Made by a program: the position numbers and the translations under genes. The notes under the pieces are model-generated. The model worked only from the letters and a program-made list of their open reading frames with translations, was not told where the DNA came from and searched no databases. A stretch of 64,000 nt of DNA from a virus. This document shows, one piece after another, positions 1-64,000 of the stretch; position 1 is the first letter of the stretch; every line of letters starts with the position of its first letter. Location: IMG/VR virus record IMGVR_UViG_3300034101_003081, positions 33,386 through 97,385 of that record; one strand, written 5' to 3'.

Positions 1-96
1 CGTGCGGCCTCTCTTTTTTTGAAGAACTCGATCGCTGCCTGCTGCTCCTCGCGGAGCCGCTGTTCGTTGTTCATGTTCATGTTGGCGTGTCCAGAC

Positions 97-918
97 TTAG
101 CAAGACTCAAGACTCGGGAGGGAGACCCCGCACTGCTCGCAGAGTTTGGCGACCTCGGCGGCAAGTTCTGCCCTGGTGTGCGATCCAGCGCGGCGTGCCT
201 CGCTCGTCGTGACGCAGCCCTCGTCGACCTCCAGGGCCGCCGGGTAGCAGTGACTTGGCAGGAACCCGAACCGCTCTTGGTGCGACCAGCACAGCCGACG
301 CAGGCTCGCGTTGTGGCACAGGGCAAACGCGAGACGGTCGACGTCGACCGGCTGGTTCGCTGCCTTGACCAGCACCTCGACTTGGTGCTGGGCACGGCCG
401 CCAGACGTCCGCGACGTGGCCTTCGCGGCCCATAGTTCGACTCGCAGTCCCAGGCTTTCCAGAACGTCGACGGCGGCCAGGACAACGGCACCGCGAGCGA
501 AGATCGCCTCGGCCGTCACGCCCGCACTGACGCCCAGGTTGGCGTACAGCCGGACGACCCGCTGCGACCCGAACCGGCCGGTCTCGTACTCGTTGTAAGA
601 GCCGCAGGATTCCGGCTCGCCCGACAAGACGCGGCCGACGTCCACGAAGTCGCCGACGGCGTCCCAGGCGAACTGCTGGCAGGCGGCGACCTTCGAGGCC
701 TCCACGTACTGATCGAGACTAGCCCGAATCTCGGCGACGCGAGCCGCACCCTCGTGCCAGCCAGCGTGCGCCAACTCGACGGCCTGCTCGAACGTGCGAG
801 TGCCGAAGTGGCCTTCGCGGCCGACGTCGCGGCTGCTGATGCCCTTGACCTGCGGCACCTGGCGGACGTCCTCGACGAAGGCCTCGTACGAGTCAAAAGC
901 GTGGCGGATGTGGCTCAT
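97..918 (-). CDS. Putative AAA+ ATPase partner protein (vWA-like), paralog 1
   Basis: ATG at 918 with AGGAGA RBS. Shares GDFxDxGRVLSGEPE and RLAFxLxH.xxLRRL motifs with the two neighbouring genes. Co-oriented with a MoxR-type ATPase. Confidence 0.65.
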   Translation of the reverse strand: MSHIRHAFDSYEAFVEDVRQVPQVKGISSRDVGREGHFGTRTFEQAVELAHAGWHEGAARVAEIRASLDQYVEASKVAACQQFAWDAVGDFVDVGRVLSGEPESCGSYNEYETGRFGSQRVVRLYANLGVSAGVTAEAIFARGAVVLAAVDVLESLGLRVELWAAKATSRTSGGRAQHQVEVLVKAANQPVDVDRLAFALCHNASLRRLCWSHQERFGFLPSHCYPAALEVDEGCVTTSEARRAGSHTRAELAAEVAKLCEQCGVSLPSLESC

Positions 919-987
919 GTTCGATGTCTCCTGGGGATGTCGGATTATTGCCGACGTCCTGAATGAAGTCAAGCGGCCGGTTTGGCT

Positions 988-1827
988 CTATGACACAACA
1001 ATGGATTCCCGCTCTTCGGCCGAGAAAGACACGCCGCACGACTCGCAGACTTGCAAGACTCGGGCCGCCCTGGCCGCCGCCGTTGTGTCACTCTGTCTAA
1101 CCTCGGGCGTCGCGATCGCGCCCTCCTCGACGAGCAGCGGGCACGTCCCCGTGCAGTTGGGGCTGAATCCCAAGTCTTCCTCGACGCTGAAGAACAGCCG
1201 ACGCAGGCTGGCGTTGTGGGCCAAAAAGAACGCGATCCGGTCAGGCTCGAACGGCTGGCTGGCATCTTTGGCCTTGACCAGCACGGTCAACTTGTCGCCT
1301 CTGATGCGACTGTGCGAGCCAGAGCCGAGCCACAACTCGACACGGTGGCCGAGCGTCTCCAGCACGTCGACAGCCGCAAACACGGCGGCTCCAGCACTGA
1401 AAATGCTCTCCTTCTTGACGCCGGCAATCGCGGACAGGTTCGCAACTAACTTGATCACTCTCGTCGACGGCTGCGAGTCTTGCCCCTCGCGGAACGATCC
1501 GCAGCACTCAGGCTCGCCAGACAATACGCGGCCAATGTCGATGAAGTCGCCTGTAGTGTCCCACTCCAGTTTGCACGACTTGGCCGCGACAGCCTTGTCG
1601 ACGACGCTCTCCAACTCGGCGCGGAGTTTGGTCAGCCGCTCGGCGCCTGCGGGCCAGCCCTTCGTGGCGAGTTCGACAGCCTCGCCGAACGTCGCCGTGC
1701 CATGAAACCCAGCCTCGACGCCGCAGTGCGAGACCTTGGAGTTCTCGCCCTTGGTGTCGGCGGCGGCAATGAAGTCGCCGATGGTCTCGAACGTCACGAC
1801 CCGATGATCATCGTTCTTCTTCTTCAC
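988..1827 (-). CDS. Putative AAA+ ATPase partner protein (vWA-like), paralog 2
   Basis: 279 aa with AGGAGA RBS. Contains GDFIDIGRVLSGEPECCG and RIAFFLAHNASLRRL. Confidence 0.65.
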   Translation of the reverse strand: MKKKNDDHRVVTFETIGDFIAAADTKGENSKVSHCGVEAGFHGTATFGEAVELATKGWPAGAERLTKLRAELESVVDKAVAAKSCKLEWDTTGDFIDIGRVLSGEPECCGSFREGQDSQPSTRVIKLVANLSAIAGVKKESIFSAGAAVFAAVDVLETLGHRVELWLGSGSHSRIRGDKLTVLVKAKDASQPFEPDRIAFFLAHNASLRRLFFSVEEDLGFSPNCTGTCPLLVEEGAIATPEVRQSDTTAAARAARVLQVCESCGVSFSAEERESIVVS

Positions 1828-1853
1828 GGTCTAGTCTCCTTGTCTTGGATTGC

Positions 1854-2684
1854 TCAGGCCTTGACCAGTTCTGCGATCTGCTCTTCGTCGAACGTGAGGC
1901 CGCACTTCTCGGCGATCTTGATCACGTTCTCTTTCAGGCTCTTCGCCGACAGGTTGACCGCCGACAGAATCTCGTCGATCTCGACCGTGCCCTGACGCTT
2001 GCCGTAATCGGCGACCGACGCTGGGTGGCAGTTCGACGGGCAGTGCCCGTACAACTCCATCCAGCGAAAACCGAACCGCCGGAAGAACGACGGGTGTGCG
2101 ACGGTGAACGCGAGGCGGTCAGGGTCGACGATCTCGCCAGGCCGCTTGGCGACGACGTTCGCCGTGAGGTGAAGGCCGTGACCGCTCGTCGCCGTCGAGC
2201 AGATGACTTCGCAGCGAATGCCGCACGACTCAAGCAAGTCGACCGCCACCAGCACGGCCACGCCGCGGGCCGCGATCGCGTCGGCGCTGACGGCCCCGCT
2301 CACGCACTGATTGAGCCGTATCGACACGACCTTGGACGACACCGTCTCGCCGTTCTCAAACTCCTGGCCGCAGCACTCAGGCTCGCCCGACAGGACACGG
2401 CCAACGTCGATGAAGTCGCCAGTGACGTCCCAGCCGAACGTCCGAGACTTGGCAGTCTTGGCGGCGGAAATAAACGCCGAGAGTCCATCGCGGTGCTTGT
2501 TCACGCGGGCGACGCCGTCTGCCCAGCCCCTCGCGAACAACTCGCCAGCCTCGGCGTAGGTGTCCGTCCAGAAAAACTCCTTCCGGCCTGTGGCCTGGCT
2601 GTTCTGGCTCACGCCCTTGTCGTCGCGGGCGAGGTCTGCCAGGTAGTCGCTCACGGTCTCGTAGTCTTTGACGATCGTCTTCAC
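1854..2684 (-). CDS. Putative AAA+ ATPase partner protein (vWA-like), paralog 3
   Basis: GTG at 2684 with AGGAGA RBS. Contains GDFIDVGRVLSGEPECCG and RLAFTVAHPSFFRRF. Confidence 0.65.
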   Translation of the reverse strand: MKTIVKDYETVSDYLADLARDDKGVSQNSQATGRKEFFWTDTYAEAGELFARGWADGVARVNKHRDGLSAFISAAKTAKSRTFGWDVTGDFIDVGRVLSGEPECCGQEFENGETVSSKVVSIRLNQCVSGAVSADAIAARGVAVLVAVDLLESCGIRCEVICSTATSGHGLHLTANVVAKRPGEIVDPDRLAFTVAHPSFFRRFGFRWMELYGHCPSNCHPASVADYGKRQGTVEIDEILSAVNLSAKSLKENVIKIAEKCGLTFDEEQIAELVKA

Positions 2685-2773
2685 TGGGATGGTTCTCCTG
2701 GGCGTTGGCTTGTGTCCCCGCTCCCCGGCCGGCAAGCCCATAGCCAGCCGGGGAGCGTATCCAGACAACTCGA

Positions 2774-4039
2774 CTAGAGGTTCGCCTCGATCTTGCTGCG
2801 GGTGTCCTTGTCGAGCCCCTTCCAGACGCAGGCGTCGAGAGTGGCATCGACGGGCCAGCCAGCCCGAAGCAGGGCGACGCCGTTGATGTTCGCACGCGGC
2901 GAGACGATCACCCGCACGCCCTTGCCGAGCGAGGCAATGGCATTACGGACGGCGACGACCTTCTTCACGTACTCGGCGACCCGCTCCTCGGCGACGGCCT
3001 TCTCGACGTCGGTCTTCACCGAATGCACCTTGATCCCCTTGGCCTGCGGGGCCTCGGCGAACAACTCCAGGGACAGGCCGCAGGCCGCCGCCTCGATCCG
3101 GGGATCGTACTGCCAGTCGACCAGCACGAACCGATCGAGCGTCGCCGCGTCGATCTGCTGCCGTCCCACGTACTGCCGATCGGCACCCTGCCCGATCGTG
3201 TTGGCACCGGCGATCAGCACGAAGTCGGCATGCTTCGCGACGACGGCGTCGGGGAACGAGGCGTGCCCGTTGGCGAGCAACTGATTGATCACGACCAGCA
3301 CGGCCGGATTGGCCGCGTCGACCTCGTCGAGCAGGAACACGCCACCATGCTCGTAGGCGTCGCGGAGTTGCGTCCGCACCACCTTGCCGTTGGCGTCGTG
3401 GTAGCCGAGCAGGCTCGACTCGGACGTCTGCGGGCCGACCGACTTGGCGTAGAACGGCAGGCCGAGCGAGTCCGCGACGGCATGCGCCGACGACGTCTTG
3501 CCAGAGCCGGCAGGCCCGACGAGCCAGCAATTCCTGCGGGCAGCAACGGCGGCGAGCAAGGCCTCAAACTGGACGTGCTGGACGCCCACGTCGTTGGCGA
3601 CGCCCTCGACGGTCACGACCTCGATCCGCTGCGGCACCAGGGCCGCGATCCGCTGATCGACGATCGCCGTGACCTCGTCGATATCGACGCCGCCCTTGCC
3701 GCCCTCGGAGGTCACGAGCCCGGTGTCGCGGACGGCCTCGGCGATGATCTCGGCGAGGGAACGATTGCCGCGACCGCCGTCGATCTCCGAGTCAGACTCG
3801 ACCTCGCCGTTACCGTGTCCAGACTTCTCGGCACCGCTCGCCCACAGGCTCAGGCCCCGGCTCGTCTTGACGACCTGCTCGCCGTTGGGTCCGACGAGAT
3901 GGAAGAGACGGGACTGGCGACCCTTCTCGGTCTCGCGGGTCTCGACCCGCTCGATCGTGAACTCCCTGCCGTCCGCGACGGTGATGACGGCGCCGACCTT
4001 GTACGACTGCCACGAGTTGTTGATGACGTTGTTGTTCAC
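2774..4039 (-). CDS. MoxR/CbbQ-like AAA+ ATPase
   Basis: Walker A GPAGSGKT, Walker B FLLDEVD, sensor GANT, arginine finger DAATLDRF, sensor-2 VSPRA. GTG start at 4039 with AGGAGA RBS. Confidence 0.9.
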   Translation of the reverse strand: MNNNVINNSWQSYKVGAVITVADGREFTIERVETRETEKGRQSRLFHLVGPNGEQVVKTSRGLSLWASGAEKSGHGNGEVESDSEIDGGRGNRSLAEIIAEAVRDTGLVTSEGGKGGVDIDEVTAIVDQRIAALVPQRIEVVTVEGVANDVGVQHVQFEALLAAVAARRNCWLVGPAGSGKTSSAHAVADSLGLPFYAKSVGPQTSESSLLGYHDANGKVVRTQLRDAYEHGGVFLLDEVDAANPAVLVVINQLLANGHASFPDAVVAKHADFVLIAGANTIGQGADRQYVGRQQIDAATLDRFVLVDWQYDPRIEAAACGLSLELFAEAPQAKGIKVHSVKTDVEKAVAEERVAEYVKKVVAVRNAIASLGKGVRVIVSPRANINGVALLRAGWPVDATLDACVWKGLDKDTRSKIEANL

Positions 4040-4109
4040 TGGGCTTCTCCTTTTGAAAACCAAATCGACCGGGCTGTGTGATCGAGTGACGTCCACTCGT
4101 CATGCGACA

Positions 4110-4138
4110 AGTATCTCCGCTGTCGGGGATGCTGTCAA
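4110..4138 (-). promoter_or_regulatory. Sigma70-type promoter for the AAA operon
   Basis: TTGACA (4138-4133), 17 nt spacer, GATACT (4115-4110). A hairpin follows at 4083-4099. Confidence 0.75.
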
Positions 4139-4188
4139 GCGGATTCTTTTGACTATGACACAAGACGCAAAAACCCCTGTTTTTCGGC

Positions 4189-4413
4189 CTAAAACGAGGT
4201 TTTTCGGCCGGAGGGCTGTTCCGCCAGCCTGGCGGACAGGTGGGCGACGGCCTCGGATTCGGCGTGGTGCTGGGCGTACCAGGCCACCGCAGGCAGGAGC
4301 CATTCGACGTCGATCGGCCTGCCATTCGATGCCGCGACTGCGGCATCGAAGACCCGCAGATAGAGGTCTCGCTGTGGAGACGTCAGAAACTCCAGCACGT
4401 CGCAGTCACGCAT
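4189..4413 (-). CDS. Hypothetical protein
   Basis: 74 aa ORF with GGAGG RBS, downstream of the TROVE gene. Confidence 0.5.
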   Translation of the reverse strand: MRDCDVLEFLTSPQRDLYLRVFDAAVAASNGRPIDVEWLLPAVAWYAQHHAESEAVAHLSARLAEQPSGRKTSF

Positions 4414-4483
4414 GGCCAGTCCCTCCGCGACGAGAGTAGCGTGTCCAAACTACTCTCGCCGTGCGGGATCATACGTCGCGTGC

Positions 4484-5797
4484 TTAGGCCTGTGCAAGAG
4501 CCTCGCACTCGACGATGTAGCGAATCACGTTTTCAGCGAAGCCGTCAACGTGAGTCCAACCGTCGTGATAGCCGACGCCATGCTGATACGGCGCGACGTT
4601 GATCATGTACGCCGCATCTGCCTTCGGGCGCACAACACGGTCATGCGATTGTTCGTCCGTGACCACGATCAGGCGATCGTGGTCGAACTTCTCGACAGCC
4701 CGAATCGCTTCGCCGAGCAGCGTCCCGCCTCGCGGCTGCGAGAGTTGCACGGCCTCGACGCCAGACAGGCCACGACGAGGAGGCACCTCGACCACTCTGT
4801 CGGAGAATGAAAAGACACGAAGGTCGTCGCAGTTGAGTATTGCCGCGAGCGACGCCGCTGCGTCAAGTCTCGTCAAGTCTGCGCGGCTCGACAGAGGCAC
4901 GTCCATCGAGCCCGAGACGTCGACCAGCACGATCGTCTTGCCTGAGAGCCTCGGCAGTTCGTGGATCGACGCGAGCATCGCGATGTCGAGCGTCGGCTCC
5001 AGCGACGGCGCGGCCTTGGCCGCAGCGACGAAACGAAACGGAAGCACTCGCTCGGCGCCGAGCCTGCCCAAGATCGCGTTCTTGATCAGCGACGTCTCGA
5101 CGCCAGCCTCGACCATGTTCCGTAGGTTGCGGAGCAGGGCGAGGTAGCCGATCTTCTGCTCGCGGATCAGTCGCTCGAACGTGGACTTCTTGTCAGCGCC
5201 GCCTGAGAGCGAGACTTCCCACGTATCGGGAGCAACGAGCGTTCCCTCGACGAGCGATCGCCACAGGCTTGCCTGCTCAGGTGTGTCGGGCTTGGCATGG
5301 CACAGAAATAAGACGTCGCGAAGTTTGATAGCCGACGGCTTGTTGTACTTGGCAAGTTGGTAGGCGTTGAACTTCTTGAACGCCGCCGCGAGGCCTTTCT
5401 TCATCGGGTTCGAGAGCGGCTTCTTGCCGTCGGCCCAGTAGATGGCGACGAGTTCTGCGAGTTCGTCCGCTCGCTGGATCGTGTCGACGATCGCCTGCGA
5501 GACGAGTTTGCCGGAGCCGTGCTTGATCAGCCCCTTGAGCAGGAGCAGCGGAACGTGCCGCAAATGAAACTTTGAGCGAGCCTCGACGGCGAGAGATGCG
5601 ATCTCGTCGGGCGTGACCTTCTCGCACAACGAGAGAATGCGATCCGCAACATCGACGCCATCCTCGTAGTGCGTCGACTCCCACAGCAGGCACGTCAGGA
5701 CGGTGCGTCGCAGTTCCTGGCTGGGCGTGATCCGCACAGCCGGAGCGCCCTCGTGCGTGACTGCGGCATTCGAGGCGGGAGCGGTGTTGAGTCGCAC
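4484..5797 (-). CDS. rsr: TROVE-domain RNA-binding protein (Ro60/Rsr homolog) with C-terminal vWA domain
   Basis: Motifs CLLWE..YEDG, FNAYQLAKY, LRDVLFLCHAKP, TWEVSLS, YLALLRNLRNM, LPFRF, MIDAS DVSGSM and TDEQ. GTG start at 5797 with AGGAG RBS. Confidence 0.9.
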   Translation of the reverse strand: MRLNTAPASNAAVTHEGAPAVRITPSQELRRTVLTCLLWESTHYEDGVDVADRILSLCEKVTPDEIASLAVEARSKFHLRHVPLLLLKGLIKHGSGKLVSQAIVDTIQRADELAELVAIYWADGKKPLSNPMKKGLAAAFKKFNAYQLAKYNKPSAIKLRDVLFLCHAKPDTPEQASLWRSLVEGTLVAPDTWEVSLSGGADKKSTFERLIREQKIGYLALLRNLRNMVEAGVETSLIKNAILGRLGAERVLPFRFVAAAKAAPSLEPTLDIAMLASIHELPRLSGKTIVLVDVSGSMDVPLSSRADLTRLDAAASLAAILNCDDLRVFSFSDRVVEVPPRRGLSGVEAVQLSQPRGGTLLGEAIRAVEKFDHDRLIVVTDEQSHDRVVRPKADAAYMINVAPYQHGVGYHDGWTHVDGFAENVIRYIVECEALAQA

Positions 5798-5828
5798 GGC
5801 TGGGCTCCTGGCTGATGAGGAAGAGAAA

Positions 5829-5903
5829 TGCTGGCGAGAACAGCGAGGCCGGGGGATCAAACAGCCTTAGTGTGAAGTAACCGGACTCTGCACTACGCCA
5901 GCA
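5829..5903 (-). ncRNA. Y-RNA-like stem-loop RNA, copy 1
   Basis: Ends pair (UGCUGGCG/CGCCAGCA). Shares GUAGUGCAG, UACUUC and UGUUCUC with copy 2. Directly upstream of rsr. Confidence 0.7.
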
Positions 5904-5913
5904 AGGCGACAAG

Positions 5914-5984
5914 AGCCGCGAGAACAAACGGACACGGCGTGGTTTCTATCGCAAAGAAGTAGCCGTGGCCTGCACTACGCGGCC
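5914..5984 (-). ncRNA. Y-RNA-like stem-loop RNA, copy 2
   Basis: GCCGCG/CGCGGC closing stem and CACGGC/GCCGUG upper stem, with the same conserved motifs as copy 1. Starts at the predicted +1 of the adjacent promoter. Confidence 0.7.
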
Positions 5985-5991
5985 GAGAGGC

Positions 5992-6019
5992 AGTGTACGG
6001 ATACGCACACTGCGTGCAA
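5992..6019 (-). promoter_or_regulatory. Promoter for the Y-RNA-like pair and rsr
   Basis: TTGCAC, 16 nt spacer, TACACT. Predicted +1 at about 5984. Confidence 0.6.
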
Positions 6020-6027
6020 GAAAGTTT

Positions 6028-6402
6028 TCAGCCCACGCCGGCGGGCAGAGGCTGCCAGTGCGTGGGCTGCGGCTTGAACGTCGCGAGCGAATCAGTCCTG
6101 ACGAACACGCCGTCCTCGCCGCAGCAGCCGACTGAGACGGCGTCTTTGACGCAGACTAGCACGGGTTCGTCGACGTCAGGGAGCCGAGACTTGGCCGCGA
6201 CCCACGGAGACTTGGACTTCTTTGGCTTTCGCTTCGGCGAATCGGACTCGACGAGCGTCATGCTCAGTTCAAGCCGCGACGTGCCTGAGTATTCCTGAGT
6301 CACGGATACGCCCGTGATCCACCCCGTGACGTTGTTGGGCAACGCCCCGCCGTACTGAGACGCGACATAGTCGAGGATCGCGGACGAGAGTTCTTCGTTC
6401 AT
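6028..6402 (-). CDS. DUF551-like phage protein
   Basis: W......RLP...PTHWQPLP signature. Confidence 0.6.
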   Translation of the reverse strand: MNEELSSAILDYVASQYGGALPNNVTGWITGVSVTQEYSGTSRLELSMTLVESDSPKRKPKKSKSPWVAAKSRLPDVDEPVLVCVKDAVSVGCCGEDGVFVRTDSLATFKPQPTHWQPLPAGVG

Positions 6403-6788
6403 GCGATCTCTGCCTCGAATCTCGCCGCCGCCGTCATCACGTCTTCGACCCGCTGAGACCGGACGCCAGACGCTCGCCACGCTCGCCTGGCGGCAATCGC
6501 GAGGGCGGCACCTGCGGCGACTGTCCTGCGAAGTCTCGTCATCTCGGCCAGCACGACGGCCAAGAAGTGCGGATCAGCCGAGACGCAGTCTTGGCGACCA
6601 CACGGATCGCAGTCGGCGACCGCCGCCGCCAGTGACCGCATCACGTCGTCCGACGAGTGCGAGCCGAGCATGCCCTGGTCGGCCAGGTAGCCTCGCAGCC
6701 GCTCGATCTCTGACGCCGCTTCTTCGGCGATTCCGTTGCACATCAAGCACAGAGCGTCGGCGCGGAGTTTCTCGACGACGTCGCTCAT
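6399..6788 (-). CDS. Hypothetical protein
   Basis: MSDVVEKLR...AASEIERLR, GGAGG RBS, ATGA coupling to neighbours. Confidence 0.6.
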   Translation of the reverse strand: MSDVVEKLRADALCLMCNGIAEEAASEIERLRGYLADQGMLGSHSSDDVMRSLAAAVADCDPCGRQDCVSADPHFLAVVLAEMTRLRRTVAAGAALAIAARRAWRASGVRSQRVEDVMTAAARFEAEIA

Positions 6789-6887
6789 GTGTCGTCCTCC
6801 AGCCACTTCGCTGCCTTGATGAGCCAGGCGGCGTACCGTCGCAGGAAGTCCGCCGACTCCCTGCCGTCGTACACGTCGAGCCTGGCG

Positions 6888-7190
6888 TCAACGACCCTCT
6901 CGCCGTCGGCAGTCACGCACTCCGCACGGCTCGTCGCAGTCGAAATCTTCCTCGGCCTCGTCGTCGCAGCAGCCTTCGTCTTCATCGTCGGCAAACCCCT
7001 CCGCGTTGACGTTGAACACCCAATGGACACCGCTGGCGTAGATCGACAGGTCGCACTCTTCCGCGAGAAGGGCTGGAGACAGTCGTCGCGAGCCACCGTC
7101 AAGGCGGGCGGACTCGTTCTCGAAGTACTGCTGCTCGGACTCCAGATACACGAACACGTCGTCATCCAGTTTTTCGACGATGAGCCTCAT
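6888..7190 (-). CDS. Hypothetical acidic protein
   Basis: ATG at 7190 after GGAGG. Acidic, Cys-rich C-terminus. Confidence 0.5.
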   Translation of the reverse strand: MRLIVEKLDDDVFVYLESEQQYFENESARLDGGSRRLSPALLAEECDLSIYASGVHWVFNVNAEGFADDEDEGCCDDEAEEDFDCDEPCGVRDCRRREGR

Positions 7191-7415
7191 TATTTCGCCT
7201 CCATGACAAAGCGGGGAACGGCCAGCCGAGAGAGAATCCACACGCACGAGAGCAGGCAGAGAGATTCCAGCGGCTTGATCGTTTGCATGCCGAACATAGA
7301 CGGCAGGCACCCGTTCCAGGCGGCGGTGAACGCGAGCGATGCCGCCATAAGGACGACTGCCCACACCAGCACGGCCGCAGCAAAGCGGCCAATAACCTCG
7401 GCTGCGGAAACAGAA

Positions 7416-7697
7416 TCACTTCCCACGGTAAGCGTCTCCGTACAAACGAACCTCTTCCTTGAGTCTCTCCACGTACACGGCGGCGTCGAGCAACTCTTCT
7501 TGAAGATGCTGAAGCCATCCGGCGAGGTCGATGTCAGTACGATCCGTGGTCGTGCCGTACTTTCTGTACCCAGACTCGGAGCGAGCAAGCAGGGCTGCTC
7601 GAACTCGCATCACGTTCGTGTCTGGCAACTGGCAGTCGCCGCAAGCGTCTCTCTGAGGCTGCGACGGGCGCGCGAAGAGTTTCTTGAGCAGCGACAT
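7416..7697 (-). CDS. Conserved phage protein (all-alpha NTP-pyrophosphatase-like)
   Basis: GYRKYGTT..R.D....WLQHLQEELLDAAVY motif. Confidence 0.55.
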   Translation of the reverse strand: MSLLKKLFARPSQPQRDACGDCQLPDTNVMRVRAALLARSESGYRKYGTTTDRTDIDLAGWLQHLQEELLDAAVYVERLKEEVRLYGDAYRGK

Positions 7698-7703
7698 GCC
7701 CGG

Positions 7704-7731
7704 AGTGTACGGACACGCCAACTGTGGTCAA
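7704..7731 (-). promoter_or_regulatory. Promoter, probably giving a leaderless mRNA at ATG 7697
   Basis: TTGACC, 16 nt spacer, TACACT; the ATG lies 6 nt after the -10 box. Confidence 0.55.
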
Positions 7732-8174
7732 GATTTTTTTCGCCGCCCCGGTGAGCGTCCGGACGCTCGCTTCTTTGGCGATCGTCGCTCGCCGACGAGA
7801 CGAGGCCTGCCGTACTGCGGCGGATTGGCGAGGTACTCGCGGATGTTTCGTTCGCACGACTCGCGGTCGACCGCCCAGCATTTGTCGTTGAGCCGAAACC
7901 CCTTCAGGCGACCGTCCACGAGCATGCGGCCGATCATGGCGTCCGTGACGCAGACAATGTCACAGGCCTCGGGCACGCTGATCCACCGCCGGCAGGCCTT
8001 TTGGAACGCCTCTAGATTGCAATCCTGTGCAAGCACCGACTCGTGGCAGACCAGCAGACCCTTGCCGCTCAGAGGGACAGCCAGAATCTGTCCCTTGGCG
8101 ATCCGCTTGAGGACGCCGACTTGGGAGATTTTGAGAATTGCAGCCGCTTCGGCCACGGAAATGGGCTGTTTCAT
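7728..8174 (-). CDS. Tandem winged-HTH (excisionase/HTH_17-like) DNA-binding protein
   Basis: Two repeats: ISVAEAAAILKIS...KRIAKGQI and ISVPEACDIVCVT...RMLVDGRL. Divergent from the recombinase. Confidence 0.75.
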   Translation of the reverse strand: MKQPISVAEAAAILKISQVGVLKRIAKGQILAVPLSGKGLLVCHESVLAQDCNLEAFQKACRRWISVPEACDIVCVTDAMIGRMLVDGRLKGFRLNDKCWAVDRESCERNIREYLANPPQYGRPRLVGERRSPKKRASGRSPGRRKKS

Positions 8175-8316
8175 GGTTTGCCTCTCCGTACAAGTTGCCC
8201 AAAAAACCGACCCCCGCAGGGGTCAGTCTTGACAGTGCAATGGCGGGGGTAGGATTATTCGTCAAGAAGCAGCGGCAACGGAATCGCTGCAATGCTCGCG
8301 CACGGAGGATTGGAAA

Positions 8317-8480
8317 TGATCGTCAGGCTTTCACACGTCGACCAGAAGTACGTGCTGCTCGAAGCGATCGAGGACTTCATTGCGAAGTGCAACAAGCAGA
8401 AGCAGTGGCGCGCAGTTGACGCCGCGAGAGACCTGTACGAGCAGGTGAACAAGGCGACACGAAAGACAAAGACGGAATAA
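8317..8480 (+). CDS. Small hypothetical protein (start approximate)
   Basis: MIVRLSHVDQ... preceded by GGAGG, upstream of the recombinase. Confidence 0.45.
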
Positions 8481-8570
8481 AGCGATCGGCACCGTTGGTC
8501 ACACCCTGCCCATGAAGGGTAGGCAACCCTGAAAGGACTCGCACACTCCACCCAAGAAGGAGATGCGACA

Positions 8571-9437
8571 ATGACTCTCAGCAAGTTCTTCGATGACTTC
8601 TACAGGCCTCTCAAGTTGCGAGGCCGTTCAGAAAACACGACAAGGCTCTACGCCAATACGCTGAAGCAGTTCGGCAAGTACCTCGGCCGGGCCGCCACGA
8701 TCGAAGACGATCTCAATGACCTCGCAATCTCGCGATACCTCTCGCATCGAGCGAGAGAGCGAAGCGTGTTCACAGCGGAGAAGGAGCGGTCGCAGTTGCT
8801 GGCCCTCTGGAGGTGTGCGGCGGATCGGCGGCTCATCGACATGCGGCCGTGCGTGCCTCCGACACCGATCCCGATTCGCGTGCCAACGGCCTGGAGCATC
8901 GACCAACTCAAGGCCCTGCTCGCGACGGCCAAAGTGATGAAGGGCAAAGTCGGCGACGTACCGGCGCACGTCTGGTGGACGGCGCTCATTCAAGTTCTCT
9001 GGCAGAGCGCAGAGAGAATTGGCGCGATCATGTCCGTGATGAAAGAGGACTACACGCGGCCTATCGTTCTCGTCCGCGCAGAGTGCCGCAAGGGAGGCAA
9101 GCGGGACAAACTCTACACGTTCACTGACCCCGTCTGCGACCTGCTCGACGTCTTGAAGAAGTCTGGCAACGGCCCGCAACTCTTTGCGTGGCCGAGAGGA
9201 TACGAATACCTGTGGAACAGGTTTGGCAAGATCGTCAAGGCAGCGGGACTCGAAGGCGGGCGTCGCAGCAAGTTTCATCAACTGCGGCGAAGTGCGGCGA
9301 CGCACTTCGCTGCCCGTGGTGGCGATCCGACTGCCCTGCTAGATCACAGTTCGCCTCGCGTCACGAAGGCGTACCTCGATCCGCGATTTATCGACACGGG
9401 GCCGAAGCCGTGCGAAGTCTTGCCTGGACTTGACTAG
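8571..9437 (+). CDS. int: Tyrosine recombinase/integrase
   Basis: Catalytic set ERIG (R), K in RKGGK, FHQLRR (HxxR), LDHSS (H), TKAY (Y). N-terminal SAM-like domain (RSENTTRLY). AAGGAG RBS. Confidence 0.9.
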   Translation: MTLSKFFDDFYRPLKLRGRSENTTRLYANTLKQFGKYLGRAATIEDDLNDLAISRYLSHRARERSVFTAEKERSQLLALWRCAADRRLIDMRPCVPPTPIPIRVPTAWSIDQLKALLATAKVMKGKVGDVPAHVWWTALIQVLWQSAERIGAIMSVMKEDYTRPIVLVRAECRKGGKRDKLYTFTDPVCDLLDVLKKSGNGPQLFAWPRGYEYLWNRFGKIVKAAGLEGGRRSKFHQLRRSAATHFAARGGDPTALLDHSSPRVTKAYLDPRFIDTGPKPCEVLPGLD

Positions 9438-9652
9438 CCAAGAGGCGGCTCTGGAATGGCGTGCCAGTGCGTCGGCGGAATCAATTCAGCGACGTCGTCA
9501 TCTGACTCCCAGTACTTGCCGCCGTTGTCTTCCATCAGCCTGGCAATCGTCACGACGCTGCCGCTCCAGACAAGCACGGCGTCGCCGAGTTGCGGCAATT
9601 TCTCTTCGCAGGGAAACCATCCAAGCATGGGCTCCTCCTTGCTTTTGGGCAT
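9434..9652 (-). CDS. DUF551-like phage protein
   Basis: WFPCEEKLP...PTHWHAIPEPP. Confidence 0.65.
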   Translation of the reverse strand: MPKSKEEPMLGWFPCEEKLPQLGDAVLVWSGSVVTIARLMEDNGGKYWESDDDVAELIPPTHWHAIPEPPLG

Positions 9653-9653
9653 C

Positions 9654-9989
9654 CTACAGGATGGCTACAGGAGACGCCAAATAGACGACTTCCAGGCCCA
9701 GATGCGTCGCGAGAGCCCACTCGACCCTGGCCCCGCCAGACTTCTCCCAGCCTGGCAGCATGGCGATCGCATCTGCGTCGCACAGTGCAGAAAGGTCGCG
9801 ACGCAGTGCGTCTCTCAGGAAGGCCTTCGAGACGACCGTCGTCGCCGGATCGAACCCAACGTCGCGATCGAGTTGGGCTGGATTGATGACGTCGTGCCCG
9901 AGCAGCCTCAGTTTCGCCTCGGCTTCGTCGAACGCCGGGAAGTTAAACAGCGGCAGGCCTGTCATGGGGCCGGCGAGATAGATTTTCAT
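9654..9989 (-). CDS. DUF4406 / nucleoside deoxyribosyltransferase-like protein
   Basis: MKIYLAGPMTG..FNFPAF...VINPA...CDADAI.MLPGWEKSGGARVE. Confidence 0.85.
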   Translation of the reverse strand: MKIYLAGPMTGLPLFNFPAFDEAEAKLRLLGHDVINPAQLDRDVGFDPATTVVSKAFLRDALRRDLSALCDADAIAMLPGWEKSGGARVEWALATHLGLEVVYLASPVAIL

Positions 9990-10606
9990 GCGTTGTCTCC
10001 GATTGTGTAGTGCTTCGGAGACTTGTTCGCATGCAAGGCTCGCAGTCGTTCGACGTGCGGCGTGAGCCGCTTGACGATCTCCGCGTGGCCGCCACTTACC
10101 TGGCGGTCGTCCTTGAGTTTTCCGGCCGCCTCGGCGTCCACGAGGATTGCGAGACATGCGAGGGCCGAAGACAAGTGCGGAACCCCCTCCTCGTCGCACT
10201 CGCGACCCTCGAACCACGCGGCGAGATGCCGCTGGCAGGCGTCCACGTAGATCGACGCACGCACGCCGACGACCCGCCAGTTAGAACGGCCGTACTTGAG
10301 AGCGCCGTTGAGCAGGGCAATGCAGCCCATGGCAGTGGCCGTCGTCGGCCAGAGATGCAGCGGCAGTTTGCCGGTGCCCACGAGGTCTTTCGGATTCTCG
10401 TCGAAAGCCCCAGGAAGCGGCGTCGCGCCGTCCATGTTGGCGGCACTGCGGACGTCGGCTTCGAGGTCTCCGTCATCGTCGTCGGCGAGAATCGACTCGC
10501 TGTGAGCCCTGGATGCGTTTCTCGCCTCGACGATCTCGCGAATAACTCGATTGGAGTCGTCGATGCTCTCGACGTGCCCGCCGTCGACTGCCGTCACCGT
10601 TGCCAT
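9986..10606 (-). CDS. dATP/dGTP diphosphohydrolase-domain protein (DUF5664-like)
   Basis: NPKD..G..KLPL.L.P...GALKYGRSNWR...RHLAAW.EG...D.E.G.PHL. Confidence 0.8.
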   Translation of the reverse strand: MATVTAVDGGHVESIDDSNRVIREIVEARNASRAHSESILADDDDGDLEADVRSAANMDGATPLPGAFDENPKDLVGTGKLPLHLWPTTATAMGCIALLNGALKYGRSNWRVVGVRASIYVDACQRHLAAWFEGRECDEEGVPHLSSALACLAILVDAEAAGKLKDDRQVSGGHAEIVKRLTPHVERLRALHANKSPKHYTIGDNA

Positions 10607-10647
10607 GCCTGGCCTCCTGTGTCCTGGGGCCAGTGAGCGTATCCAGA

Positions 10648-10947
10648 CTAAGGCCGGCGGCAAGCAGATTTTCCAGGGTCGAGCCTGTACCCCAGCGAGT
10701 ACAGAATCTTGGCGATGTCGCTCGCGGCTTGCGTGACGGCTTCCTCGCTCACGACGAACGTACCCATGCTGGCGTGCAAGCCCTCGTGAATCTCGCACTC
10801 TAGTCTTGAGCGGTGCTTGAGACTTGAGTTGATCAAGACTTTGCGCTTTGCGGGCTCTGTCCAGCCGTCGGCGTCGCCTTTGAGCGGCGAGTATCTCCAG
10901 AGCCAGCGGTGGCCTTCGGGGCCTAGTTGGAAGCGATGGTCTTCCAC
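10648..10947 (-). CDS. Small zincin-like (HExxH) protein
   Basis: EIHEGLHA followed by SEE. GTG start with AGGAGA RBS. Confidence 0.6.
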   Translation of the reverse strand: MEDHRFQLGPEGHRWLWRYSPLKGDADGWTEPAKRKVLINSSLKHRSRLECEIHEGLHASMGTFVVSEEAVTQAASDIAKILYSLGYRLDPGKSACRRP

Positions 10948-11177
10948 AGCCTTCTCCTGACGAAGCGCAGCCGGGCCCGCCAGGTCATCTTTGCTGGGCC
11001 GCCGAGATACATGATTATCCGATATTGAACCCGATTCCCCCAAGCGTCGAGCGATGCCATTCTTTGGCCGCAGCCGCAATTTTTTGCTCCGAACAGCCTG
11101 GCGATGCGGGTCTCTGATATGCCGCAGGCGGCCAAAGCCCTGCCGAGGACAGTTCCGATCGGGACGGGGCGGATCAT
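10923..11177 (-). CDS. Hypothetical protein (CGC motif)
   Basis: 84 aa, ATGA-coupled to the upstream giant gene. Confidence 0.5.
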   Translation of the reverse strand: MIRPVPIGTVLGRALAACGISETRIARLFGAKNCGCGQRMASLDAWGNRVQYRIIMYLGGPAKMTWRARLRFVRRRLWKTIASN

Positions 11178-14100
11178 TGAGTCGTGTCCCGAACGGCGAG
11201 GGTGACTGACGGCTGGGACTGTGGCGCCGAGAATCTGTCGTGCGTAGCCCAGCCGTGCATCTCATTAGACCACTTCGGCCGAATCACGCTGACGCTGACT
11301 GGGCTCAGGCATTTACCAAATACTTGAACGGCCACACCAGGCGGGAGCCTCTTCAGGTTGGCTGGGTGCCTGTCGCCTTGCACGAACGTCGGGTGGGAGT
11401 GCGACGCATCAAGCGTTGCTTCAGTCACGAAGCCGTCGTCGAAGAACAGTTCAACGCGAGTAAAGGGCTTGTTTGGGTCAGGCTCTAAGTTCTCGTCCGC
11501 TCCGTAAGAACTCCTAGTAACCCCGAAAGGCGGAATTGACGTCAAAGCAATGCGGCGACTTTTCTCCCCAGCCGGCAACTCGAAGTATTCGTGTGTTGCA
11601 TTTTCGATGCGGACATACTGGCTTTTATTTCCGTCGTAAAAGTCTGCGTAGTCTTTATCTGTTTCGACGAACGACACGGCTGGCGGAGACGTGTAGCCAG
11701 AGCCAGGCGACGTCACGGTGACAGAGACAACCTTTCTGCGGAGAGTGGTTTGCTCTTCGTATCCCATTACGGCGACAGCCGTCGCGCCGCTGCCGCCTCC
11801 GCCATGCAAGACCACGGTCGGCGTCGACGTGTATCCGCCGCCCTGAGACGACACTGATACCGACGTGACTGCGCCGTTGACTACAGTCGACGACGCTGAC
11901 GCTGGAGTGATGAGAGGTCTGCCTCCGGAGACGACCGCTCTCGCAAGAGAGCCATATCCGGCACCGCCGGAGCCGACTAAGGCAGAGCCATATCCGTCGC
12001 TGCCGACAGCCACAGACAGCGACGCGCCGCTGCCGACGTCGCACTCGACTTTCACGGTGGGCGGAACCGAGAACTTGTAGGCAGACACGGGTTGAGATAG
12101 GCCAAGATTAATCCCATCAAAAAACGCGCCAGTTATAGTCCCGCCGGACAGGAACTGAAACACCAACTCGCGAGCGCCTTCTGGAAGAAAGCCTTCGCCG
12201 CGCGCCTGGTAGAGTCGCGTGGTTAAGTCTCCGATCTGGTCTCCAAGTTCGGCTCGCGAAGATTCGAGCAGCGAATTGAGTTCCTGCATGGACTTGGCCC
12301 ACGAGTTGATAGACACCGGCTGCGGAGGCACGCCTGTCTTTTTGCCTACAGCATCAACTCGGAGCGACGTTGAAGAGCGAATGACATGCGTATTCCAGAA
12401 AGAAACGAGTGGCTTTTGCCGAAACCATGTTGGCACTTCAATTGGAGGAACGCCGGGAGGGGAAGTAAGCGAATCAATCGGGCCGCCTGGAGTGTCAAAC
12501 ACATTGACGTTCGCGATTCGCTGCTTGAGGTCCGCAAAGCGGGCCAGGTCCGGAGCGTAAAGCATCCCAGATAGGTGGCCGCCGTAAGGGTCGAACACGA
12601 CTTGATCGACTCGCCCCTCTGCGTGGTGAATCCAGTACCGAGACTGAATCATGTCGCCGTCTCTGAAATACGGAATGTTGTTGCCCCAAGTCTGCCCTGG
12701 TGGAATGCGAGGATACCAAAGGCCTAGCGGTGGCATGCCTGTGAGCGGGTCGTATGGCCCTACAAGTGCCGGATCAAGCCGATAGGCATATCCAGAGCCG
12801 CCGCTTTCGATAGACAGAGATGTGTTTCCCTGTATTCGGGCCTGCGCTGCTGCCCTGTAGGGCTTGACTGACTCGGAAAACTCTTCTTCCGTGATCTCGC
12901 CGGCTGAGAGTTGCTCTTGAAGAGACTGGATAGCCTCGTTGCCTCCTCCTGAAAACGTGATATCAGGAGGAGTCGAATACCCGGAGCCGCCGCTGGTGAC
13001 ATTGCAGTAGATGACAGAGCCGTTGATTTTGCACGTCGCCGCCGCGCCCGATCCGACGGCTGCCGTCGTGGCCGTCGCTGCAGCGCCGGTCCCGCCTCCG
13101 CCTTGGAAGAAGACCTGCGGCGGCCTGTAGTACCCAGAGCCGCGACTTGTGATCTTCATGTCCTCAACAGGGCCCGCAATGAAGGCCGTCGCAGACGCGC
13201 CGCCGCCAGGTTTGCCGGGATGGACGTCGAAACGGACTGCTGGCGCGTGTTGATATCCTCCGCCTTGCGACCCGACGGACACAGCAGAAACGGCGCCGGT
13301 GGTTGGGTCAATCGCCGCAGTAGCAGTGGCCGGAGACGGAGGCCCGATAAAAGCCGTGGCGGACGCGCCTGTGCCGCCGCCGCCGGTGAGGAAAACAGTC
13401 GGCGGCAATGTGTATCCAGAGCCTCTCCCCGAGATCGTGACGCCAAGCACTTCTCCTGTGAACTGGTCTATCGTTGCGGAGGCCGATGCCCCGCTGCCCC
13501 CGCCGCCTGCAAACGAAACGGCTGGAGCAGACGTGTACCCGAACCCAGGAGTGTCAAGTTTGATGTACACGACAGAGCCATTTCCGGCTTTGTGGCCTCC
13601 AGAAAAAAAGACCTTCGGCGGTTCGCTGTAGTTGGCGCCGCCAAAGTCCGTGCGAACGCTCACGACCTTCCCGTCAATCGTGCAGGTTGCGGCCGCGCCA
13701 CTGCCGCTGCCGCCGGTAATCAAGACCGAAGGAGGCAGTGAGTAGCCGCTGCCTCCGGAGCCTAATTCAAGCGATTCAATGTCTGGAACCGGCTCGAACG
13801 TCACGGACGGCGCTGCCCTGTACCTCCCCCCCTCGGAGACAGAAACAGCCGTCACCTTGCCGTCCACGATTCGCGACTCCGCAACAGCGGAGATGCCTGG
13901 CTGCGAAAAGACTACCTTTGGAGCGACGCGGTATCCTGATCCGCCCTGCGTGACGGCTACGGATTCGACTGGACCGGCGATCGCGGCCTGGCAGGAAGCA
14001 CCTCCTGAAATACTAACCGTCGGGACCGTCCTGTACCCAGACCCCTTGTTCGTGATTCCGACACTGACAACTGCTCCATCGAGCGATGCCTCGGCAACCG

Positions 14101-17100
14101 CGACGCCGTCGGGCTGCTCGCTGAACTTCAGAATTGCCGGTTCTGTGTACCGCTCTCCGGCGTTTTCGATCTTCAGTTCGACGTCACCCTTGGACACTGG
14201 AGGGCCAAACGTAGGATGCCCAAGCAGCCAGAGCGACTGATCTTGCTCACGAACTCCGCAGGCTCCTCCAATTCGTAACTGCTCTATCTGCTGCGACTCT
14301 GGAAAACGCGGCGGCGGGATGTCCAGATGCCCCGCGCTCTCGAAACCGTAAAACAATCCGCCGGCTTCCTGCCTTGCGAAACCAGCCTGCGTAATCTCTG
14401 CCCACGGCTCTGCCCCGCCGATTTTGGCCGGCCCAACCCCGCCGTGGCGGAGTTGGCTTGGAACAAGTTCGTACACAGCGCCGCTGCCGGCGGTGTCCAC
14501 AACCTCAAGGGTGCCGTACGAAAGCGGAAACACCTCTCTTGTGTATCCTTTCTTCGTCTGCACGAGGCCCTCGGTGACGTCCGTGCTTGGAGGAATAGGC
14601 GGAACATGCCCAGCAGTCCACGAGTGAAGATTGAACCCGCCATACGCAGTATCGTTGTGCGGGTAGAAAGTGTGGGGGACGACCGAGCCGCACCATGTGT
14701 CGAATCCTCGGAGGCTAGCAAGCGGTTCATTGGGGCTGTCAGGGACGCCGACTAGGTAATTTGCCCCCCACGGGCCGCCAAGCCCTTCCCAGGCCGGAGC
14801 CGCAAACTCGCCCGATGAATGCACAGATGTCTGCACCGAAACAGACTGCAAGGTTGGGTGGTTATTGAAGCCAGTGCCAGCGCAGTCTATTTTTGTATAA
14901 GTTTCCGTTCTTTCGATTATCCGCCAAGCAAACTTTTGGCCTGAGTACCTGAGTTTCGCCTGTCGCGTGTACCCCGAGCCTCCGCTCTTGAGAACAAAGA
15001 CTCCGCTTGTGCCTTGCGGGCCGTCGAAATGATCGCCGGGAGCCTCGATGATATTAAGAGTCTTTGTATAAGCGGGAATCGCAGGAGTCCTCGCGATTGC
15101 TGCGAAAGGCCAAGAAGCCGATGAAACCTTCTGGTAAGTAAGCGAGTAGTCGCCGCTGGTAGCGGCTGTGTTGCGATTCTTGTTTGGCAAGCGACTTCCA
15201 TGCACGGCGGCTGTAGCGTTGAGGTGCCACGCCACGCCGGCTGCGTCAATCGCCATCGCCCGAGAGCCGACGGCGACAACCTGCTCGCACGAGTCTGGGC
15301 CAACGAGACTTGCGGAGGCAGACAAGACAGGCTCCCCGCGGGGCTCAAAGTAGACCTCCGGCAACTCTATGTATCCGCACCCGCCGGTTACGGAGATTTC
15401 GTAGTCTCCTTCGTATTTGATATTGGCGAAATAGTCTCCGGAAAACTCTCTGAAGCCAGCGCCATCGGATGAAACTGCGGAACTCCCCCGAGACTTCTCC
15501 TGACGATTGCAGGAAGCCACCGCCGCATGGATTCCCTCGTACGCCGGTGGAGAAATGAAGATTCTTTCTGGCGAGACTGGGCATGAGTCGTCCCCCATCG
15601 CGGGCGTCGCCGTTATGTAGACCCGCTTGCCGACTGGGCTAGGCTTTAATATTGCATCCGAAAGGCCAGGAACGCTTCCCCACCAATAAACCCGCCCGTC
15701 AGACTTTATTGCAAGTGAGTATCCGCCTTGACCGGCCGCAACAGACTTCCATGTGTCAGTTCCGACTTGTCGCCATCGCTGCCTGAAAGATTCGATCTTC
15801 ACGATTGGCTCGGAAGAGTATCCGTACCCGCCATCAGTTAAAACTGGCTGCTGGATAACTCCCTCCGGAGAGGCTGTCGCCGTTCCGGCTGCGTCTGCTC
15901 CGGAGTGCGAGAGGAATTGAAGGTTGTACATTACGGATTCGATTGGCGGGCCATCCCACCCAGAAGCCGGCACTCGGCCTGCTACCCACTTCTTGATATG
16001 CGGAGCAACTTGACCAGAGATCGTCACTTGCGGAGCGGGGGTGCCGGGCGGCGGATTCTCTCGAATGCCGACCTTTCGCTGGACAGCGTAAAGGCCTCCA
16101 TCGACAATCTTTGCCTCAACTTCGGCGTCACTTTCCGAAAACGAAACAGACGCTGACGTCCAATAATTGCCAAAGATACCAATCCCACCAATGCCCACAG
16201 CCTGCTTAACAACACTTGGGTTCGGCGACTGAGCAGGAAAAGGCGGAAACGCCTGCTCCCACGGAGCGCATGTTGGAAACACGTTCCCCGTCGCAGCGAT
16301 GTATGTGTACGGAGGGCTGTCTGTAGGCTGAACTGTCCCCGTGACAACAATCCACGGCCTGCACGGCCATCCGTCCGAATTGGACGTGACAGTGACAGTC
16401 CCGCTTTCGTCTGCGGCGATTGTCTCTGATCGCCCTCCAACAACGAGAGAGACTTGATACTCGCCTGCTGGATAGTATCCAAGCACAGTTCCGCTTTTGA
16501 CTCTCCCGAAAGTCTGCTTCGGAAACGCAACCTGGCTCGCATTTGGCCCAAGAGTAAGCGACTGGACTGGGCCGGGCTCAATTTTGCACACAAACGCTGC
16601 TGCGTTTGATGGAACGCCGAGGCCTATGCCGTCCAAATAGGACAGCGTAGGCGAGTCTTGAAACTCGTCGCTTGGGTCTCTAGAGAACACGACAAATGGC
16701 GAACGCCTAAGTTCACCGTCACTTGTCGAGTGCGAAAACCTGGCAGTCGTGTAGCCGTTTCCAGGCGACTTGATTACAACCGACTCGACAACGCCTTCTG
16801 ACTTCGCCGCTGCCTCGGCGCCGCTGCCTCCCCCCCCCGAGAAGACAATCTTTGGCTTCTCTTTGTAGCCGTCATAGCGGGCAGGGCTTGCCGACGAGTT
16901 CACCGTCACCGAGTGAACGTAGCCATTCCCAAAGGTCGCGGTGGCCGTCGCGCCGGAGCCTGGCCCGGAAAAAGTTATCGGGTAGCCCGATCCTCCTTGG
17001 CCGCCGTACAGGCCTGGGGTGCCTACTGTGACTTCGAGGACGTGATTCAAGACAAGGCTGGCAGTGGCCGACGCCCCGCTCCCGCCTCCGCCGGTAAAAC

Positions 17101-18634
17101 GAATCTGCGCCGACTCGGCGTCGACTTTTAGCCCAGGCTCAACCTGAACGGACGAAACAAAGCCGTTGGTAAGGATCGCAGTGAGGCCAGCCAGCGGCCT
17201 TCCGTTTACCGTAACAGTTGGCGGAAAAGAGTATCCGCCCCCTGGGTGCGTCACGGAAATGCCCTGGATGATCGAGCCCATCCTTGATACCGTTGCCGTT
17301 GCCTGCGAGCCGTACCCAGACCCAGGAGTAATCACGCTCGGCCTTGTCGTGTACCCAGAACCTCCGTTGGTGACATTTATCGCCACGATCCCGTACCGCA
17401 TGTTTGCAGTAAGGACGGCGTTCCCGCTGCCGACGGAGTCGAGCGACACAGTGCTTGCTTCCGCAGTCGCTCCAGAGCCGCCGTTAGTTGGCTCGAAAGA
17501 CACAGAGGGGGGGTCTTTGTAGCCTTCCCCGCCTCGCGTGACAGAAACAGTCTGAACCTGATCGCCTTCGAGCGTAACAAATCCAGTTGCGGTCGCTCCT
17601 CCTGAAGTGCGGAAAATAAGCGGATACGACCCAGGCATCGTCCGGGCCAATGAGGAGGCCGGGGTAACGCCAACAACGGCTCCGGAAGGAGAAAGGACAG
17701 AATAACCAACATGGCCTTCGCGGCCATCTGGCATTATGTACCGGACATCCGATGCGTACGAGTAGCCTGAACCGCCGTTTGTGATGGTCACCGAGGCCAC
17801 CTTGCAGTACATTTCCGTAACAGTCGCAGTGGCCTCGCTTGTGTTCAGTCCGGAAAACACAACACGAGGAGGGGACTTGTAACCAGACCCTCGCTCGCGG
17901 ACGACAACTGCGGAGACGGCGAGATTTCTCTCGGCCGGTCCAAGCGAGAGGCCGTCCTCTTCGAGTGTGACTCTCGGAGGAGACGAGTACCCGCTTCCGC
18001 CGTTCGTGACCTCAACGGAAGTGATCGAGTAGTTCATCACTGCTTCCGCGACGGCCGGCTCTACAACTGAGTCCTCTGTCCAGTTTCGATCGTTAGGCCA
18101 TTGGTTCGACTGCCTGGACATTTGCTTGACGATGGCCGTGGGCCTTTCTGAGTACTTGCCTCTCAGGCCAGTCGGCTCCGCTGATGCGATCGGCCGGGAC
18201 AGGATGGCGCGAATGGTTTCAGCCCTGTCGTCGAGGTATGGCGGTTCAGTGAGCCCGACGGCAGCACTCCCCCTACCCCACAGTGTTCCGTCTTCACGAA
18301 TTGCGATCTCATGCCCAGACGACGCCGAAACGTCTTCCCACTTGTGTTCTCCACCGACAAGAGTCGGACTGGAGCCAACCTGCCCACCCCACTCCCACAG
18401 GCTACCGTCAGAAAGTATTCCGAACCCGCGACCTCCGTCAGCAGACACCGCGACTTTCAGCCAATCGCCTTGCTTTTCAATTGTCGGAGGTGCGGTGCCA
18501 ACGAGCGGGAAGTCAGGCCTGGACGAGCCCTCGACCCCCAACTGACCAGAGTCGTTCTGCCCCCAGCCATAAACTTTCGGGAAGCAGCAGAAGAGTTTCT
18601 TGAAGCACTCGAATCCGAAGTTCATCACGAACAC
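11174..18634 (-). CDS. Giant repeat-rich virion/tail protein with RCC1-like blades
   Basis: More than 20 GxGY..xPxV...GGGGSGAxAxA repeats. RCC1-like segments WGQNDSGQLG, AIREDGTLWGRG and AIKSDGRVYWWG. Lies at the end of the tail module. Confidence 0.75.
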   Translation of the reverse strand: MFVMNFGFECFKKLFCCFPKVYGWGQNDSGQLGVEGSSRPDFPLVGTAPPTIEKQGDWLKVAVSADGGRGFGILSDGSLWEWGGQVGSSPTLVGGEHKWEDVSASSGHEIAIREDGTLWGRGSAAVGLTEPPYLDDRAETIRAILSRPIASAEPTGLRGKYSERPTAIVKQMSRQSNQWPNDRNWTEDSVVEPAVAEAVMNYSITSVEVTNGGSGYSSPPRVTLEEDGLSLGPAERNLAVSAVVVRERGSGYKSPPRVVFSGLNTSEATATVTEMYCKVASVTITNGGSGYSYASDVRYIMPDGREGHVGYSVLSPSGAVVGVTPASSLARTMPGSYPLIFRTSGGATATGFVTLEGDQVQTVSVTRGGEGYKDPPSVSFEPTNGGSGATAEASTVSLDSVGSGNAVLTANMRYGIVAINVTNGGSGYTTRPSVITPGSGYGSQATATVSRMGSIIQGISVTHPGGGYSFPPTVTVNGRPLAGLTAILTNGFVSSVQVEPGLKVDAESAQIRFTGGGGSGASATASLVLNHVLEVTVGTPGLYGGQGGSGYPITFSGPGSGATATATFGNGYVHSVTVNSSASPARYDGYKEKPKIVFSGGGGSGAEAAAKSEGVVESVVIKSPGNGYTTARFSHSTSDGELRRSPFVVFSRDPSDEFQDSPTLSYLDGIGLGVPSNAAAFVCKIEPGPVQSLTLGPNASQVAFPKQTFGRVKSGTVLGYYPAGEYQVSLVVGGRSETIAADESGTVTVTSNSDGWPCRPWIVVTGTVQPTDSPPYTYIAATGNVFPTCAPWEQAFPPFPAQSPNPSVVKQAVGIGGIGIFGNYWTSASVSFSESDAEVEAKIVDGGLYAVQRKVGIRENPPPGTPAPQVTISGQVAPHIKKWVAGRVPASGWDGPPIESVMYNLQFLSHSGADAAGTATASPEGVIQQPVLTDGGYGYSSEPIVKIESFRQRWRQVGTDTWKSVAAGQGGYSLAIKSDGRVYWWGSVPGLSDAILKPSPVGKRVYITATPAMGDDSCPVSPERIFISPPAYEGIHAAVASCNRQEKSRGSSAVSSDGAGFREFSGDYFANIKYEGDYEISVTGGCGYIELPEVYFEPRGEPVLSASASLVGPDSCEQVVAVGSRAMAIDAAGVAWHLNATAAVHGSRLPNKNRNTAATSGDYSLTYQKVSSASWPFAAIARTPAIPAYTKTLNIIEAPGDHFDGPQGTSGVFVLKSGGSGYTRQAKLRYSGQKFAWRIIERTETYTKIDCAGTGFNNHPTLQSVSVQTSVHSSGEFAAPAWEGLGGPWGANYLVGVPDSPNEPLASLRGFDTWCGSVVPHTFYPHNDTAYGGFNLHSWTAGHVPPIPPSTDVTEGLVQTKKGYTREVFPLSYGTLEVVDTAGSGAVYELVPSQLRHGGVGPAKIGGAEPWAEITQAGFARQEAGGLFYGFESAGHLDIPPPRFPESQQIEQLRIGGACGVREQDQSLWLLGHPTFGPPVSKGDVELKIENAGERYTEPAILKFSEQPDGVAVAEASLDGAVVSVGITNKGSGYRTVPTVSISGGASCQAAIAGPVESVAVTQGGSGYRVAPKVVFSQPGISAVAESRIVDGKVTAVSVSEGGRYRAAPSVTFEPVPDIESLELGSGGSGYSLPPSVLITGGSGSGAAATCTIDGKVVSVRTDFGGANYSEPPKVFFSGGHKAGNGSVVYIKLDTPGFGYTSAPAVSFAGGGGSGASASATIDQFTGEVLGVTISGRGSGYTLPPTVFLTGGGGTGASATAFIGPPSPATATAAIDPTTGAVSAVSVGSQGGGYQHAPAVRFDVHPGKPGGGASATAFIAGPVEDMKITSRGSGYYRPPQVFFQGGGGTGAAATATTAAVGSGAAATCKINGSVIYCNVTSGGSGYSTPPDITFSGGGNEAIQSLQEQLSAGEITEEEFSESVKPYRAAAQARIQGNTSLSIESGGSGYAYRLDPALVGPYDPLTGMPPLGLWYPRIPPGQTWGNNIPYFRDGDMIQSRYWIHHAEGRVDQVVFDPYGGHLSGMLYAPDLARFADLKQRIANVNVFDTPGGPIDSLTSPPGVPPIEVPTWFRQKPLVSFWNTHVIRSSTSLRVDAVGKKTGVPPQPVSINSWAKSMQELNSLLESSRAELGDQIGDLTTRLYQARGEGFLPEGARELVFQFLSGGTITGAFFDGINLGLSQPVSAYKFSVPPTVKVECDVGSGASLSVAVGSDGYGSALVGSGGAGYGSLARAVVSGGRPLITPASASSTVVNGAVTSVSVSSQGGGYTSTPTVVLHGGGGSGATAVAVMGYEEQTTLRRKVVSVTVTSPGSGYTSPPAVSFVETDKDYADFYDGNKSQYVRIENATHEYFELPAGEKSRRIALTSIPPFGVTRSSYGADENLEPDPNKPFTRVELFFDDGFVTEATLDASHSHPTFVQGDRHPANLKRLPPGVAVQVFGKCLSPVSVSVIRPKWSNEMHGWATHDRFSAPQSQPSVTLAVRDTTQ

Positions 18635-18996
18635 TCAGCAGCAACAAGAATCCACGTTGTGCCCTCAAGGGCAACCGCGCAGCGACGTGTTTGTCCAGAA
18701 GGCGGCGCCGCAATGTGCGAAAAGATGTTGCTCGCAATCGCCGTAGCCGCCGTGTCCCTAATAAAAGTGATCGTCTTGAGCGTGTCCTTGCTCCATGAGC
18801 CAGTAAACCTGGCTGTTGCAAAAGAGCCGCCGCCGCCGACAGCGCGAGGTAATGAACTCGGATTACGGTCTCTCCTTGCGGTCTCGACCGTATGGACAAC
18901 GCTGGCGATCCGCTGGGCGTCTCGCTGCCGAAACTGAACAGGCTGCTCGCCTTTGTTTGCGGAGGCCTTCTTCTTGAATTGGCTGATATTCAACAT
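18625..18996 (-). CDS. Minor tail protein, hypothetical
   Basis: Position in the tail module; ends in WILVAAEC. Confidence 0.55.
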   Translation of the reverse strand: MLNISQFKKKASANKGEQPVQFRQRDAQRIASVVHTVETARRDRNPSSLPRAVGGGGSFATARFTGSWSKDTLKTITFIRDTAATAIASNIFSHIAAPPSGQTRRCAVALEGTTWILVAAECS

Positions 18997-19000
18997 GGAA

Positions 19001-19978
19001 TCACGTCGCAGGGATAGGCGGCTCGCTGTACGGATAGCCAGAGAACACGTCATTCGGAATCTGGTGGAACGTCCCAACAAACGGAAGCGTCCTGTAGATT
19101 CGAAACGTCAGCATGTCAGGGGGGAGGCCTGGGGCTTTCTGTGACCCGTTTGGGTTGAGAGCCATCGGCTCACTTGCAGGCTCGCTGCCGACAAGAATCT
19201 TTTCCTTTCTGCCTGCCTTGAGTTCATTAAAGCCGACATTCCAAGTCTGCAAGTCCCAGCCTGTGTTCCTGTACGCGCACGTGATCGACGTCTCGTAGTA
19301 GATAACTTTTACCGGCGGCAGGTCGGGCGTCGTATTAGGGAGCGTCTCGATTTTGCGGTTCGCCGTGATGCTCTGGCACTTCCACGTCTTCGGCTGGCCG
19401 CCGCTCCAGACGTCAGAATTGATCGCGCCTACGTAAGCCTGGGCTTTTGCGTAGTCGAACGGTGGCTTCTGGTTGTAGGAGATAGTGACGTTGAACTCGC
19501 CTTCATCGCGGTCCAGGCCAGAGAGCGGGTCTTTCGCCGTGTTGACAATAATCTCCTTGGTGTTGTTGTCTCCGGCGTTTTTGTAATACCAGAAACAAGG
19601 AGCAGAGGCGAGCGACCCAGAAAACGAGAAAACTGGCGGCCTCTGCCACGGAATCTTTTCAGACTCGTCGAGATACCTGTACTGGTATGTGACCTTGTAG
19701 TGAAACGCCGATTCGCCGTCTTGCTGCGTGCTGGACTCAACGAGAAACGCATTGGCGTCGGTCGGAAACGCATCTCTCCATGCAATCCCAGGTGCGGCTG
19801 CAACCTGCGACAGGCTTGGGTTTATTGTGTTGACGCGAACAAGAAAGATGCGAGTGTAGGTCGGATTTCCGTCAACGCTCGCCTGGCGAGACTTGCCGCG
19901 GTACAGTTCCCGGCAGTCTGTGACGTGCGGGAGCAGCGGGTTCGACCACGGCGCTCCTGTAGAGTTCGGTTCGGGCAT
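19001..19978 (-). CDS. Putative distal tail/hub protein
   Basis: 325 aa beta-rich ORF directly after the tape measure gene. Confidence 0.5.
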   Translation of the reverse strand: MPEPNSTGAPWSNPLLPHVTDCRELYRGKSRQASVDGNPTYTRIFLVRVNTINPSLSQVAAAPGIAWRDAFPTDANAFLVESSTQQDGESAFHYKVTYQYRYLDESEKIPWQRPPVFSFSGSLASAPCFWYYKNAGDNNTKEIIVNTAKDPLSGLDRDEGEFNVTISYNQKPPFDYAKAQAYVGAINSDVWSGGQPKTWKCQSITANRKIETLPNTTPDLPPVKVIYYETSITCAYRNTGWDLQTWNVGFNELKAGRKEKILVGSEPASEPMALNPNGSQKAPGLPPDMLTFRIYRTLPFVGTFHQIPNDVFSGYPYSEPPIPAT

Positions 19979-19993
19979 GTGTGCGTGTCCGTA

Positions 19994-22900
19994 CTATCGG
20001 GCTGAGAGTTGGGCGATGACTTCGGCAGCCTCCGGCTGGGCTGCTGCTTCGGCGAGGATGCGGGTGTTTCTCGCGACCTCCAACTGAGCCTTGAGGCCTG
20101 GATTGTCGTTGCCACGAAGAATCCGGAAGAACGTGTCCACGCCCGCCTTGCTGCGGACGTCCGATGACTCGATGGCTCGGCGATCGGGAGCGACCTTGTC
20201 GAGGGCGGGCTTGAGGTCTTCTTGGAGTTGGGCTTGGAGGACTTTTTTCCGCTGGGTGCCGTCTTCGTCGGTAATCAGCCCCTCCTCGACCGCCCTGTTG
20301 ACGGCGTCGAGGTCTCGCTCGAACTTCTTCACGGGGCTCTCCGCTTCGCCGCCTGGGAGCATCGCCCGGCGGGCCTCGTCTTGGCCGCGAGTGAACTCCT
20401 CTTGCGAAATGAGGCCCTTGTCGAACGCTTCGCGAAGGTCGCCAAGCCGCTCGCCGAGTTGTGTCACTGGGTCAAGAGGAATGCCGAGCGACTGGAGCAG
20501 CGAATCCTTCGCCTTTTGCGACCCCTTGGCGAACTCCTCGGCGCTGATCTGTCCCTTGTTGAACGCCTCGTCGAGTTTCTTCAGCGACTCCTCGGCGGCC
20601 TGGGCCGGGCTCTTGTCGATTCCAAGCGACTGAAGCAGTTTGTCCTTGGCTTCCTTGAGCCCCTTCTGCAACTCCTCTGGCGTCAGTTCGGCGGCATTCT
20701 CTTTGATCTTCGCGATTGCATCCTCGAAGTCCTGTGCGGGCGTTTTTGAGATTCCAAGCGAAGACAGCAAGGCGTCCTTCTGTTCTTTGACGGCCTTGTT
20801 CATCTCCTGCTCGGAGATGACTTTGTCGTTGAACGCCTTCTCAAGTTTTGCCCGAGACTCTGCGAGTTTCTGGGCGCCGCTTTTTTCGACGCCCAGATTT
20901 GCCTTCACGGCCTCAGAGTTCTTCTTGATCGCCTCTTGGTACTCCGCGAACTTTTCGGGGCCGAGTTCCTTCTGAATCTCCGTGAGAGACTTGCCAGCAA
21001 CGCCGAACACGTCATTGATGTTGTCAACGCCTGCTTTGAGTTGCTGAGCAGGGCTAGCGTCGAGGCCAGCAGCCTTGCGTCGCTCGATGTCCAGTTTTGT
21101 CCTCTCGGTCGACGCCCTGACTTCGCCGGCCGCGCGAGAGCCTTCCGAAGACATGAACGCCGTTCTGCCGTACTGGTCGACGGCGGTCGCATTTGCGAAC
21201 ATACCTTCCTTGTCTCTCAGCGAATCTCCGGCAGACTTGCCGAACGTCGACTCCACCATCTGCTTCTGCTCCGCGATGGTGGCAAGAGACTTCTCTTGGG
21301 GAGTGAGAGACTTGTTGTTGGCAATCTCCTTGAGTTTCTTCTCGTACTTTTGGACTGGGGACAAAAATGCGTCTTCGAGAGCCTTGCGAATATCGTTCGC
21401 AAAAGACACGTCGGCTTCGATCTTCTTGTTGTTGCGGTCGAGATTCGCCTTTGCCTGCTCTCTCGCCTGTGCTGCCGCACGAAGGGCCTTCTGTCCCTGG
21501 CCGAAGTCTCCTCTCTGGAGAGCCTCTTCGATGCGAATCAGTTCGTCTTGGTATGCCATCGCGAACTTCTCTGCCGACTGCTTGACTTCGTCAGACGTCG
21601 GAAAGAAGCGGTCTGTATTCAGGTCGCTGCCGATGTCGCTGCCCCGCATCAGGGATCGCGTTTGGGCAAATGCTTCTTCGACAGACTTCCGCATCTCTTC
21701 TGCCGATTGCTGGAACTGCTCCGGCGAGATCACGTCCGCAAGATTCAAGTTTTCTTGCAGGCGGCCTCGTATTTCCCGCGTGCGGCGCTCAAAAGCCTCG
21801 ACTGCCGTCTCAGTCCGCTTCGTGCCGTCCTCGTTGACAATGACCTTGAGTTCAAGGGTTCCGTCGGCGAGTTGCTGCTGGAGTTTGTCGAAGTCAGCCT
21901 TGGCGGCCAAGAACGACTTGCGGCCAGCCTCGCCGAACCGCGAAGCGTTCAGCGAAAGCCCGATCATGTTTTCCCTGGCGACGCCGACTGACCTCGCAAG
22001 CGCGTCGTAGTCTTCAGTCGGCATCTCTGGCGTCTTGCCAGTGAATCCAGCCACTGCGGCCTCGGCCTGAAACTTCGCCGTTTCTTGCCCGCGACGCGAC
22101 TGAACGACGTCGCCGACAGATGCAGTCGCCGCGTTGATTTTCTCTGGTGTTTTAATTCCGCTAATGGACTTAATGATGCCGCCGATGATGCCACCGAAGA
22201 AACCCGTTACGGTTTCGGCCACCGTCTTGAACGCGCCGAAGATGGCGTCTGCAATCGCGGTGCCTACCTCGGCGAGCCCATCGAGCGTGAACAACTTTCC
22301 AATATTGTCGCCAAAATTGGAAAAGTAGGCGTAGAGTTTGTCAAAGTTCTGAATGAGGGCGATGATCGCCACTGCGACCGCCGCGAGGCCCAGCGTGCCA
22401 ATAATCCAGGCAGCAGCCATGGCGTATCCGGTAGCCGTTGCGGACACCGCGATCGCCGAGTTTCCAGTAATAACCATCGCCACTGACGTCATAAACGGCG
22501 TGAGCAGTTGGGCGAGCGTAGACGTTCCGGCGACAATCATGCTCGCCACCCACTTCGACGACATCGCGACGACGTCGATGGTGAGCATGCGGACCAACTT
22601 GATGATTCCGCCGAAGATGGTCGCGAAATTGAGGCCCGACAGGCCTGCGGCAAACTTCGCAAGTGCTGCGCCTGCTTGGATTCCAAACGACTGCATGACA
22701 GCAGACGCCACGCCGGCCGACACGACCACAGTGGCGAACGTCTTGACGATGAAAACCAGTCTGTCAAAAAGGCTTGCAGACTCTTCGATTACTGGATTGA
22801 GTTCAGAAGAGAACGCAGATGCGATTTGCTGCACATAGTCAACGCTCTTTTCGATCTCTGCGAGCGCGTCCTTGATGATTGTCCCGAGCGCCGTCCACGC

Positions 22901-24757
22901 GGGGGCGATTGCGGTCGCGTTCGCAAGCGCAGCCGCGAACGTGCCGATGACGCCGATGACTCGCAGGAGAATGTTCAAAACCCTCCCCGTGACTTCCAAG
23001 AACACCTGAATCGGCACCGTGGCTTGTGCCATCAGCGTGCGGACAGGCCCCAAGGCGGCAACGAGACCGCCCTTGAAGTCGGCAAGAAAATTGTTGATGC
23101 CAGTCTGGAGCGGAGCAAAAGCAACCAGCATCGTCGCCGCCAGGTTGCCGCTCGCTTGCTTGAGCCTGTCAAACGAGGCATCGACTCCCTCAAACATCTT
23201 GAAGTCGATGTCCTTCGTGACAGTACCCAGTCGCCCTGCGTCTGCCGCAGCCTCCTTGAGGCCCTTCAGAGCCGGGAGGATGTTGACCGCCTGCTTGCCA
23301 AACAAGTCAAAGGCGATCGCGGCCCGGTCGGCTGGGTCTTTAACGGCAAGCAGTTTGTCGGAGACAAGCCCAAAGACTTCCTGCGGGTTCTTGTTCCTGA
23401 GTTCGTCGATCGAGACGCCAAGCCTGTCGAATGCAAACTTGGCCTCTTGGACAGAATCGACGTTGAGTTGTCCGATCTTGACCTTGCTGATGTTCGTAAA
23501 GAAAGTCTGCGTCGCCTTTGCGAGTTGCGACATGCTGACGCTGGCTGCGTCGGCTGCGAACGTGAGAATCTCCATCTCGCCGGTGGTTGCCCCGAAGCGA
23601 TCGGCCATATTGCGGATGGACTCAGCCTTGGCGCCAATGCCTTCGAGGGCCTTCGAGAACTCCCCCGACGCGACTCTCGCGAGATTGAATACAGCCAGCA
23701 CGCGAGTGAGGTTTATCAACATCGACGCAGATGCGTCGGCAACGCCCTTGCCTGCGGCGGAAAAAATCTTTGTCAGCACTTCTCCCGCTGACGACGAACT
23801 CCAGATGGCGTTGGAAATGAGAGAGAAAGACACAGCCCCGGCCTGCGCTGCCGCAGCCGCAGAGATGAGCGACGCTCCCATTGCGACAAACGTCTGGATG
23901 TAGCCGCGAGCCTCCTCGCTCATTCCGGCCGTGAGAGCCCTAGTGGTCGCCATAATTGCGGCGAACACGCCGACGCCAGTCGCAGCAGAGACGAGCGATG
24001 CGCCGAGTGACCCGACGACTTTTGCTGCTGCGGCAGCGCTGCCGCCGAACGCAGCAGTTACTGCCGCCGTTCCGCCGATAGTCTCGATGATTACCCTGCC
24101 GGTTGCGACCGTTGCGGAGAACGCCGCGTACGCTGAATTGGCCCGCCCCGCAGCGACGACAATGCCCTCGATCGAGTCGCCTGCTCCGCTCAGGACGCCT
24201 TCAACTGACTTGATGGCGTTTCCTGTGGCCGTGAACGCGCCGGCGGTTCCGCTCAGGACGCCTTTTGTGTTCGACAGCAGACTTGCGGTTGCCGAGCCAC
24301 GAGCGAGGAAAATCTCGTTCTTCTTGACGGCAGAGTCCAGAGACTTGCCCCACTCGCCAAGACCGCCGGCGGCTTTCGCGGATGCGTTTCTGAGAGACTC
24401 ACCCCAGTCGCTCAGCGACCCGGCAGCATCTTTTGCCGACTCTCCAAACGTCTTTAGGACGTCCTTGATGCCGGACAGTTTTTTTTCAGTGTCCTCGCTG
24501 TCGGCTTCTATCTTGACTTTATTCTTCTTGGCCGTTTCCGAGAGGGTCTCGACGTCCTTCGCAGCCTTTGCGACTTCGCTGGTGTCCGCCGTGGCGGTCA
24601 CCTTAATCTTCCTGTCAGCGACGCCTTCAAGTTTCTCTGCGAGTTCACTGGCAGACTCCGAGAGATCGTCGAAAAGATCAACGACTTCCTCGATGCCGCT
24701 TTCGAGGCCCTTCAGGTCTGCCGTAAACGCAACAGACAAACTCCCAATCGTTGCCAT
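19994..24757 (-). CDS. Tail tape measure protein
   Basis: 1587 aa, Ala-rich and helical. MATIGSLSVAFTAD start, AAIAFDLFGK motif, C-terminal KDxLLxSLGI repeats. Follows the chaperone genes. Confidence 0.9.
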   Translation of the reverse strand: MATIGSLSVAFTADLKGLESGIEEVVDLFDDLSESASELAEKLEGVADRKIKVTATADTSEVAKAAKDVETLSETAKKNKVKIEADSEDTEKKLSGIKDVLKTFGESAKDAAGSLSDWGESLRNASAKAAGGLGEWGKSLDSAVKKNEIFLARGSATASLLSNTKGVLSGTAGAFTATGNAIKSVEGVLSGAGDSIEGIVVAAGRANSAYAAFSATVATGRVIIETIGGTAAVTAAFGGSAAAAAKVVGSLGASLVSAATGVGVFAAIMATTRALTAGMSEEARGYIQTFVAMGASLISAAAAAQAGAVSFSLISNAIWSSSSAGEVLTKIFSAAGKGVADASASMLINLTRVLAVFNLARVASGEFSKALEGIGAKAESIRNMADRFGATTGEMEILTFAADAASVSMSQLAKATQTFFTNISKVKIGQLNVDSVQEAKFAFDRLGVSIDELRNKNPQEVFGLVSDKLLAVKDPADRAAIAFDLFGKQAVNILPALKGLKEAAADAGRLGTVTKDIDFKMFEGVDASFDRLKQASGNLAATMLVAFAPLQTGINNFLADFKGGLVAALGPVRTLMAQATVPIQVFLEVTGRVLNILLRVIGVIGTFAAALANATAIAPAWTALGTIIKDALAEIEKSVDYVQQIASAFSSELNPVIEESASLFDRLVFIVKTFATVVVSAGVASAVMQSFGIQAGAALAKFAAGLSGLNFATIFGGIIKLVRMLTIDVVAMSSKWVASMIVAGTSTLAQLLTPFMTSVAMVITGNSAIAVSATATGYAMAAAWIIGTLGLAAVAVAIIALIQNFDKLYAYFSNFGDNIGKLFTLDGLAEVGTAIADAIFGAFKTVAETVTGFFGGIIGGIIKSISGIKTPEKINAATASVGDVVQSRRGQETAKFQAEAAVAGFTGKTPEMPTEDYDALARSVGVARENMIGLSLNASRFGEAGRKSFLAAKADFDKLQQQLADGTLELKVIVNEDGTKRTETAVEAFERRTREIRGRLQENLNLADVISPEQFQQSAEEMRKSVEEAFAQTRSLMRGSDIGSDLNTDRFFPTSDEVKQSAEKFAMAYQDELIRIEEALQRGDFGQGQKALRAAAQAREQAKANLDRNNKKIEADVSFANDIRKALEDAFLSPVQKYEKKLKEIANNKSLTPQEKSLATIAEQKQMVESTFGKSAGDSLRDKEGMFANATAVDQYGRTAFMSSEGSRAAGEVRASTERTKLDIERRKAAGLDASPAQQLKAGVDNINDVFGVAGKSLTEIQKELGPEKFAEYQEAIKKNSEAVKANLGVEKSGAQKLAESRAKLEKAFNDKVISEQEMNKAVKEQKDALLSSLGISKTPAQDFEDAIAKIKENAAELTPEELQKGLKEAKDKLLQSLGIDKSPAQAAEESLKKLDEAFNKGQISAEEFAKGSQKAKDSLLQSLGIPLDPVTQLGERLGDLREAFDKGLISQEEFTRGQDEARRAMLPGGEAESPVKKFERDLDAVNRAVEEGLITDEDGTQRKKVLQAQLQEDLKPALDKVAPDRRAIESSDVRSKAGVDTFFRILRGNDNPGLKAQLEVARNTRILAEAAAQPEAAEVIAQLSAR

Positions 24758-24760
24758 GCG

Positions 24761-25081
24761 TCAACCTCCGGGCCTGTTGGAGTTGGCAGCAGCCAACTTC
24801 CACAGTTCGGCGAGCATCTCTTCCTTGGTCTGCTGACGCTTGCGGTGGCTGGGCATGAGCATCTCTTCTTCCAGACGCTTGCAGCCCCACGCCGTGCATA
24901 GAGCCGTGGCGAGACGAGCGGTCTGACGCCACTCGTCTCCCCACGGTTCAATAGACCAGAAGGACTCCCACTCTGCGAGTTCCGCAGCGTCCACCGACGC
25001 GAGAAGTTCGGCGTGAGACCGTCCGAGCGCGAGCGCGAGTCGGAACTCGAAGAGCCGGCGGGGACGGTCTAGGAGTTTTTT
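24761..25081 (-). CDS. Tail assembly chaperone gpT part (-1 frameshift extension)
   Basis: Reached from gpG by a -1 shift at A AAA AAC. Contains FRLALALG...ELAEW...EPWG. Confidence 0.8.
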   Translation of the reverse strand, partial: KKLLDRPRRLFEFRLALALGRSHAELLASVDAAELAEWESFWSIEPWGDEWRQTARLATALCTAWGCKRLEEEMLMPSHRKRQQTKEEMLAELWKLAAANSNRPGG

Positions 25082-25413
25082 GCGAGGTCGTCCACGTCCT
25101 CTTTCGAGAACCTGTTCAACTTCATGCACTCAGCGAAGAGACGGTCAAGAACCGCAGCGGACTTCTCGCCCAACTGGGGAATCTCGGTCTCGGTGAAGAG
25201 CCGCTCCCCCTTCTCGTCGCACAGGCACTTGGCGACCAACTTCGCCCGCACCATATCGACGCTCTTGTTACCGTTGACGAACTCGGACTCGAAGCGATCT
25301 CGCTCAGTGCCCGTCATCACCCGGAGTTTGACCGCGCCGCCCCACTCGGGGACGTCGTGATCGACCATCTTCTTATCGTCCGCAGCGATGATCGCCGCCT
25401 TGCTCAGAGCCAT
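25069..25413 (-). CDS. Tail assembly chaperone gpG
   Basis: VPEWGG.V..R.MTG.ERD.FE and LCDEKGERLF; ends LAKNS at a slippery heptamer. Confidence 0.85.
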   Translation of the reverse strand: MALSKAAIIAADDKKMVDHDVPEWGGAVKLRVMTGTERDRFESEFVNGNKSVDMVRAKLVAKCLCDEKGERLFTETEIPQLGEKSAAVLDRLFAECMKLNRFSKEDVDDLAKNS

Positions 25414-25449
25414 TTACTTACCTCATCTTCCTGTTGAAAACGACGGGCA

Positions 25450-25878
25450 TTATCTGCCCGTGACACGAAACGTAGCCGAACCCTTCACGTACTCCCCGGT
25501 GGTCGCACCTAACTGCATCTGAGTTAGGATTGCCGTTTTCTGAATAGAAAGACCTACTCCTTGCCCAAGTTCATTCGACGGAAACCGAAGCCAAAAAGCC
25601 CGCTTGGACCCCACGACGTCGAAGTAATGCGTCGCCGTGAGGTTCGGTGATGCGTAGAACTCGATCGAAAAGTCGCTTCCATATCTCGCCGACACCGACG
25701 TGTCGTAGTCGGGCACGATCATCTTGCGGTCACTGTTCGACGGATCGCTGACAACCTCGGAAGACATCGACGTGATGTCGATTTCACTTCCGGCGTTGGC
25801 AGAAACTTGCAGCGATGCAATCTGAAAAGTGAACGTGCCCCACGTAAACGTGGCGCCCTGCGGTGATATGTACGGCAT
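25450..25878 (-). CDS. Tail tube-like protein, paralog B
   Basis: MPY.S.QG..F...IDIT...GEYVKGSATFRVT, homologous to the adjacent gene. Confidence 0.6.
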   Translation of the reverse strand: MPYISPQGATFTWGTFTFQIASLQVSANAGSEIDITSMSSEVVSDPSNSDRKMIVPDYDTSVSARYGSDFSIEFYASPNLTATHYFDVVGSKRAFWLRFPSNELGQGVGLSIQKTAILTQMQLGATTGEYVKGSATFRVTGR

Positions 25879-25881
25879 TCA

Positions 25882-26253
25882 TCAAGTCAGCGTGATTCGC
25901 AACGTCGCCGAGCCCTTGATCAGTTCGCCGGCCGCGGCCTGCAACTGAGACGAGGTGCAAAGGGCGATCGTCGGGAGAGACGAGATCAGGGCCGAGTTCG
26001 AGCCAGTGCCGTCCATCGACCACGCCAGGATGCCCGTCGCGGTCATCTGCGGGAAGTCCATGCCGTAGAACTCGATCGACAGTTCATCGCCGTCGCGGAC
26101 GGGCGCGGGGCGATACGAACGGTACGCGCCGTGCGCTGTCTTCAGGTCAGTCACGTCAACTTCGGCGACCTTCTTGCTGAACGAGATGCTGGTGAGCAGG
26201 AACGTCTTGCCGCTGAACGTGAACGACAAGCCCTGAGCGGATTCGTAAGGCAT
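25882..26253 (-). CDS. Tail tube-like protein, paralog A
   Basis: MPYESAQG...VDVT...GELIKGSATLRIT; lies after the tail terminator gene. Confidence 0.65.
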   Translation of the reverse strand: MPYESAQGLSFTFSGKTFLLTSISFSKKVAEVDVTDLKTAHGAYRSYRPAPVRDGDELSIEFYGMDFPQMTATGILAWSMDGTGSNSALISSLPTIALCTSSQLQAAAGELIKGSATLRITLT

Positions 26254-26256
26254 TTT

Positions 26257-26664
26257 TTACGTCCCTCCTTGGACGCTTTCGTAGAACCGAACTTCGTACA
26301 CCTGATCGACACGGTACAGTGGCTTCGCCTGGCCCTCGGCTGGACGTTCCATGTTGTCCGCCTCGGATACGAGCGAGGTAAATACAATTGTCAGGCCAGA
26401 GTAGTTACCCGTAAAGTTGTCAATTTTGAGGCGAACCGACTCTGCGATGTCCTTCGCTTCGCTGTAAGTCTCGGCTACGACGGAGACGGAGAACGTGGCA
26501 ATCGGCCTGCCGACGTTGCCGATCATGTCCCTCTCTCGGCGAGTGCCCGTCCGCCGGTAGACGACGAGCGGAAAGGGGGCATTTTGCGGGGCGAGAATGG
26601 GATGGATTCCGGCCGTCGTCGCCTCGTCCAACTTGGATCGGAGCCACTTTTCAGGATAAGCCAC
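26257..26664 (-). CDS. Tail terminator/completion protein (DUF3168-like)
   Basis: IHP..APQ...FP.VVY and AETYSEAKDIAE.VR motifs; synteny. Confidence 0.75.
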   Translation of the reverse strand: MAYPEKWLRSKLDEATTAGIHPILAPQNAPFPLVVYRRTGTRRERDMIGNVGRPIATFSVSVVAETYSEAKDIAESVRLKIDNFTGNYSGLTIVFTSLVSEADNMERPAEGQAKPLYRVDQVYEVRFYESVQGGT

Positions 26665-27064
26665 GGCTCAACTCCTCGGCGAAACGCGACTCCATGAACA
26701 CCGACCCTTCTGAGGCGTAGGCGTCAAATGTCTCTTGAAGAACAGATTCGAGTTCTGAAGACTTGACCCAGTTTCGTGCCAAGACGGACTTGCCTCGCCG
26801 CTTTGGTTTGGTGACGCTGTCCAGGCTGGAGTTCCCGGCGGTCTCTACTCCAGGCTCGTACCCGACTTCGCCTTGCTCGTTGTCTGCCGAGTAGATCACC
26901 GAGTCTCTCAGGCGCCCGCTGTACCCCTTTGGGGTCGCTGCCCGGAGCCTTGCCGAGAACTGCTGGGCGACGTCATCGAAGACAGACTTGCGGTCTATGG
27001 ACGTCGGGACATTGCGGATGGACTCCAGAAGTTCGTCCAGGCCTTTTAGTTCGACCGTGATCAC
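26651..27064 (-). CDS. HK97 gp10-like tail completion protein
   Basis: KGLDEL...ATP...SGRLRDSV; synteny. Confidence 0.6.
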   Translation of the reverse strand: MITVELKGLDELLESIRNVPTSIDRKSVFDDVAQQFSARLRAATPKGYSGRLRDSVIYSADNEQGEVGYEPGVETAGNSSLDSVTKPKRRGKSVLARNWVKSSELESVLQETFDAYASEGSVFMESRFAEELSRGLS

Positions 27065-27396
27065 GAGACTTGCTCCCTACAGACAAGTCTCTGGCCTTCC
27101 CGGTTGGCGTCCTCGGTAATCTGGGTCACGTCCAGGGTCCTGGCGGGAGCCCGGCTGTTCCAGACAAGCCGCATGCCAGCCTTGAGGCCGGGCACGTACC
27201 GAAACTCGACCTCGTACGTGGCGACGGTATAGGGCTGCTGGGCGCTCATAACTTCGTCGACTCGCAGGCTGCGAATCGCGGCCCTGCGGGTCGCAAAGTC
27301 CGCCCAAGACAGAGTGGCTTCGCCGTAGTCGTTGGTCTGCTCGGTCGAAACCTGAACCGTGACAGACTCGCGAAGATCGCCAGCACGAATAGGCAT
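27061..27396 (-). CDS. Head closure protein (SPP1 gp16-like)
   Basis: AGDLRE.V.VQ....NDYGE...W..FATRRA and RY.PGL..GMR. Confidence 0.8.
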   Translation of the reverse strand: MPIRAGDLRESVTVQVSTEQTNDYGEATLSWADFATRRAAIRSLRVDEVMSAQQPYTVATYEVEFRYVPGLKAGMRLVWNSRAPARTLDVTQITEDANREGQRLVCREQVS

Positions 27397-27397
27397 G

Positions 27398-28024
27398 TCA
27401 GCGGTACTGCCCCCAGTTAATCGCGCCAAGCAGCACCTCGACGGCCATGGGGACTGGGTTCATGCCGCCCTGGACGACGGCCTCCCTGTTTGCGTACCAC
27501 GAGGCCACGAGCATGAGAACGCAGTGGCGAGCAGGCGTGGGCACGTCCGTCGAAGACGGGCCGTAGCCGGCCCAGTACGTGATCGTCACGTCGTTCTCGG
27601 CCCCTCGGGACGAAGGCCAGGAGCCGTTCCACTGGGGCCGAATCACGGCCGGCGTGGCGTCGCCGTCGATGCGAAAGTTGGTGAACGATACTGGCAAATA
27701 GACGGCGTCCGAAGGAACGTACGAGACCGTCACGTCGCCAGGAGCGAACGGCGGCCTGGGGAGTTCAATGTCCCATGACGGGAACACGTCCATCTTCATC
27801 TGCCACTGCGACCGAATGAGAGTCCGGTCGCTCACGGTCTCGACGTGGATGCGGGCTGCCGAGATCAGCGACTGCAAATAGATGTCGTCGTCTGTGAAGC
27901 CAGAGTCGATGCGGAGATGAGCCTTCGCCTCTGCAATAGAGACCGGCTCCACCGTCGGTCCAGTAATTCGCCGAAGAGACCGATACCGGAGATTGCCTCG
28001 CTGGACGACCTCGTAGTACTTCAT
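27398..28024 (-). CDS. Head-tail connector (HK97 gp6-like)
   Basis: EPVS.AEAKAHLRID...DD...LI.AAR and LMLVA.WYANRE. Confidence 0.9.
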   Translation of the reverse strand: MKYYEVVQRGNLRYRSLRRITGPTVEPVSIAEAKAHLRIDSGFTDDDIYLQSLISAARIHVETVSDRTLIRSQWQMKMDVFPSWDIELPRPPFAPGDVTVSYVPSDAVYLPVSFTNFRIDGDATPAVIRPQWNGSWPSSRGAENDVTITYWAGYGPSSTDVPTPARHCVLMLVASWYANREAVVQGGMNPVPMAVEVLLGAINWGQYR

Positions 28025-28230
28025 GGATGCCTTCTAGGCTTGCGGCCGACGACAGCCCGCTCGACAGCCTCGGCCGTCTGGTCGACAGCCTGCTCGACGT
28101 CGATGGACCGAGACTCGGCGAACTCCTCGGCAATCCCGTTAAGAAGCCAATTGCGAGCCGTTGGCTCGAAGACTTCTGCGACTTCGCCCCGCTTGTGGTA
28201 CGACCAATCTCTCAGGAGTCGAACTCTCAT
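28021..28230 (-). CDS. Small head-associated protein
   Basis: MRVRLL....GEV.EV....A..W...GIAE, a type often found after the MCP gene. Confidence 0.6.
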   Translation of the reverse strand: MRVRLLRDWSYHKRGEVAEVFEPTARNWLLNGIAEEFAESRSIDVEQAVDQTAEAVERAVVGRKPRRHP

Positions 28231-28232
28231 CG

Positions 28233-29018
28233 CTATCTAGCCTCACACTTCGCTGCATGTTCAGGAGAACCCCACGCCTCCGGTGGTCGCCGCCCGCCTG
28301 CCTGCCAGTAGTGATTCGGATACTGATGGACTGCCTTGAGTTGCTGGTCAGGCCAGGTAATCACCAGTTCTGCGTGGCCGATCGAGACTTGCGGACAGAT
28401 CGCCAGCGTGTTGCCGCACTCCCGCCACTTGCGCCACATGTAGATGTCTGGATCGACTCTCGCGGTCTTGCCGTCGCCAGGCTCGACGTCCGCCCAGTCT
28501 CCGTCGGAGTTTGGCACGCCCAGGAACCACGGCTTCGGCATGCGGCGAAGGGCAGACGTCCGCAAGACCGTCAGGCCAAAGTGGGCCGAGTCCACAGGCT
28601 GAACTGGCTTCTCCCACCACTCCAGCGGCAGCGTCACGACGCGATCGTGGTCACCCGACAGCCCCTTCGGCGTGAACATCAACTTCTGATCGTCTCGCTT
28701 CGTCTGAAGCGGCGCGACGGCGTCGTAGCCGGAGATAAGACACGCCGACACGAGCCGCGAGATGCACTCGGGCTCGTACACGCTGTCGTAGTCCATCGTG
28801 ATAATGAAGTCGTATCCGGACTCTTCACGGCTCAAGTCCGTGAGAATCCGAGACATGACCTGATCCCAGAAGGCCCCGGTCCCCTTTGTGAGGGGGATGC
28901 CAAACTGAGAGAACGCCTGAATAGAGCAATAGTAGTTGTCCATAAAGCCTAATCGCGGGACCGAGATGGCGCCCGCGATCTTGACTTCATGCTCAACATT
29001 ACCGACGACGATTCGCAT
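28233..29018 (-). CDS. GT-A fold glycosyltransferase-like protein
   Basis: YDFIITMDYD (DxD), HFG.TVL, KPWF, D.D.Y.W......G..L.....VSIGH. Confidence 0.65.
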   Translation of the reverse strand: MRIVVGNVEHEVKIAGAISVPRLGFMDNYYCSIQAFSQFGIPLTKGTGAFWDQVMSRILTDLSREESGYDFIITMDYDSVYEPECISRLVSACLISGYDAVAPLQTKRDDQKLMFTPKGLSGDHDRVVTLPLEWWEKPVQPVDSAHFGLTVLRTSALRRMPKPWFLGVPNSDGDWADVEPGDGKTARVDPDIYMWRKWRECGNTLAICPQVSIGHAELVITWPDQQLKAVHQYPNHYWQAGGRRPPEAWGSPEHAAKCEAR

Positions 29019-29050
29019 TTATCCCAAGCCTCTTGATGGAGTACACGAAG

Positions 29051-29102
29051 AGGCGGCTTGGGCATCCGTGCCCAGTCAAAACCATCCGTGGTTGAGCCGC
29101 CT
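29051..29102 (-). promoter_or_regulatory. Three-way RNA structure with two CACGGAUG hairpins (CsrA-site-like)
   Basis: Outer stem AGGCGGCT/AGCCGCCT encloses UGGGCA-CGGA-UGCCCA and AACCA-CGGA-UGGUU. Confidence 0.5.
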
Positions 29103-29129
29103 GTTTTTGGCTCCCCCCCGAAACTTGTT

Positions 29130-29564
29130 TCAACCGCTCACGAAAGCGTCGACACCGGCAGCGTTCTTCTCGACGGGCATGTCCTCGATCTTCGAGAGAC
29201 GAGCCACCGTCGCGACCGCGGCGGGATTGCCCGGCGTGGTCACGACCGTGAGATACCGCTTCTTGCCGCGGCAGTCGATGTTGAACCGGGCCAGAGCCCC
29301 GGTCACGCCGACGCCGGTCGTCCGACCAGCACCGGCCACTACCGAGAGACCAGAGACGTCAACCTGGCCGCTGCCAGCCGTGTCGCTCTGCTGCACCTTC
29401 AGCACCGTGGCGTACGAGGTCGTCGCGGCGGTGAAGTGGCTGTACACCACGTCGACCGACACGTAGTCGGCACCGTAGGTGTCGATCTCGGCGCTGTGCG
29501 TCGCGCCGGCGGCCACACTCGGCGAAATCCTCGCAACGGTCTTCGTTCCTTCGAGATGATTCAC
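29130..29564 (-). CDS. Putative capsid decoration/cement protein
   Basis: 144 aa beta-rich ORF right after the MCP (IDT.G, K.QQSDT, KRYL). Confidence 0.55.
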   Translation of the reverse strand: MNHLEGTKTVARISPSVAAGATHSAEIDTYGADYVSVDVVYSHFTAATTSYATVLKVQQSDTAGSGQVDVSGLSVVAGAGRTTGVGVTGALARFNIDCRGKKRYLTVVTTPGNPAAVATVARLSKIEDMPVEKNAAGVDAFVSG

Positions 29565-29615
29565 TGTTCAGAGTCTCCAGTCAGGGATGGGGCAGGGTGA
29601 GTGTGTCCGTACTTA

Positions 29616-31106
29616 TCACGACGCAGCGGTCTTGAGGGCCACGATCGGACCAGCCTTCGTGTTGTCGCCGCAGTCAGCGGTGACGCAATCGAAGCGGCTC
29701 GTCGCCACGATCAGGGTCTGATCGAGTTCCGCATAGCGGTCGGTCGAGGTCTTCAGCGTCAGGCCACGACGAGTCGCGTAGTACGAACTCATCGAGAGAT
29801 CGCCGAAGAGGAACTTCACGACACCGGGATCGGCGCCCACCGCGCTCGAAAGCGTGTGGACGAAGACCACCGGATAGCCGAGCAGACGCATCTCGGCGGA
29901 AGCCGCAAGGTTCGCAGCGGTGTTGCCGCCGGCGAGGCCCACGTTGTTGACCAGGCCGAGACGCTGCACACTGGCGGCGAACACGGCAGGATTCACGTAC
30001 CACTTCGCGTTGCCGCGAGCGTACAGCGGAAGCCGGCCAGCCGTGGCGATCAGATCGTCCACGTCGAGGGTCAGGGCCCCGGTGTTGCCCGTCGCAGCCG
30101 TCACGACGCCGCCCGTGTGGGCGCCGTCGTTGATCTTGGTGGCGACGCCAATCATGCCGCCATGATCACCGCTGCCATTGCCAACGAAGCCAACAACGTC
30201 GACCAACTCGGCCAGCGACCTGGCGATCTCGCCTGTGATGTAGTCCGCCAGATTCAGGACGGAGTCCTCAAGAACCTCGCTCGACATGCGGTTCGCGACC
30301 GCGACCTTCTTGCAGACGAGTTGCACACGATCCCAACTGGCGTCGGAATCCTGCACTTGGGTATTTTCCCCAATAAAATAAGCCTTCAGGCCGCCAGTCC
30401 GACGGGGGATCACGAGGGTGTCCGACTTCATCTGGAGGTTGCGGGCGTTCGCGGGGAACGCGCCGTACTCTTCGACGAGGACGATCACCTCATTGAGAAC
30501 CTCCTCGGCCGTAAAGATTCCGCCGGCCGAATTGACGCCCTCGCTCAGGGCACGGCTGTCGATCACGCCGTGGTCAGCACACCAGCGAGCGGCGTTCTGA
30601 TCCTTGAGCAGCGTGGCCTTGTAGAACTGACCGGCGCGGTACGCACGCTCTTCGGCGTTCTGGCCCTTGAAGTTCTTGAGACGACCGGCACCTGGCAGAT
30701 TGTGATAGATCGACACAGACCGGCCCTCCTTGGCCCTGGGGTAAGCGACCGCCGATTCAGTGGCGGGCGTAGACTTGTCGAGGACCGCCCGGAGTTCCAA
30801 CTCCTTGGCAGCAACGCCCTCGTAGAACTTGATCTTCTCGCGGAGTTTCTCAGCCCGCTCGCAGAGGCAGCGGAGTTTCTTCTCCTTCTCCTCGTCCTCC
30901 GGCATCGCGCCTTCGGCGTCCTCGACGCCCTCGGGCTTGAAGCCGTTCTCCTCGACGTCGTCCTCGTCCTCGTCCTCTTCGCCCTCAACGGGCGGGACAG
31001 TCTCGGAACGCTCGTCGGACGGCGCCTCGTCCTGAAGGGCGCCCATCTCAGCCAGCACGGCAGCGAGTTCGTCGAGGAGAGACTTGATCTTGGCGGACGA
31101 TTCCAT
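29616..31106 (-). CDS. Major capsid protein, HK97 fold, with N-terminal delta domain
   Basis: Coiled-coil/acidic N-terminus, DSRALSEG..SAGG, A.FIGE, S.EVLEDS, G.G.G, LLGYPV, LFGDLS. Confidence 0.95.
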   Translation of the reverse strand: MESSAKIKSLLDELAAVLAEMGALQDEAPSDERSETVPPVEGEEDEDEDDVEENGFKPEGVEDAEGAMPEDEEKEKKLRCLCERAEKLREKIKFYEGVAAKELELRAVLDKSTPATESAVAYPRAKEGRSVSIYHNLPGAGRLKNFKGQNAEERAYRAGQFYKATLLKDQNAARWCADHGVIDSRALSEGVNSAGGIFTAEEVLNEVIVLVEEYGAFPANARNLQMKSDTLVIPRRTGGLKAYFIGENTQVQDSDASWDRVQLVCKKVAVANRMSSEVLEDSVLNLADYITGEIARSLAELVDVVGFVGNGSGDHGGMIGVATKINDGAHTGGVVTAATGNTGALTLDVDDLIATAGRLPLYARGNAKWYVNPAVFAASVQRLGLVNNVGLAGGNTAANLAASAEMRLLGYPVVFVHTLSSAVGADPGVVKFLFGDLSMSSYYATRRGLTLKTSTDRYAELDQTLIVATSRFDCVTADCGDNTKAGPIVALKTAAS

Positions 31107-31211
31107 TCGTTCTGTTCCTTGGTCTCGTGGTGAGTTGTTCCTGCCGCGTGTAAACGACAGGATTCAACCTACGAGACAAAGAACAGAGACCCGAAGAGGC
31201 TCAGAGTTGTG

Positions 31212-31385
31212 TCACACAACTTTTTCGCGTCGCCACGATCGACTGGCAGAGACGACCGATCGAGCCTGGGCTCCGCAAGCACTGCACCGCAGATAGCGAA
31301 CTTGGTATTCGCCGCAGGGTTTGCTCGTGCGAGTGGTCATGCGACCGCGACCGCACATCCGGCATTTATCACCGCTTTGCGTCAT
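31212..31385 (-). CDS. Ogr/Delta-like zinc-ribbon protein (57 aa, not in the ORF track)
   Basis: Manual translation: MTQSGDKCRMCGRGRMTTRTSKPCGEYQVRYLRCSACGAQARSVVSASRSWRREKVV. Confidence 0.6.
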   Translation of the reverse strand: MTQSGDKCRMCGRGRMTTRTSKPCGEYQVRYLRCSACGAQARSVVSASRSWRREKVV

Positions 31386-31387
31386 CA

Positions 31388-33304
31388 CTACTTCTTCTTG
31401 ATGGAGTCAACGACGCCCTCCATTGCCGCGACTGCAACCGATGCAGAAGTCGGCAGAACGACCGTGGCTATGAGATTCCCGGCCGCGTTGGCCGTGACCT
31501 TAAAGCCCTTTCGGACAAGTTTCGCCATATACGACGGCGACCGAGACTTCACGACGACGTTGACTTCTTTCGGGGCGTTCTCTTCAGCGATCTTTTTCAC
31601 CTGGGCGATCTCGTCGCCCGTGAGCGTGCCAGACTTTCTGGACGGCGTGATCGTGTACCGAGACTTCCCCATGTCGACGTCGAAGACTTTCTCGCCCTTG
31701 CTGTCCTTGACGCGAAGCGTCAATTTTCCCTCTTTGACGGTCGCGACAGATTGCGGCGATCCACCGAGACGCTCGACAAGGCTCGCCACTTGCTTCTCGC
31801 TCGTGCCGATCTCGTCGATCTTCTTCATCACCCGCGTGGGTTGCATGCTGTTGTCGTAGAGCCCCTTCACGGCCCCGACGGCAGCCCCGACAGCAGCACC
31901 CTTGATGACATAGGGCGGGAACGGGCCCGTGACTCCAGCGGCAATCACGGCGCCTTTGACTGCCCCTGACGCTGCCCCTGCTGCGGCGTCGGCAATCTTG
32001 CCTCCGGCGCAGGTGTTTCCCTTCTGGAAGCCGCCTTCGCCCGTGCCGCAATTGCGGGACTGCGAGAAGGCCAGAAGACTAGCGTATCGACACTCAAGCG
32101 AGTCTTGCCTGAATCCTCGCCATTCTGCGAGATCGCGGCTTGTCGTGAGGGCGAACTCGCAAAACTCCTCGTACGATCTCTGCCCTCGATCCTTGGCCTT
32201 CTTCACCCGCTCCAGCATCTTCTTGTATCGCTGGTATCCGGCGCTGTTCTTGTCGGAGAAGTCGAGCGTGAGGTTGATGCTGCTGCCTTTTCTTGACCAG
32301 TACTTCTCTCCAGCCTTAGTGCTGAGAAGGTCTTGGAGCGTCAGCACTTCGCCGTTGCGTGCCCTGGCCTCGTTCTGCGGAGACAGAACGGGCTCCGGAA
32401 GGTTCTTGCTGTCTTCGAGGATTTGCGAAACGCGAGCGGGCGAAAGCGGAGCGTCAAACCCAAATCGGCCCCACAGCCTGTACCCCTTGTACGTAGAGTC
32501 TGATTCGCTGCCGGCTGCGAACGTCGCGGCTTTGGACGCTCCGGCTTGCTCTGCCTCGGCGAGCGACGCAATCATCTTGTCGATGATTGCCGCGCCGATG
32601 TTTCGCTCGATTGCCGACTCTCCGTGAGGCGAAGCGGCCTTCTCTCTTCCGATTGCTGCCTTGATGTCGTAGTCAACAGAAAAGAGGCCGTAATAGGCAA
32701 CCGGCGGATCATCGCCGTTCTTTCGCAACTGAACTTCCAGCGTGACATTGCCGACTGGCCTCTGCCCAGGCTCAGGGTTGCCTCCCATGTACACTGGGAC
32801 AGTGGACTCGATCTTGACTCCCTTTCGGTCGGAAAAGCCATCTGGAGTCCTCACTTTCAAGACTTCAGAAGTGAGATCAACTTCTGCATTCTTGCCGTCG
32901 CCTGCGCCGAAGCGGACGAGCGACGCGACGCTCTTGAATCCAGACTCCTTTGCAATCTCCGTGACCTGCTTGGCGTTGTCTGCGCTGATTTGCTGGATGT
33001 CCGGAACTCCCGGCAGGCCGCCGCGATGCGACAGCGGACGATCCTTGTTCCACGCCGCAGGAAAACCGTTGGACGTGTTTGCTCGCGGGCCGCCGGTAAC
33101 TGGGTTGGGGCGTGGCCGCGGAGGCCTCGCCTGTCCGCCTGGTGAGTCCTGGCCGCCGCCGCCTCCGTCGCCGGAAGCGCAAGTATTGCCTGGCGCGAAC
33201 TGCCCTGACTGGCGACCGCAGTCTTCGCCCATCGGCAGCATCAACTGCCGATCTCGCTCTTCGACGAAAGCGATGAGGTCTGCGTACCTCGCCTGCAAAC
33301 TCAT
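31388..33304 (-). CDS. Two-module head-associated protein (GNAT-like domain; Gly-zipper plus a domain shared with the portal)
   Basis: Two SL..RY..L.AF / C-x12-C tags and GYRLWGRFGFD. C-terminal domain is similar to part of the portal extension. Confidence 0.7.
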   Translation of the reverse strand: MSLQARYADLIAFVEERDRQLMLPMGEDCGRQSGQFAPGNTCASGDGGGGGQDSPGGQARPPRPRPNPVTGGPRANTSNGFPAAWNKDRPLSHRGGLPGVPDIQQISADNAKQVTEIAKESGFKSVASLVRFGAGDGKNAEVDLTSEVLKVRTPDGFSDRKGVKIESTVPVYMGGNPEPGQRPVGNVTLEVQLRKNGDDPPVAYYGLFSVDYDIKAAIGREKAASPHGESAIERNIGAAIIDKMIASLAEAEQAGASKAATFAAGSESDSTYKGYRLWGRFGFDAPLSPARVSQILEDSKNLPEPVLSPQNEARARNGEVLTLQDLLSTKAGEKYWSRKGSSINLTLDFSDKNSAGYQRYKKMLERVKKAKDRGQRSYEEFCEFALTTSRDLAEWRGFRQDSLECRYASLLAFSQSRNCGTGEGGFQKGNTCAGGKIADAAAGAASGAVKGAVIAAGVTGPFPPYVIKGAAVGAAVGAVKGLYDNSMQPTRVMKKIDEIGTSEKQVASLVERLGGSPQSVATVKEGKLTLRVKDSKGEKVFDVDMGKSRYTITPSRKSGTLTGDEIAQVKKIAEENAPKEVNVVVKSRSPSYMAKLVRKGFKVTANAAGNLIATVVLPTSASVAVAAMEGVVDSIKKK

Positions 33305-35238
33305 CTCGACCGTTCCTTCAGGAAGGCCAGCGTTTCGCTGATGACTTCGCGAGAACGCTTCAACTCTTCGATGCTTCGCTTGGATGGCTTCTTTCCAAGC
33401 ACCTTCTCTGAAACAGACTTCTGGGCGGCAGAGATTTTCTTATTGATGGCAGTCTTGGCCTTGTAGGCAACCTTGCCGATCGCGCCCTTGGCTGCTCCAA
33501 CGACGCTCCCAGTGACGGCCCCTGCGGCAGCGCCGACGACGCCGCCTGCGACGACGCCAAGCCCGGCACCTATGGCAGCGCCCGCTGCTGCATTTCCGGA
33601 GACAGTCGGCTCGTTCGGGTCGACAGGAGTCTCTTCGGCGTCCTCTTTCTTTTTGGCCTTTTCCTTGCCGGCTCTCTTTGGAGACTTGCCGGCACTGCCT
33701 CCAGCGCCGCACGAGTTGTCGACGCCGCCTCCGGAGCCCGTGGCGCAGAACGCTCTCTCTTCAAGGAACTGCTTCGTCTTCGCCAACTCTTCAGCGGCCT
33801 TGGCCTTGGTCTTGTTACGGGCGTCAGCGTGTCCAGACTTCTGGGCCACGAACTGCTGGTAACTCCGCTTCGCAACGGCAACGGTGGCATCGCCATACGC
33901 CGGGTAGGTTACTGGACCGGCGTCCAGTAGAGACTTGATCTTCGTGACAAGCCTCGTAGACCGTCCGCCTTCGTAACTCCACTTCTCGCCGCCTTCTGCG
34001 ACCACGAAACTGAAACTTGAGCCACGCAAGTCTCCTCTCGAAATCGACTCGGCGATGTCCTGGCGAGACTCCGGAAGCAGGCACTCGTACCGCAAGCCCT
34101 TCTCGTCGACGGTCATCTTCATCGTCGTCGGGAATCGGCCCAGGAGGTGGTTGGGGTCGTGATTGAACAGGCAGCGGGTCTCTAGTGGCCTCCCCTCACT
34201 GTCCTCGCGGCTTTCGACAAGCGAGAACGCACCGGGGTCAATTCTCTCGACAAAATCCCCCAGAAGCAACGAATCTTTCCCAAATCGGGCCGCGTACCCG
34301 ACGATGTAGGTCTGCGGCTTGCCCGTGGTCTGATCAGCACGCTTTTCGACCCGGAGAAGTTCTGGGTCAGCCTTCTCGACGTTGCTGAAGTTGCCAAGAA
34401 ACCGACGCTCGACGTTGGGCAGCACTGGGGCACTCCTTTGCTCGGTGGCGAAATAACGCTCGACAGCCTCTCGCAATTCCTTCGCGACGGGCTGGCGTTC
34501 CGGGTCTTCCTCGATTCGCTTCAGGCACTCCTCTCTTGGAGTGTCGATGTGGATGTACTCGACCGGAATATCTGACAGTTGTCCCTTCATCTCGTCGCCG
34601 ATATTCGTGGCGATGATCCACGTCCTGTCGACCGACGGCTGACGAAGGGCCTTTTTGATGATAAGGGCTCTGATGTCCGTACAGTAAGAGATCAGGTTCT
34701 TGTTTTTCTGGTGCGGAGGGAGTCCAGACAGGGCGCTCATTACTTTGTCAAAGTCAAAGACAACGTCATTGTCGCCCTTGTTTTGCATCACGTAGGAAGT
34801 CTTGCCGCTGGCGGGGGCGCCGTGAACGACGAAGACCTTCGGCTTGATGCCTTGTGTTGAGCCAAAGGGCCGCAGCGACCGGCCCTCCGCTTCGTCAGCC
34901 GCGTTCATCTGCTCGACGACCTTGCGGGCATACGCCCACCCGGCGTCGGAGCCCCAAAGAGCCCAGGCGATTCTCCCGTTGGACGGGAAGCCGTCGTCGC
35001 CTGGCTCCCAACCCCGGCCTTTCTTGTCGATCTCGTGCCGATCGAAGTACGCCTTCATGCGACGCACTGTGGCCGGCGAGAGTTTCTTGCCGTTCGACAA
35101 GTCTCGGGCTCTCGCGATACCGACGGCGGTGCCGCCTCGGCCGTGTTCGCGACGCCAGGCGAGGCCCTTCTCGGCCTCCTCGCGGACGCCGTCGGGCGGG
35201 GTGAAGTCGATGTGGGAGTATTTTTCAGGGATTGCCAT
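33301..35238 (-). CDS. Multidomain HK97-type prohead protease
   Basis: Protease core IVGYAARF, FVERIDPGAF, LFNHD, GRF, DEKGL, G.SFSF, VTYPAY. Extra N-terminal domain (RRMKAYFDRH..IAWALWG), P-loop GAPASGKT and C-terminal Gly-zipper. Confidence 0.9.
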   Translation of the reverse strand: MAIPEKYSHIDFTPPDGVREEAEKGLAWRREHGRGGTAVGIARARDLSNGKKLSPATVRRMKAYFDRHEIDKKGRGWEPGDDGFPSNGRIAWALWGSDAGWAYARKVVEQMNAADEAEGRSLRPFGSTQGIKPKVFVVHGAPASGKTSYVMQNKGDNDVVFDFDKVMSALSGLPPHQKNKNLISYCTDIRALIIKKALRQPSVDRTWIIATNIGDEMKGQLSDIPVEYIHIDTPREECLKRIEEDPERQPVAKELREAVERYFATEQRSAPVLPNVERRFLGNFSNVEKADPELLRVEKRADQTTGKPQTYIVGYAARFGKDSLLLGDFVERIDPGAFSLVESREDSEGRPLETRCLFNHDPNHLLGRFPTTMKMTVDEKGLRYECLLPESRQDIAESISRGDLRGSSFSFVVAEGGEKWSYEGGRSTRLVTKIKSLLDAGPVTYPAYGDATVAVAKRSYQQFVAQKSGHADARNKTKAKAAEELAKTKQFLEERAFCATGSGGGVDNSCGAGGSAGKSPKRAGKEKAKKKEDAEETPVDPNEPTVSGNAAAGAAIGAGLGVVAGGVVGAAAGAVTGSVVGAAKGAIGKVAYKAKTAINKKISAAQKSVSEKVLGKKPSKRSIEELKRSREVISETLAFLKERSR

Positions 35239-35389
35239 GTTCGTCCTCCTCTATAGGCTCCTGCTCTTTGGCTGGCTTCTTGCCCTGCATGAGCGAATAG
35301 AGCGACTTGCCGCCAAGCAGTTGCGTGGCCTGCTCGACGCGAGACAGGAACTCCTGCTGCGACTCTCCATCCTTCGGAACGATGAACAT
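35225..35389 (-). CDS. Small hypothetical protein (54 aa, not in the ORF track)
   Basis: Manual translation MFIVPKDGESQQEFLSRV...; it fills the gap between the giant gene stop and the protease start. Confidence 0.55.
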   Translation of the reverse strand: MFIVPKDGESQQEFLSRVEQATQLLGGKSLYSLMQGKKPAKEQEPIEEDEHGNP

Positions 35390-38300
35390 TTACTTCCTCT
35401 TCTTTTTCTCGCGACGACGGTCGGCGATCCCGCTCTCGCCGTACTTTGACTGGGCGGCATCGCTTTTTCTTGGCGGCTTCATGTCGACAGCCTTGAACAC
35501 TTCATCGAACTGCTCGTCATTGCGGACATAGCCGAGCGTGACGCCAGTCCAGTACTCAGCCAAGAACTCAAGCGGGTCTGTCATTCCGTACATCGAGACG
35601 TCCATGGCGCGATCAAGCATGTCCTTGCTCGCCCCAGCCGGCGGCTTTGGCTGAGAATGGTCCGCCCGAAAGTATTGATTGTTGTGTATTGCGGAGATGG
35701 CGTCCATGACTTGATTTCTGAACCGGCCAACGAAATCCGACGTTACCTTGTCCTTGCCGCCTGCCCACGATGCAATCACGTCGTGCTGTAACTTGTGTGC
35801 GTATTCGTGCAGGACATAGTGCGACGGGTCGTCGGTCGAAAACCAGCCCCTGTCGTACGCTCGCGAGAGAGACTTCTCGTCGTCGGCACGATCTTGGATG
35901 ACAGTGATCTCTCCGTTCTTCAGATTACACGCCGCTTTGGCTCCGACCATCGAGGCGGCAAGCCTGATCTTCTCGATGATGCTAGTGATGCCTGCCTCTG
36001 CGGCGAATGTGTCTACCGTCGCGTTGAACTTCGAGAAGTTGAACGACGAGTCCTTGAGGCCAGGAGCGTGCTTGGCGGCGAGAGCCAATTTCGCCAAGTG
36101 ATTGGCCGCTGACTTTGCCGGGTCTCCTGTTAAGAAAGAAAAAAAGCCGGGCTTCTTGCTGGCGTCACGGTCGAACGAACCGTCGATATCGAACGACGTG
36201 AACCCAAGTTGCTTTGCCACCTCGGACGGCGGCATGGACTCCATCAGAAACGCGATGTCCTCTGCCGCGTGCTTGGCGTTTCCTCTGTCGACGTGTTCTC
36301 TGACTCGCTTTATGGCAAGCGGATTTGCGGCATCGCTATACGCGCCTTTGGATGGCCTTGGGCTTTCTTGGCCGCTGCCTTTGTCCTGGCAGTCGTTCTT
36401 CGGCCCGAAACGTCCGTCGTCGTCCCTCCCGCAGTCGGCAGAGCGAGACTCGACCCACTCATAGTCATCCAGTTCCCCGTCATCCCAAATCTCGTTCCAC
36501 ATTTCATCAAGCCGCAGCATGTCCTCGGGGGACAGCCATTCGTCGCCAGACCCGAGCGGCATTTCGCGACGATCGGTGCCGAACTTCTTGATGAAGCGAT
36601 CCATGATTTTGGACTGCGGGCTCGACCTGTCTTTCAAGTCGAACGTAACGTCCAAGTCTTCGCCGTTGTCTCTCCACCAGCGGGTGCCCTCGGGGGTGGC
36701 ATGGAGATCGAGCAGAGACTTGGCGTGCGACAAGTCTGGCGGCAGTTTCGACTTGATGCTCGCCGGGAGTGGTGCATCAAACCCCATGCGGGGCCAGATC
36801 GTGTAGCCACGCCATGGAGTGGCCGTGACGCCGCCTTTGGTAGCAGACGAGTTCCCGGCCGCGTTGAGGACGATGCGAGACACGCCTGACTTACGGGCCG
36901 CTTCAACGGACGAGACCATGGCTCGGTAGAACTCGCGAGCAGCGGCGTGCCGCTTTGCGTCGTCGCCTTTGATGGCGTCCGCGACGTTGACCGTGCTGTG
37001 GTAAACAACCGTCTCGCCAGCAGCCGTGACGCCGATCACCGACGAGCCGTGCAGGCCGCCGCCTACGCCGGCGAAGTCCCGCTCGAAGGCGAACATCACA
37101 GGCGTGACTTTTGAGTCTGGAAACTCCATAGAGAAGTCTGGGGCAGGGCGGACGAACACGTCCGAATCTTCGCTGCCGCCGGCGACCATTGGGGCCAACT
37201 TCGGGTCGATGCCAGCCGCATCGAGCGACGACTTCACTGTCTTCGGAGCCGAGATGTTGATCGAGCCGTACCGGCCGTCGCCAAGCGGTGGCGAGGACGA
37301 ATCTCGCGATGTCTCAGGCCACGTCAGCGACTCGCTCGAAGACCAGCGATCGCCTCCAGGCGAGGCTGTCGCTTGGCCGGGGGAGTCGTCTGCGCTGCAC
37401 GAGTTGTCGACGCCGCCGCCTTCTCCCGTAGGGCAGAAGGCGCGGGCGTTTCGGCGATTCTTTTCGAGAACGTACCGGCCGTAGCGATTCAGGCGAGCGC
37501 CGAGCGACTCGTACGCCTTCTTTGCGGCGGGCGCTACATTATGCTCCTCGTCTGAGATTACATCGAACTGCTCAGACATGGAGTCTAGCAGCGACTTGTA
37601 GGCTCCCTGTCCCCTGAAAGGCTTAGACACTTCCGAGTAATGAACGTACAGTGCTTTTTTGTCAGAAGACAAATCCACATGCACGAACGCCTTCACTTTG
37701 CTTTTGTCGTCGAGGAGGCTGACGACGTGGCTCGCCGCTTCATCGCGACCGGGGGGCTTGTTGCCCTTTGTGTTTTGTTCCAGAAACCATTTGCCGTGCT
37801 TTGTGGAGCCAGTCGCGTCAACCTTTCCCATCCATGATGGCTGTCGAACTGCGTCCCCGCTGCTGCCTCCATCCTTCGACGAGCAGTCATTCTTGACGCC
37901 GCCGCCATCTCCGGTTGGGCAGAAGGCGCGAGACTCTTCAGGGGACTGCATCAGCCACGGCCGCACCTTGATGTGCTGGTAGCCGAGCGGCTCGTCGCCG
38001 TCGCCCTTGCCCTCGGCACGGCTCGACTTCTTTTTCCGCTTCGCCAACTCTGCCTTGATGATCTCTGGGCCGATCTTCGAGGCGTAGGCATTCTGGGCTG
38101 CGTAGTTGCCGGTCTTCTCGTAGACGGCGTTCTGGCCGAACGTCTCGGCGAAAAGAGCAGGCCACGCGCTTTCAGGGAGCGTCGAGGCATGGGTCAGCAT
38201 GCCGTTGTATTCGCCGTTGGTCGAGAACGAGTAGCCGCCGCGAACGTGCGCGACCATGTCATGCACGACCCGGAATAGGTCGTTGGCGATCATGGGCTCG

Positions 38301-41300
38301 CCGTCGGCGGTCTTGTACTTCGTCTCGCGAAGCATCGGATGATCTGGCGTGGCCGAGCCTGTGCCGAACCCTCGCTCGGTCATAAAGAACGAGAACTCGC
38401 CGGTCTTGGCGACCTCTTCTCGCATCTTGTCCGAGTTGGGCTTCGTGCTGCCCGGCGGATCGCCGTACGGCTCGCCATCGCCTCGCCAGGCCTTGGCCTT
38501 GAGCCCGGCCGCCACGAGGGCCTCGTACTGCCTGCCGATCTCGTCGACGAGGTCGGCGTAGGACTTCTCGGCCTCTGGAGTCAGCGACGACCCAGAAGAC
38601 GTCTGCTCGTCGGCGGCCGACGTGAGAATCTTTTCAGGCGGCGTGTCCGCGCGACCTTTTGCCCTGTCCCAGACAGACTTCGGATCGGGCGAGACGGAGT
38701 CGATGGCGTCGCGGAACTTATCGGAGCCGCGAGGGAAGGACTTGGGCAGCGACTCCTGCGTGCGGCCAGGCGAGCCTGCCGCAGGCGAGCCGTCGTCAGA
38801 GCCGCACGAGTTGTCGACGCCGCCGCCGTCGCCTGTTGGGCAGAAGGCGCGGCTGCTCTTCTTTGGAGGATTGTTCAATACAATCCACTCAGACTCCTGA
38901 AAGTCGTCAGTGCCGTCTCCGGCACTCCCGAATCTCGAAAGATCAAGGCCGGTTGCGTTCTTTAGCGTGTAGACTTGACCGCCGTACTTCTTGGCCCACT
39001 TTTCTGCGACCTGCTTGTCGGATGTCCAACCCAGGAGCGTAGAGTCGTTGTCGCTCGGTGGCTTGTCGTCGCCACGGTATAGCGTCGGGGCGGGCTCGCC
39101 GTTCTCGATGACCTCGCGGAGAATGGCTTTTGCCTGCTCTCGCATCTTCGCGCCAGATGCGGACTGCGGCGCTGGTCTTCCGCTCAACTCGTCCTTCAGG
39201 TGCAAGTCAATCTCGGAGGTGAATCCCTTCCACCTCGCAACAGCAGACTTGAGAACGCCTCCATCGCTTGAGTTGCAATCGTTCTTGATCCCGCCGCCGT
39301 CGCCCGTGGGGCAGAAGGCGCGAGACTCCTTGGCTCGCTTGGTCAGGAACTCAACCGCGAGGTCGGCGAACTCATCGTCGTCCATGCTCGCGATGAAGTC
39401 CGCGAACAGAGCCTGCTCGGGGCCGCCCTTCTGGTCGGAATACAGAGGCAGGCTCATCGGCTCGGCGATGACTCCGAGAGAACGCTTGCTCTCTCGCCGC
39501 CGCTTCTGGTAGTTCGCTGGCTCGGTGACGATCTTGCGGATCACTTCCGAGTAGAGCGAGGGCTCGCCTGGGACCGTGGTCGTGCGAGACCCAAGCGTGC
39601 CCCACGCATCCTGCTCGTCCTGCCACAGGATGTCCTGCATGTAGGCGACCGAGACTCCGGTTCGCTGGGCGGCCTCACGCATCGCGCGGATCATGTTCGC
39701 CCGCATGACCGACGTCGTCGGCGCCCGCATGACGTTGGCTTGGTTTTTCAGGATGGCAACAGCCAAGCGATCCAGTTTGTACCGCTCTGCCGTGCCAGTC
39801 CCCTTGTCGGGGTGCGGGAACTTGTCCTTCTTGTACTGCTTGTCTCTCGCCTCGGCCCAGTCGGCGATCTGCTGCGGGATGGCGCCAGTTCTCTTCATCT
39901 GGGCGACGAGCGTCCGGAACTGCCTGCCGTCCAGCCCCATCGCGGTGAGTTCCTTGCGGGGGATGTCCTTGGTCGACGCCATCAAGTCGGAGGCATGCTT
40001 CTTCGCGAGAGACTCCGACGACTTGGACACCAACTCGCCGGAGAGCCTGCCCCACGTTCTCGTGAACCAGATGTCAGCGGTGAGAGCCTCATCGTCGCCG
40101 GTGTTGTTGGCGAAGAACGGGCCAACTTTTGGGCCGAAGATGCTGAACGGCGGGACAACTTCGGCGACGGCGTAGTCATTCGCCTTGTAGCGATCGCCTT
40201 CGGTGCCAGGAACCTTCGAGAGGAAGAACTTCTCGAAGTCGCTGACCTTGATCGGCGGCCCGGTGAATATCCGGCGAGCCTCTTCAAGGCCGACACGGTC
40301 GATGATCTTCTGGAGTCTCGCGAAGTTAGCGAGCGTGTTCTCGGCTCCGGCTCCGGCAATGCGAATGCCGCTGCCGAGTTTCGCCTTGCTTGGGTCGGGC
40401 TCCTCGAAGAACGCCGTCAGCACGGCGTCCGCACGGAGCATGTTCTCGTACGGGTTCGCTTCCGGAGAAGTCAAAGCCTGAGCGGCACGGAACAGAAACT
40501 CTGCCTGCGGCGAGATGCCTTCAGACGGCTCGCACTCTCCGCTGGGGGTCTCGACGCCGACGCAGAACCCTGACGCTGTCCTGCCGCCTCGCATGAGCGG
40601 CTGAATCTTGGCGTACTCTTCGATCTGTGCCCGGCGGTCCTCTGGGCTGTAGAAGTTGGGCGAGACTCCGCGAGCCCTTGCGGACTCAACCTGGGACACG
40701 ATGCCAGACACCATGTACTCGAAGTCATCTCCTTCGAGCGGCTTCGTAGTGTCGATGGTGCGGCCACGATGCTCGGCCTGCCTAGCGACGAGGTAGTTGC
40801 CGACCGAGATCGGGTCGATCTCGTCCTTGCCTGCAAGTCCACGCACTGGCGTGGCGCCTGGGATGGACGTGGAAAGAATCTTCTTGCCGTCGTCGCTCCG
40901 CTTGGTTGGGCTCTTCTCGACAGACTCCTTGAAGACGTCGACGTGGCTCGCGCCAGGTGTCCACTTGAGCGGCTCCTGCGACGGCGATTCGGCTTTCTTC
41001 GCAGCGCGGGGTTTCTTCTCTTTTTCCTTCGACGGCGATCCGTCGCCCTTCGCGCAGTCGTTGCCCTTGGCGAACTGACCGCTCTCGGTCTGCTCGCAGT
41101 CGTCGCGATGCTCGACGCCATCGTCGAACGCACTGCGAGTCTTGTTGCGTTCCTTCAGCCGGGCAAGCATCTTCTTCATTCGCTCGAAACGCTTGTAGCC
41201 AGCAGTGGTCTGGTCCGTGAAGTCGAGCGTCAGTTCAATCGTCGTGCCGTTCTCGTTCCACCAGCGATCGCCCTCGGGCGTGGCGATCAAGTCCTGAACG

Positions 41301-44080
41301 GTCATGGCGCCGGCGTTGGCCTTCCGCTTCTGTTGTGGCGTGAGTTTGACGTCCTCCTTGATCGTGTCGATGTCGGCCCGATCAAGAGGGCCGTCGAAGC
41401 CAAACTGCGGCCACAGCCGATATCCTTGCAGGGCACTGGTCGATGTTCCTGCGGCGATCGTGTCGGCCCGGATTGCTCCGGACTTCTCGGCGACCGAGAG
41501 CGAATCCGTCATTCGCTCCAGCACGAGACTGACGATTCGCCGCCTGTCGGCCGAGTCGTCTTCCAAGTCTCCGCTGATGGAAGACATGGCGGCAGAATCG
41601 AGCGACATGCTGTCGTAGTTGACGACGAGATTCCCGTCGTCGTCCTTCATCAGCGACACCATGTTCTCGATATTTCCAAGACGGCCAGAGCCGTCCGGTG
41701 CAACTGGAATCGAAGAGTTGACGATGACGGATTCGCCGAAGGCGTCGATGCTGACTGATCCGCCAGGCCGAACACCGCCGCTGATCGCGACAACGTCCTC
41801 GACGCCTCGGACTCTTCCGAAGTCAGAGAGCGTGTCCTTCAGAGACTGGACGTCGTTCACGGCGAACGAGTCGAGGACTTCGGCGCCCTTAAATGGGGGC
41901 GACGACGAAATGGCTTCTGCGTCCATGTCGACGCTCTCTTCGTCCTCCCACGACGAGCCGCCTTCGTTTTCGTCGGCCGCGCAGTCGTTGCCGGCCCCGA
42001 ACCTTCCGCCTGCGGCTCGGCCGCAGTCGGCCCCGGCCCTGAACTCTGCCTGCTCGTCGAGCCACTCGAAGAACGCCCTCGACTGGTTGCGGGACTTGAG
42101 CCTCTTGAGCCGAGCCGCCTGCTTCTGGAATCTCGCGTAGCCGAGGCTTTTCTTGTCATTGAGGTCAATAGACATACTGAGCGTCGAGCCGTTCTCGTTC
42201 CACCAAACATCTCCCTCGTGGAACGAAATCAAGTGCTGGACGGTAATCTTGGACCGCGGCAGAGCCGCGACGAGTGCAGCGTGCGGCGGCACATAGCGAG
42301 TAGCGAACAAGTCTGGCCTCGCCGCTCGCATCAACTTCTCTACGAACTGCGGAGAAGCCTGCGAGATCGCATGCAGTTGTGTGTTTTCGAGTTCTGCATC
42401 GAACCCAAACTGCGGCCAGAGTCGGTAGCCCTTGAGGTCGTACTCCGGTCCTCCGGCGGCGGACATCTTGATGCGACTCAGGCCAGTATCATCAGCGGCG
42501 AGCATCGCTTCGATGACAGCCTGCTGCATGAGGCTCGTCGCTCTCGCAACCCGCTGCGGAGTCGCGTTGACTTCCGGGCTTGGGTGCATCCCATTTAGTC
42601 CAAGGACATGCTCTCTGCCTTCCTTGTACACGGCGATATTTACGTTGAAGTGGCCCTCAGACGGGTCTCCGTCGCGAGATAGCGGGATTTCATTTTCAAC
42701 GCTAATGTAGGCGCCGAAATCTGGATGGCCGGCGCCTGAAAATACTGCCTTGCTGCCACGAACAGTCGCGCCGCCCATCGTGGCAAGGTGGTCGAGAGAC
42801 TTGATTCCAGCCTGGGCCATTCCGCCCTGGAGAGACTGCGGGTCGGGAATATCAACGCTCGTGGCTTTGTCTGCTCCGGCGTACGGAGGCTTGTCTTTCA
42901 GGTCGCTGCCGGAGAGCAGTACAGAAGATTGCGAGTCTTGCCATGACTTGTCGACCTTGGCCGGCGACGCAGAAGGCGACTGCTCGCCAGGACTGCACGA
43001 GTTGTCGATACCGCCGCCTTCGCCGGTGGGGCAGTACGCTCGCACTTCAGCCCACGCCTCGTCGAGAATGCCGCGGCATTCGACGTCAAAGAATGCGTCG
43101 GCCAAGTCCAGGCCCCGCTTCGAGAACTTCTGGCGGATCGCCTGGAATCGCTTCCAGCCTGGGCTCTTCGAGCCGATCTTGAGCGACATCTCCATCTCGC
43201 CGCCATTCTTTTCCCACCACTCCTGGCCCTCTTTGGTCTCGTAGAGGGCCTGGATCGTGAGAGCGCCTGCGGCTTTTTCTTTCCTGGCTCGCGGTGAAAG
43301 AATCCTGTCAGACAGTCCGCTGCCGTAGGAACTGAAGAACCCCTTTGCGAGCGACCATGTCGGCGTAATGCGGCCTCGCGGGATCACCCCGTCGAATCCA
43401 AGCCTCGGCCAGATGCGATACCCGCTGAACTCCTTGTGCCTGCTGCTGCCGGCGGCCAGCATCTCGATCCGGTCGACGCCGATCTTCTCGGCCTCGACGA
43501 TGCTGCTGACCGTGCCCTTCATCATCTGCCTTGCGATCGCGACACTCGAAGCCTGTCTGGCCTTTTCGCTGACCATCAGCATCGTGTAGGACATGACGAG
43601 GTCGTCGTTCTCTTCACGCGACAGAGAGACGGCCGTCTGGGCTGCGCCCTGAACCCCTGCGATGGGCATGCTGCTGATCACGGTGACCGTGTCTTCGATC
43701 CACCGCTCTGGATCACTGCCGGTCATAAAGTCAGTCAGTGCGCGCATGCCTCCGTGGCCGATCGTGACCTGCGAGTCATGGTCAACGGCCGCGCAAGCGC
43801 GAGCGGCCTGGTCGAGCGTGACGCCGATCTCTCGCAAGGACTTATTGACGAGTTCGCCGTCGACGATCACGACGGAACTGACGCCAGCCAGTGACTTCGC
43901 CGGCGGCGACTCTTTCAGTTCGTCGCCCTTGTACACAACAGTGCCTTGCTCTCGCTTCCAACTGCTGTCGGCTTTTACTTTGCCAGCGCCGCCAGGCTCG
44001 CCAGACGAGCAGTCGTTCTTGACGCCGCCGCCTTCGCCGGTGGGACAGAAGGCCCGGTACTCTTCTTCGAGAAAAATCAC
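35390..44080 (-). CDS. Giant polyvalent head-associated protein (about 2900 aa) made of tagged enzyme-like modules
   Basis: GTG at 44080 overlaps the portal TGA. Contains nine Cys/Gly tags, four GY.[IL]WP..GFD domains, and ART-like, HhH-like, HDxxxH, GNAT and HEYAH modules. Occupies the MuF position between portal and protease. Confidence 0.85.
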   Translation of the reverse strand: MIFLEEEYRAFCPTGEGGGVKNDCSSGEPGGAGKVKADSSWKREQGTVVYKGDELKESPPAKSLAGVSSVVIVDGELVNKSLREIGVTLDQAARACAAVDHDSQVTIGHGGMRALTDFMTGSDPERWIEDTVTVISSMPIAGVQGAAQTAVSLSREENDDLVMSYTMLMVSEKARQASSVAIARQMMKGTVSSIVEAEKIGVDRIEMLAAGSSRHKEFSGYRIWPRLGFDGVIPRGRITPTWSLAKGFFSSYGSGLSDRILSPRARKEKAAGALTIQALYETKEGQEWWEKNGGEMEMSLKIGSKSPGWKRFQAIRQKFSKRGLDLADAFFDVECRGILDEAWAEVRAYCPTGEGGGIDNSCSPGEQSPSASPAKVDKSWQDSQSSVLLSGSDLKDKPPYAGADKATSVDIPDPQSLQGGMAQAGIKSLDHLATMGGATVRGSKAVFSGAGHPDFGAYISVENEIPLSRDGDPSEGHFNVNIAVYKEGREHVLGLNGMHPSPEVNATPQRVARATSLMQQAVIEAMLAADDTGLSRIKMSAAGGPEYDLKGYRLWPQFGFDAELENTQLHAISQASPQFVEKLMRAARPDLFATRYVPPHAALVAALPRSKITVQHLISFHEGDVWWNENGSTLSMSIDLNDKKSLGYARFQKQAARLKRLKSRNQSRAFFEWLDEQAEFRAGADCGRAAGGRFGAGNDCAADENEGGSSWEDEESVDMDAEAISSSPPFKGAEVLDSFAVNDVQSLKDTLSDFGRVRGVEDVVAISGGVRPGGSVSIDAFGESVIVNSSIPVAPDGSGRLGNIENMVSLMKDDDGNLVVNYDSMSLDSAAMSSISGDLEDDSADRRRIVSLVLERMTDSLSVAEKSGAIRADTIAAGTSTSALQGYRLWPQFGFDGPLDRADIDTIKEDVKLTPQQKRKANAGAMTVQDLIATPEGDRWWNENGTTIELTLDFTDQTTAGYKRFERMKKMLARLKERNKTRSAFDDGVEHRDDCEQTESGQFAKGNDCAKGDGSPSKEKEKKPRAAKKAESPSQEPLKWTPGASHVDVFKESVEKSPTKRSDDGKKILSTSIPGATPVRGLAGKDEIDPISVGNYLVARQAEHRGRTIDTTKPLEGDDFEYMVSGIVSQVESARARGVSPNFYSPEDRRAQIEEYAKIQPLMRGGRTASGFCVGVETPSGECEPSEGISPQAEFLFRAAQALTSPEANPYENMLRADAVLTAFFEEPDPSKAKLGSGIRIAGAGAENTLANFARLQKIIDRVGLEEARRIFTGPPIKVSDFEKFFLSKVPGTEGDRYKANDYAVAEVVPPFSIFGPKVGPFFANNTGDDEALTADIWFTRTWGRLSGELVSKSSESLAKKHASDLMASTKDIPRKELTAMGLDGRQFRTLVAQMKRTGAIPQQIADWAEARDKQYKKDKFPHPDKGTGTAERYKLDRLAVAILKNQANVMRAPTTSVMRANMIRAMREAAQRTGVSVAYMQDILWQDEQDAWGTLGSRTTTVPGEPSLYSEVIRKIVTEPANYQKRRRESKRSLGVIAEPMSLPLYSDQKGGPEQALFADFIASMDDDEFADLAVEFLTKRAKESRAFCPTGDGGGIKNDCNSSDGGVLKSAVARWKGFTSEIDLHLKDELSGRPAPQSASGAKMREQAKAILREVIENGEPAPTLYRGDDKPPSDNDSTLLGWTSDKQVAEKWAKKYGGQVYTLKNATGLDLSRFGSAGDGTDDFQESEWIVLNNPPKKSSRAFCPTGDGGGVDNSCGSDDGSPAAGSPGRTQESLPKSFPRGSDKFRDAIDSVSPDPKSVWDRAKGRADTPPEKILTSAADEQTSSGSSLTPEAEKSYADLVDEIGRQYEALVAAGLKAKAWRGDGEPYGDPPGSTKPNSDKMREEVAKTGEFSFFMTERGFGTGSATPDHPMLRETKYKTADGEPMIANDLFRVVHDMVAHVRGGYSFSTNGEYNGMLTHASTLPESAWPALFAETFGQNAVYEKTGNYAAQNAYASKIGPEIIKAELAKRKKKSSRAEGKGDGDEPLGYQHIKVRPWLMQSPEESRAFCPTGDGGGVKNDCSSKDGGSSGDAVRQPSWMGKVDATGSTKHGKWFLEQNTKGNKPPGRDEAASHVVSLLDDKSKVKAFVHVDLSSDKKALYVHYSEVSKPFRGQGAYKSLLDSMSEQFDVISDEEHNVAPAAKKAYESLGARLNRYGRYVLEKNRRNARAFCPTGEGGGVDNSCSADDSPGQATASPGGDRWSSSESLTWPETSRDSSSPPLGDGRYGSINISAPKTVKSSLDAAGIDPKLAPMVAGGSEDSDVFVRPAPDFSMEFPDSKVTPVMFAFERDFAGVGGGLHGSSVIGVTAAGETVVYHSTVNVADAIKGDDAKRHAAAREFYRAMVSSVEAARKSGVSRIVLNAAGNSSATKGGVTATPWRGYTIWPRMGFDAPLPASIKSKLPPDLSHAKSLLDLHATPEGTRWWRDNGEDLDVTFDLKDRSSPQSKIMDRFIKKFGTDRREMPLGSGDEWLSPEDMLRLDEMWNEIWDDGELDDYEWVESRSADCGRDDDGRFGPKNDCQDKGSGQESPRPSKGAYSDAANPLAIKRVREHVDRGNAKHAAEDIAFLMESMPPSEVAKQLGFTSFDIDGSFDRDASKKPGFFSFLTGDPAKSAANHLAKLALAAKHAPGLKDSSFNFSKFNATVDTFAAEAGITSIIEKIRLAASMVGAKAACNLKNGEITVIQDRADDEKSLSRAYDRGWFSTDDPSHYVLHEYAHKLQHDVIASWAGGKDKVTSDFVGRFRNQVMDAISAIHNNQYFRADHSQPKPPAGASKDMLDRAMDVSMYGMTDPLEFLAEYWTGVTLGYVRNDEQFDEVFKAVDMKPPRKSDAAQSKYGESGIADRRREKKKRK

Positions 44081-47000
44081 GTCGAGAACTTTCCATTCGT
44101 GACCGCAGACAGAAGCCGCATGACGTCGTCGCCGTAGTCCTTCCCAGACCACAAGCCAGCCAGAGTCTCTGCGACGAACTCACGGTGGCTCGTCGCTGCG
44201 TAGCGAGAGACGCTCTCGGCGACCTTTCGGCCCTCGTCGCCGAATGAGAGAGCAGAAGAAGCCTCGTACGACTCTTCGTCGGCCAAGGCGTGATGGCGAT
44301 GAGCCAGTTCGTGAAGCAGCGGATTCGGCTGCGAGAGCCAGCCGCGTGCAGAGGCCAGCCGGAACGAGGCAACAGCCTCGTGGTTCAGAGATTCAGAAAC
44401 GTAGATTGAGTCCGTGTCGAGGTCGTACTCGGCAATAGCCCTGCATTCGGCTGCTGGCCGAAACACAACGCTCGGGACGTCGACCTCGCCGGACTCTCTC
44501 AGTTCTGCGGCGAGGTCTTCTGCTGCTTGGCTGCCCGCTCGACCCTGACCCTCTCCCTCATCGCCTCGATCGCCGCCGCGATCTCGTCCGCCTTCGCCCC
44601 CGACGGGAAGTCGAACCGCACGAGTTTCTCTTTTTGGCCTTGTTCGTCTGCCATCGTATTCATCCTTTCTGATTTCTTTCTTTTCGTTCAAATCCCAGAT
44701 CGCGAGTTGACTCGTCGACTCAGCCGAATCAATGGCGTCGTTGATGTCGTCAAACGGCTCCGACAGATCAAGGTACACCGCATCTTCTTCGGCATTGTAC
44801 CAGCCGCCGATGTGAAGTGCAGGCCTGTCTGCGAACTTAGACTTGTTCTCATCCAAGAACTTGGAGATCACCTGTCCTGTGACTTTCTGCCCAGACGGAA
44901 CAATGGTCTCTGACTCGGGAACGACAGACACCATGTAGCCAGACGTGGGACTCGACTCCGAAACAGGATGGATAGAGAAGCCCTTAGTCTTTTCGAGAGA
45001 CTTGATCGCCATGTCTGCGATTCGGTCAGACTTGGCGCTGCTGCTTTCTTTGCCGCTGCCGCCCCCTGTGCCGCCGCCTGTGTCGGGAGCAAGTTTTTCT
45101 CCAGCGCCGCACGAATTGTCGATCCCGCCGCCTACGCCCGTCGGGCAGAACGCCCGCTGTTGCTTGCCCTTCTTGGCGATGCGACCGCCAGTCTTGAGGG
45201 ACGAGTCGTCGCGGTGAGCAGAGACAGGGTACTCTTTGCCTCTGTTGTAGAGCCGGTCGCTGATCTTCTCGGGGAACGCTGGCTTGGCGAGCGACTCGAT
45301 CTTCGACGCCTGATCTTTCGACAGCGTCTTGCCGACAGGGACAATGCCAGCGCCGCTGTAGCCCATCTCCACGTAGAAGATGTCTTTGCCGGACGAGTCG
45401 CGAACGCTGATGCCGATCTTGTCGCCAGCAACTTTTGCCGACGACCGGCCAGGCTTGCCGCCGAGTTGACGCACCAAGTCCTTGATGCGACGCTCGGACG
45501 TGCCCATCTGGTACAGTTTCTTGGCGACGCGAGTCTGCTTTTTGTCGCCTTCGCCGCGACGAAAGCCGCGGACAGGATCGTCGCTTTCGCTGGCGCCGGC
45601 TCCTGTGCCACAGTCGCGAGACTCCGGCATGCTCAGTTTCTCTTCAGGAATGATCCACAGTTTGCAGATCGCGTTTGGAGAGATGATTCCCTTCACGACC
45701 TCGCACGATCCGCCCTCTTCGTAGTAGATGCAGTTCCGGCATGCGATGCCGCGAGACGCGAAGGGATTCTTCTCCATGTAGTGAGCGCCGCTCGGGCCCT
45801 GCTGCGGCCAGCGACCACTCTTCTTGACGATCTCTTCCTGGGCGTCGTACAGGGCCTGGTTCTGCGGCGAGAGGGCTCGCTTCTCTTGGATCGGCTTGAG
45901 TTGCGAGACCTTGATTCCAGCCTCTTCGCCTGTCTCTTCGTCGACGACGAGGGCTACTGGCTCGCCTGGCTGGACTTCGATCTTCTCGCCGGACTTGAGG
46001 TCAAGCGTGCCCTTCTCCATGACATGCTTGACGCGGCCAGTCTTGCCGTCGCCGTAAGAAACAAGCACGCCTTCTTCTTTCGGCTTCGACTGCTCGCCAT
46101 GCTCGGCAGGGTTCGGAGACTTGCCAGTCTTGACCTCCGGAAGACTCGGCACGCCTCCTTGGGCCGGCGGCGGCGGGCCGCCTGGTGCGGGGTCCATCAT
46201 CGGGTCAGGCTTCGGCTTGACTGCATCTTCGAGGGTCTGCATGTTCATGCCGACGAAGTGCTTGTCGCCGTTTTCGAGCGGCGCCATGTTCTCCAGCCGG
46301 CGGCAGTCGTTGATCGAAAAAATCCCGAGGTTCGTCATCGTGGAGTAGTAGCCAGCGCGAGAGTTGGAGTCCCCTCGCATCAGCCCGCGGACGTCGAACT
46401 CGGCAACGAACAAGTCGTCGTTGTAGATCAGCGACCGAGAGATCGCGCTCTCGATGCGACGCAGCCAAGGCACCAGCGTGTAGGTGACGAAGTCCTGGCC
46501 CTCGATCTCCGGGTTGCCGCCCGACTGGCCCTGCACGAGCCTGAGAGGCAAGCGATAGACCCTCGCGATCTCTTCAGACTGAAACCTTCGCGTGGACTCG
46601 AACTGCGACTGCTCGGCCGTGAAGCCGACAGGCTCGACCTTGAGTCCGTTGGTGAGGATCGCCGTCTTGTACGCACGATCGACGCCGCGATGGAGTCTCT
46701 CCCAATTGTCTCGCAGCCGCTCGGCGGCCTCGGGCGAGAGCGATGCGTCTGTCTGTAGCACCATGCCAGGCCGGGCAGAGTTCGCCCAGAACTTGGCAGC
46801 GTGAATCTCGCAGGCCCTCGCGAGAGCAATCGCCTCGCGGGCAACCTCGACCGGGACCATGCCCTTGATGCCGTCGGGCTCCGGCGTCCACCGGACGTGC
46901 ATGATCTGGTCTTGCGTGGACGGCTCCAGCCTGCCCGTTTCTGGATTCGTGTACATGTAGCGAAGGCGGCCGTTTTCAAGCCGCTCCACTTCCATGCGAG

Positions 47001-47445
47001 ACGGGTGGAGGTTGATCAATTCAGAGACAGCGCCATACCGGCCACTCTTGATCTGCGTGTAGGAGTTGCCCCACAGGCAGAGGTTCATCACCATCTGCTC
47101 GAAGAACTCGAACTTGGTCTGCCAAGCGTTGGGCGCGAACGACAAGACCCGGTGCAAGGGGATGTCGCGGGCGATGTCTTTGCTTCCGCCTTCGCCGCGT
47201 CGATAGACGTGCAAGGGAAGGGAACTAATCGTTTCTGCCAAGATGCGGCAACAGGCCAAGACAACAGTGGACTGGAGAGCCGTCTCGGGCGTGACTCGGA
47301 CCTCGGCGTCTGTTCGCCACCGGCCGCCGTAGTTTTCTCCCGAGAGCAGGAAGTTGTTCCACGAGATGCCGCGAATCTCTGGATCAGACAGCCCGCGTTC
47401 TGGTGTCCAGACAATGTCAGACAAGGCGCGATCTTCGGTACTCAC
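44077..47445 (-). CDS. HK97-family portal protein with a roughly 700-aa C-terminal extension
   Basis: Portal core: V.AC..ILAETISSLP, PN.WQT..EF, WGNSY, LHP.R, QF.E.R....EIARVY..P, SIND.R..EN. The extension carries Cys/Gly tags and HELAH. Confidence 0.95.
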   Translation of the reverse strand: MSTEDRALSDIVWTPERGLSDPEIRGISWNNFLLSGENYGGRWRTDAEVRVTPETALQSTVVLACCRILAETISSLPLHVYRRGEGGSKDIARDIPLHRVLSFAPNAWQTKFEFFEQMVMNLCLWGNSYTQIKSGRYGAVSELINLHPSRMEVERLENGRLRYMYTNPETGRLEPSTQDQIMHVRWTPEPDGIKGMVPVEVAREAIALARACEIHAAKFWANSARPGMVLQTDASLSPEAAERLRDNWERLHRGVDRAYKTAILTNGLKVEPVGFTAEQSQFESTRRFQSEEIARVYRLPLRLVQGQSGGNPEIEGQDFVTYTLVPWLRRIESAISRSLIYNDDLFVAEFDVRGLMRGDSNSRAGYYSTMTNLGIFSINDCRRLENMAPLENGDKHFVGMNMQTLEDAVKPKPDPMMDPAPGGPPPPAQGGVPSLPEVKTGKSPNPAEHGEQSKPKEEGVLVSYGDGKTGRVKHVMEKGTLDLKSGEKIEVQPGEPVALVVDEETGEEAGIKVSQLKPIQEKRALSPQNQALYDAQEEIVKKSGRWPQQGPSGAHYMEKNPFASRGIACRNCIYYEEGGSCEVVKGIISPNAICKLWIIPEEKLSMPESRDCGTGAGASESDDPVRGFRRGEGDKKQTRVAKKLYQMGTSERRIKDLVRQLGGKPGRSSAKVAGDKIGISVRDSSGKDIFYVEMGYSGAGIVPVGKTLSKDQASKIESLAKPAFPEKISDRLYNRGKEYPVSAHRDDSSLKTGGRIAKKGKQQRAFCPTGVGGGIDNSCGAGEKLAPDTGGGTGGGSGKESSSAKSDRIADMAIKSLEKTKGFSIHPVSESSPTSGYMVSVVPESETIVPSGQKVTGQVISKFLDENKSKFADRPALHIGGWYNAEEDAVYLDLSEPFDDINDAIDSAESTSQLAIWDLNEKKEIRKDEYDGRRTRPKRETRAVRLPVGGEGGRDRGGDRGDEGEGQGRAGSQAAEDLAAELRESGEVDVPSVVFRPAAECRAIAEYDLDTDSIYVSESLNHEAVASFRLASARGWLSQPNPLLHELAHRHHALADEESYEASSALSFGDEGRKVAESVSRYAATSHREFVAETLAGLWSGKDYGDDVMRLLSAVTNGKFST

Positions 47446-47455
47446 GGAGCCCCCT

Positions 47456-49123
47456 TCACAGTAAGATGATCTCCGGATCGGCCATCTTTGGTGCAGCCTC
47501 TGCGTCGCTGGCGAGTGCGAGAGCCATGACGAGAGCGATCATGCCGTCCACTCTGGCCGGGCTCATGGCAGACGGCTTCGCGATCTTGATGTAGCCATCG
47601 GCATTGGTCTTGATCGTGCAATTTCCGGCCATCCAGTTCAGGATCGGGTTGTCGCTCGTTCGCAGTCGCCCCTGCGAAATCAGCCCGTCGAGTGCGCGAG
47701 TAGGCGCATTCATGGCTGAAAAGTTCTGGGAGAAGCCTAACACGTCCAATCCTTCGGCCTGAAGTTGTTGGACAAGGTAATGGGAGTTGTATGGGTCGGT
47801 GGCGATCCGCCTGAGAGTCCGCTCCTTGGCAAACTTCAAGATGTCCCGCTTGATGAACTCGTAATCACATGTGTCGCCAGGCGTCAGCGTCAGGCCGGTC
47901 TTCGGGTCTTTAGCCCACTGGATGTACGGCACTTCTTCGCGTCGGGTGTCAGCGTTGTCGGCAGGAATCCAGAACTTGCAGATCACGTCGAACACGTCGT
48001 CGTGGGCCTTCGAGACAGCCACGAAAGCGTTGACGTCCCAGGTTTGGGCAAGGTCGAGCCCGCCGTACCAGACCCGCGACGAGTCGAGCAGTCCGGAGTG
48101 GCCCTTGCACTGCTCCCACTGGGTCAGGTTCACGAACTTCTCTGTGCCAGCCACCCAGACATTGAGCCTGTACCGCAAGAACGACGAGAGCCTAGACGGC
48201 GACTGCTCGGCCTCGCGGACGTCCGCCTTGAAACTCTCCTCGTCCATGGTGACGCCGAAGGACGGATTTGCAGCCCGCCAAACTGCTGGGTCGCGGTAGT
48301 CATCTTCAGCCGTGGCCGCCGCGATGTAGGCGAAGTACTGGGGATCGAGACTTGGGTCTTGCATGACCTTGAGGGCATGCTCGTGCTGCTCGTAGCAGAT
48401 CGACGACCTGTCGTAGCCGGCCGTAGTAATCGCCAAGACTAGGCTCTGGCTGCGAGAAATACCGCCGTAGCGGATCGCATCCCAAAGTTTTCTGTCCTTT
48501 GCGGAGTGCAACTCGTCATAGCACAGGGAATGGATATTGAGCCCTTCTGCCCGGTGGCTGTCGCTAGAGATAACCCGCCAGAATGAGTTCGTCGGCACGC
48601 AGGCGATTGTCTTGCGGGAGTCGACGATCTCCAGACGCTTGGACAGGTACGGGCTGGAGCGGACAAGTTCCGCCATCTGCTTGTAGACGATCCCTGCTTG
48701 ATCGCGTGACGTTGCCGCCCCGAAGCACTCAGCGGCTGGCTCGGAGTCGGCCACCGTCATGTAGAGCGAAATGCCCGAGAGAAGAGTCGATTTGCCTTGT
48801 GACGACCTTGGCCCCCGCGGCTACCACGCCGTGGGGGCCAAGGCGCCATTTTTTTTGGGCACCTCGATGTAGCCAACCCTGAACCTTCGCGTGTCGTTGT
48901 CGACCCGCATCCAGCCGAAAAGTTCCTCGATCACCTCGTCCTTCTGCCAGGGAAGGAGAGTGAACGGCTTTCCGGCGAACTGACCCTTGGAGTGGATCAG
49001 AAAGTTCTCGAAGAAGCCGACAGCGTGGGCTGCCTTGGCCTCGTCGAAGTAGTAATCGTGTCCGAGACTAAGCGCCTCGGCTTTTGATATACGCTTCCAG
49101 CGGGTCTTCTTGGGCAGCGGCAT
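47456..49123 (-). CDS. terL: Terminase large subunit, interrupted by a 51-nt in-frame stop-containing insert in Walker A
   Basis: 5' part LLPWQ...RRFR...EVPKKNG. 3' part GKST...DQA..V, DELH (Walker B), ITTAG, ANPS, GLDLA, DPYN, RVDG. Both parts are in one frame, with TAG at 48823-48821. Confidence 0.9.
48794..48844 (-). other. 51-nt hairpin insert in terL (candidate bypass element or mini-intron)
   Basis: An 11-bp plus 4-bp stem with the UAG at the loop, flanked by GGC codons at 48847-48845 and 48796-48794. Confidence 0.8.
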
Positions 49124-49532
49124 TCGATACCTTCATGGTCGACCGGGCGGCGGCAGTCATGCCGAACTGTTGCTCGATTCGCATCAGTTCCCCCGGCAGG
49201 CTCTTGAACAACGACCCCTCCGCTGTCAGTTGGCTGTACCCAGTCTGAGTCAACTGGGTCATGCCATTCTCTTGGACGTGCTTCACGACATGGAGCCACT
49301 GCTCGTGCATGAGGCAGTACCGCTCGATGACGCTCCGGTCGGCCTGGGTGAAGACGCCCATGCTCGACAAGAGCGGAACGATCTCGTTCCACATGTCGAG
49401 GGCCGGGCCGCCGAGTCGGGCCGGGGGAGACGTGTCCGCCGGAGGCGGCTTCGGCTCGTCAGTGTTGATCGGTCGCTGGCCCGGATTGCCCCGGATGACC
49501 TTCAAATTGGTGGGAGTTGGTGGACGTCCCAT
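49068..49532 (-). CDS. terS: Terminase small subunit, P27 family
   Basis: MGRPPTPT.LK..RGNPG.RP.N..EP, RYC, FGMT.AAR. Confidence 0.92.
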   Translation of the reverse strand: MGRPPTPTNLKVIRGNPGQRPINTDEPKPPPADTSPPARLGGPALDMWNEIVPLLSSMGVFTQADRSVIERYCLMHEQWLHVVKHVQENGMTQLTQTGYSQLTAEGSLFKSLPGELMRIEQQFGMTAAARSTMKVSNAAAQEDPLEAYIKSRGA

Positions 49533-49774
49533 GATGCCGACTACTTTTTTCGGCGGCTCCTCGGTCTTCCAGGGTGGCCGACGGAAATATGCGTTTTCTC
49601 GGGCAAAAAGCCCCCTCGAAAAGTTTCGCAGCCGCTCACGGAAGGGCGCAGGCTGGGTCTTGGCCTCATTTTCAATTTCGGCCAAGACACTCCCCCGGAG
49701 TGGGCACAATCAAGACTCGCACAGAAGCCAAGTCCAGTAAAGTAAAAATCTTCTCTGGATTTTTTGGCAGGCAT

Positions 49775-49852
49775 GAGCATGAGCATGAGCATGAGCATGA
49801 GCATGAGCATGAGCATGAGCATGAGCATGAGCATGAGCATGGGCATGAGCAT
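49775..49852. repeat. Hexamer tandem repeat (GAGCAT) x13, one variant
   Basis: Read directly from the sequence. Confidence 0.95.
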
Positions 49853-49867
49853 GGGCCGGGCAGGCAT

Positions 49868-50092
49868 GGGCTTGGCCTGGCATGGGCTTGGCCTGGCATG
49901 GGCTTGGCCTGGCATGGGCTTGGCCTGGCATGGGCTTGGCCTGGCATGGGCTTGGCCTGGAATGGGCTTGGCCTGGAATGGGCTTGGCCTGGAATGGGCT
50001 TGGCCTGGAATGGGCTTGGCCTGGAATGGGCTTGGCCTGGAATGGGCTTGGCCTGAGCATTGGCAGGCCTGAGCATTGGCAGGCCTGAGCAT
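49868..50092. repeat. 16-bp tandem repeat GGGCTTGGCCTGG(C/A)AT x11, then GAGCATTGGCAGGCCT x2
   Basis: Five CAT copies followed by six AAT copies and a partial copy. Confidence 0.95.
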
Positions 50093-50448
50093 TGGGCTGG
50101 GCCTGGCATGATTTCCCCAGCCAGCAGGCCTGGATTTCCCCAGCCAGCCCCGCCTTGCTTTGTGGGAACCCGAGAACCTCTCTTCTCCTGTTCAAGTCTT
50201 TCCCTATATAGGAGGCAAAACGCTATTATCATTCGAGTCTGACTCCCGTTTTTGACCCTTTCCTACTTGGAGACCTCTGCTTTTGGATTGGTAGTTCCAA
50301 TATTTTCCTATATGGGAACTGGAAAATAGAAGTCCCCAAGTACCAGCCTCGCCTGAGCCCCACATTTGAGATATGAGGGCTGATTTGCTTTCTGGCCTCT
50401 GGATAGCCTATCCAGACAAACGCCCCTCAGAGAGGCCGCCAGGGGCCT

Positions 50449-50748
50449 CTATTGCAGCCTGGCGTCTGCATGCACCTTCTTGGCATTGCAGCGGGCACAG
50501 AGGCATTGCAGATTCTCCATTGTGTCCAAGCCCCCCAGCCTCTTGGGGACAATGTGATCGCAGTGGGCCTCTTTGCTGTCTGTGCAGACCCTCCCGCAGG
50601 CCCGGCACTGCCAGTTGTCCCTGAGCAGCACCTTCAGCCGGAGGCTCTCCCAGGCCTTGCCTCCATAGCCTCGCTTGGATGCGCTGGGCTTGGTTGGCCT
50701 CTGCCGAGATCGCTTGGGCTGAAAGAAGGAGAATCTCTCTGGGCTCAA
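50449..50748 (-). CDS. HNH endonuclease (terminase-associated, HK97 gp74-like)
   Basis: RGYG..W..LR..VL.RD.WQC..CG, DHIVP...GG.D..ENLQCLC..CN. Upstream of terS. Confidence 0.9.
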   Translation of the reverse strand: MSPERFSFFQPKRSRQRPTKPSASKRGYGGKAWESLRLKVLLRDNWQCRACGRVCTDSKEAHCDHIVPKRLGGLDTMENLQCLCARCNAKKVHADARLQ

Positions 50749-52241
50749 GACACAGAGCCTTTGGCAACAAGCCTCCATCCTGCTCCGCCGCCTGGCCCAG
50801 CCACGCCCTTGAATGCCACAAAAAGCCCCCACTCGCCTCCGCTCAAAGTGGCGCTTAGGCTCGACTCCCAGAAGGAGTTTTGAGCCACTTCGATAACAGA
50901 GGAACTAGCCCCAGCATTCACAATGTGCCGCTCGTCTCCGTGTTCGGTGTGCCACGGCTCAGGGAGATTAACCACTCGCGTAACCCCGCCTGGGACGCCA
51001 GTGAGCATCCTATATTTGGACGAACCACTTAGGAATCCGGCGTTGCTGTTGAAGTAAGCATCGAAGCCGTCTTCGTATGCGTGATGTGAAACTCCCTTTC
51101 CTGGCTCTGACCCTACCCAGCCCTCGCCCATCAAGACCCATTGCGGCTGCGCCGGCGCGCCAGCAGCAGTCTTCGCAACAAAAAAGCCCCACGCTCCACC
51201 CCGCAGCGTCGCCAGTAAGTGCGAGCCTGACCACACGCTCACCCTTGAAGATGAGTTTCCTCTGTTCAGCAAGAGCCTCGTTTTGCCAGTCTCTTCCGCA
51301 GGAAGCCAAACATCTACCGATGAGTCTTCGGGCATGCCGTCGATATACCCATAGTTCGCAAGCACGTACCCGGTCTGAAACAAGTCGTTTACAGTAAATC
51401 CGAATGGATCGGTGTACTTTGCGCCGGCGATCGTCGGCGGCAAGGCTACGCTCGCAGAGGCGATCTCAACTGTTCCAGCAGCCTCGTTTTGGGTGATGGT
51501 GACATTCGCCCCAGCCTTGACGACGGAGTTGACTACCGAGAACGGCGTCGGGAAGTTCTGGATATCCGATACGCTGTGCGTATGCGACGCAGCGGCGACT
51601 CCAGAAACTTCCGATGCGCTGTGCGTATGCGACGCAGCGGCGACTCCAGAAACTTCCGATGCGCTGTGCGTATGCGACGCAGCGGCGACTCCAGAAACTT
51701 CCGATGCGATGTGCGTATGCGACGCAGAGGCGGCAGTCAGGTCGACGACGGACAGAGTCACAGTGCCTGTCTTCCCTTGGACGCTGACGACTCGGCCAAA
51801 TGTCTGAATAGTCGATGTCAGGCCGGAGATGTCTGTTGTCGTCAGCGACACATTGCCGGTCCTTCCGGCCACGCTCTTGACTGGCGCAGCCGCGGCAGCC
51901 GCTGCCGTGAATGAGGCAATCTCTGTTGTGGTGTGCGAATGGACGGCAGGCGAAGCCGTGACGTCCGCTGCACTCAGGACAACCTCACCAGACTGGCCGT
52001 TCACTGACTGGACCGGAGGGTCGAGGCCAATAACAGTGATCCCCCCGCCAGTGGTCGTGATCGTGATGTTTGCCCCTGCGATAAACGGATTTATTCCGGC
52101 AACGCCCAGGATTGACGTGCTGGTTCCGTTGACGATGACGGAAGGGCCTATCCCTGGAGAAAGTCCGACCTGAATCACTCCATCGTTGGCGGGAGTGAGG
52201 GCAACTTGAACCGCGCCTCCTCCGACGACATTTACGCTCAC
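50745..52241 (-). CDS. Tail fibre-like protein
   Basis: SV.G.TG.V.L repeats, HTH (HxH) repeats AAASHTHSASEVSGV, and a duplicated C-terminal domain. Confidence 0.75.
   Translation of the reverse strand: MSVNVVGGGAVQVALTPANDGVIQVGLSPGIGPSVIVNGTSTSILGVAGINPFIAGANITITTTGGGITVIGLDPPVQSVNGQSGEVVLSAADVTASPAVHSHTTTEIASFTAAAAAAAPVKSVAGRTGNVSLTTTDISGLTSTIQTFGRVVSVQGKTGTVTLSVVDLTAASASHTHIASEVSGVAAASHTHSASEVSGVAAASHTHSASEVSGVAAASHTHSVSDIQNFPTPFSVVNSVVKAGANVTITQNEAAGTVEIASASVALPPTIAGAKYTDPFGFTVNDLFQTGYVLANYGYIDGMPEDSSVDVWLPAEETGKTRLLLNRGNSSSRVSVWSGSHLLATLRGGAWGFFVAKTAAGAPAQPQWVLMGEGWVGSEPGKGVSHHAYEDGFDAYFNSNAGFLSGSSKYRMLTGVPGGVTRVVNLPEPWHTEHGDERHIVNAGASSSVIEVAQNSFWESSLSATLSGGEWGLFVAFKGVAGPGGGAGWRLVAKGSVS
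51572..51726. repeat. 45-bp tandem repeat inside the fibre gene (about 3.4 copies)
   Basis: Unit GCGCTGTGCGTATGCGACGCAGCGGCGACTCCAGAAACTTCCGAT. Confidence 0.9.
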
Positions 52242-52588
52242 GGGCTCCTCGCAACAACAGCGCCAGAGAGAACAGTCCGGGTCACGATCCCAGGCGAGAC
52301 CCAGCGAAAAAACCAGCGGTACGCGACGCCGAGTTCCAGGGCGGCTGTCTGGGCCTCTGTCAGGGAGAGGTTCATCCTTCCGGCGGTGAGGTCAACCGGC
52401 GTCTGCGTGAAAGTCGTCACGTTCTGATATGACACGACGTCTCCGCCAGACACAGACAGAACTTTGATGATCCGAGTCTCGAAGGTGTATCCAGTCAAGT
52501 CTTGGTCGAAGTCCAGAAGCACGTTCAGTTCGTCGCCTTGGACGAACACGAAGTCAAGAGTGTCTGGGAGTTGCGTAAACGTAGGCAC
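52238..52588 (-). CDS. Putative fibre-attachment/baseplate (BppU-like) protein
   Basis: QGD......DLTGYTF...G...LSLTE.QT..L...Y.W....RTVLSG. Confidence 0.6.
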   Translation of the reverse strand: MPTFTQLPDTLDFVFVQGDELNVLLDFDQDLTGYTFETRIIKVLSVSGGDVVSYQNVTTFTQTPVDLTAGRMNLSLTEAQTAALELGVAYRWFFRWVSPGIVTRTVLSGAVVARSP

Positions 52589-52746
52589 AGTGCTGTCCCT
52601 CCTTGGACGGCACTGATTTTACGACTCTTCTTGAGGTCACCCGAAGTTCTCGATCTTCTGCCAGCCAAAAACGCACGCCCGAGGAATCGAACCTCGCCAG
52701 TCAGATTTGGAGTCCAACTCGCCAGCCTTGGAACATTGGCGTGCAG

Positions 52747-53019
52747 TCACTCTCGCTCCGGCTTTCGCGTCAGGCACGGGCAATCCGGGTGATGGCAGAA
52801 GGTCGCCGGCACCGACGCCGCAGCGGCCGAGATCACCCACAGATGGTCGTCATGTTTCACTGTTTGCAGCAGCCACGTTTTCGGCGGCTCGGCGGGGCCG
52901 CCGCGGCGTGCCGCCGCGTCTCTTGCGGCAAGCACTGCTGGCAAGAGCAGTCCGATCATCGTGGCGATGATTGCCAGGGCTACGAGAGCCTCGACGAGCG
53001 TGTAGGCTTTTCGCATCAT
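52747..53019 (-). CDS. Miniature prepilin-type N-terminal cleavage/methylation protein
   Basis: MMRKA/YTLVEALVALAIIATMIGLLLPAVLAARDAAARR. Confidence 0.8.
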   Translation of the reverse strand: MMRKAYTLVEALVALAIIATMIGLLLPAVLAARDAAARRGGPAEPPKTWLLQTVKHDDHLWVISAAAASVPATFCHHPDCPCLTRKPERE

Positions 53020-53051
53020 TTCACCTCCGGCGGGGGCTGGCGTTAGGTGCA

Positions 53052-53354
53052 TCAGTCAAACCCGCCAGAGCATCCAGAGTCATACGAACTGCCAGCGTTG
53101 TAGCCGCCGTCGCTTTGCTGCCAGCCTGAATCGCTCGCTGGCATGGCCTCTGGAGTCGCCCTGTCGATCTCGGATGTGTTCATCGCGTCCCCGATGAGTC
53201 CACCGGCAATGTTGCCGCCAATAATGCCGCCGACGATCCCGTCATTCATGGCGTAGCCAATCGCAATCGAAGTTGCCAGCCCGTCGTCTGTCGATGTCGG
53301 CTGTTGAACCATCCGCACCGGCTGCGTTTTCTTTTTTTTGAACCATCCAAACAT
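53052..53354 (-). CDS. Hypothetical Gly/Ser-rich protein
   Basis: MFGWFKKKK..., Gly-zipper and low-complexity tail. Confidence 0.55.
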   Translation of the reverse strand: MFGWFKKKKTQPVRMVQQPTSTDDGLATSIAIGYAMNDGIVGGIIGGNIAGGLIGDAMNTSEIDRATPEAMPASDSGWQQSDGGYNAGSSYDSGCSGGFD

Positions 53355-53412
53355 GAAAGCACCTAACCACGCAATGCAGCGGTCGCGGGCCGCTGATCCT
53401 GCGTGTTCTGTG

Positions 53413-53667
53413 TCACCCAAGACGGCTCAACATGGCGTCGATGTGGTCGGCCATGAGTTCCATTTCCCTGCAATCGTCGTATGACGCCACCCGCTTTGCC
53501 GCCACACGGAGGGCGTTGGCCCCGCACTGCACTGCCCTCATCTCTTCTGCGGTGAACGACGAAGAATCAACAGGCTCGGAAAACGTAAGCCCGCAGCGAG
53601 GGCACGCGGCCGAAACGAATGGCGGTTCGCCGAGTATTTCATTAGACCGCTCATCAACGTCGCTCAT
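53413..53667 (-). CDS. Hypothetical protein
   Basis: 84 aa, GAGGGTG RBS, CPRCG; ends beside an attC-like site. Confidence 0.55.
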   Translation of the reverse strand: MSDVDERSNEILGEPPFVSAACPRCGLTFSEPVDSSSFTAEEMRAVQCGANALRVAAKRVASYDDCREMELMADHIDAMLSRLG

Positions 53668-53716
53668 TGAATCACCCTCCCTTTTTCGCGGATGCTGAAT
53701 GTCGCCCCTGCCACAC

Positions 53717-54043
53717 TCACGGGTCGTCGCGCCAGTCGCTCAGGTCGCAAAGCGGAAGGCGAATGCCGTACCCATTCTCTGCCGTCAGGTCTTCCGTCAC
53801 ACCGACGTCCCCGAACCTAGACACCATGACAAGTTTCACGGTGGCGCCAGCCGAAACGGGAATCTCCACTTCTTTCGTGTTGCGGAGGTGCCGCATGACC
53901 ACGTCACGCTTCAGTGTCGCGTACCTGTGCGGCCACGTTTCAGGCCTGTGTGGCATCCAGCCGCGAGACATGGCATGGTCTGCCCCAGCCAGAGCGAAGT
54001 GGTCTCGGTCGCCACCGTACTGCGATGTGGATGAATCACTCAT
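53717..54043 (-). CDS. Hypothetical protein
   Basis: VMVSRFGDVGVTEDL...GY..R; AGGAG RBS. Confidence 0.55.
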   Translation of the reverse strand: MSDSSTSQYGGDRDHFALAGADHAMSRGWMPHRPETWPHRYATLKRDVVMRHLRNTKEVEIPVSAGATVKLVMVSRFGDVGVTEDLTAENGYGIRLPLCDLSDWRDDP

Positions 54044-54074
54044 GCAATGCTCCTGATGTGTGTCTTTGCATGCG

Positions 54075-54446
54075 TCAGTCGAAGCCGCCAGAGTCGCAAG
54101 AACCGCTGTCGGCTGGCGGCTCGGGTAGCGGTGCCCAGTGTGTGATGCCAAATGAATCTACGTCGTCATCGTCCATATCGCAGAAACGCCACATGACGCC
54201 GTCGCGCGAAGCCATTTGAGCAAGTCGAATGTTTTCCGGAAAAGCCCTTGTGACAGCCAAGACGGTTGTATCCACTACTGGCAGCCGCTCGCCCACGGGT
54301 ATCCAGCGTCGCGCGTTCATGTCCTCGACCATCTCGTCAAGAAGTTCCCTCGAAATGACGGTCGCAGTGGCACCCTCGGGCCAGTGAACGGTCACGCGGC
54401 CGTCCTTATCGCGAGAGTACTCCACGTTGGGCACAAGGCCGATCAT
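54075..54446 (-). CDS. DUF551-like protein
   Basis: WIPVGERLP...ITHWAPLPEPP. Confidence 0.7.
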   Translation of the reverse strand: MIGLVPNVEYSRDKDGRVTVHWPEGATATVISRELLDEMVEDMNARRWIPVGERLPVVDTTVLAVTRAFPENIRLAQMASRDGVMWRFCDMDDDDVDSFGITHWAPLPEPPADSGSCDSGGFD

Positions 54447-54733
54447 CACGTCACCTCCGGCGGCTCTTTCGTCCAGACCTTCACGGGCAACTCCCCGATT
54501 CGTTTCGATGCGCCGCCGACCGTGAGGAACGCCCACACGAACAGCGTCGCCAGCCTCGCGGCCTGAAACACTGTCGCGTGCCGGCGAGCAACCATGAAAT
54601 GCGACCACCACAGCCAAGGCGTCGAAAGCACCTTCTTCCACTTCGGCTGTCTGCATAGCCTGACCATCTCGCGTGGCTCGCAATGCAGTCGCTTCCATTC
54701 GGAGTACAGCAACGAGACGTTGGGCTCGCCCAT
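54446..54733 (-). CDS. Hypothetical protein
   Basis: TGATG-coupled on both sides with GGAGGTG RBS. Confidence 0.55.
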   Translation of the reverse strand: MGEPNVSLLYSEWKRLHCEPREMVRLCRQPKWKKVLSTPWLWWSHFMVARRHATVFQAARLATLFVWAFLTVGGASKRIGELPVKVWTKEPPEVT

Positions 54734-55029
54734 CACTTCACCTCCGGCGGTGCGGGTAGCGGCATCCAATGTCGCGGCATCTCGTCTCCGTACTCGCTCG
54801 TCCAGAGGTTGTGGCCGTCTATCCGGTCCAACGTCGCCACGGTAATCATCCCGCCATTGCCGTCGCATCCGATGCAAGACGGCGTGCCGTTTTTGTCTAG
54901 GAACCGGAGGAACACCAGCACAGATTCGCCCGGCTCCGGCAACGCTTCCTCGACGGGAATCCACCGTCGCGCCCACTTGTGCGGCTTCGGTTCCATGGCG
55001 GCGATCTCCTGGTGCTTGAGGTGGCCCAT
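54733..55029 (-). CDS. DUF551-like protein
   Basis: WIPVEEALP...HWMPLPAPP. Confidence 0.7.
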   Translation of the reverse strand: MGHLKHQEIAAMEPKPHKWARRWIPVEEALPEPGESVLVFLRFLDKNGTPSCIGCDGNGGMITVATLDRIDGHNLWTSEYGDEMPRHWMPLPAPPEVK

Positions 55030-55502
55030 CACTTCATCTCCGGGGGTTCTGGCAGTTTCATCCAGTGGGTGATGCCTGGGTAAAGGTCGCTCTCTTGTGA
55101 CTCTCGCCATTCGCCGTTTCTGTATTCGCAGAGAACGTGTCCCTGCCACGGCTTTAGGCATTGGCCGCCGCCGTTCCACACCAATACTTCCTGATCCTCT
55201 TCCGGCAGCCGCTCGCCCACGGGAATCCAACGTCGTTCATTCCGTAGATGCTCGATCTCGTCTGCCGCGTGCGTGACGCAATAGTGCAGCAGCGAAGCCG
55301 AGTCGCCCGCCTGCGGCGACACTGCTGAGAACCCGACGCCGCGAAGCACTGTCACGATGTCCGTGATGTCTTCCCCGGCCCGCATCGTCTCGTCGTAGCC
55401 GCGACGCTCTTTCGCCAGGTCTGCCAGTTCGCACGCTGCTGCAATGGCGTCGTCGCCTCCGTTTCGGATTCGAGCGTCGAGTTCTTTCATGTAGCCGCTC
55501 AT
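55029..55502 (-). CDS. DUF551-like protein
   Basis: AADEIEHLR..WIPVGERLP...ITHWMKLPEPP. Confidence 0.7.
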   Translation of the reverse strand: MSGYMKELDARIRNGGDDAIAAACELADLAKERRGYDETMRAGEDITDIVTVLRGVGFSAVSPQAGDSASLLHYCVTHAADEIEHLRNERRWIPVGERLPEEDQEVLVWNGGGQCLKPWQGHVLCEYRNGEWRESQESDLYPGITHWMKLPEPPEMK

Positions 55503-55846
55503 CGAGAAACGTAGATGCTCGCCTTTGGGTACTTCTTGCAGGCCTCAAGATACTCGTGGCACCACTTCACGAATCCGTCAAAAGTTCCCCATCCGTTGCT
55601 GGGGTTAAAAGTCCGGTAGTGGTCTGGCCTGGCCTCCATGTCTGCCAGGCCAGCGGCCAGCGGCTCGACGATCTGCCTGGCCTCATTGATGCCGTGTTCG
55701 TCTGGGCGCCAGAGGCATTCGTAGATTCCAGCCTCCGAAGCCATCTCGTTCAGATTGTGGGTGATGTTGCCCGAGAAAACGACGTGAGACTCTGGATTGT
55801 CGTGACCAACATCGACTGGGAAGTACAGCGAAACATCAAGACTCAT
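55499..55846 (-). CDS. Conserved phage hypothetical protein
   Basis: NITHNL..MA..AGIY..LW.P...NP.NGWG. Confidence 0.65.
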   Translation of the reverse strand: MSLDVSLYFPVDVGHDNPESHVVFSGNITHNLNEMASEAGIYECLWRPDEHGINEARQIVEPLAAGLADMEARPDHYRTFNPSNGWGTFDGFVKWCHEYLEACKKYPKASIYVSR

Positions 55847-56102
55847 AGGCTTGGCCCATCCTGCTCAGCAGCCCCCGCAGTGTCTCTGGCACGGTGCCGA
55901 TGCCTTGCTTCTCGCACAATTCTGTGCAGAACACGATTGCCGCCCACTCTTCGTCGAGCAGCGTTCCGGACTGGTACAGTGGGGTGATCGTCGATCCGTG
56001 TGGCCTTTCTGCCGCTCTCTCTTCAGCCAACCCGCGAGAGAAGCAAAGGCTCCTGCCAAGTACCTGATGCTCGACGACATACGCTGTTGGCTCATTCATC
56101 AT
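55836..56102 (-). CDS. Hypothetical protein (EEREAI-module family, diverged)
   Basis: EP.AY...PLY...LDEEWAAI...TLRGLL.R. Confidence 0.55.
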   Translation of the reverse strand: MMNEPTAYVVEHQVLGRSLCFSRGLAEERAAERPHGSTITPLYQSGTLLDEEWAAIVFCTELCEKQGIGTVPETLRGLLSRMGQAYES

Positions 56103-56404
56103 GCCTCCTTCACGAACACGCCCTCCGGCGTGAGATAGCCACGCCGGTCTTTGATCGTCTCGTACGCTGACTCCAGGCTCCCGCGAATAGAGAGCCCAGA
56201 GAGTTGGGCATAGATAATCAGCGTCACCAGAACGTCACCAAGTCCGTCTACTTTCTCTGCGAGGTCGTTCTTGAGAGTAGCATCGGCGAGTTCCCCGAGT
56301 TCCGACATGGTCTTCATCAGTTGGGCCTGCGGCGTGCTGTTCGGCACGATCTTGCGGGCCGCCGCCCAGTCTTCGACAGCGAGAATCAGTTCATCAATAG
56401 TCAT
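56099..56404 (-). CDS. MazG-like nucleotide pyrophosphohydrolase
   Basis: Q..K..SELGELA...DGLGDVLVTL...AY.TIKDR.G....G.FVKE. Confidence 0.85.
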   Translation of the reverse strand: MTIDELILAVEDWAAARKIVPNSTPQAQLMKTMSELGELADATLKNDLAEKVDGLGDVLVTLIIYAQLSGLSIRGSLESAYETIKDRRGYLTPEGVFVKEA

Positions 56405-56573
56405 CGTCTTGCCTTTCTTTGGCTGAAGTAATCTGCTTCCGATGGTTGTGCTGCCGACCTCGCGAGCAGTATGGGCACGTCCCGCCAGGCCTGCACGTTC
56501 TGTCTACAGCAGCAGACTTGTGATACTGCCTGCGTTTTTCTTTTCCGTGCTGGATGGACTTGTCGAGGCTCAT
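56394..56573 (-). CDS. Small Cys-rich basic protein (59 aa, not in the ORF track)
   Basis: Manual translation MSLDKSIQHGKEKRRQY...DRTCRPGGTCPYC... Confidence 0.55.
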   Translation of the reverse strand: MSLDKSIQHGKEKRRQYHKSAAVDRTCRPGGTCPYCSRGRQHNHRKQITSAKERQDDDY

Positions 56574-56768
56574 GTCTTTATTGCGTGTCCAGACAAGGCA
56601 GCATGGCGATGATCTTCGTTGAGTGTCAAGCCGCTTTTTGACTGACGCGGCTCACTCACCACCCGCGTGTGGCCCGTTCGCCCCAGAACCACGCGATGCA
56701 GCGGACCCGCGATGCCGCTGCCGGTATGGTAACTCAGCGGTCGCGGGCCGCTGATCGCTGGCGTTCTC

Positions 56769-57062
56769 TCACTTACCCGACTCGTCATCTGCCGGTGGCG
56801 TGTACGGCACCAGTTCGATCTCGTTGAACGTGTCGATTTCCCGTACGTACCCCGCCGCCTCACCGAAGTACGCCCGCACCTTGTAGTGCAACTGCACGCC
56901 GCCGGGACACTCTTGGTACAGCCGCTCGATGATTTGCATGGCGGGAGTGCCTCGCTCGCGAGTAAAGAATCCCTTCTGCTTGCCAAAGCCTAGCGTCACC
57001 GAAATCGGCTGAACGAAGTCGCCAACCTTGAACTTGAAATGCTCGTACTGCGGACTTGCCAT
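56769..57062 (-). CDS. Cassette ORF, hypothetical (FKVGD SH3-like start)
   Basis: Fills the space between two attC-like sites; AAGGAGA RBS. Confidence 0.65.
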   Translation of the reverse strand: MASPQYEHFKFKVGDFVQPISVTLGFGKQKGFFTRERGTPAMQIIERLYQECPGGVQLHYKVRAYFGEAAGYVREIDTFNEIELVPYTPPADDESGK

Positions 57063-57161
57063 GTCGTCTCCTTACAAGAGAACCACGCGATGCAGCGGAC
57101 CCGCGATGCCGTCTGCCGGTATGGTAAGTCAGCGGTCGCGGGCCGCTGATCGCAAGCGTTC

Positions 57162-57545
57162 TCATGCTAGCCGCTCAATCAGTCCCCTGAGCGTGCAGGC
57201 GGCAGCGGCATCCATCGGTCCAGCATCCGCTGAAACGTCCTCTACGCCAACAAGGGAGTCGATGCCACGCTCAATCGCCTCCCGCTCCTCGTCGGTGAGC
57301 CGCAGTCTTGCAAGCCTCTCCTCTGCCTCTGTCAAGAGGCCGTGTAGCCACTGGAGGCTCCCTCGCTGCTGCTCAATCTCATCGACAGCCCACCGAACAA
57401 TGTCGCTCGCCTCAACTCGGTCGCCACTGTCCGGGTCGCCCAGCCCCATGCCACGCACGCCGTCGATCAGCGTGCGAAGGACCGAAAGCGTGTCGCCGTG
57501 AGAACCACGCGATGCAGCGGACATCTCATCTACCTCGTTTGTCAT
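57162..57545 (-). CDS. Cassette ORF starting inside an attC-like site (EEREAI family)
   Basis: MTNEVDEMSAASRGS leader; LTDEEREAIE. Confidence 0.65.
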   Translation of the reverse strand: MTNEVDEMSAASRGSHGDTLSVLRTLIDGVRGMGLGDPDSGDRVEASDIVRWAVDEIEQQRGSLQWLHGLLTEAEERLARLRLTDEEREAIERGIDSLVGVEDVSADAGPMDAAAACTLRGLIERLA

Positions 57546-57584
57546 GGTTGCTCCTGTGTTCGATGCCGCTGATCGCTGGTGTTC

Positions 57585-57926
57585 TCACTTCGTCCGCTCA
57601 AGCAGTGCGCGGAGCGTAGCCCTGCGGTCAGGGCGTGGCGTGCCGTCGTATTCGGTGTATGGGCCGTCGGGCAAAAACGGGATGGCAATCTCAATCGCCT
57701 CCCGCTCCTCGTCGGTGAGCGTGGGGGCAAAATACAACGGTGCGAGCGGCAGTGGTCGGTTGGTTTCGCCAAAAAGGCACTCTCTTGCGAGACTCATGGC
57801 CTCGTCCTTCTGGTGGTCCGCGAATGCCTCATAGACCGACAGATCGCCCGGCGGGCCGTCAGTCACCGCCCACGCCACCGGCTGAGAACCAGCCGATGCA
57901 ACAGACCGCTCATTTTCGTCGTTCAT
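57585..57926 (-). CDS. Cassette ORF starting inside an attC-like site (EEREAI family)
   Basis: MNDENERSVASAGS leader; AAGGAGG RBS inside the site. Confidence 0.65.
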   Translation of the reverse strand: MNDENERSVASAGSQPVAWAVTDGPPGDLSVYEAFADHQKDEAMSLARECLFGETNRPLPLAPLYFAPTLTDEEREAIEIAIPFLPDGPYTEYDGTPRPDRRATLRALLERTK

Positions 57927-57974
57927 AGTTGCCGCCTCCTTTGTTCGCGGCTGTTGATCGTTCACGTTCTGTGG

Positions 57975-58394
57975 CTAACCGTTCTCTGCGAAAGATTCCG
58001 CCGCCATAGCGTCCAGCATCCGTCTGCGTGTGGTCGCGTCCGAGACGGATGCCGCAATCTCCATCAAGGCCGCCGCCGTCTTTCGCAGTTCGACCAGTTC
58101 CGCATCTCGCTCGGCAACCTGCTTTTGCAGCCACGCCTCGCATGTACGCAAGGCGTCTCTCTCTTGAGCCACCTTCACCAACTGATGCTCTAGCAAGTCG
58201 CCAGCCGCAAGCAGCAGGCTTTCCTTTTTCCGCAGCCGCTCTATCTCTTGTGCAGCCTCGTCCATCATCTCTCCAGGCGTTGGGTAGCCGCGCTCGTCTC
58301 TCCATGCCGCTAGTTGCGAGGCCACGCTATTCGCCACAGAACCAGCGGATGCAAGAGACGGCTCGGCCGCGTCTCGCGTGTTGTCATCGCTCAT
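57975..58394 (-). CDS. Cassette ORF starting inside an attC-like site, coiled-coil
   Basis: MSDDNTRDAAEPSLASAGS leader; EAAQEIERLR. Confidence 0.65.
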   Translation of the reverse strand: MSDDNTRDAAEPSLASAGSVANSVASQLAAWRDERGYPTPGEMMDEAAQEIERLRKKESLLLAAGDLLEHQLVKVAQERDALRTCEAWLQKQVAERDAELVELRKTAAALMEIAASVSDATTRRRMLDAMAAESFAENG

Positions 58395-58421
58395 AGTTCG
58401 CCGCTCCTGATCCGTGTCGTT

Positions 58422-58589
58422 CTACCTCTCGCCACCACCACTTGCTTCTGCCTCCACTTGCGGGGCAGGCTCGGAATGCGTTGCCGACCGCCTGTACCCA
58501 GCCGTCGCCAGAGAGAACGCCAAGATCACAACGAACAGAACCCCAAAAGCGGCGTTGAAATCGTCATCCGGCGTTACTGGGCAGACCAT
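58422..58589 (-). CDS. Cassette ORF, small membrane protein
   Basis: Hydrophobic stretch AAFGVLFVVILAFSLA; GAGG RBS. Confidence 0.5.
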   Translation of the reverse strand: MVCPVTPDDDFNAAFGVLFVVILAFSLATAGYRRSATHSEPAPQVEAEASGGGER

Positions 58590-58663
58590 CGTTTTCCTCT
58601 CTTGTGAATCCGGTAGAACCACGCAATCCAGCGGACGGGCCGCTGATCGCTGGTGTTCTGTGG

Positions 58664-58858
58664 CTACTTGCCGTCCGATGGCGGGGCCGGGAGCGACATC
58701 CAGTGGGTGACGTTGCTGGTGATTCGGATGCTTCCTTCCCAAAACTCACCCTCCCAACGCACGGCGACGCGGCACTCGCGGCCATTCTTGTGCCAGACAA
58801 GGCACTGTACATCGTCGTCCGGAAGCCGCTCCGTCACCGGAATCCACTCCCCGCTCAT
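58664..58858 (-). CDS. Cassette ORF, DUF551-like
   Basis: MSGEWIPVTERLP...VTHWMSLPAPP. Confidence 0.7.
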   Translation of the reverse strand: MSGEWIPVTERLPDDDVQCLVWHKNGRECRVAVRWEGEFWEGSIRITSNVTHWMSLPAPPSDGK

Positions 58859-58950
58859 ATTCGTAATCCGTCGCTTTCCGTTGGTTTTCAAATACGTTCG
58901 GTTCGCCGCAGAACCACGCGATGCAGCGGACGAGCCGCTGATCGCTGGCG

Positions 58951-59232
58951 TTATCTGGAAATCGAAACCATGATTCGGCCATCCTTACTCGTGACCGTAC
59001 ATGACGCCCTAAGAGTCCGAATGCCGTCAAGGGTTTCGGCCTCATACTGAACGCCTTCGACTTGAAACGTCACGCGGTAGCCGCCCCAAATCCCGTCATA
59101 GGTTCCATCGGGGATGCGATCTACGCTTTCAATCCGCCTTAGTTTCCCAGCGAGTGTCGCCATTCCGGCCTCCAGATAACCAGCGGATGCAGGAGACGGC
59201 TCGGCACCGTCCTGCGTGTTATCGTCGCTCAT
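58951..59232 (-). CDS. Cassette ORF starting inside an attC-like site
   Basis: MSDDNTQDGAEPSPASAGY leader; the stop codon lies within the GTTA of the neighbouring site. Confidence 0.65.
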   Translation of the reverse strand: MSDDNTQDGAEPSPASAGYLEAGMATLAGKLRRIESVDRIPDGTYDGIWGGYRVTFQVEGVQYEAETLDGIRTLRASCTVTSKDGRIMVSISR

Positions 59233-59265
59233 AGTTCGCCGCTCCTGATCCTGCGTGTTCTGTGG

Positions 59266-59454
59266 CTACTTGCCGCTCAACTGCCTCGCCACAGAAATCT
59301 GCACTGACTGCCACCACGCAACCGAAACAGCGTCTCCGTGCAAGGACCGCGCATTTGCTTGTGGGCATGGAGGCAAGTCAGCAGGCCAGAGGCCGCGACG
59401 GCCGTTCGGCACAGAACCAGCCGATGCAACAGACCGCTCGTCAGTGTCGCTCAT
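59266..59454 (-). CDS. Cassette ORF starting inside an attC-like site
   Basis: MSDTDERSVASAGS leader. Confidence 0.5.
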   Translation of the reverse strand: MSDTDERSVASAGSVPNGRRGLWPADLPPCPQANARSLHGDAVSVAWWQSVQISVARQLSGK

Positions 59455-59494
59455 GTGCGCCGCCTCCTTTGTTCGCGGCTGTTGATCGTTCACG

Positions 59495-59767
59495 TTATGC
59501 TACAGTTGGCCCGGCTATCGTCGTTCCAGTTACGGCCGCGTCAATTACTACCCGCATCGCCTTTGCCAGCATCCAGCAGTGCCACCCGGCCCCTTCCTTT
59601 GTCTTGCAATCCGCCACCTTGAAATGCTGCGGCCCGATGGTCAGCCACGCGGAATGCGCGTCGGGCCAATCTTCGTCGATGGCCTTCGTCACCCGCGTGT
59701 ACCTCTCAGCCAAAGCCCAGTCTCGGGCGGTCGCTTCCGTTGGCAGTTCAGGCATCATCCAGTTCAT
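59495..59767 (-). CDS. Cassette ORF, hypothetical
   Basis: Spans from one site's R'' box to the neighbouring site's R' box. Confidence 0.6.
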   Translation of the reverse strand: MNWMMPELPTEATARDWALAERYTRVTKAIDEDWPDAHSAWLTIGPQHFKVADCKTKEGAGWHCWMLAKAMRVVIDAAVTGTTIAGPTVA

Positions 59768-59858
59768 GGCATAACCACGCGATGCAGCGGACCCGCGATG
59801 CCGTCTGCCGGAATGGTAAGTCAGCGGTCGCGGGCCGCTGATCGCAAGCGTTATGCCA

Positions 59859-60092
59859 CTACCGCAGCGCCGGTGTCTTTGGAGCCGCCAAGTCGCTCAC
59901 ATACAAGGCGTAATCGACGCCCTGCCGCGTGCCGACTCGGTTGATGAATCCCGTCAGGATGGTGTCGATTACATCCTGCGGCGGGCATTCCGTGACAGTG
60001 TGCATATGAGCATTTCGCTGGTAGTGGTCAGCGTCATTGCGGAAGTCTCGGGCGATGTCAGTGAGCATTTGCAGCAGTTCGATCTTCGTCAT
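59859..60092 (-). CDS. Cassette ORF, hypothetical
   Basis: AAGGAGA RBS; fills the cassette. Confidence 0.6.
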   Translation of the reverse strand: MTKIELLQMLTDIARDFRNDADHYQRNAHMHTVTECPPQDVIDTILTGFINRVGTRQGVDYALYVSDLAAPKTPALR

Positions 60093-60162
60093 GTCTGTCT
60101 CCTTCGTTGAAAAAGCATAACCACGCGATGCAGCGGACGAGCCGCTGATCGCTGGCGTTCTC

Positions 60163-60426
60163 TTATTTCTTGCTCGCCCGTTGGGCAGCCCTGCGGCACT
60201 TCGGACACTCGTATGTCACGCCGTCCGACCAGTAGCGGGAAAAAAACGCCACCATGTCTGGCGACATCGGCTTCTTCAACTTGCCGACTCCGTTCGTCAG
60301 CACCTCTGTCCGCTCGTAGCCGCACGGCCACCGATAGGTGACGTTGCTGCCGTCGCGAGCCACAACGCGGGCGCGGTGGCCGTACATCCCGCACTGCGTC
60401 AGCGGCTTTTTGATTGTGTTTGCCAT
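60163..60426 (-). CDS. Cassette ORF, Zn-ribbon-like protein
   Basis: C...GH, WPCG, CPKC. Leaderless start behind TGGACA-17-TACCAT. Confidence 0.55.
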   Translation of the reverse strand: MANTIKKPLTQCGMYGHRARVVARDGSNVTYRWPCGYERTEVLTNGVGKLKKPMSPDMVAFFSRYWSDGVTYECPKCRRAAQRASKK

Positions 60427-60466
60427 GCCCATATGGTATCCAGTCGGATACAGGCTGTCCAGCGGT

Positions 60467-60652
60467 TTAGTTTTTCTCGCCTTTCCCGTAGTTTTCCGCA
60501 TCCGACCGCCTGACGAAGTTCTGGCCGTCGATCCTGACGCCGGGCAGGCGGCCCTGTGAGATGAGCCGGTTGATGTAGGCCCGCGTGACGCCTGCCATCT
60601 TTGCGGCGGTGCCGACGCGAACGTATTCATCGGGGTCGATTTTTTTTGCCAT
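60467..60652 (-). CDS. Cassette ORF, HTH_17/excisionase-like DNA-binding protein
   Basis: TAAKMAGVTRAYINRLISQGRLPGVRIDG. Leaderless start behind TACAAT. Confidence 0.75.
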   Translation of the reverse strand: MAKKIDPDEYVRVGTAAKMAGVTRAYINRLISQGRLPGVRIDGQNFVRRSDAENYGKGEKN

Positions 60653-60731
60653 GCCAGCATTGTAGCCAATCGGATAGCGACGAGAGAGAACCAAGCGATG
60701 CAGCGGACAGAGCCGCTGATCGCAAGCGTTC

Positions 60732-61082
60732 TCACTTTGTCCGCTCAAGCAGTGCGCGGAGCGTAGCCCTGCGGTCAGGGCGTGGCGTCCCGTCGTATTC
60801 GGTGTATGGGCCGTCGGGCAGAAACGGGATGGCAATCTCAATCGCCCCCCGCTCCTCGGCGGTGAGCGTAGGCTGCGGGTTGCGGTAGAGCGGGACGACC
60901 TGCGCCATCCCGACAACCGCACCTTGGGCGTCCTGCCGATGGTACGCCAGCCACAGCGGCACGCCGTTCTTTCCGACCGCTGCCCAGGCTACAGGCACGC
61001 CGTTCCATCGCGATGCCGACCCGTGAGAACCAGCGGATGCAAGAGACGGCTCGGCCGCGTCATGCGTGTTGTCAGTGTTCAT
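60732..61082 (-). CDS. Cassette ORF starting inside an attC-like site (EEREAI family)
   Basis: MNTDNTHDAAEPSLASAGS leader; 3' end nearly identical to 57585-57720. Confidence 0.65.
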   Translation of the reverse strand: MNTDNTHDAAEPSLASAGSHGSASRWNGVPVAWAAVGKNGVPLWLAYHRQDAQGAVVGMAQVVPLYRNPQPTLTAEERGAIEIAIPFLPDGPYTEYDGTPRPDRRATLRALLERTK

Positions 61083-61110
61083 AGTTCGCCGCTCCTGATC
61101 CGTGTCGTTC

Positions 61111-61407
61111 TCAACCTATCCGTTCCAGCATGGCCCGCAACGCAACCGCCCGCTTTCCGTCCTCAACGTGGCCCATCTGCGTTGCGCCTTGCTCGTAGAT
61201 CATGGCCGCAACCTCAATCGCCTCCCGCTCCTCGTCGGTGAGCGTGCTATCCATCGTCACAGTCACGTTGCCGTCGCACACCGACAGCGTGGCGTCCTGA
61301 TCCGCGAGTCGGCGGATGGCCTCGCGCAGCCGTTCGATCTCGGCCCGCTGATCCTGCATGATCTGATCCGCCTGCTCCCATGACATGATGCCCGCATCAG
61401 GACTCAT
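61111..61407 (-). CDS. Hypothetical protein (EEREAI family)
   Basis: EIERLR...LTDEEREAIE...ALRAMLER. Confidence 0.6.
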   Translation of the reverse strand: MSPDAGIMSWEQADQIMQDQRAEIERLREAIRRLADQDATLSVCDGNVTVTMDSTLTDEEREAIEVAAMIYEQGATQMGHVEDGKRAVALRAMLERIG

Positions 61408-61649
61408 TTCGTCCGCTCCAGTAGGCCGCGAAGCGCCACCACTCTGCCGGGCTCAGGCCCGCCGTACCACTCGGCGTCCAACTCTCTCCCGATGGCAATC
61501 TCAATCGCCTCCCGCTCCTCGTCGGTGAGCCGCAGTCGCTCAATCGCGTCGGCCGCCTCTGTGATGCACTGCACGGCGATCCCGTCCTCGCAATGGATGT
61601 CGCGAGCGAGGACACGCAAGGCCCGAACAAGTGTGGCGGTGTCGCTCAT
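61404..61649 (-). CDS. Hypothetical protein (EEREAI family)
   Basis: EAADAIERLRLTDEEREAIE...LRGLLERTK. Confidence 0.6.
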   Translation of the reverse strand: MSDTATLVRALRVLARDIHCEDGIAVQCITEAADAIERLRLTDEEREAIEIAIGRELDAEWYGGPEPGRVVALRGLLERTK

Positions 61650-62518
61650 TTCGTCCTCGCCAGTAGCCCAAGCAACTGCTCTCGTATCCACTGCGCCCGG
61701 CCGCCAGGGTCTGGGTGGTAGAGGTGATCGTAGGCGGCCAACTCAATCGCCTCGCACTCCTCTGCGGTGATCGCGGGCTGGCGGTAGAGCGGGACGATAC
61801 CGTGATTCCCGGTTACTGCCTCGTCAATCGCCTTGGCGTCCTCTTCGATGGCATAGACATCGTAGATGCGTTCACCGCCCGCGAGCATGACAGCCCACGC
61901 AACTGGCTCCTGTGTATCTCGCCCCCGCCCACCCGCTGCGTGATCCCTTGTCGGGGCGCCCGCGTCTAGGGGCCGCCACTCGTCGCTGCCGACGCGCTGC
62001 GTTGCGGCGGCTGGTGGCACACACTTGCGCGACGAGTCGCGATCTGTCTCCACGCATGGTGGAGCAGTCTGATTGCCGGTGCCCGCATCGCTCTCGCGAC
62101 TCCGACAGGCGGCATGATCCGCCTCCGGCAACTGGGCTCTCGCCGCCGGCGCGGCGTCATGATTTGATTTGGCGTCGATGCGACGGCGGTAGGCGTGCTC
62201 GTCTTCACACGGCCGCCCCAGCAACTGAGATTTGCGCCATCCGCCGTCACTCCCGATGTATTCGTCTCCAGCCATCAGGGCCTCGTCAGCCTCCACCCAC
62301 CGCCAGCCCTCGCCCGGCGAATCATTGTCCTCGCCTGCCGATTTGCCGGCACCGGACAATCGCTCCAACGCCGCCACTCGCCGCTCAAGATTCGCGTTGG
62401 CGAGTTTGGCCCGCAGGGACGCGATCTCGTCGGCGGCCTCGCGAATCGCAGGCCTGGCAGCCAAAAACGTGGTGTTTTCAGCCAGATACTCAAGTCTCTG
62501 AACGATGTCTTGGCTCAT
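61646..62518 (-). CDS. Mosaic hypothetical protein (EEREAI family)
   Basis: EAADEIASLR, EPVAWAV...VPLYRQP.ITAEECEAIE...LLARTK. Confidence 0.55.
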   Translation of the reverse strand: MSQDIVQRLEYLAENTTFLAARPAIREAADEIASLRAKLANANLERRVAALERLSGAGKSAGEDNDSPGEGWRWVEADEALMAGDEYIGSDGGWRKSQLLGRPCEDEHAYRRRIDAKSNHDAAPAARAQLPEADHAACRSRESDAGTGNQTAPPCVETDRDSSRKCVPPAAATQRVGSDEWRPLDAGAPTRDHAAGGRGRDTQEPVAWAVMLAGGERIYDVYAIEEDAKAIDEAVTGNHGIVPLYRQPAITAEECEAIELAAYDHLYHPDPGGRAQWIREQLLGLLARTK

Positions 62519-62732
62519 ATCTCTCGTACCACTCGTTGACGGCAGCCGCATCGAACGAGTCTTTGTCTCCAAGGTCGTGCGGGTGTGGGAAGTGCCGCAG
62601 AACTCGCCTCGCCTCTTCGCGAACCTCGCGGCGTATCCCCTTGATTCCGCCCTCGGCATAGACGTTCGAGAGCCGCAGGAGAAAGTCCTGGGCCCGAATC
62701 ACGGCCCAGGTTCGCTCATTGGGGAGAGTCAT
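62490..62732 (-). CDS. BPSL0761-like phage protein
   Basis: MTLP.ERT.AV.....FL..L...VREEAR..LRHFP. Confidence 0.65.
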   Translation of the reverse strand: MTLPNERTWAVIRAQDFLLRLSNVYAEGGIKGIRREVREEARRVLRHFPHPHDLGDKDSFDAAAVNEWYERYEPRHRSET

Positions 62733-62786
62733 GCGGCGGTGTCCTTATCCAGACAAAGCCGCATGGTAGTGACGCCGGAGTGCGAG

Positions 62787-63110
62787 TCAAGCGGGTTTTG
62801 CTCCCTGCCGCCTCTCTAAGTATCTCGCCGCGTCTTCTCGCACATGCGGGTTTGATATCGTCCACGAAAGCAGGTGCCCGAAAACGAAGTGGCACGGCTC
62901 GCCGCACAGCGTGACAAGATTTCCTGGGTCAAGTTCCCGAGACGAGTCTTGGCTCACCGGGACAACGTGATGGACTTCTAGAGACTTGCCCCGCCCGCAG
63001 GCGATGCACGCTGGCTCCCTGGCGAGATGATCTCGACGAACGCGAGGCCACGAGCCTGACCTTGGAGAGCCGAACGACTCGACGGTGGCTCGCAGCCAGC
63101 GGAGGAGCAT
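62787..63110 (-). CDS. HNH endonuclease
   Basis: W..VR..HL...P.C..CG....LEVHH..P......ELD..NL.TLC...CH. Confidence 0.85.
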   Translation of the reverse strand: MLLRWLRATVESFGSPRSGSWPRVRRDHLAREPACIACGRGKSLEVHHVVPVSQDSSRELDPGNLVTLCGEPCHFVFGHLLSWTISNPHVREDAARYLERRQGAKPA

Positions 63111-63222
63111 CACTTCACCTGCCTCGCCCCCGCCACCCACCTCGGCGTATACGGGCAGTTGACGCATCGCCGTCCGCAGCAGCGGCCGTTTGCCATGAGC
63201 AAGGCGGCAGGGGTGGGGGTGG

Positions 63223-63690
63223 TCACAGCGTGGATGCCTCGCGGAACGCGACATCGACCTGGGCTTCGGTGAGCCCAAGAGCCGCAGCCATCTGCACGAG
63301 CCATGCGTGGGTTCGCTCAACGTGCGGGGCGTATTCCCATTCGACTCGCACGCTCTCCCGCGTCATAACGTCTTGGATGCCGTCGATGGCTGCATCGACC
63401 ATCGCGAGGCTGACGCCATGCGAGACGAGCCAGAGGCGAATCTGGCGGGCGGAAATGGAGTCGGGAATACTAGGCTCGTCTGGCAGCGGCTCATCGCCGG
63501 AATATGCGTATCCATCAGGCAGGGCAGCCAGGATGTCGGTTGAGTTTGGCCTGCCGCGCAGCGAATGAGTGACAAGCGGCGGCTGGCAGGTGCGAAAATC
63601 CTGCTCCGATGAAAACTCTTCTAGCGAGTAGCGACCGTCCATGATGGCGGTGACTACGGCAAATCGACTTTTGTGAGTAAATGTAATCAT
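63223..63690 (-). CDS. Tail-fibre-associated/chaperone-like protein
   Basis: ISARQIRLWL...EWEYA...ER.H..L..MA..LGLT..QVD..F.EA. Confidence 0.55.
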   Translation of the reverse strand: MITFTHKSRFAVVTAIMDGRYSLEEFSSEQDFRTCQPPLVTHSLRGRPNSTDILAALPDGYAYSGDEPLPDEPSIPDSISARQIRLWLVSHGVSLAMVDAAIDGIQDVMTRESVRVEWEYAPHVERTHAWLVQMAAALGLTEAQVDVAFREASTL

Positions 63691-63714
63691 GTATTAATTC
63701 TCCTATTCGCTTTG

Positions 63715-64000
63715 TTAGAACTTGTTGAAATATGCAGACAACAGGACGTTTACATCGAACGAACGACCGCCTCCGTAAATGCGCGCAGTCGTCGCGTTGG
63801 TTGGCACGCAAAACACGCGACCGTCCGGGAGCAGCACGCCACCGCCGTAGGCGGTGCCGCCTGGATACGAGCCGCTGGGCGTAGTGAGCGTGTTGGTGAC
63901 TGGGTCGTAAATGCGCGCAGTCGTCGCGCTGGCTGGCACGCAAAACACGCGACCGTCCGGGAGCAGCACGCCACCGAAGTAGGCGGCGCCGCCCGGATAC
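63715..64000 (-). CDS. Kelch-like beta-propeller repeat protein (5' end outside the window)
   Basis: Repeated GGVLLPDGRVFCVP....TARIY units of about 120 bp. Confidence 0.7.
   Translation of the reverse strand, partial: YPGGAAYFGGVLLPDGRVFCVPASATTARIYDPVTNTLTTPSGSYPGGTAYGGGVLLPDGRVFCVPTNATTARIYGGGRSFDVNVLLSAYFNKF

Follow-up and report, generated by a model that had tools for sequence, protein, structure and literature searches.

The window analysed here, a stretch of 64,000 nt (positions 33,386 to 97,385) of the 97,385-bp phage record IMGVR_UViG_3300034101_003081, contained 14 integron-type attC sites at positions 53365–61111, all in one orientation and, according to a scan of the whole 97-kb record, confined to this region (Table 1). 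The left-arm pattern gave 14 matches against 0.89 expected by chance. The attC top strand was the plus strand at all 14 sites, and the genes of the array were all on the minus strand, i.e., the attC bottom strand.

Table 1. Features of the attC array and its surroundings (positions in the window)
Feature	Position	Strand	Remarks
attC array	53365–61111		14 sites; CALIN (no integron integrase in the record)
Outermost attC site	53365–53407	−	43 nt; CTAAC...GTTCT
Relic of type-C site	53413–53700	−	SD, ATG and MSDVDERS codons kept; L''/R'' arm lost
ORF	53413–53667	−	84 aa; still headed by the decayed type-C relic
Two attC sites	56687–56765, 57081–57160	−	Long self-paired loop, no ATG
Gene	56769–57062	−	Own AAGGAGA and ATG, 17 nt past site 57081–57160
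attC site, leader type A	57503–57583	−	81 nt (AAC to GTT); SD AGGAG 57551–57555 and ATG 57543–57545, both in variable loop
ORF	57162–57545	−	127 aa, begins MTNEVDEMSAASRGS; headed by site 57503–57583
attC site, type C	57887–57968	−	82 nt; SD AAGGAGG 57935–57941, ATG 57924–57926
ORF	57585–57926	−	113 aa, begins MNDENERSVASAGS; headed by site 57887–57968
attC site, type B	58340–58421	−	82 nt; SD AGGAG 58404–58408 within L-box stem, ATG 58392–58394
ORF	57975–58394	−	139 aa; headed by site 58340–58421
Two short attC sites	58617–58657, 58912–58952	−	41 nt; genes after both with own starts
Small membrane protein; DUF551 gene	58422–58590; 58664–58858	−	After the two 41-nt sites
attC site, type B	59178–59259	−	82 nt; SD 59242–59246 in stem, ATG 59230–59232
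ORF	58951–59232	−	93 aa; headed by site 59178–59259; TAA stop takes TT from GTT of next site
attC site, type C	59415–59496	−	82 nt; SD 59463–59469, ATG 59452–59454
ORF	59266–59454	−	62 aa; headed by site 59415–59496; body without support as a protein
Three attC sites	59773–59852, 60119–60159, 60689–60730	−	No loop ATG; starts of following genes 5–40 nt past site
Genes	59495–59767, 59859–60092, 60467–60652 (HTH_17) then 60163–60426	−	Follow the three ATG-less sites
attC site, type B	61028–61109	−	82 nt; SD 61092–61096 in stem, ATG 61080–61082
ORF	60732–61082	−	116 aa; headed by site 61028–61109
Three overlapping genes upstream of array	61111–62659	−	LTDEEREAIE/PVAWA family; no attC between

Six of the sites carried start signals on the minus strand, either AGGAG or AAAGGAGG, located 5–9 nt before an ATG in the loop. 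The six sites lay where the initial annotation had placed them, and the six ORFs read through the 3' arm (L'', R'') into different bodies of 62–139 aa, with the leaders as quoted there. In these six genes the hairpin provides the ribosome-binding site and start codon as well as the first 14–19 amino acids, the loop itself holding the SD, the ATG and 7–12 codons. All six ATGs had one phase relative to the site end, where ...GGT TCT encodes G-S (...S-A-x-S-x-G-S). The two stops previously read in or next to the R' box were real (TAA at 58951–58953 and 59495–59497, consisting of the TT of GTT plus A), and three more stops overlapped a box: TGA-GAAC at 57585 and 61111, and TAG-AAC at 58422.

The attC boxes R'' and R' are inverted, with conserved 5'-AAC ... 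GTT-3' and the consensus RYYYAAC/GTTRRRY. AAC...GTT was present at all 14 sites, extended to AGAAC or ATAAC and to GTTCT or GTTAT, which fits the 7-mer consensus only partly. The minus-strand 3' arm of all types was composed of T, 6 bp, C, 5 bp, spacer and GTT, giving two extrahelical bases, a proximal (L-box) C and a distal T, separated by a 6-bp stem; such extrahelical-base features are what defines the attC bottom strand (PMC5027507). The L-box base was C instead of the usual G, as it also was in the integrase-linked sites of the bacterial genome described below, the unpaired central spacer had 3 nt against 4–5 nt (usually 5–6), and the variable loop ranged from about 5 to about 45 nt. The AAC-to-GTT length was either 41–43 or 79–82 nt, with the short class just under the published 57–141 bp. 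Compensatory changes kept the arms paired in three types in the window and in a fourth in L200; the arm pairs were GCGAT(G)CAGCGG/CCGCTGATCGC, CCGAT(G)CAACAG/CTGTTGATCG and CGGAT(G)CAGGAG/CTCCTGATCCG, with GCATTGAGCAG/CTGCT(C)CAATGC as a further one. The repeats of the window have the full attC architecture, despite these departures from the textbook form.

A search of the whole 97,385-bp record gave no match to TIGR02249, so that the intI beside the array that marks a complete integron was absent, and IntI scored above the cut-off in 0 of 28 other array-bearing viral records. A phage tyrosine recombinase at 8571–9437 was rejected as a candidate, being Xer-like, far below every NCBIfam cut-off and 44 kb away from the array. 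Since no integrase was found in these phages, recombination in them had to be deduced from comparative breakpoints only. A true IntI (TIGR02249, 454 bits at a cut-off of 265) was present in the Planctomycetaceae MAG G001, where it was followed by six sites of the phage arm family; the site family is linked to an integrase by this association only. The cassette genes of this MAG (PemK, DUF4345, DUF2442) were on the top strand, which is the canonical polarity, while those of the window were all on the bottom strand. The same difference was seen in the positions of an SD with a start codon after the sites: for viral short sites 42/49 on the bottom and 5/49 on the top strand, for the MAG sites 0/23 and 8/23, respectively. 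Since cassettes bordered by this arm family have the normal orientation beside a true IntI, it is the phage arrays that are inverted: the bottom strand, which is expected to fold and recombine, is the coding strand, and the cassettes are therefore back to front in comparison with bacterial integrons. This brings the attC to the 5' end of the gene and, as a consequence, roughly half of the long sites now use their variable loop as a translation-initiation region. The phage host was probably a member of the Planctomycetota.

Regulation of initiation by hairpin folding, which the initial annotation had also suggested, is only predicted. In the RNA fold models, the SD was buried in the stem at three of the six sites, all of type B; the probability of the SD being unpaired was 0.93 at the type-A site 57503–57583 and 0.02 at the type-B site 58340–58421. 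In type B, the buried SD would be freed by a ribosome terminating at the base of the hairpin, where the stop codon lies (translational coupling).

The start signals were not peculiar to the window. A loop SD with an ATG was conserved at 71 non-redundant sites from other viral contigs, with the same phase in 70 of them, and the ORFs opened there reached 252 aa. The proposed search for the leaders in protein databases was likewise positive: independent gene calls begin with them, while in homologues that are not part of a cassette the conserved PVAWA is directly preceded by a short N-terminus of their own. Loop starts and genes with their own starts showed a complementary distribution, an own SD and start following 55/64 short sites (without a loop ATG) against 10/66 loop-start sites. 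In AlphaFold2 models residues 1–21 had a pLDDT below 50 and 10-residue blocks beginning at residue 31 averaged 79–92 through to the C-terminus; the leader, in all cases acidic at first and Ser-, Ala- and Gly-rich thereafter, is modeled as an unstructured N-terminal extension. If translation instead began beyond the sites, the SD and ATG of the loop would represent a short upstream frame or a by-product of loop constraints. The 10 units mentioned, which had a second SD and start no more than 75 nt away, are in line with this, as are the weak period-3 signal of the loop codons and the MNWMMPELP family, whose body has its own ATG and also follows a site lacking a loop start, so that the loop ATG may be optional there. 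However, such a downstream start is very improbable considering the nearly universal phase, the lack of an alternative SD and start in 56/66 units, the loop-ATG frame staying open for at least 30 codons past the site in 66 of the units scored, the beginning of the conserved body domain 1–10 residues past the leader junction, and the retention of the SD-spacer-ATG arrangement in no fewer than five unrelated loop sequences. The comparison of these sequences supports the loop ATG and SD as conserved and used as gene starts.

Cassette mobility was evident from L050 and L057, in which 100% identical units, each consisting of a body and its start-side site, were re-ordered with breakpoints inside GTTCT(C), exactly at G↓TTCT (arrow, crossover point); this alignment places the crossover at G↓TT of R'. 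Such breakpoints make a start-bearing attC and its body one cassette and, since the canonical crossover (G↓TT, plus strand) is upstream of the SD, the two normally travel together. The family is very abundant (at least 119 stretches in an IMG/VR scan with an 18-mer), and phages of 35–154 kb have cassettes in common. Across contigs, the R' side was unlinked in 16/35 pairs and the R'' side in 9/48 (roughly 5–9/48 when counted as crossovers), those at R' being about four times more frequent. The rarer swaps at R'' (gene-sense TGGTT↓CT), which canonical bottom-strand recombination does not explain, placed different leader types on one body, always in frame because the phase is universal. The precision of these junctions between different arm types, at least five leader classes on one body family in the protein database and the relic leader joined at 53667 to another body would all suit free-standing portable modules, chiefly making new genes from adjoining DNA, with leaders and bodies normally coming from different cassettes. 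This is rather unlikely in view of the fourfold excess of crossovers at the other box and the movement of identical cassettes as body plus start-side site, and none of the leaders was seen joined to non-genic DNA. The 'portable start module' of the initial annotation is partly supported and has to be modified: the starts are indeed conserved, fused to many bodies and swapped at R'', but the cassette normally moves the attC together with its own body, so the attC does not routinely turn adjacent DNA into genes. It is also improbable that the phage repeats no longer recombine and are kept as mRNA hairpins (operators, processing, stability) combined with a shared N-terminal tag, for example for targeting or packaging. 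While the lack of IntI in 29 viral records, the stable predicted RNA hairpins (−33 to −40 kcal/mol) with the buried type-B SD and the common composition of the leaders would agree with such a role, the arms covary, keeping the pairing while the peptide changes (SAASRGS, PASAGS, SVASAGS, APMLGS), the short sites encode nothing, and the extrahelical-base geometry is kept. Moreover, the re-ordering of identical cassettes at G↓TT suggests that recombination postdates any divergence of the copies, and the cassettes are common to phages of 35–154 kb.

The best explanation, with a probability of roughly 0.8, is that the region is an inverted integron-type cassette array of an integrase-less phage, whose attC loops double as gene starts. 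It is carried by the attC architecture, inverted polarity, G↓TT crossover, conserved starts in one phase, their complementary distribution and R'' reassortment, all of them demonstrated. Each cassette consists, in this order, of TTCT (often with the stop codon), the gene body and its own attC. The host IntI would do the recombining; the array, together with the three genes upstream of it, would be read as one minus-strand operon, and translation in vivo would begin at the loop ATGs.

In the usual description of an integron cassette, a gene lacking a promoter has its attC behind it, the latter being treated as a recombination site that at most hinders ribosomes. In the inverted toxin-antitoxin cassettes of sedentary chromosomal integrons the genes reportedly run opposite to the array, as exceptions with their own promoters, while in the phage inversion extends to the entire array, which is promoter-less and takes its gene starts from the attC. 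The PeSL 'mobile regulatory cassettes' of T4-type phages, reportedly described by Arbiol, Comeau and Krisch in 2010 as a promoter plus a stem-loop, are said to lie between small accessory phage genes, to carry expression signals and to be shuffled as modules via homologous recombination. The phage attC sites resemble them as repeated structured elements with expression signals and shuffling between small accessory genes, but PeSLs are not attC-like and do not encode an N-terminus. With integron attC arrays the phage sites share folded imperfect palindromes, R and L boxes, an unpaired spacer, extrahelical bases and a variable loop, and with integron attC and phage CALINs one small gene per unit, the G↓TT crossover, the absence of a phage integrase and R-box stops. 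Qi et al. (2023; PMC9892861) reported phages that carry integron cassette arrays, integrase-less CALINs among them. In contrast to these, the genes of the present array are on the bottom strand, the attC precedes the gene, and its loop contains SD, ATG and initial codons; section 3.4 of that paper, on CALINs, does not mention bottom-strand genes or loop starts. A site with its own SD and ATG is represented by ORF-11/ORF-18 in attI1 (Hanau-Bercot et al., 2002, reviewed in PMC8876359), which span the crossover point and help cassettes without an initiation region. However, ORF-11 is a short separate peptide of the attI platform, acts by termination-reinitiation and serves the first cassette only, while in the phage each cassette brings its own start within attC, in frame with the cassette protein, which the loop ATG itself opens. 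Jacquier et al. (2009, reviewed in PMC8876359) described short ORFs within attC that lower the barrier posed to ribosomes by the hairpin. These are similar as a translated frame affecting expression of the next gene, but they belong to the top strand, follow the gene of their own cassette and stop short of the next one, without forming the N-terminus of a protein. The attC-as-gene-start design was not found in the literature searched.

This arrangement gives attC a second role, as a 5' untranslated region, initiation region and N-terminal coding sequence, in arrays of completely reversed polarity. The ACID procedure allows an ORF-attC overlap of 15 bp (PMC2674596), and annotation pipelines barring overlap beyond a few bases will mis-call these genes. 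A broader view, in which phages of integron-bearing hosts keep their own inverted cassette pool and borrow the host IntI, is tentative at best: attC would be a universal in-frame 5' gene module and R'' recombination (on the 'wrong' strand) would act like exon shuffling, putting any start module before any body, and may give birth to cassettes from phage gene fragments. If true, phage cassettes captured by a host integron would be antisense and hence silent. With respect to gene exchange, unrelated phages of 35–154 kb have one cassette pool, which would depend on the host enzyme. Finally, the fixed in-frame junction combined with leader-body swaps offers a concrete route, open to testing, by which new cassettes and chimeric proteins could arise, which bears on the origin of cassettes.

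The 97,385-bp virus record, whose right-hand 64 kb make up the window, had a CheckV completeness of 99% and contained an imperfect palindrome in 14 copies, each in the same orientation, between 53365 and 61111, with none elsewhere in the record (the left-arm pattern gave 14 matches against 0.89 expected). Every copy folded into an AAC/GTT box, an unpaired spacer of 3/4 nt, an L-box stem and a variable loop, and the pairing was kept by compensatory changes across four arm sequences, three from the window and one from locus L200. In the 3' arm of the - strand, two extrahelical bases were present, T and, after 6 bp, C, which by the criterion of Nivina et al. identifies the coding - strand as the attC bottom strand. 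End-pairing of the R' extension with the R'' extension of the next site fitted all three T-variant cases (GTTAT followed by ATAAC), and was dropped as an orientation test because both polarities predict the same result. The gaps between the sites were filled exactly by genes, every credible one on the - strand, with stop codons in or adjoining the box on one side and starts inside or just past the site on the other.

Features of the attC array and associated loci (window coordinates)
Feature	Position	Strand	Remarks
Xer-like tyrosine recombinase	8571-9437	+	288 aa; below every NCBIfam cut-off, not IntI-like
attC sites, 41-43 nt (AAC to GTT)			five sites
attC sites, 79-80 nt (AAC to GTT)			three sites; self-paired loop
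attC sites, 81-82 nt (AAC to GTT)	57503 (type A); 57887, 59415 (type C); 58340, 59178, 61028 (type B)	-	six sites; types refer to leader and loop
Decayed type C site	53667		L''/R'' arm gone
Site without loop start	59773		precedes the MNWMMPELP body
Stop TGA-GAAC overlapping box	57162, 57585, 61111	-
Stop TAG-AAC overlapping box	58422	-
Stop TAA in ATAAC	58951, 59495	-
Stretch between two sites	53408-56686		3.3 kb
Short cassette	59260-59496		237 bp
LTDEEREAIE-encoding repeat	57264-61850	-	27 nt, eight copies
Duplicated block	57565-57725, 60712-60872		161 nt, 94% identity
Sigma-70-like promoter	62763-62790	-	consensus match only
Terminator-like hairpin	62687-62710	-	consensus match only

The initial annotation had described recombination sites that carry a ribosome binding site, a start codon and a shared leader, and all of these elements were indeed present at the six 81-82-nt sites: on the - strand, AGGAG or AAGGAGG was followed after 5-9 nt by an ATG in the loop, and the ORF opened there crossed the 3' arm to enter a body 62-139 aa long. 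The phase of the ATG relative to the site end was the same for all six, so that the arm was always read as ...S-A-(A)-S-x-G-S. The conservation on which that reading depended was also found, since at least 71 non-redundant sites possessed both a Shine-Dalgarno sequence (SD) and the ATG, with 70 of the 71 sharing one phase, while the SD, the spacer and the ATG remained invariant in five or more loop sequences unrelated to one another (types A-E). Among the matches listed, a gene equipped with an SD and start of its own, no more than 75 nt away, followed 55 of 64 short sites as against 10 of 66 loop-start sites; the two classes of site are thus complementary in the distribution of own gene starts. 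At the decayed type C site, the SD, the ATG and an ORF of 84 aa were retained.

In the best-sampled body the conserved domain started 1-10 residues past the junction. AlphaFold2 modeling with a 37-sequence alignment assigned residues 1-21 a pLDDT under 50 and, averaged in blocks of 10 residues from position 31 to the C-terminus, values of 79-92; the model fits a passive, disordered leader. Variability with a period of three in the loop codons was a weak signal from too few independent sequences. Searches of Pfam and PHROGs assigned none of the six leader-bearing proteins to a family, and the AlphaFold2 model of the 116-aa protein had no Foldseek match in the PDB with E <= 0.001. A further 82-nt site type, with a self-paired loop and ATG(ACC)ATG as a candidate start, had no recognisable SD (for example, at 6292, 5794 and 3491 on the site strand of viral loci L036, L074 and L021, respectively, in locus coordinates); its reading phase differed (MTMNKPTDALAGPLHRVV...) and led into ORFs 86-199 aa long, and several such sites also had an ATG directly after GTT as an alternative candidate start.

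At each of the six sites, RNA folding placed the AUG in the loop. The SD was predicted to be open in types A and C (unpaired probability 0.59-0.93), while at the three type B sites it lay within the L-box stem (0.00-0.02). The upstream stop codon in type B was located on the hairpin base or 7 nt before it, and a terminating ribosome could open the stem, which would result in translational coupling.

Comparison of viral loci L050 and L057 revealed three units, each composed of a body and its start-side site, that were 100% identical and differed in order, with the identity ending within GTTCT(C), at the 3' terminus of the sites on the top strand, i.e., at the canonical G|TT point. Among pairs linked across contigs by 50-nt body ends at least 94% identical, the stop-side site (R' side) was unrelated in 16 of 35 and the start-holding site (R'' side) in 9 of 48, some of the latter being 1-nt offsets. 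Together, these breakpoints and linkages indicate that a start-bearing attC and its body form one cassette. Exchanges at R'' were nevertheless seen: loci L008 (type C) and L047 (type B) had the same body with identity starting exactly at TGGTTCT, a pattern repeated between L036 and L050, and the MNWMMPELP body, located behind a site without loop start in the window, was joined in frame to a type A start site in L001, L057 and L099. Proteins of a single body family (...PVAWAAVGKNGVPMWLAYHRQDAEG...) occurred in the protein database with at least five leader classes, as well as with seven N-termini that attC does not encode. Such swaps might have arisen either by top-strand recombination through an integron integrase (IntI) or by microhomology-based events, both being candidate mechanisms. 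The mechanism proposed initially, portable start modules turning adjacent DNA into an expressed gene, was therefore partly right: leaders are occasionally swapped at R'', but the site does not routinely act on the DNA of a neighbor, as attC and body belong to the same cassette.

Several other features of the array region were recorded. The 3.3-kb stretch between two sites, which contains roughly nine genes (DUF551 paralogues, MazG) along with a relic site, has the appearance of several cassettes that became fused following site decay; four of its genes had the start region CCGCCGGAGGTGAnnTGATG in common. The 237-bp cassette contained a 62-aa ORF with a proper type C start, whose body had no homologues and no family, and it may be gene-less or decaying. 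The LTDEEREAIE-encoding repeat (78-100% identical) sat in paralogous small genes inside and outside cassettes, and the duplicated block denotes mosaic cassettes, two of them having a common C-terminal half and a differing N-terminal half. A promoter and terminator scan found no recurrent signal inside the sites; the sole sigma-70-like match (TTGACT-16-TACCAT), by consensus only, was upstream of the putative operon entering the array and adjoined the terminator-like hairpin.

An 18-mer scan of IMG/VR found at least 119 stretches, and the site survey covered, among the matches listed, 236 full sites in the window and 116 of 182 fetched loci, with the same discrete size classes as in the window. 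The exact left-arm 18-mer also had 63 matches in genome contigs, many from Planctomycetota MAGs. In a Planctomycetaceae MAG (contig C19 of G001), an IntI (TIGR02249, 454 bits; cut-off 265) was followed by six sites of the same arm family, the cassette genes (PemK toxin, DUF4345 and DUF2442) were on the top strand, and their stops adjoined R'', one being the TAA inside GGCTAAC, which is a textbook integron layout. In this locus (L192, 6103-6753), intI was transcribed towards the cassette array, not away from it, and a small two-gene pair occupied the first cassette, ahead of the first attC. Since a longest-ORF comparison of strands was uninformative at 60% G+C, an SD-plus-start test was used in its place: among the matches listed, an SD plus a start came after viral short sites in 42 of 49 cases on the bottom strand and in 5 of 49 on the top strand; for the MAG sites the corresponding numbers were 0 of 23 and 8 of 23. 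The phage arrays are inverted.

An IntI above the cut-off was absent from this record and from 28 further viral records with arrays (35-154 kb, ten of them with a completeness of 90% or more), and the arrays are therefore CALINs, which Qi et al. (2023; PMC9892861) already report in phages. Of 28 viral records bearing arrays, 18 contained matches to the Xer-like recombinase (E <= 0.001), including 9 of the 10 with at least 90% completeness; about nine of the matches had 38-56% identity over the full length and the rest 25-34%. Its role as the array enzyme was unsupported, given its dissimilarity to IntI and its distance of 13-54 kb from the array in the window and five other records checked; lysogeny, dimer resolution and cassette recombination are candidate functions.

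The nearest translation-related features in known systems are ORF-11 and ORF-18 in attI1 and the short attC ORFs that ease ribosome passage through hairpins (reviewed in PMC8876359); in contrast to the leaders fused to bodies here, these are short, free-standing peptides encoded by the top strand. The literature searched contained phage CALINs, ORF-11 and attC short ORFs, with no account of attC-loop starts or wholly inverted arrays. The start signals inside attC loops are real and widespread, and the arrays carrying them are best classed with integron cassettes and phage CALINs, as a variant.
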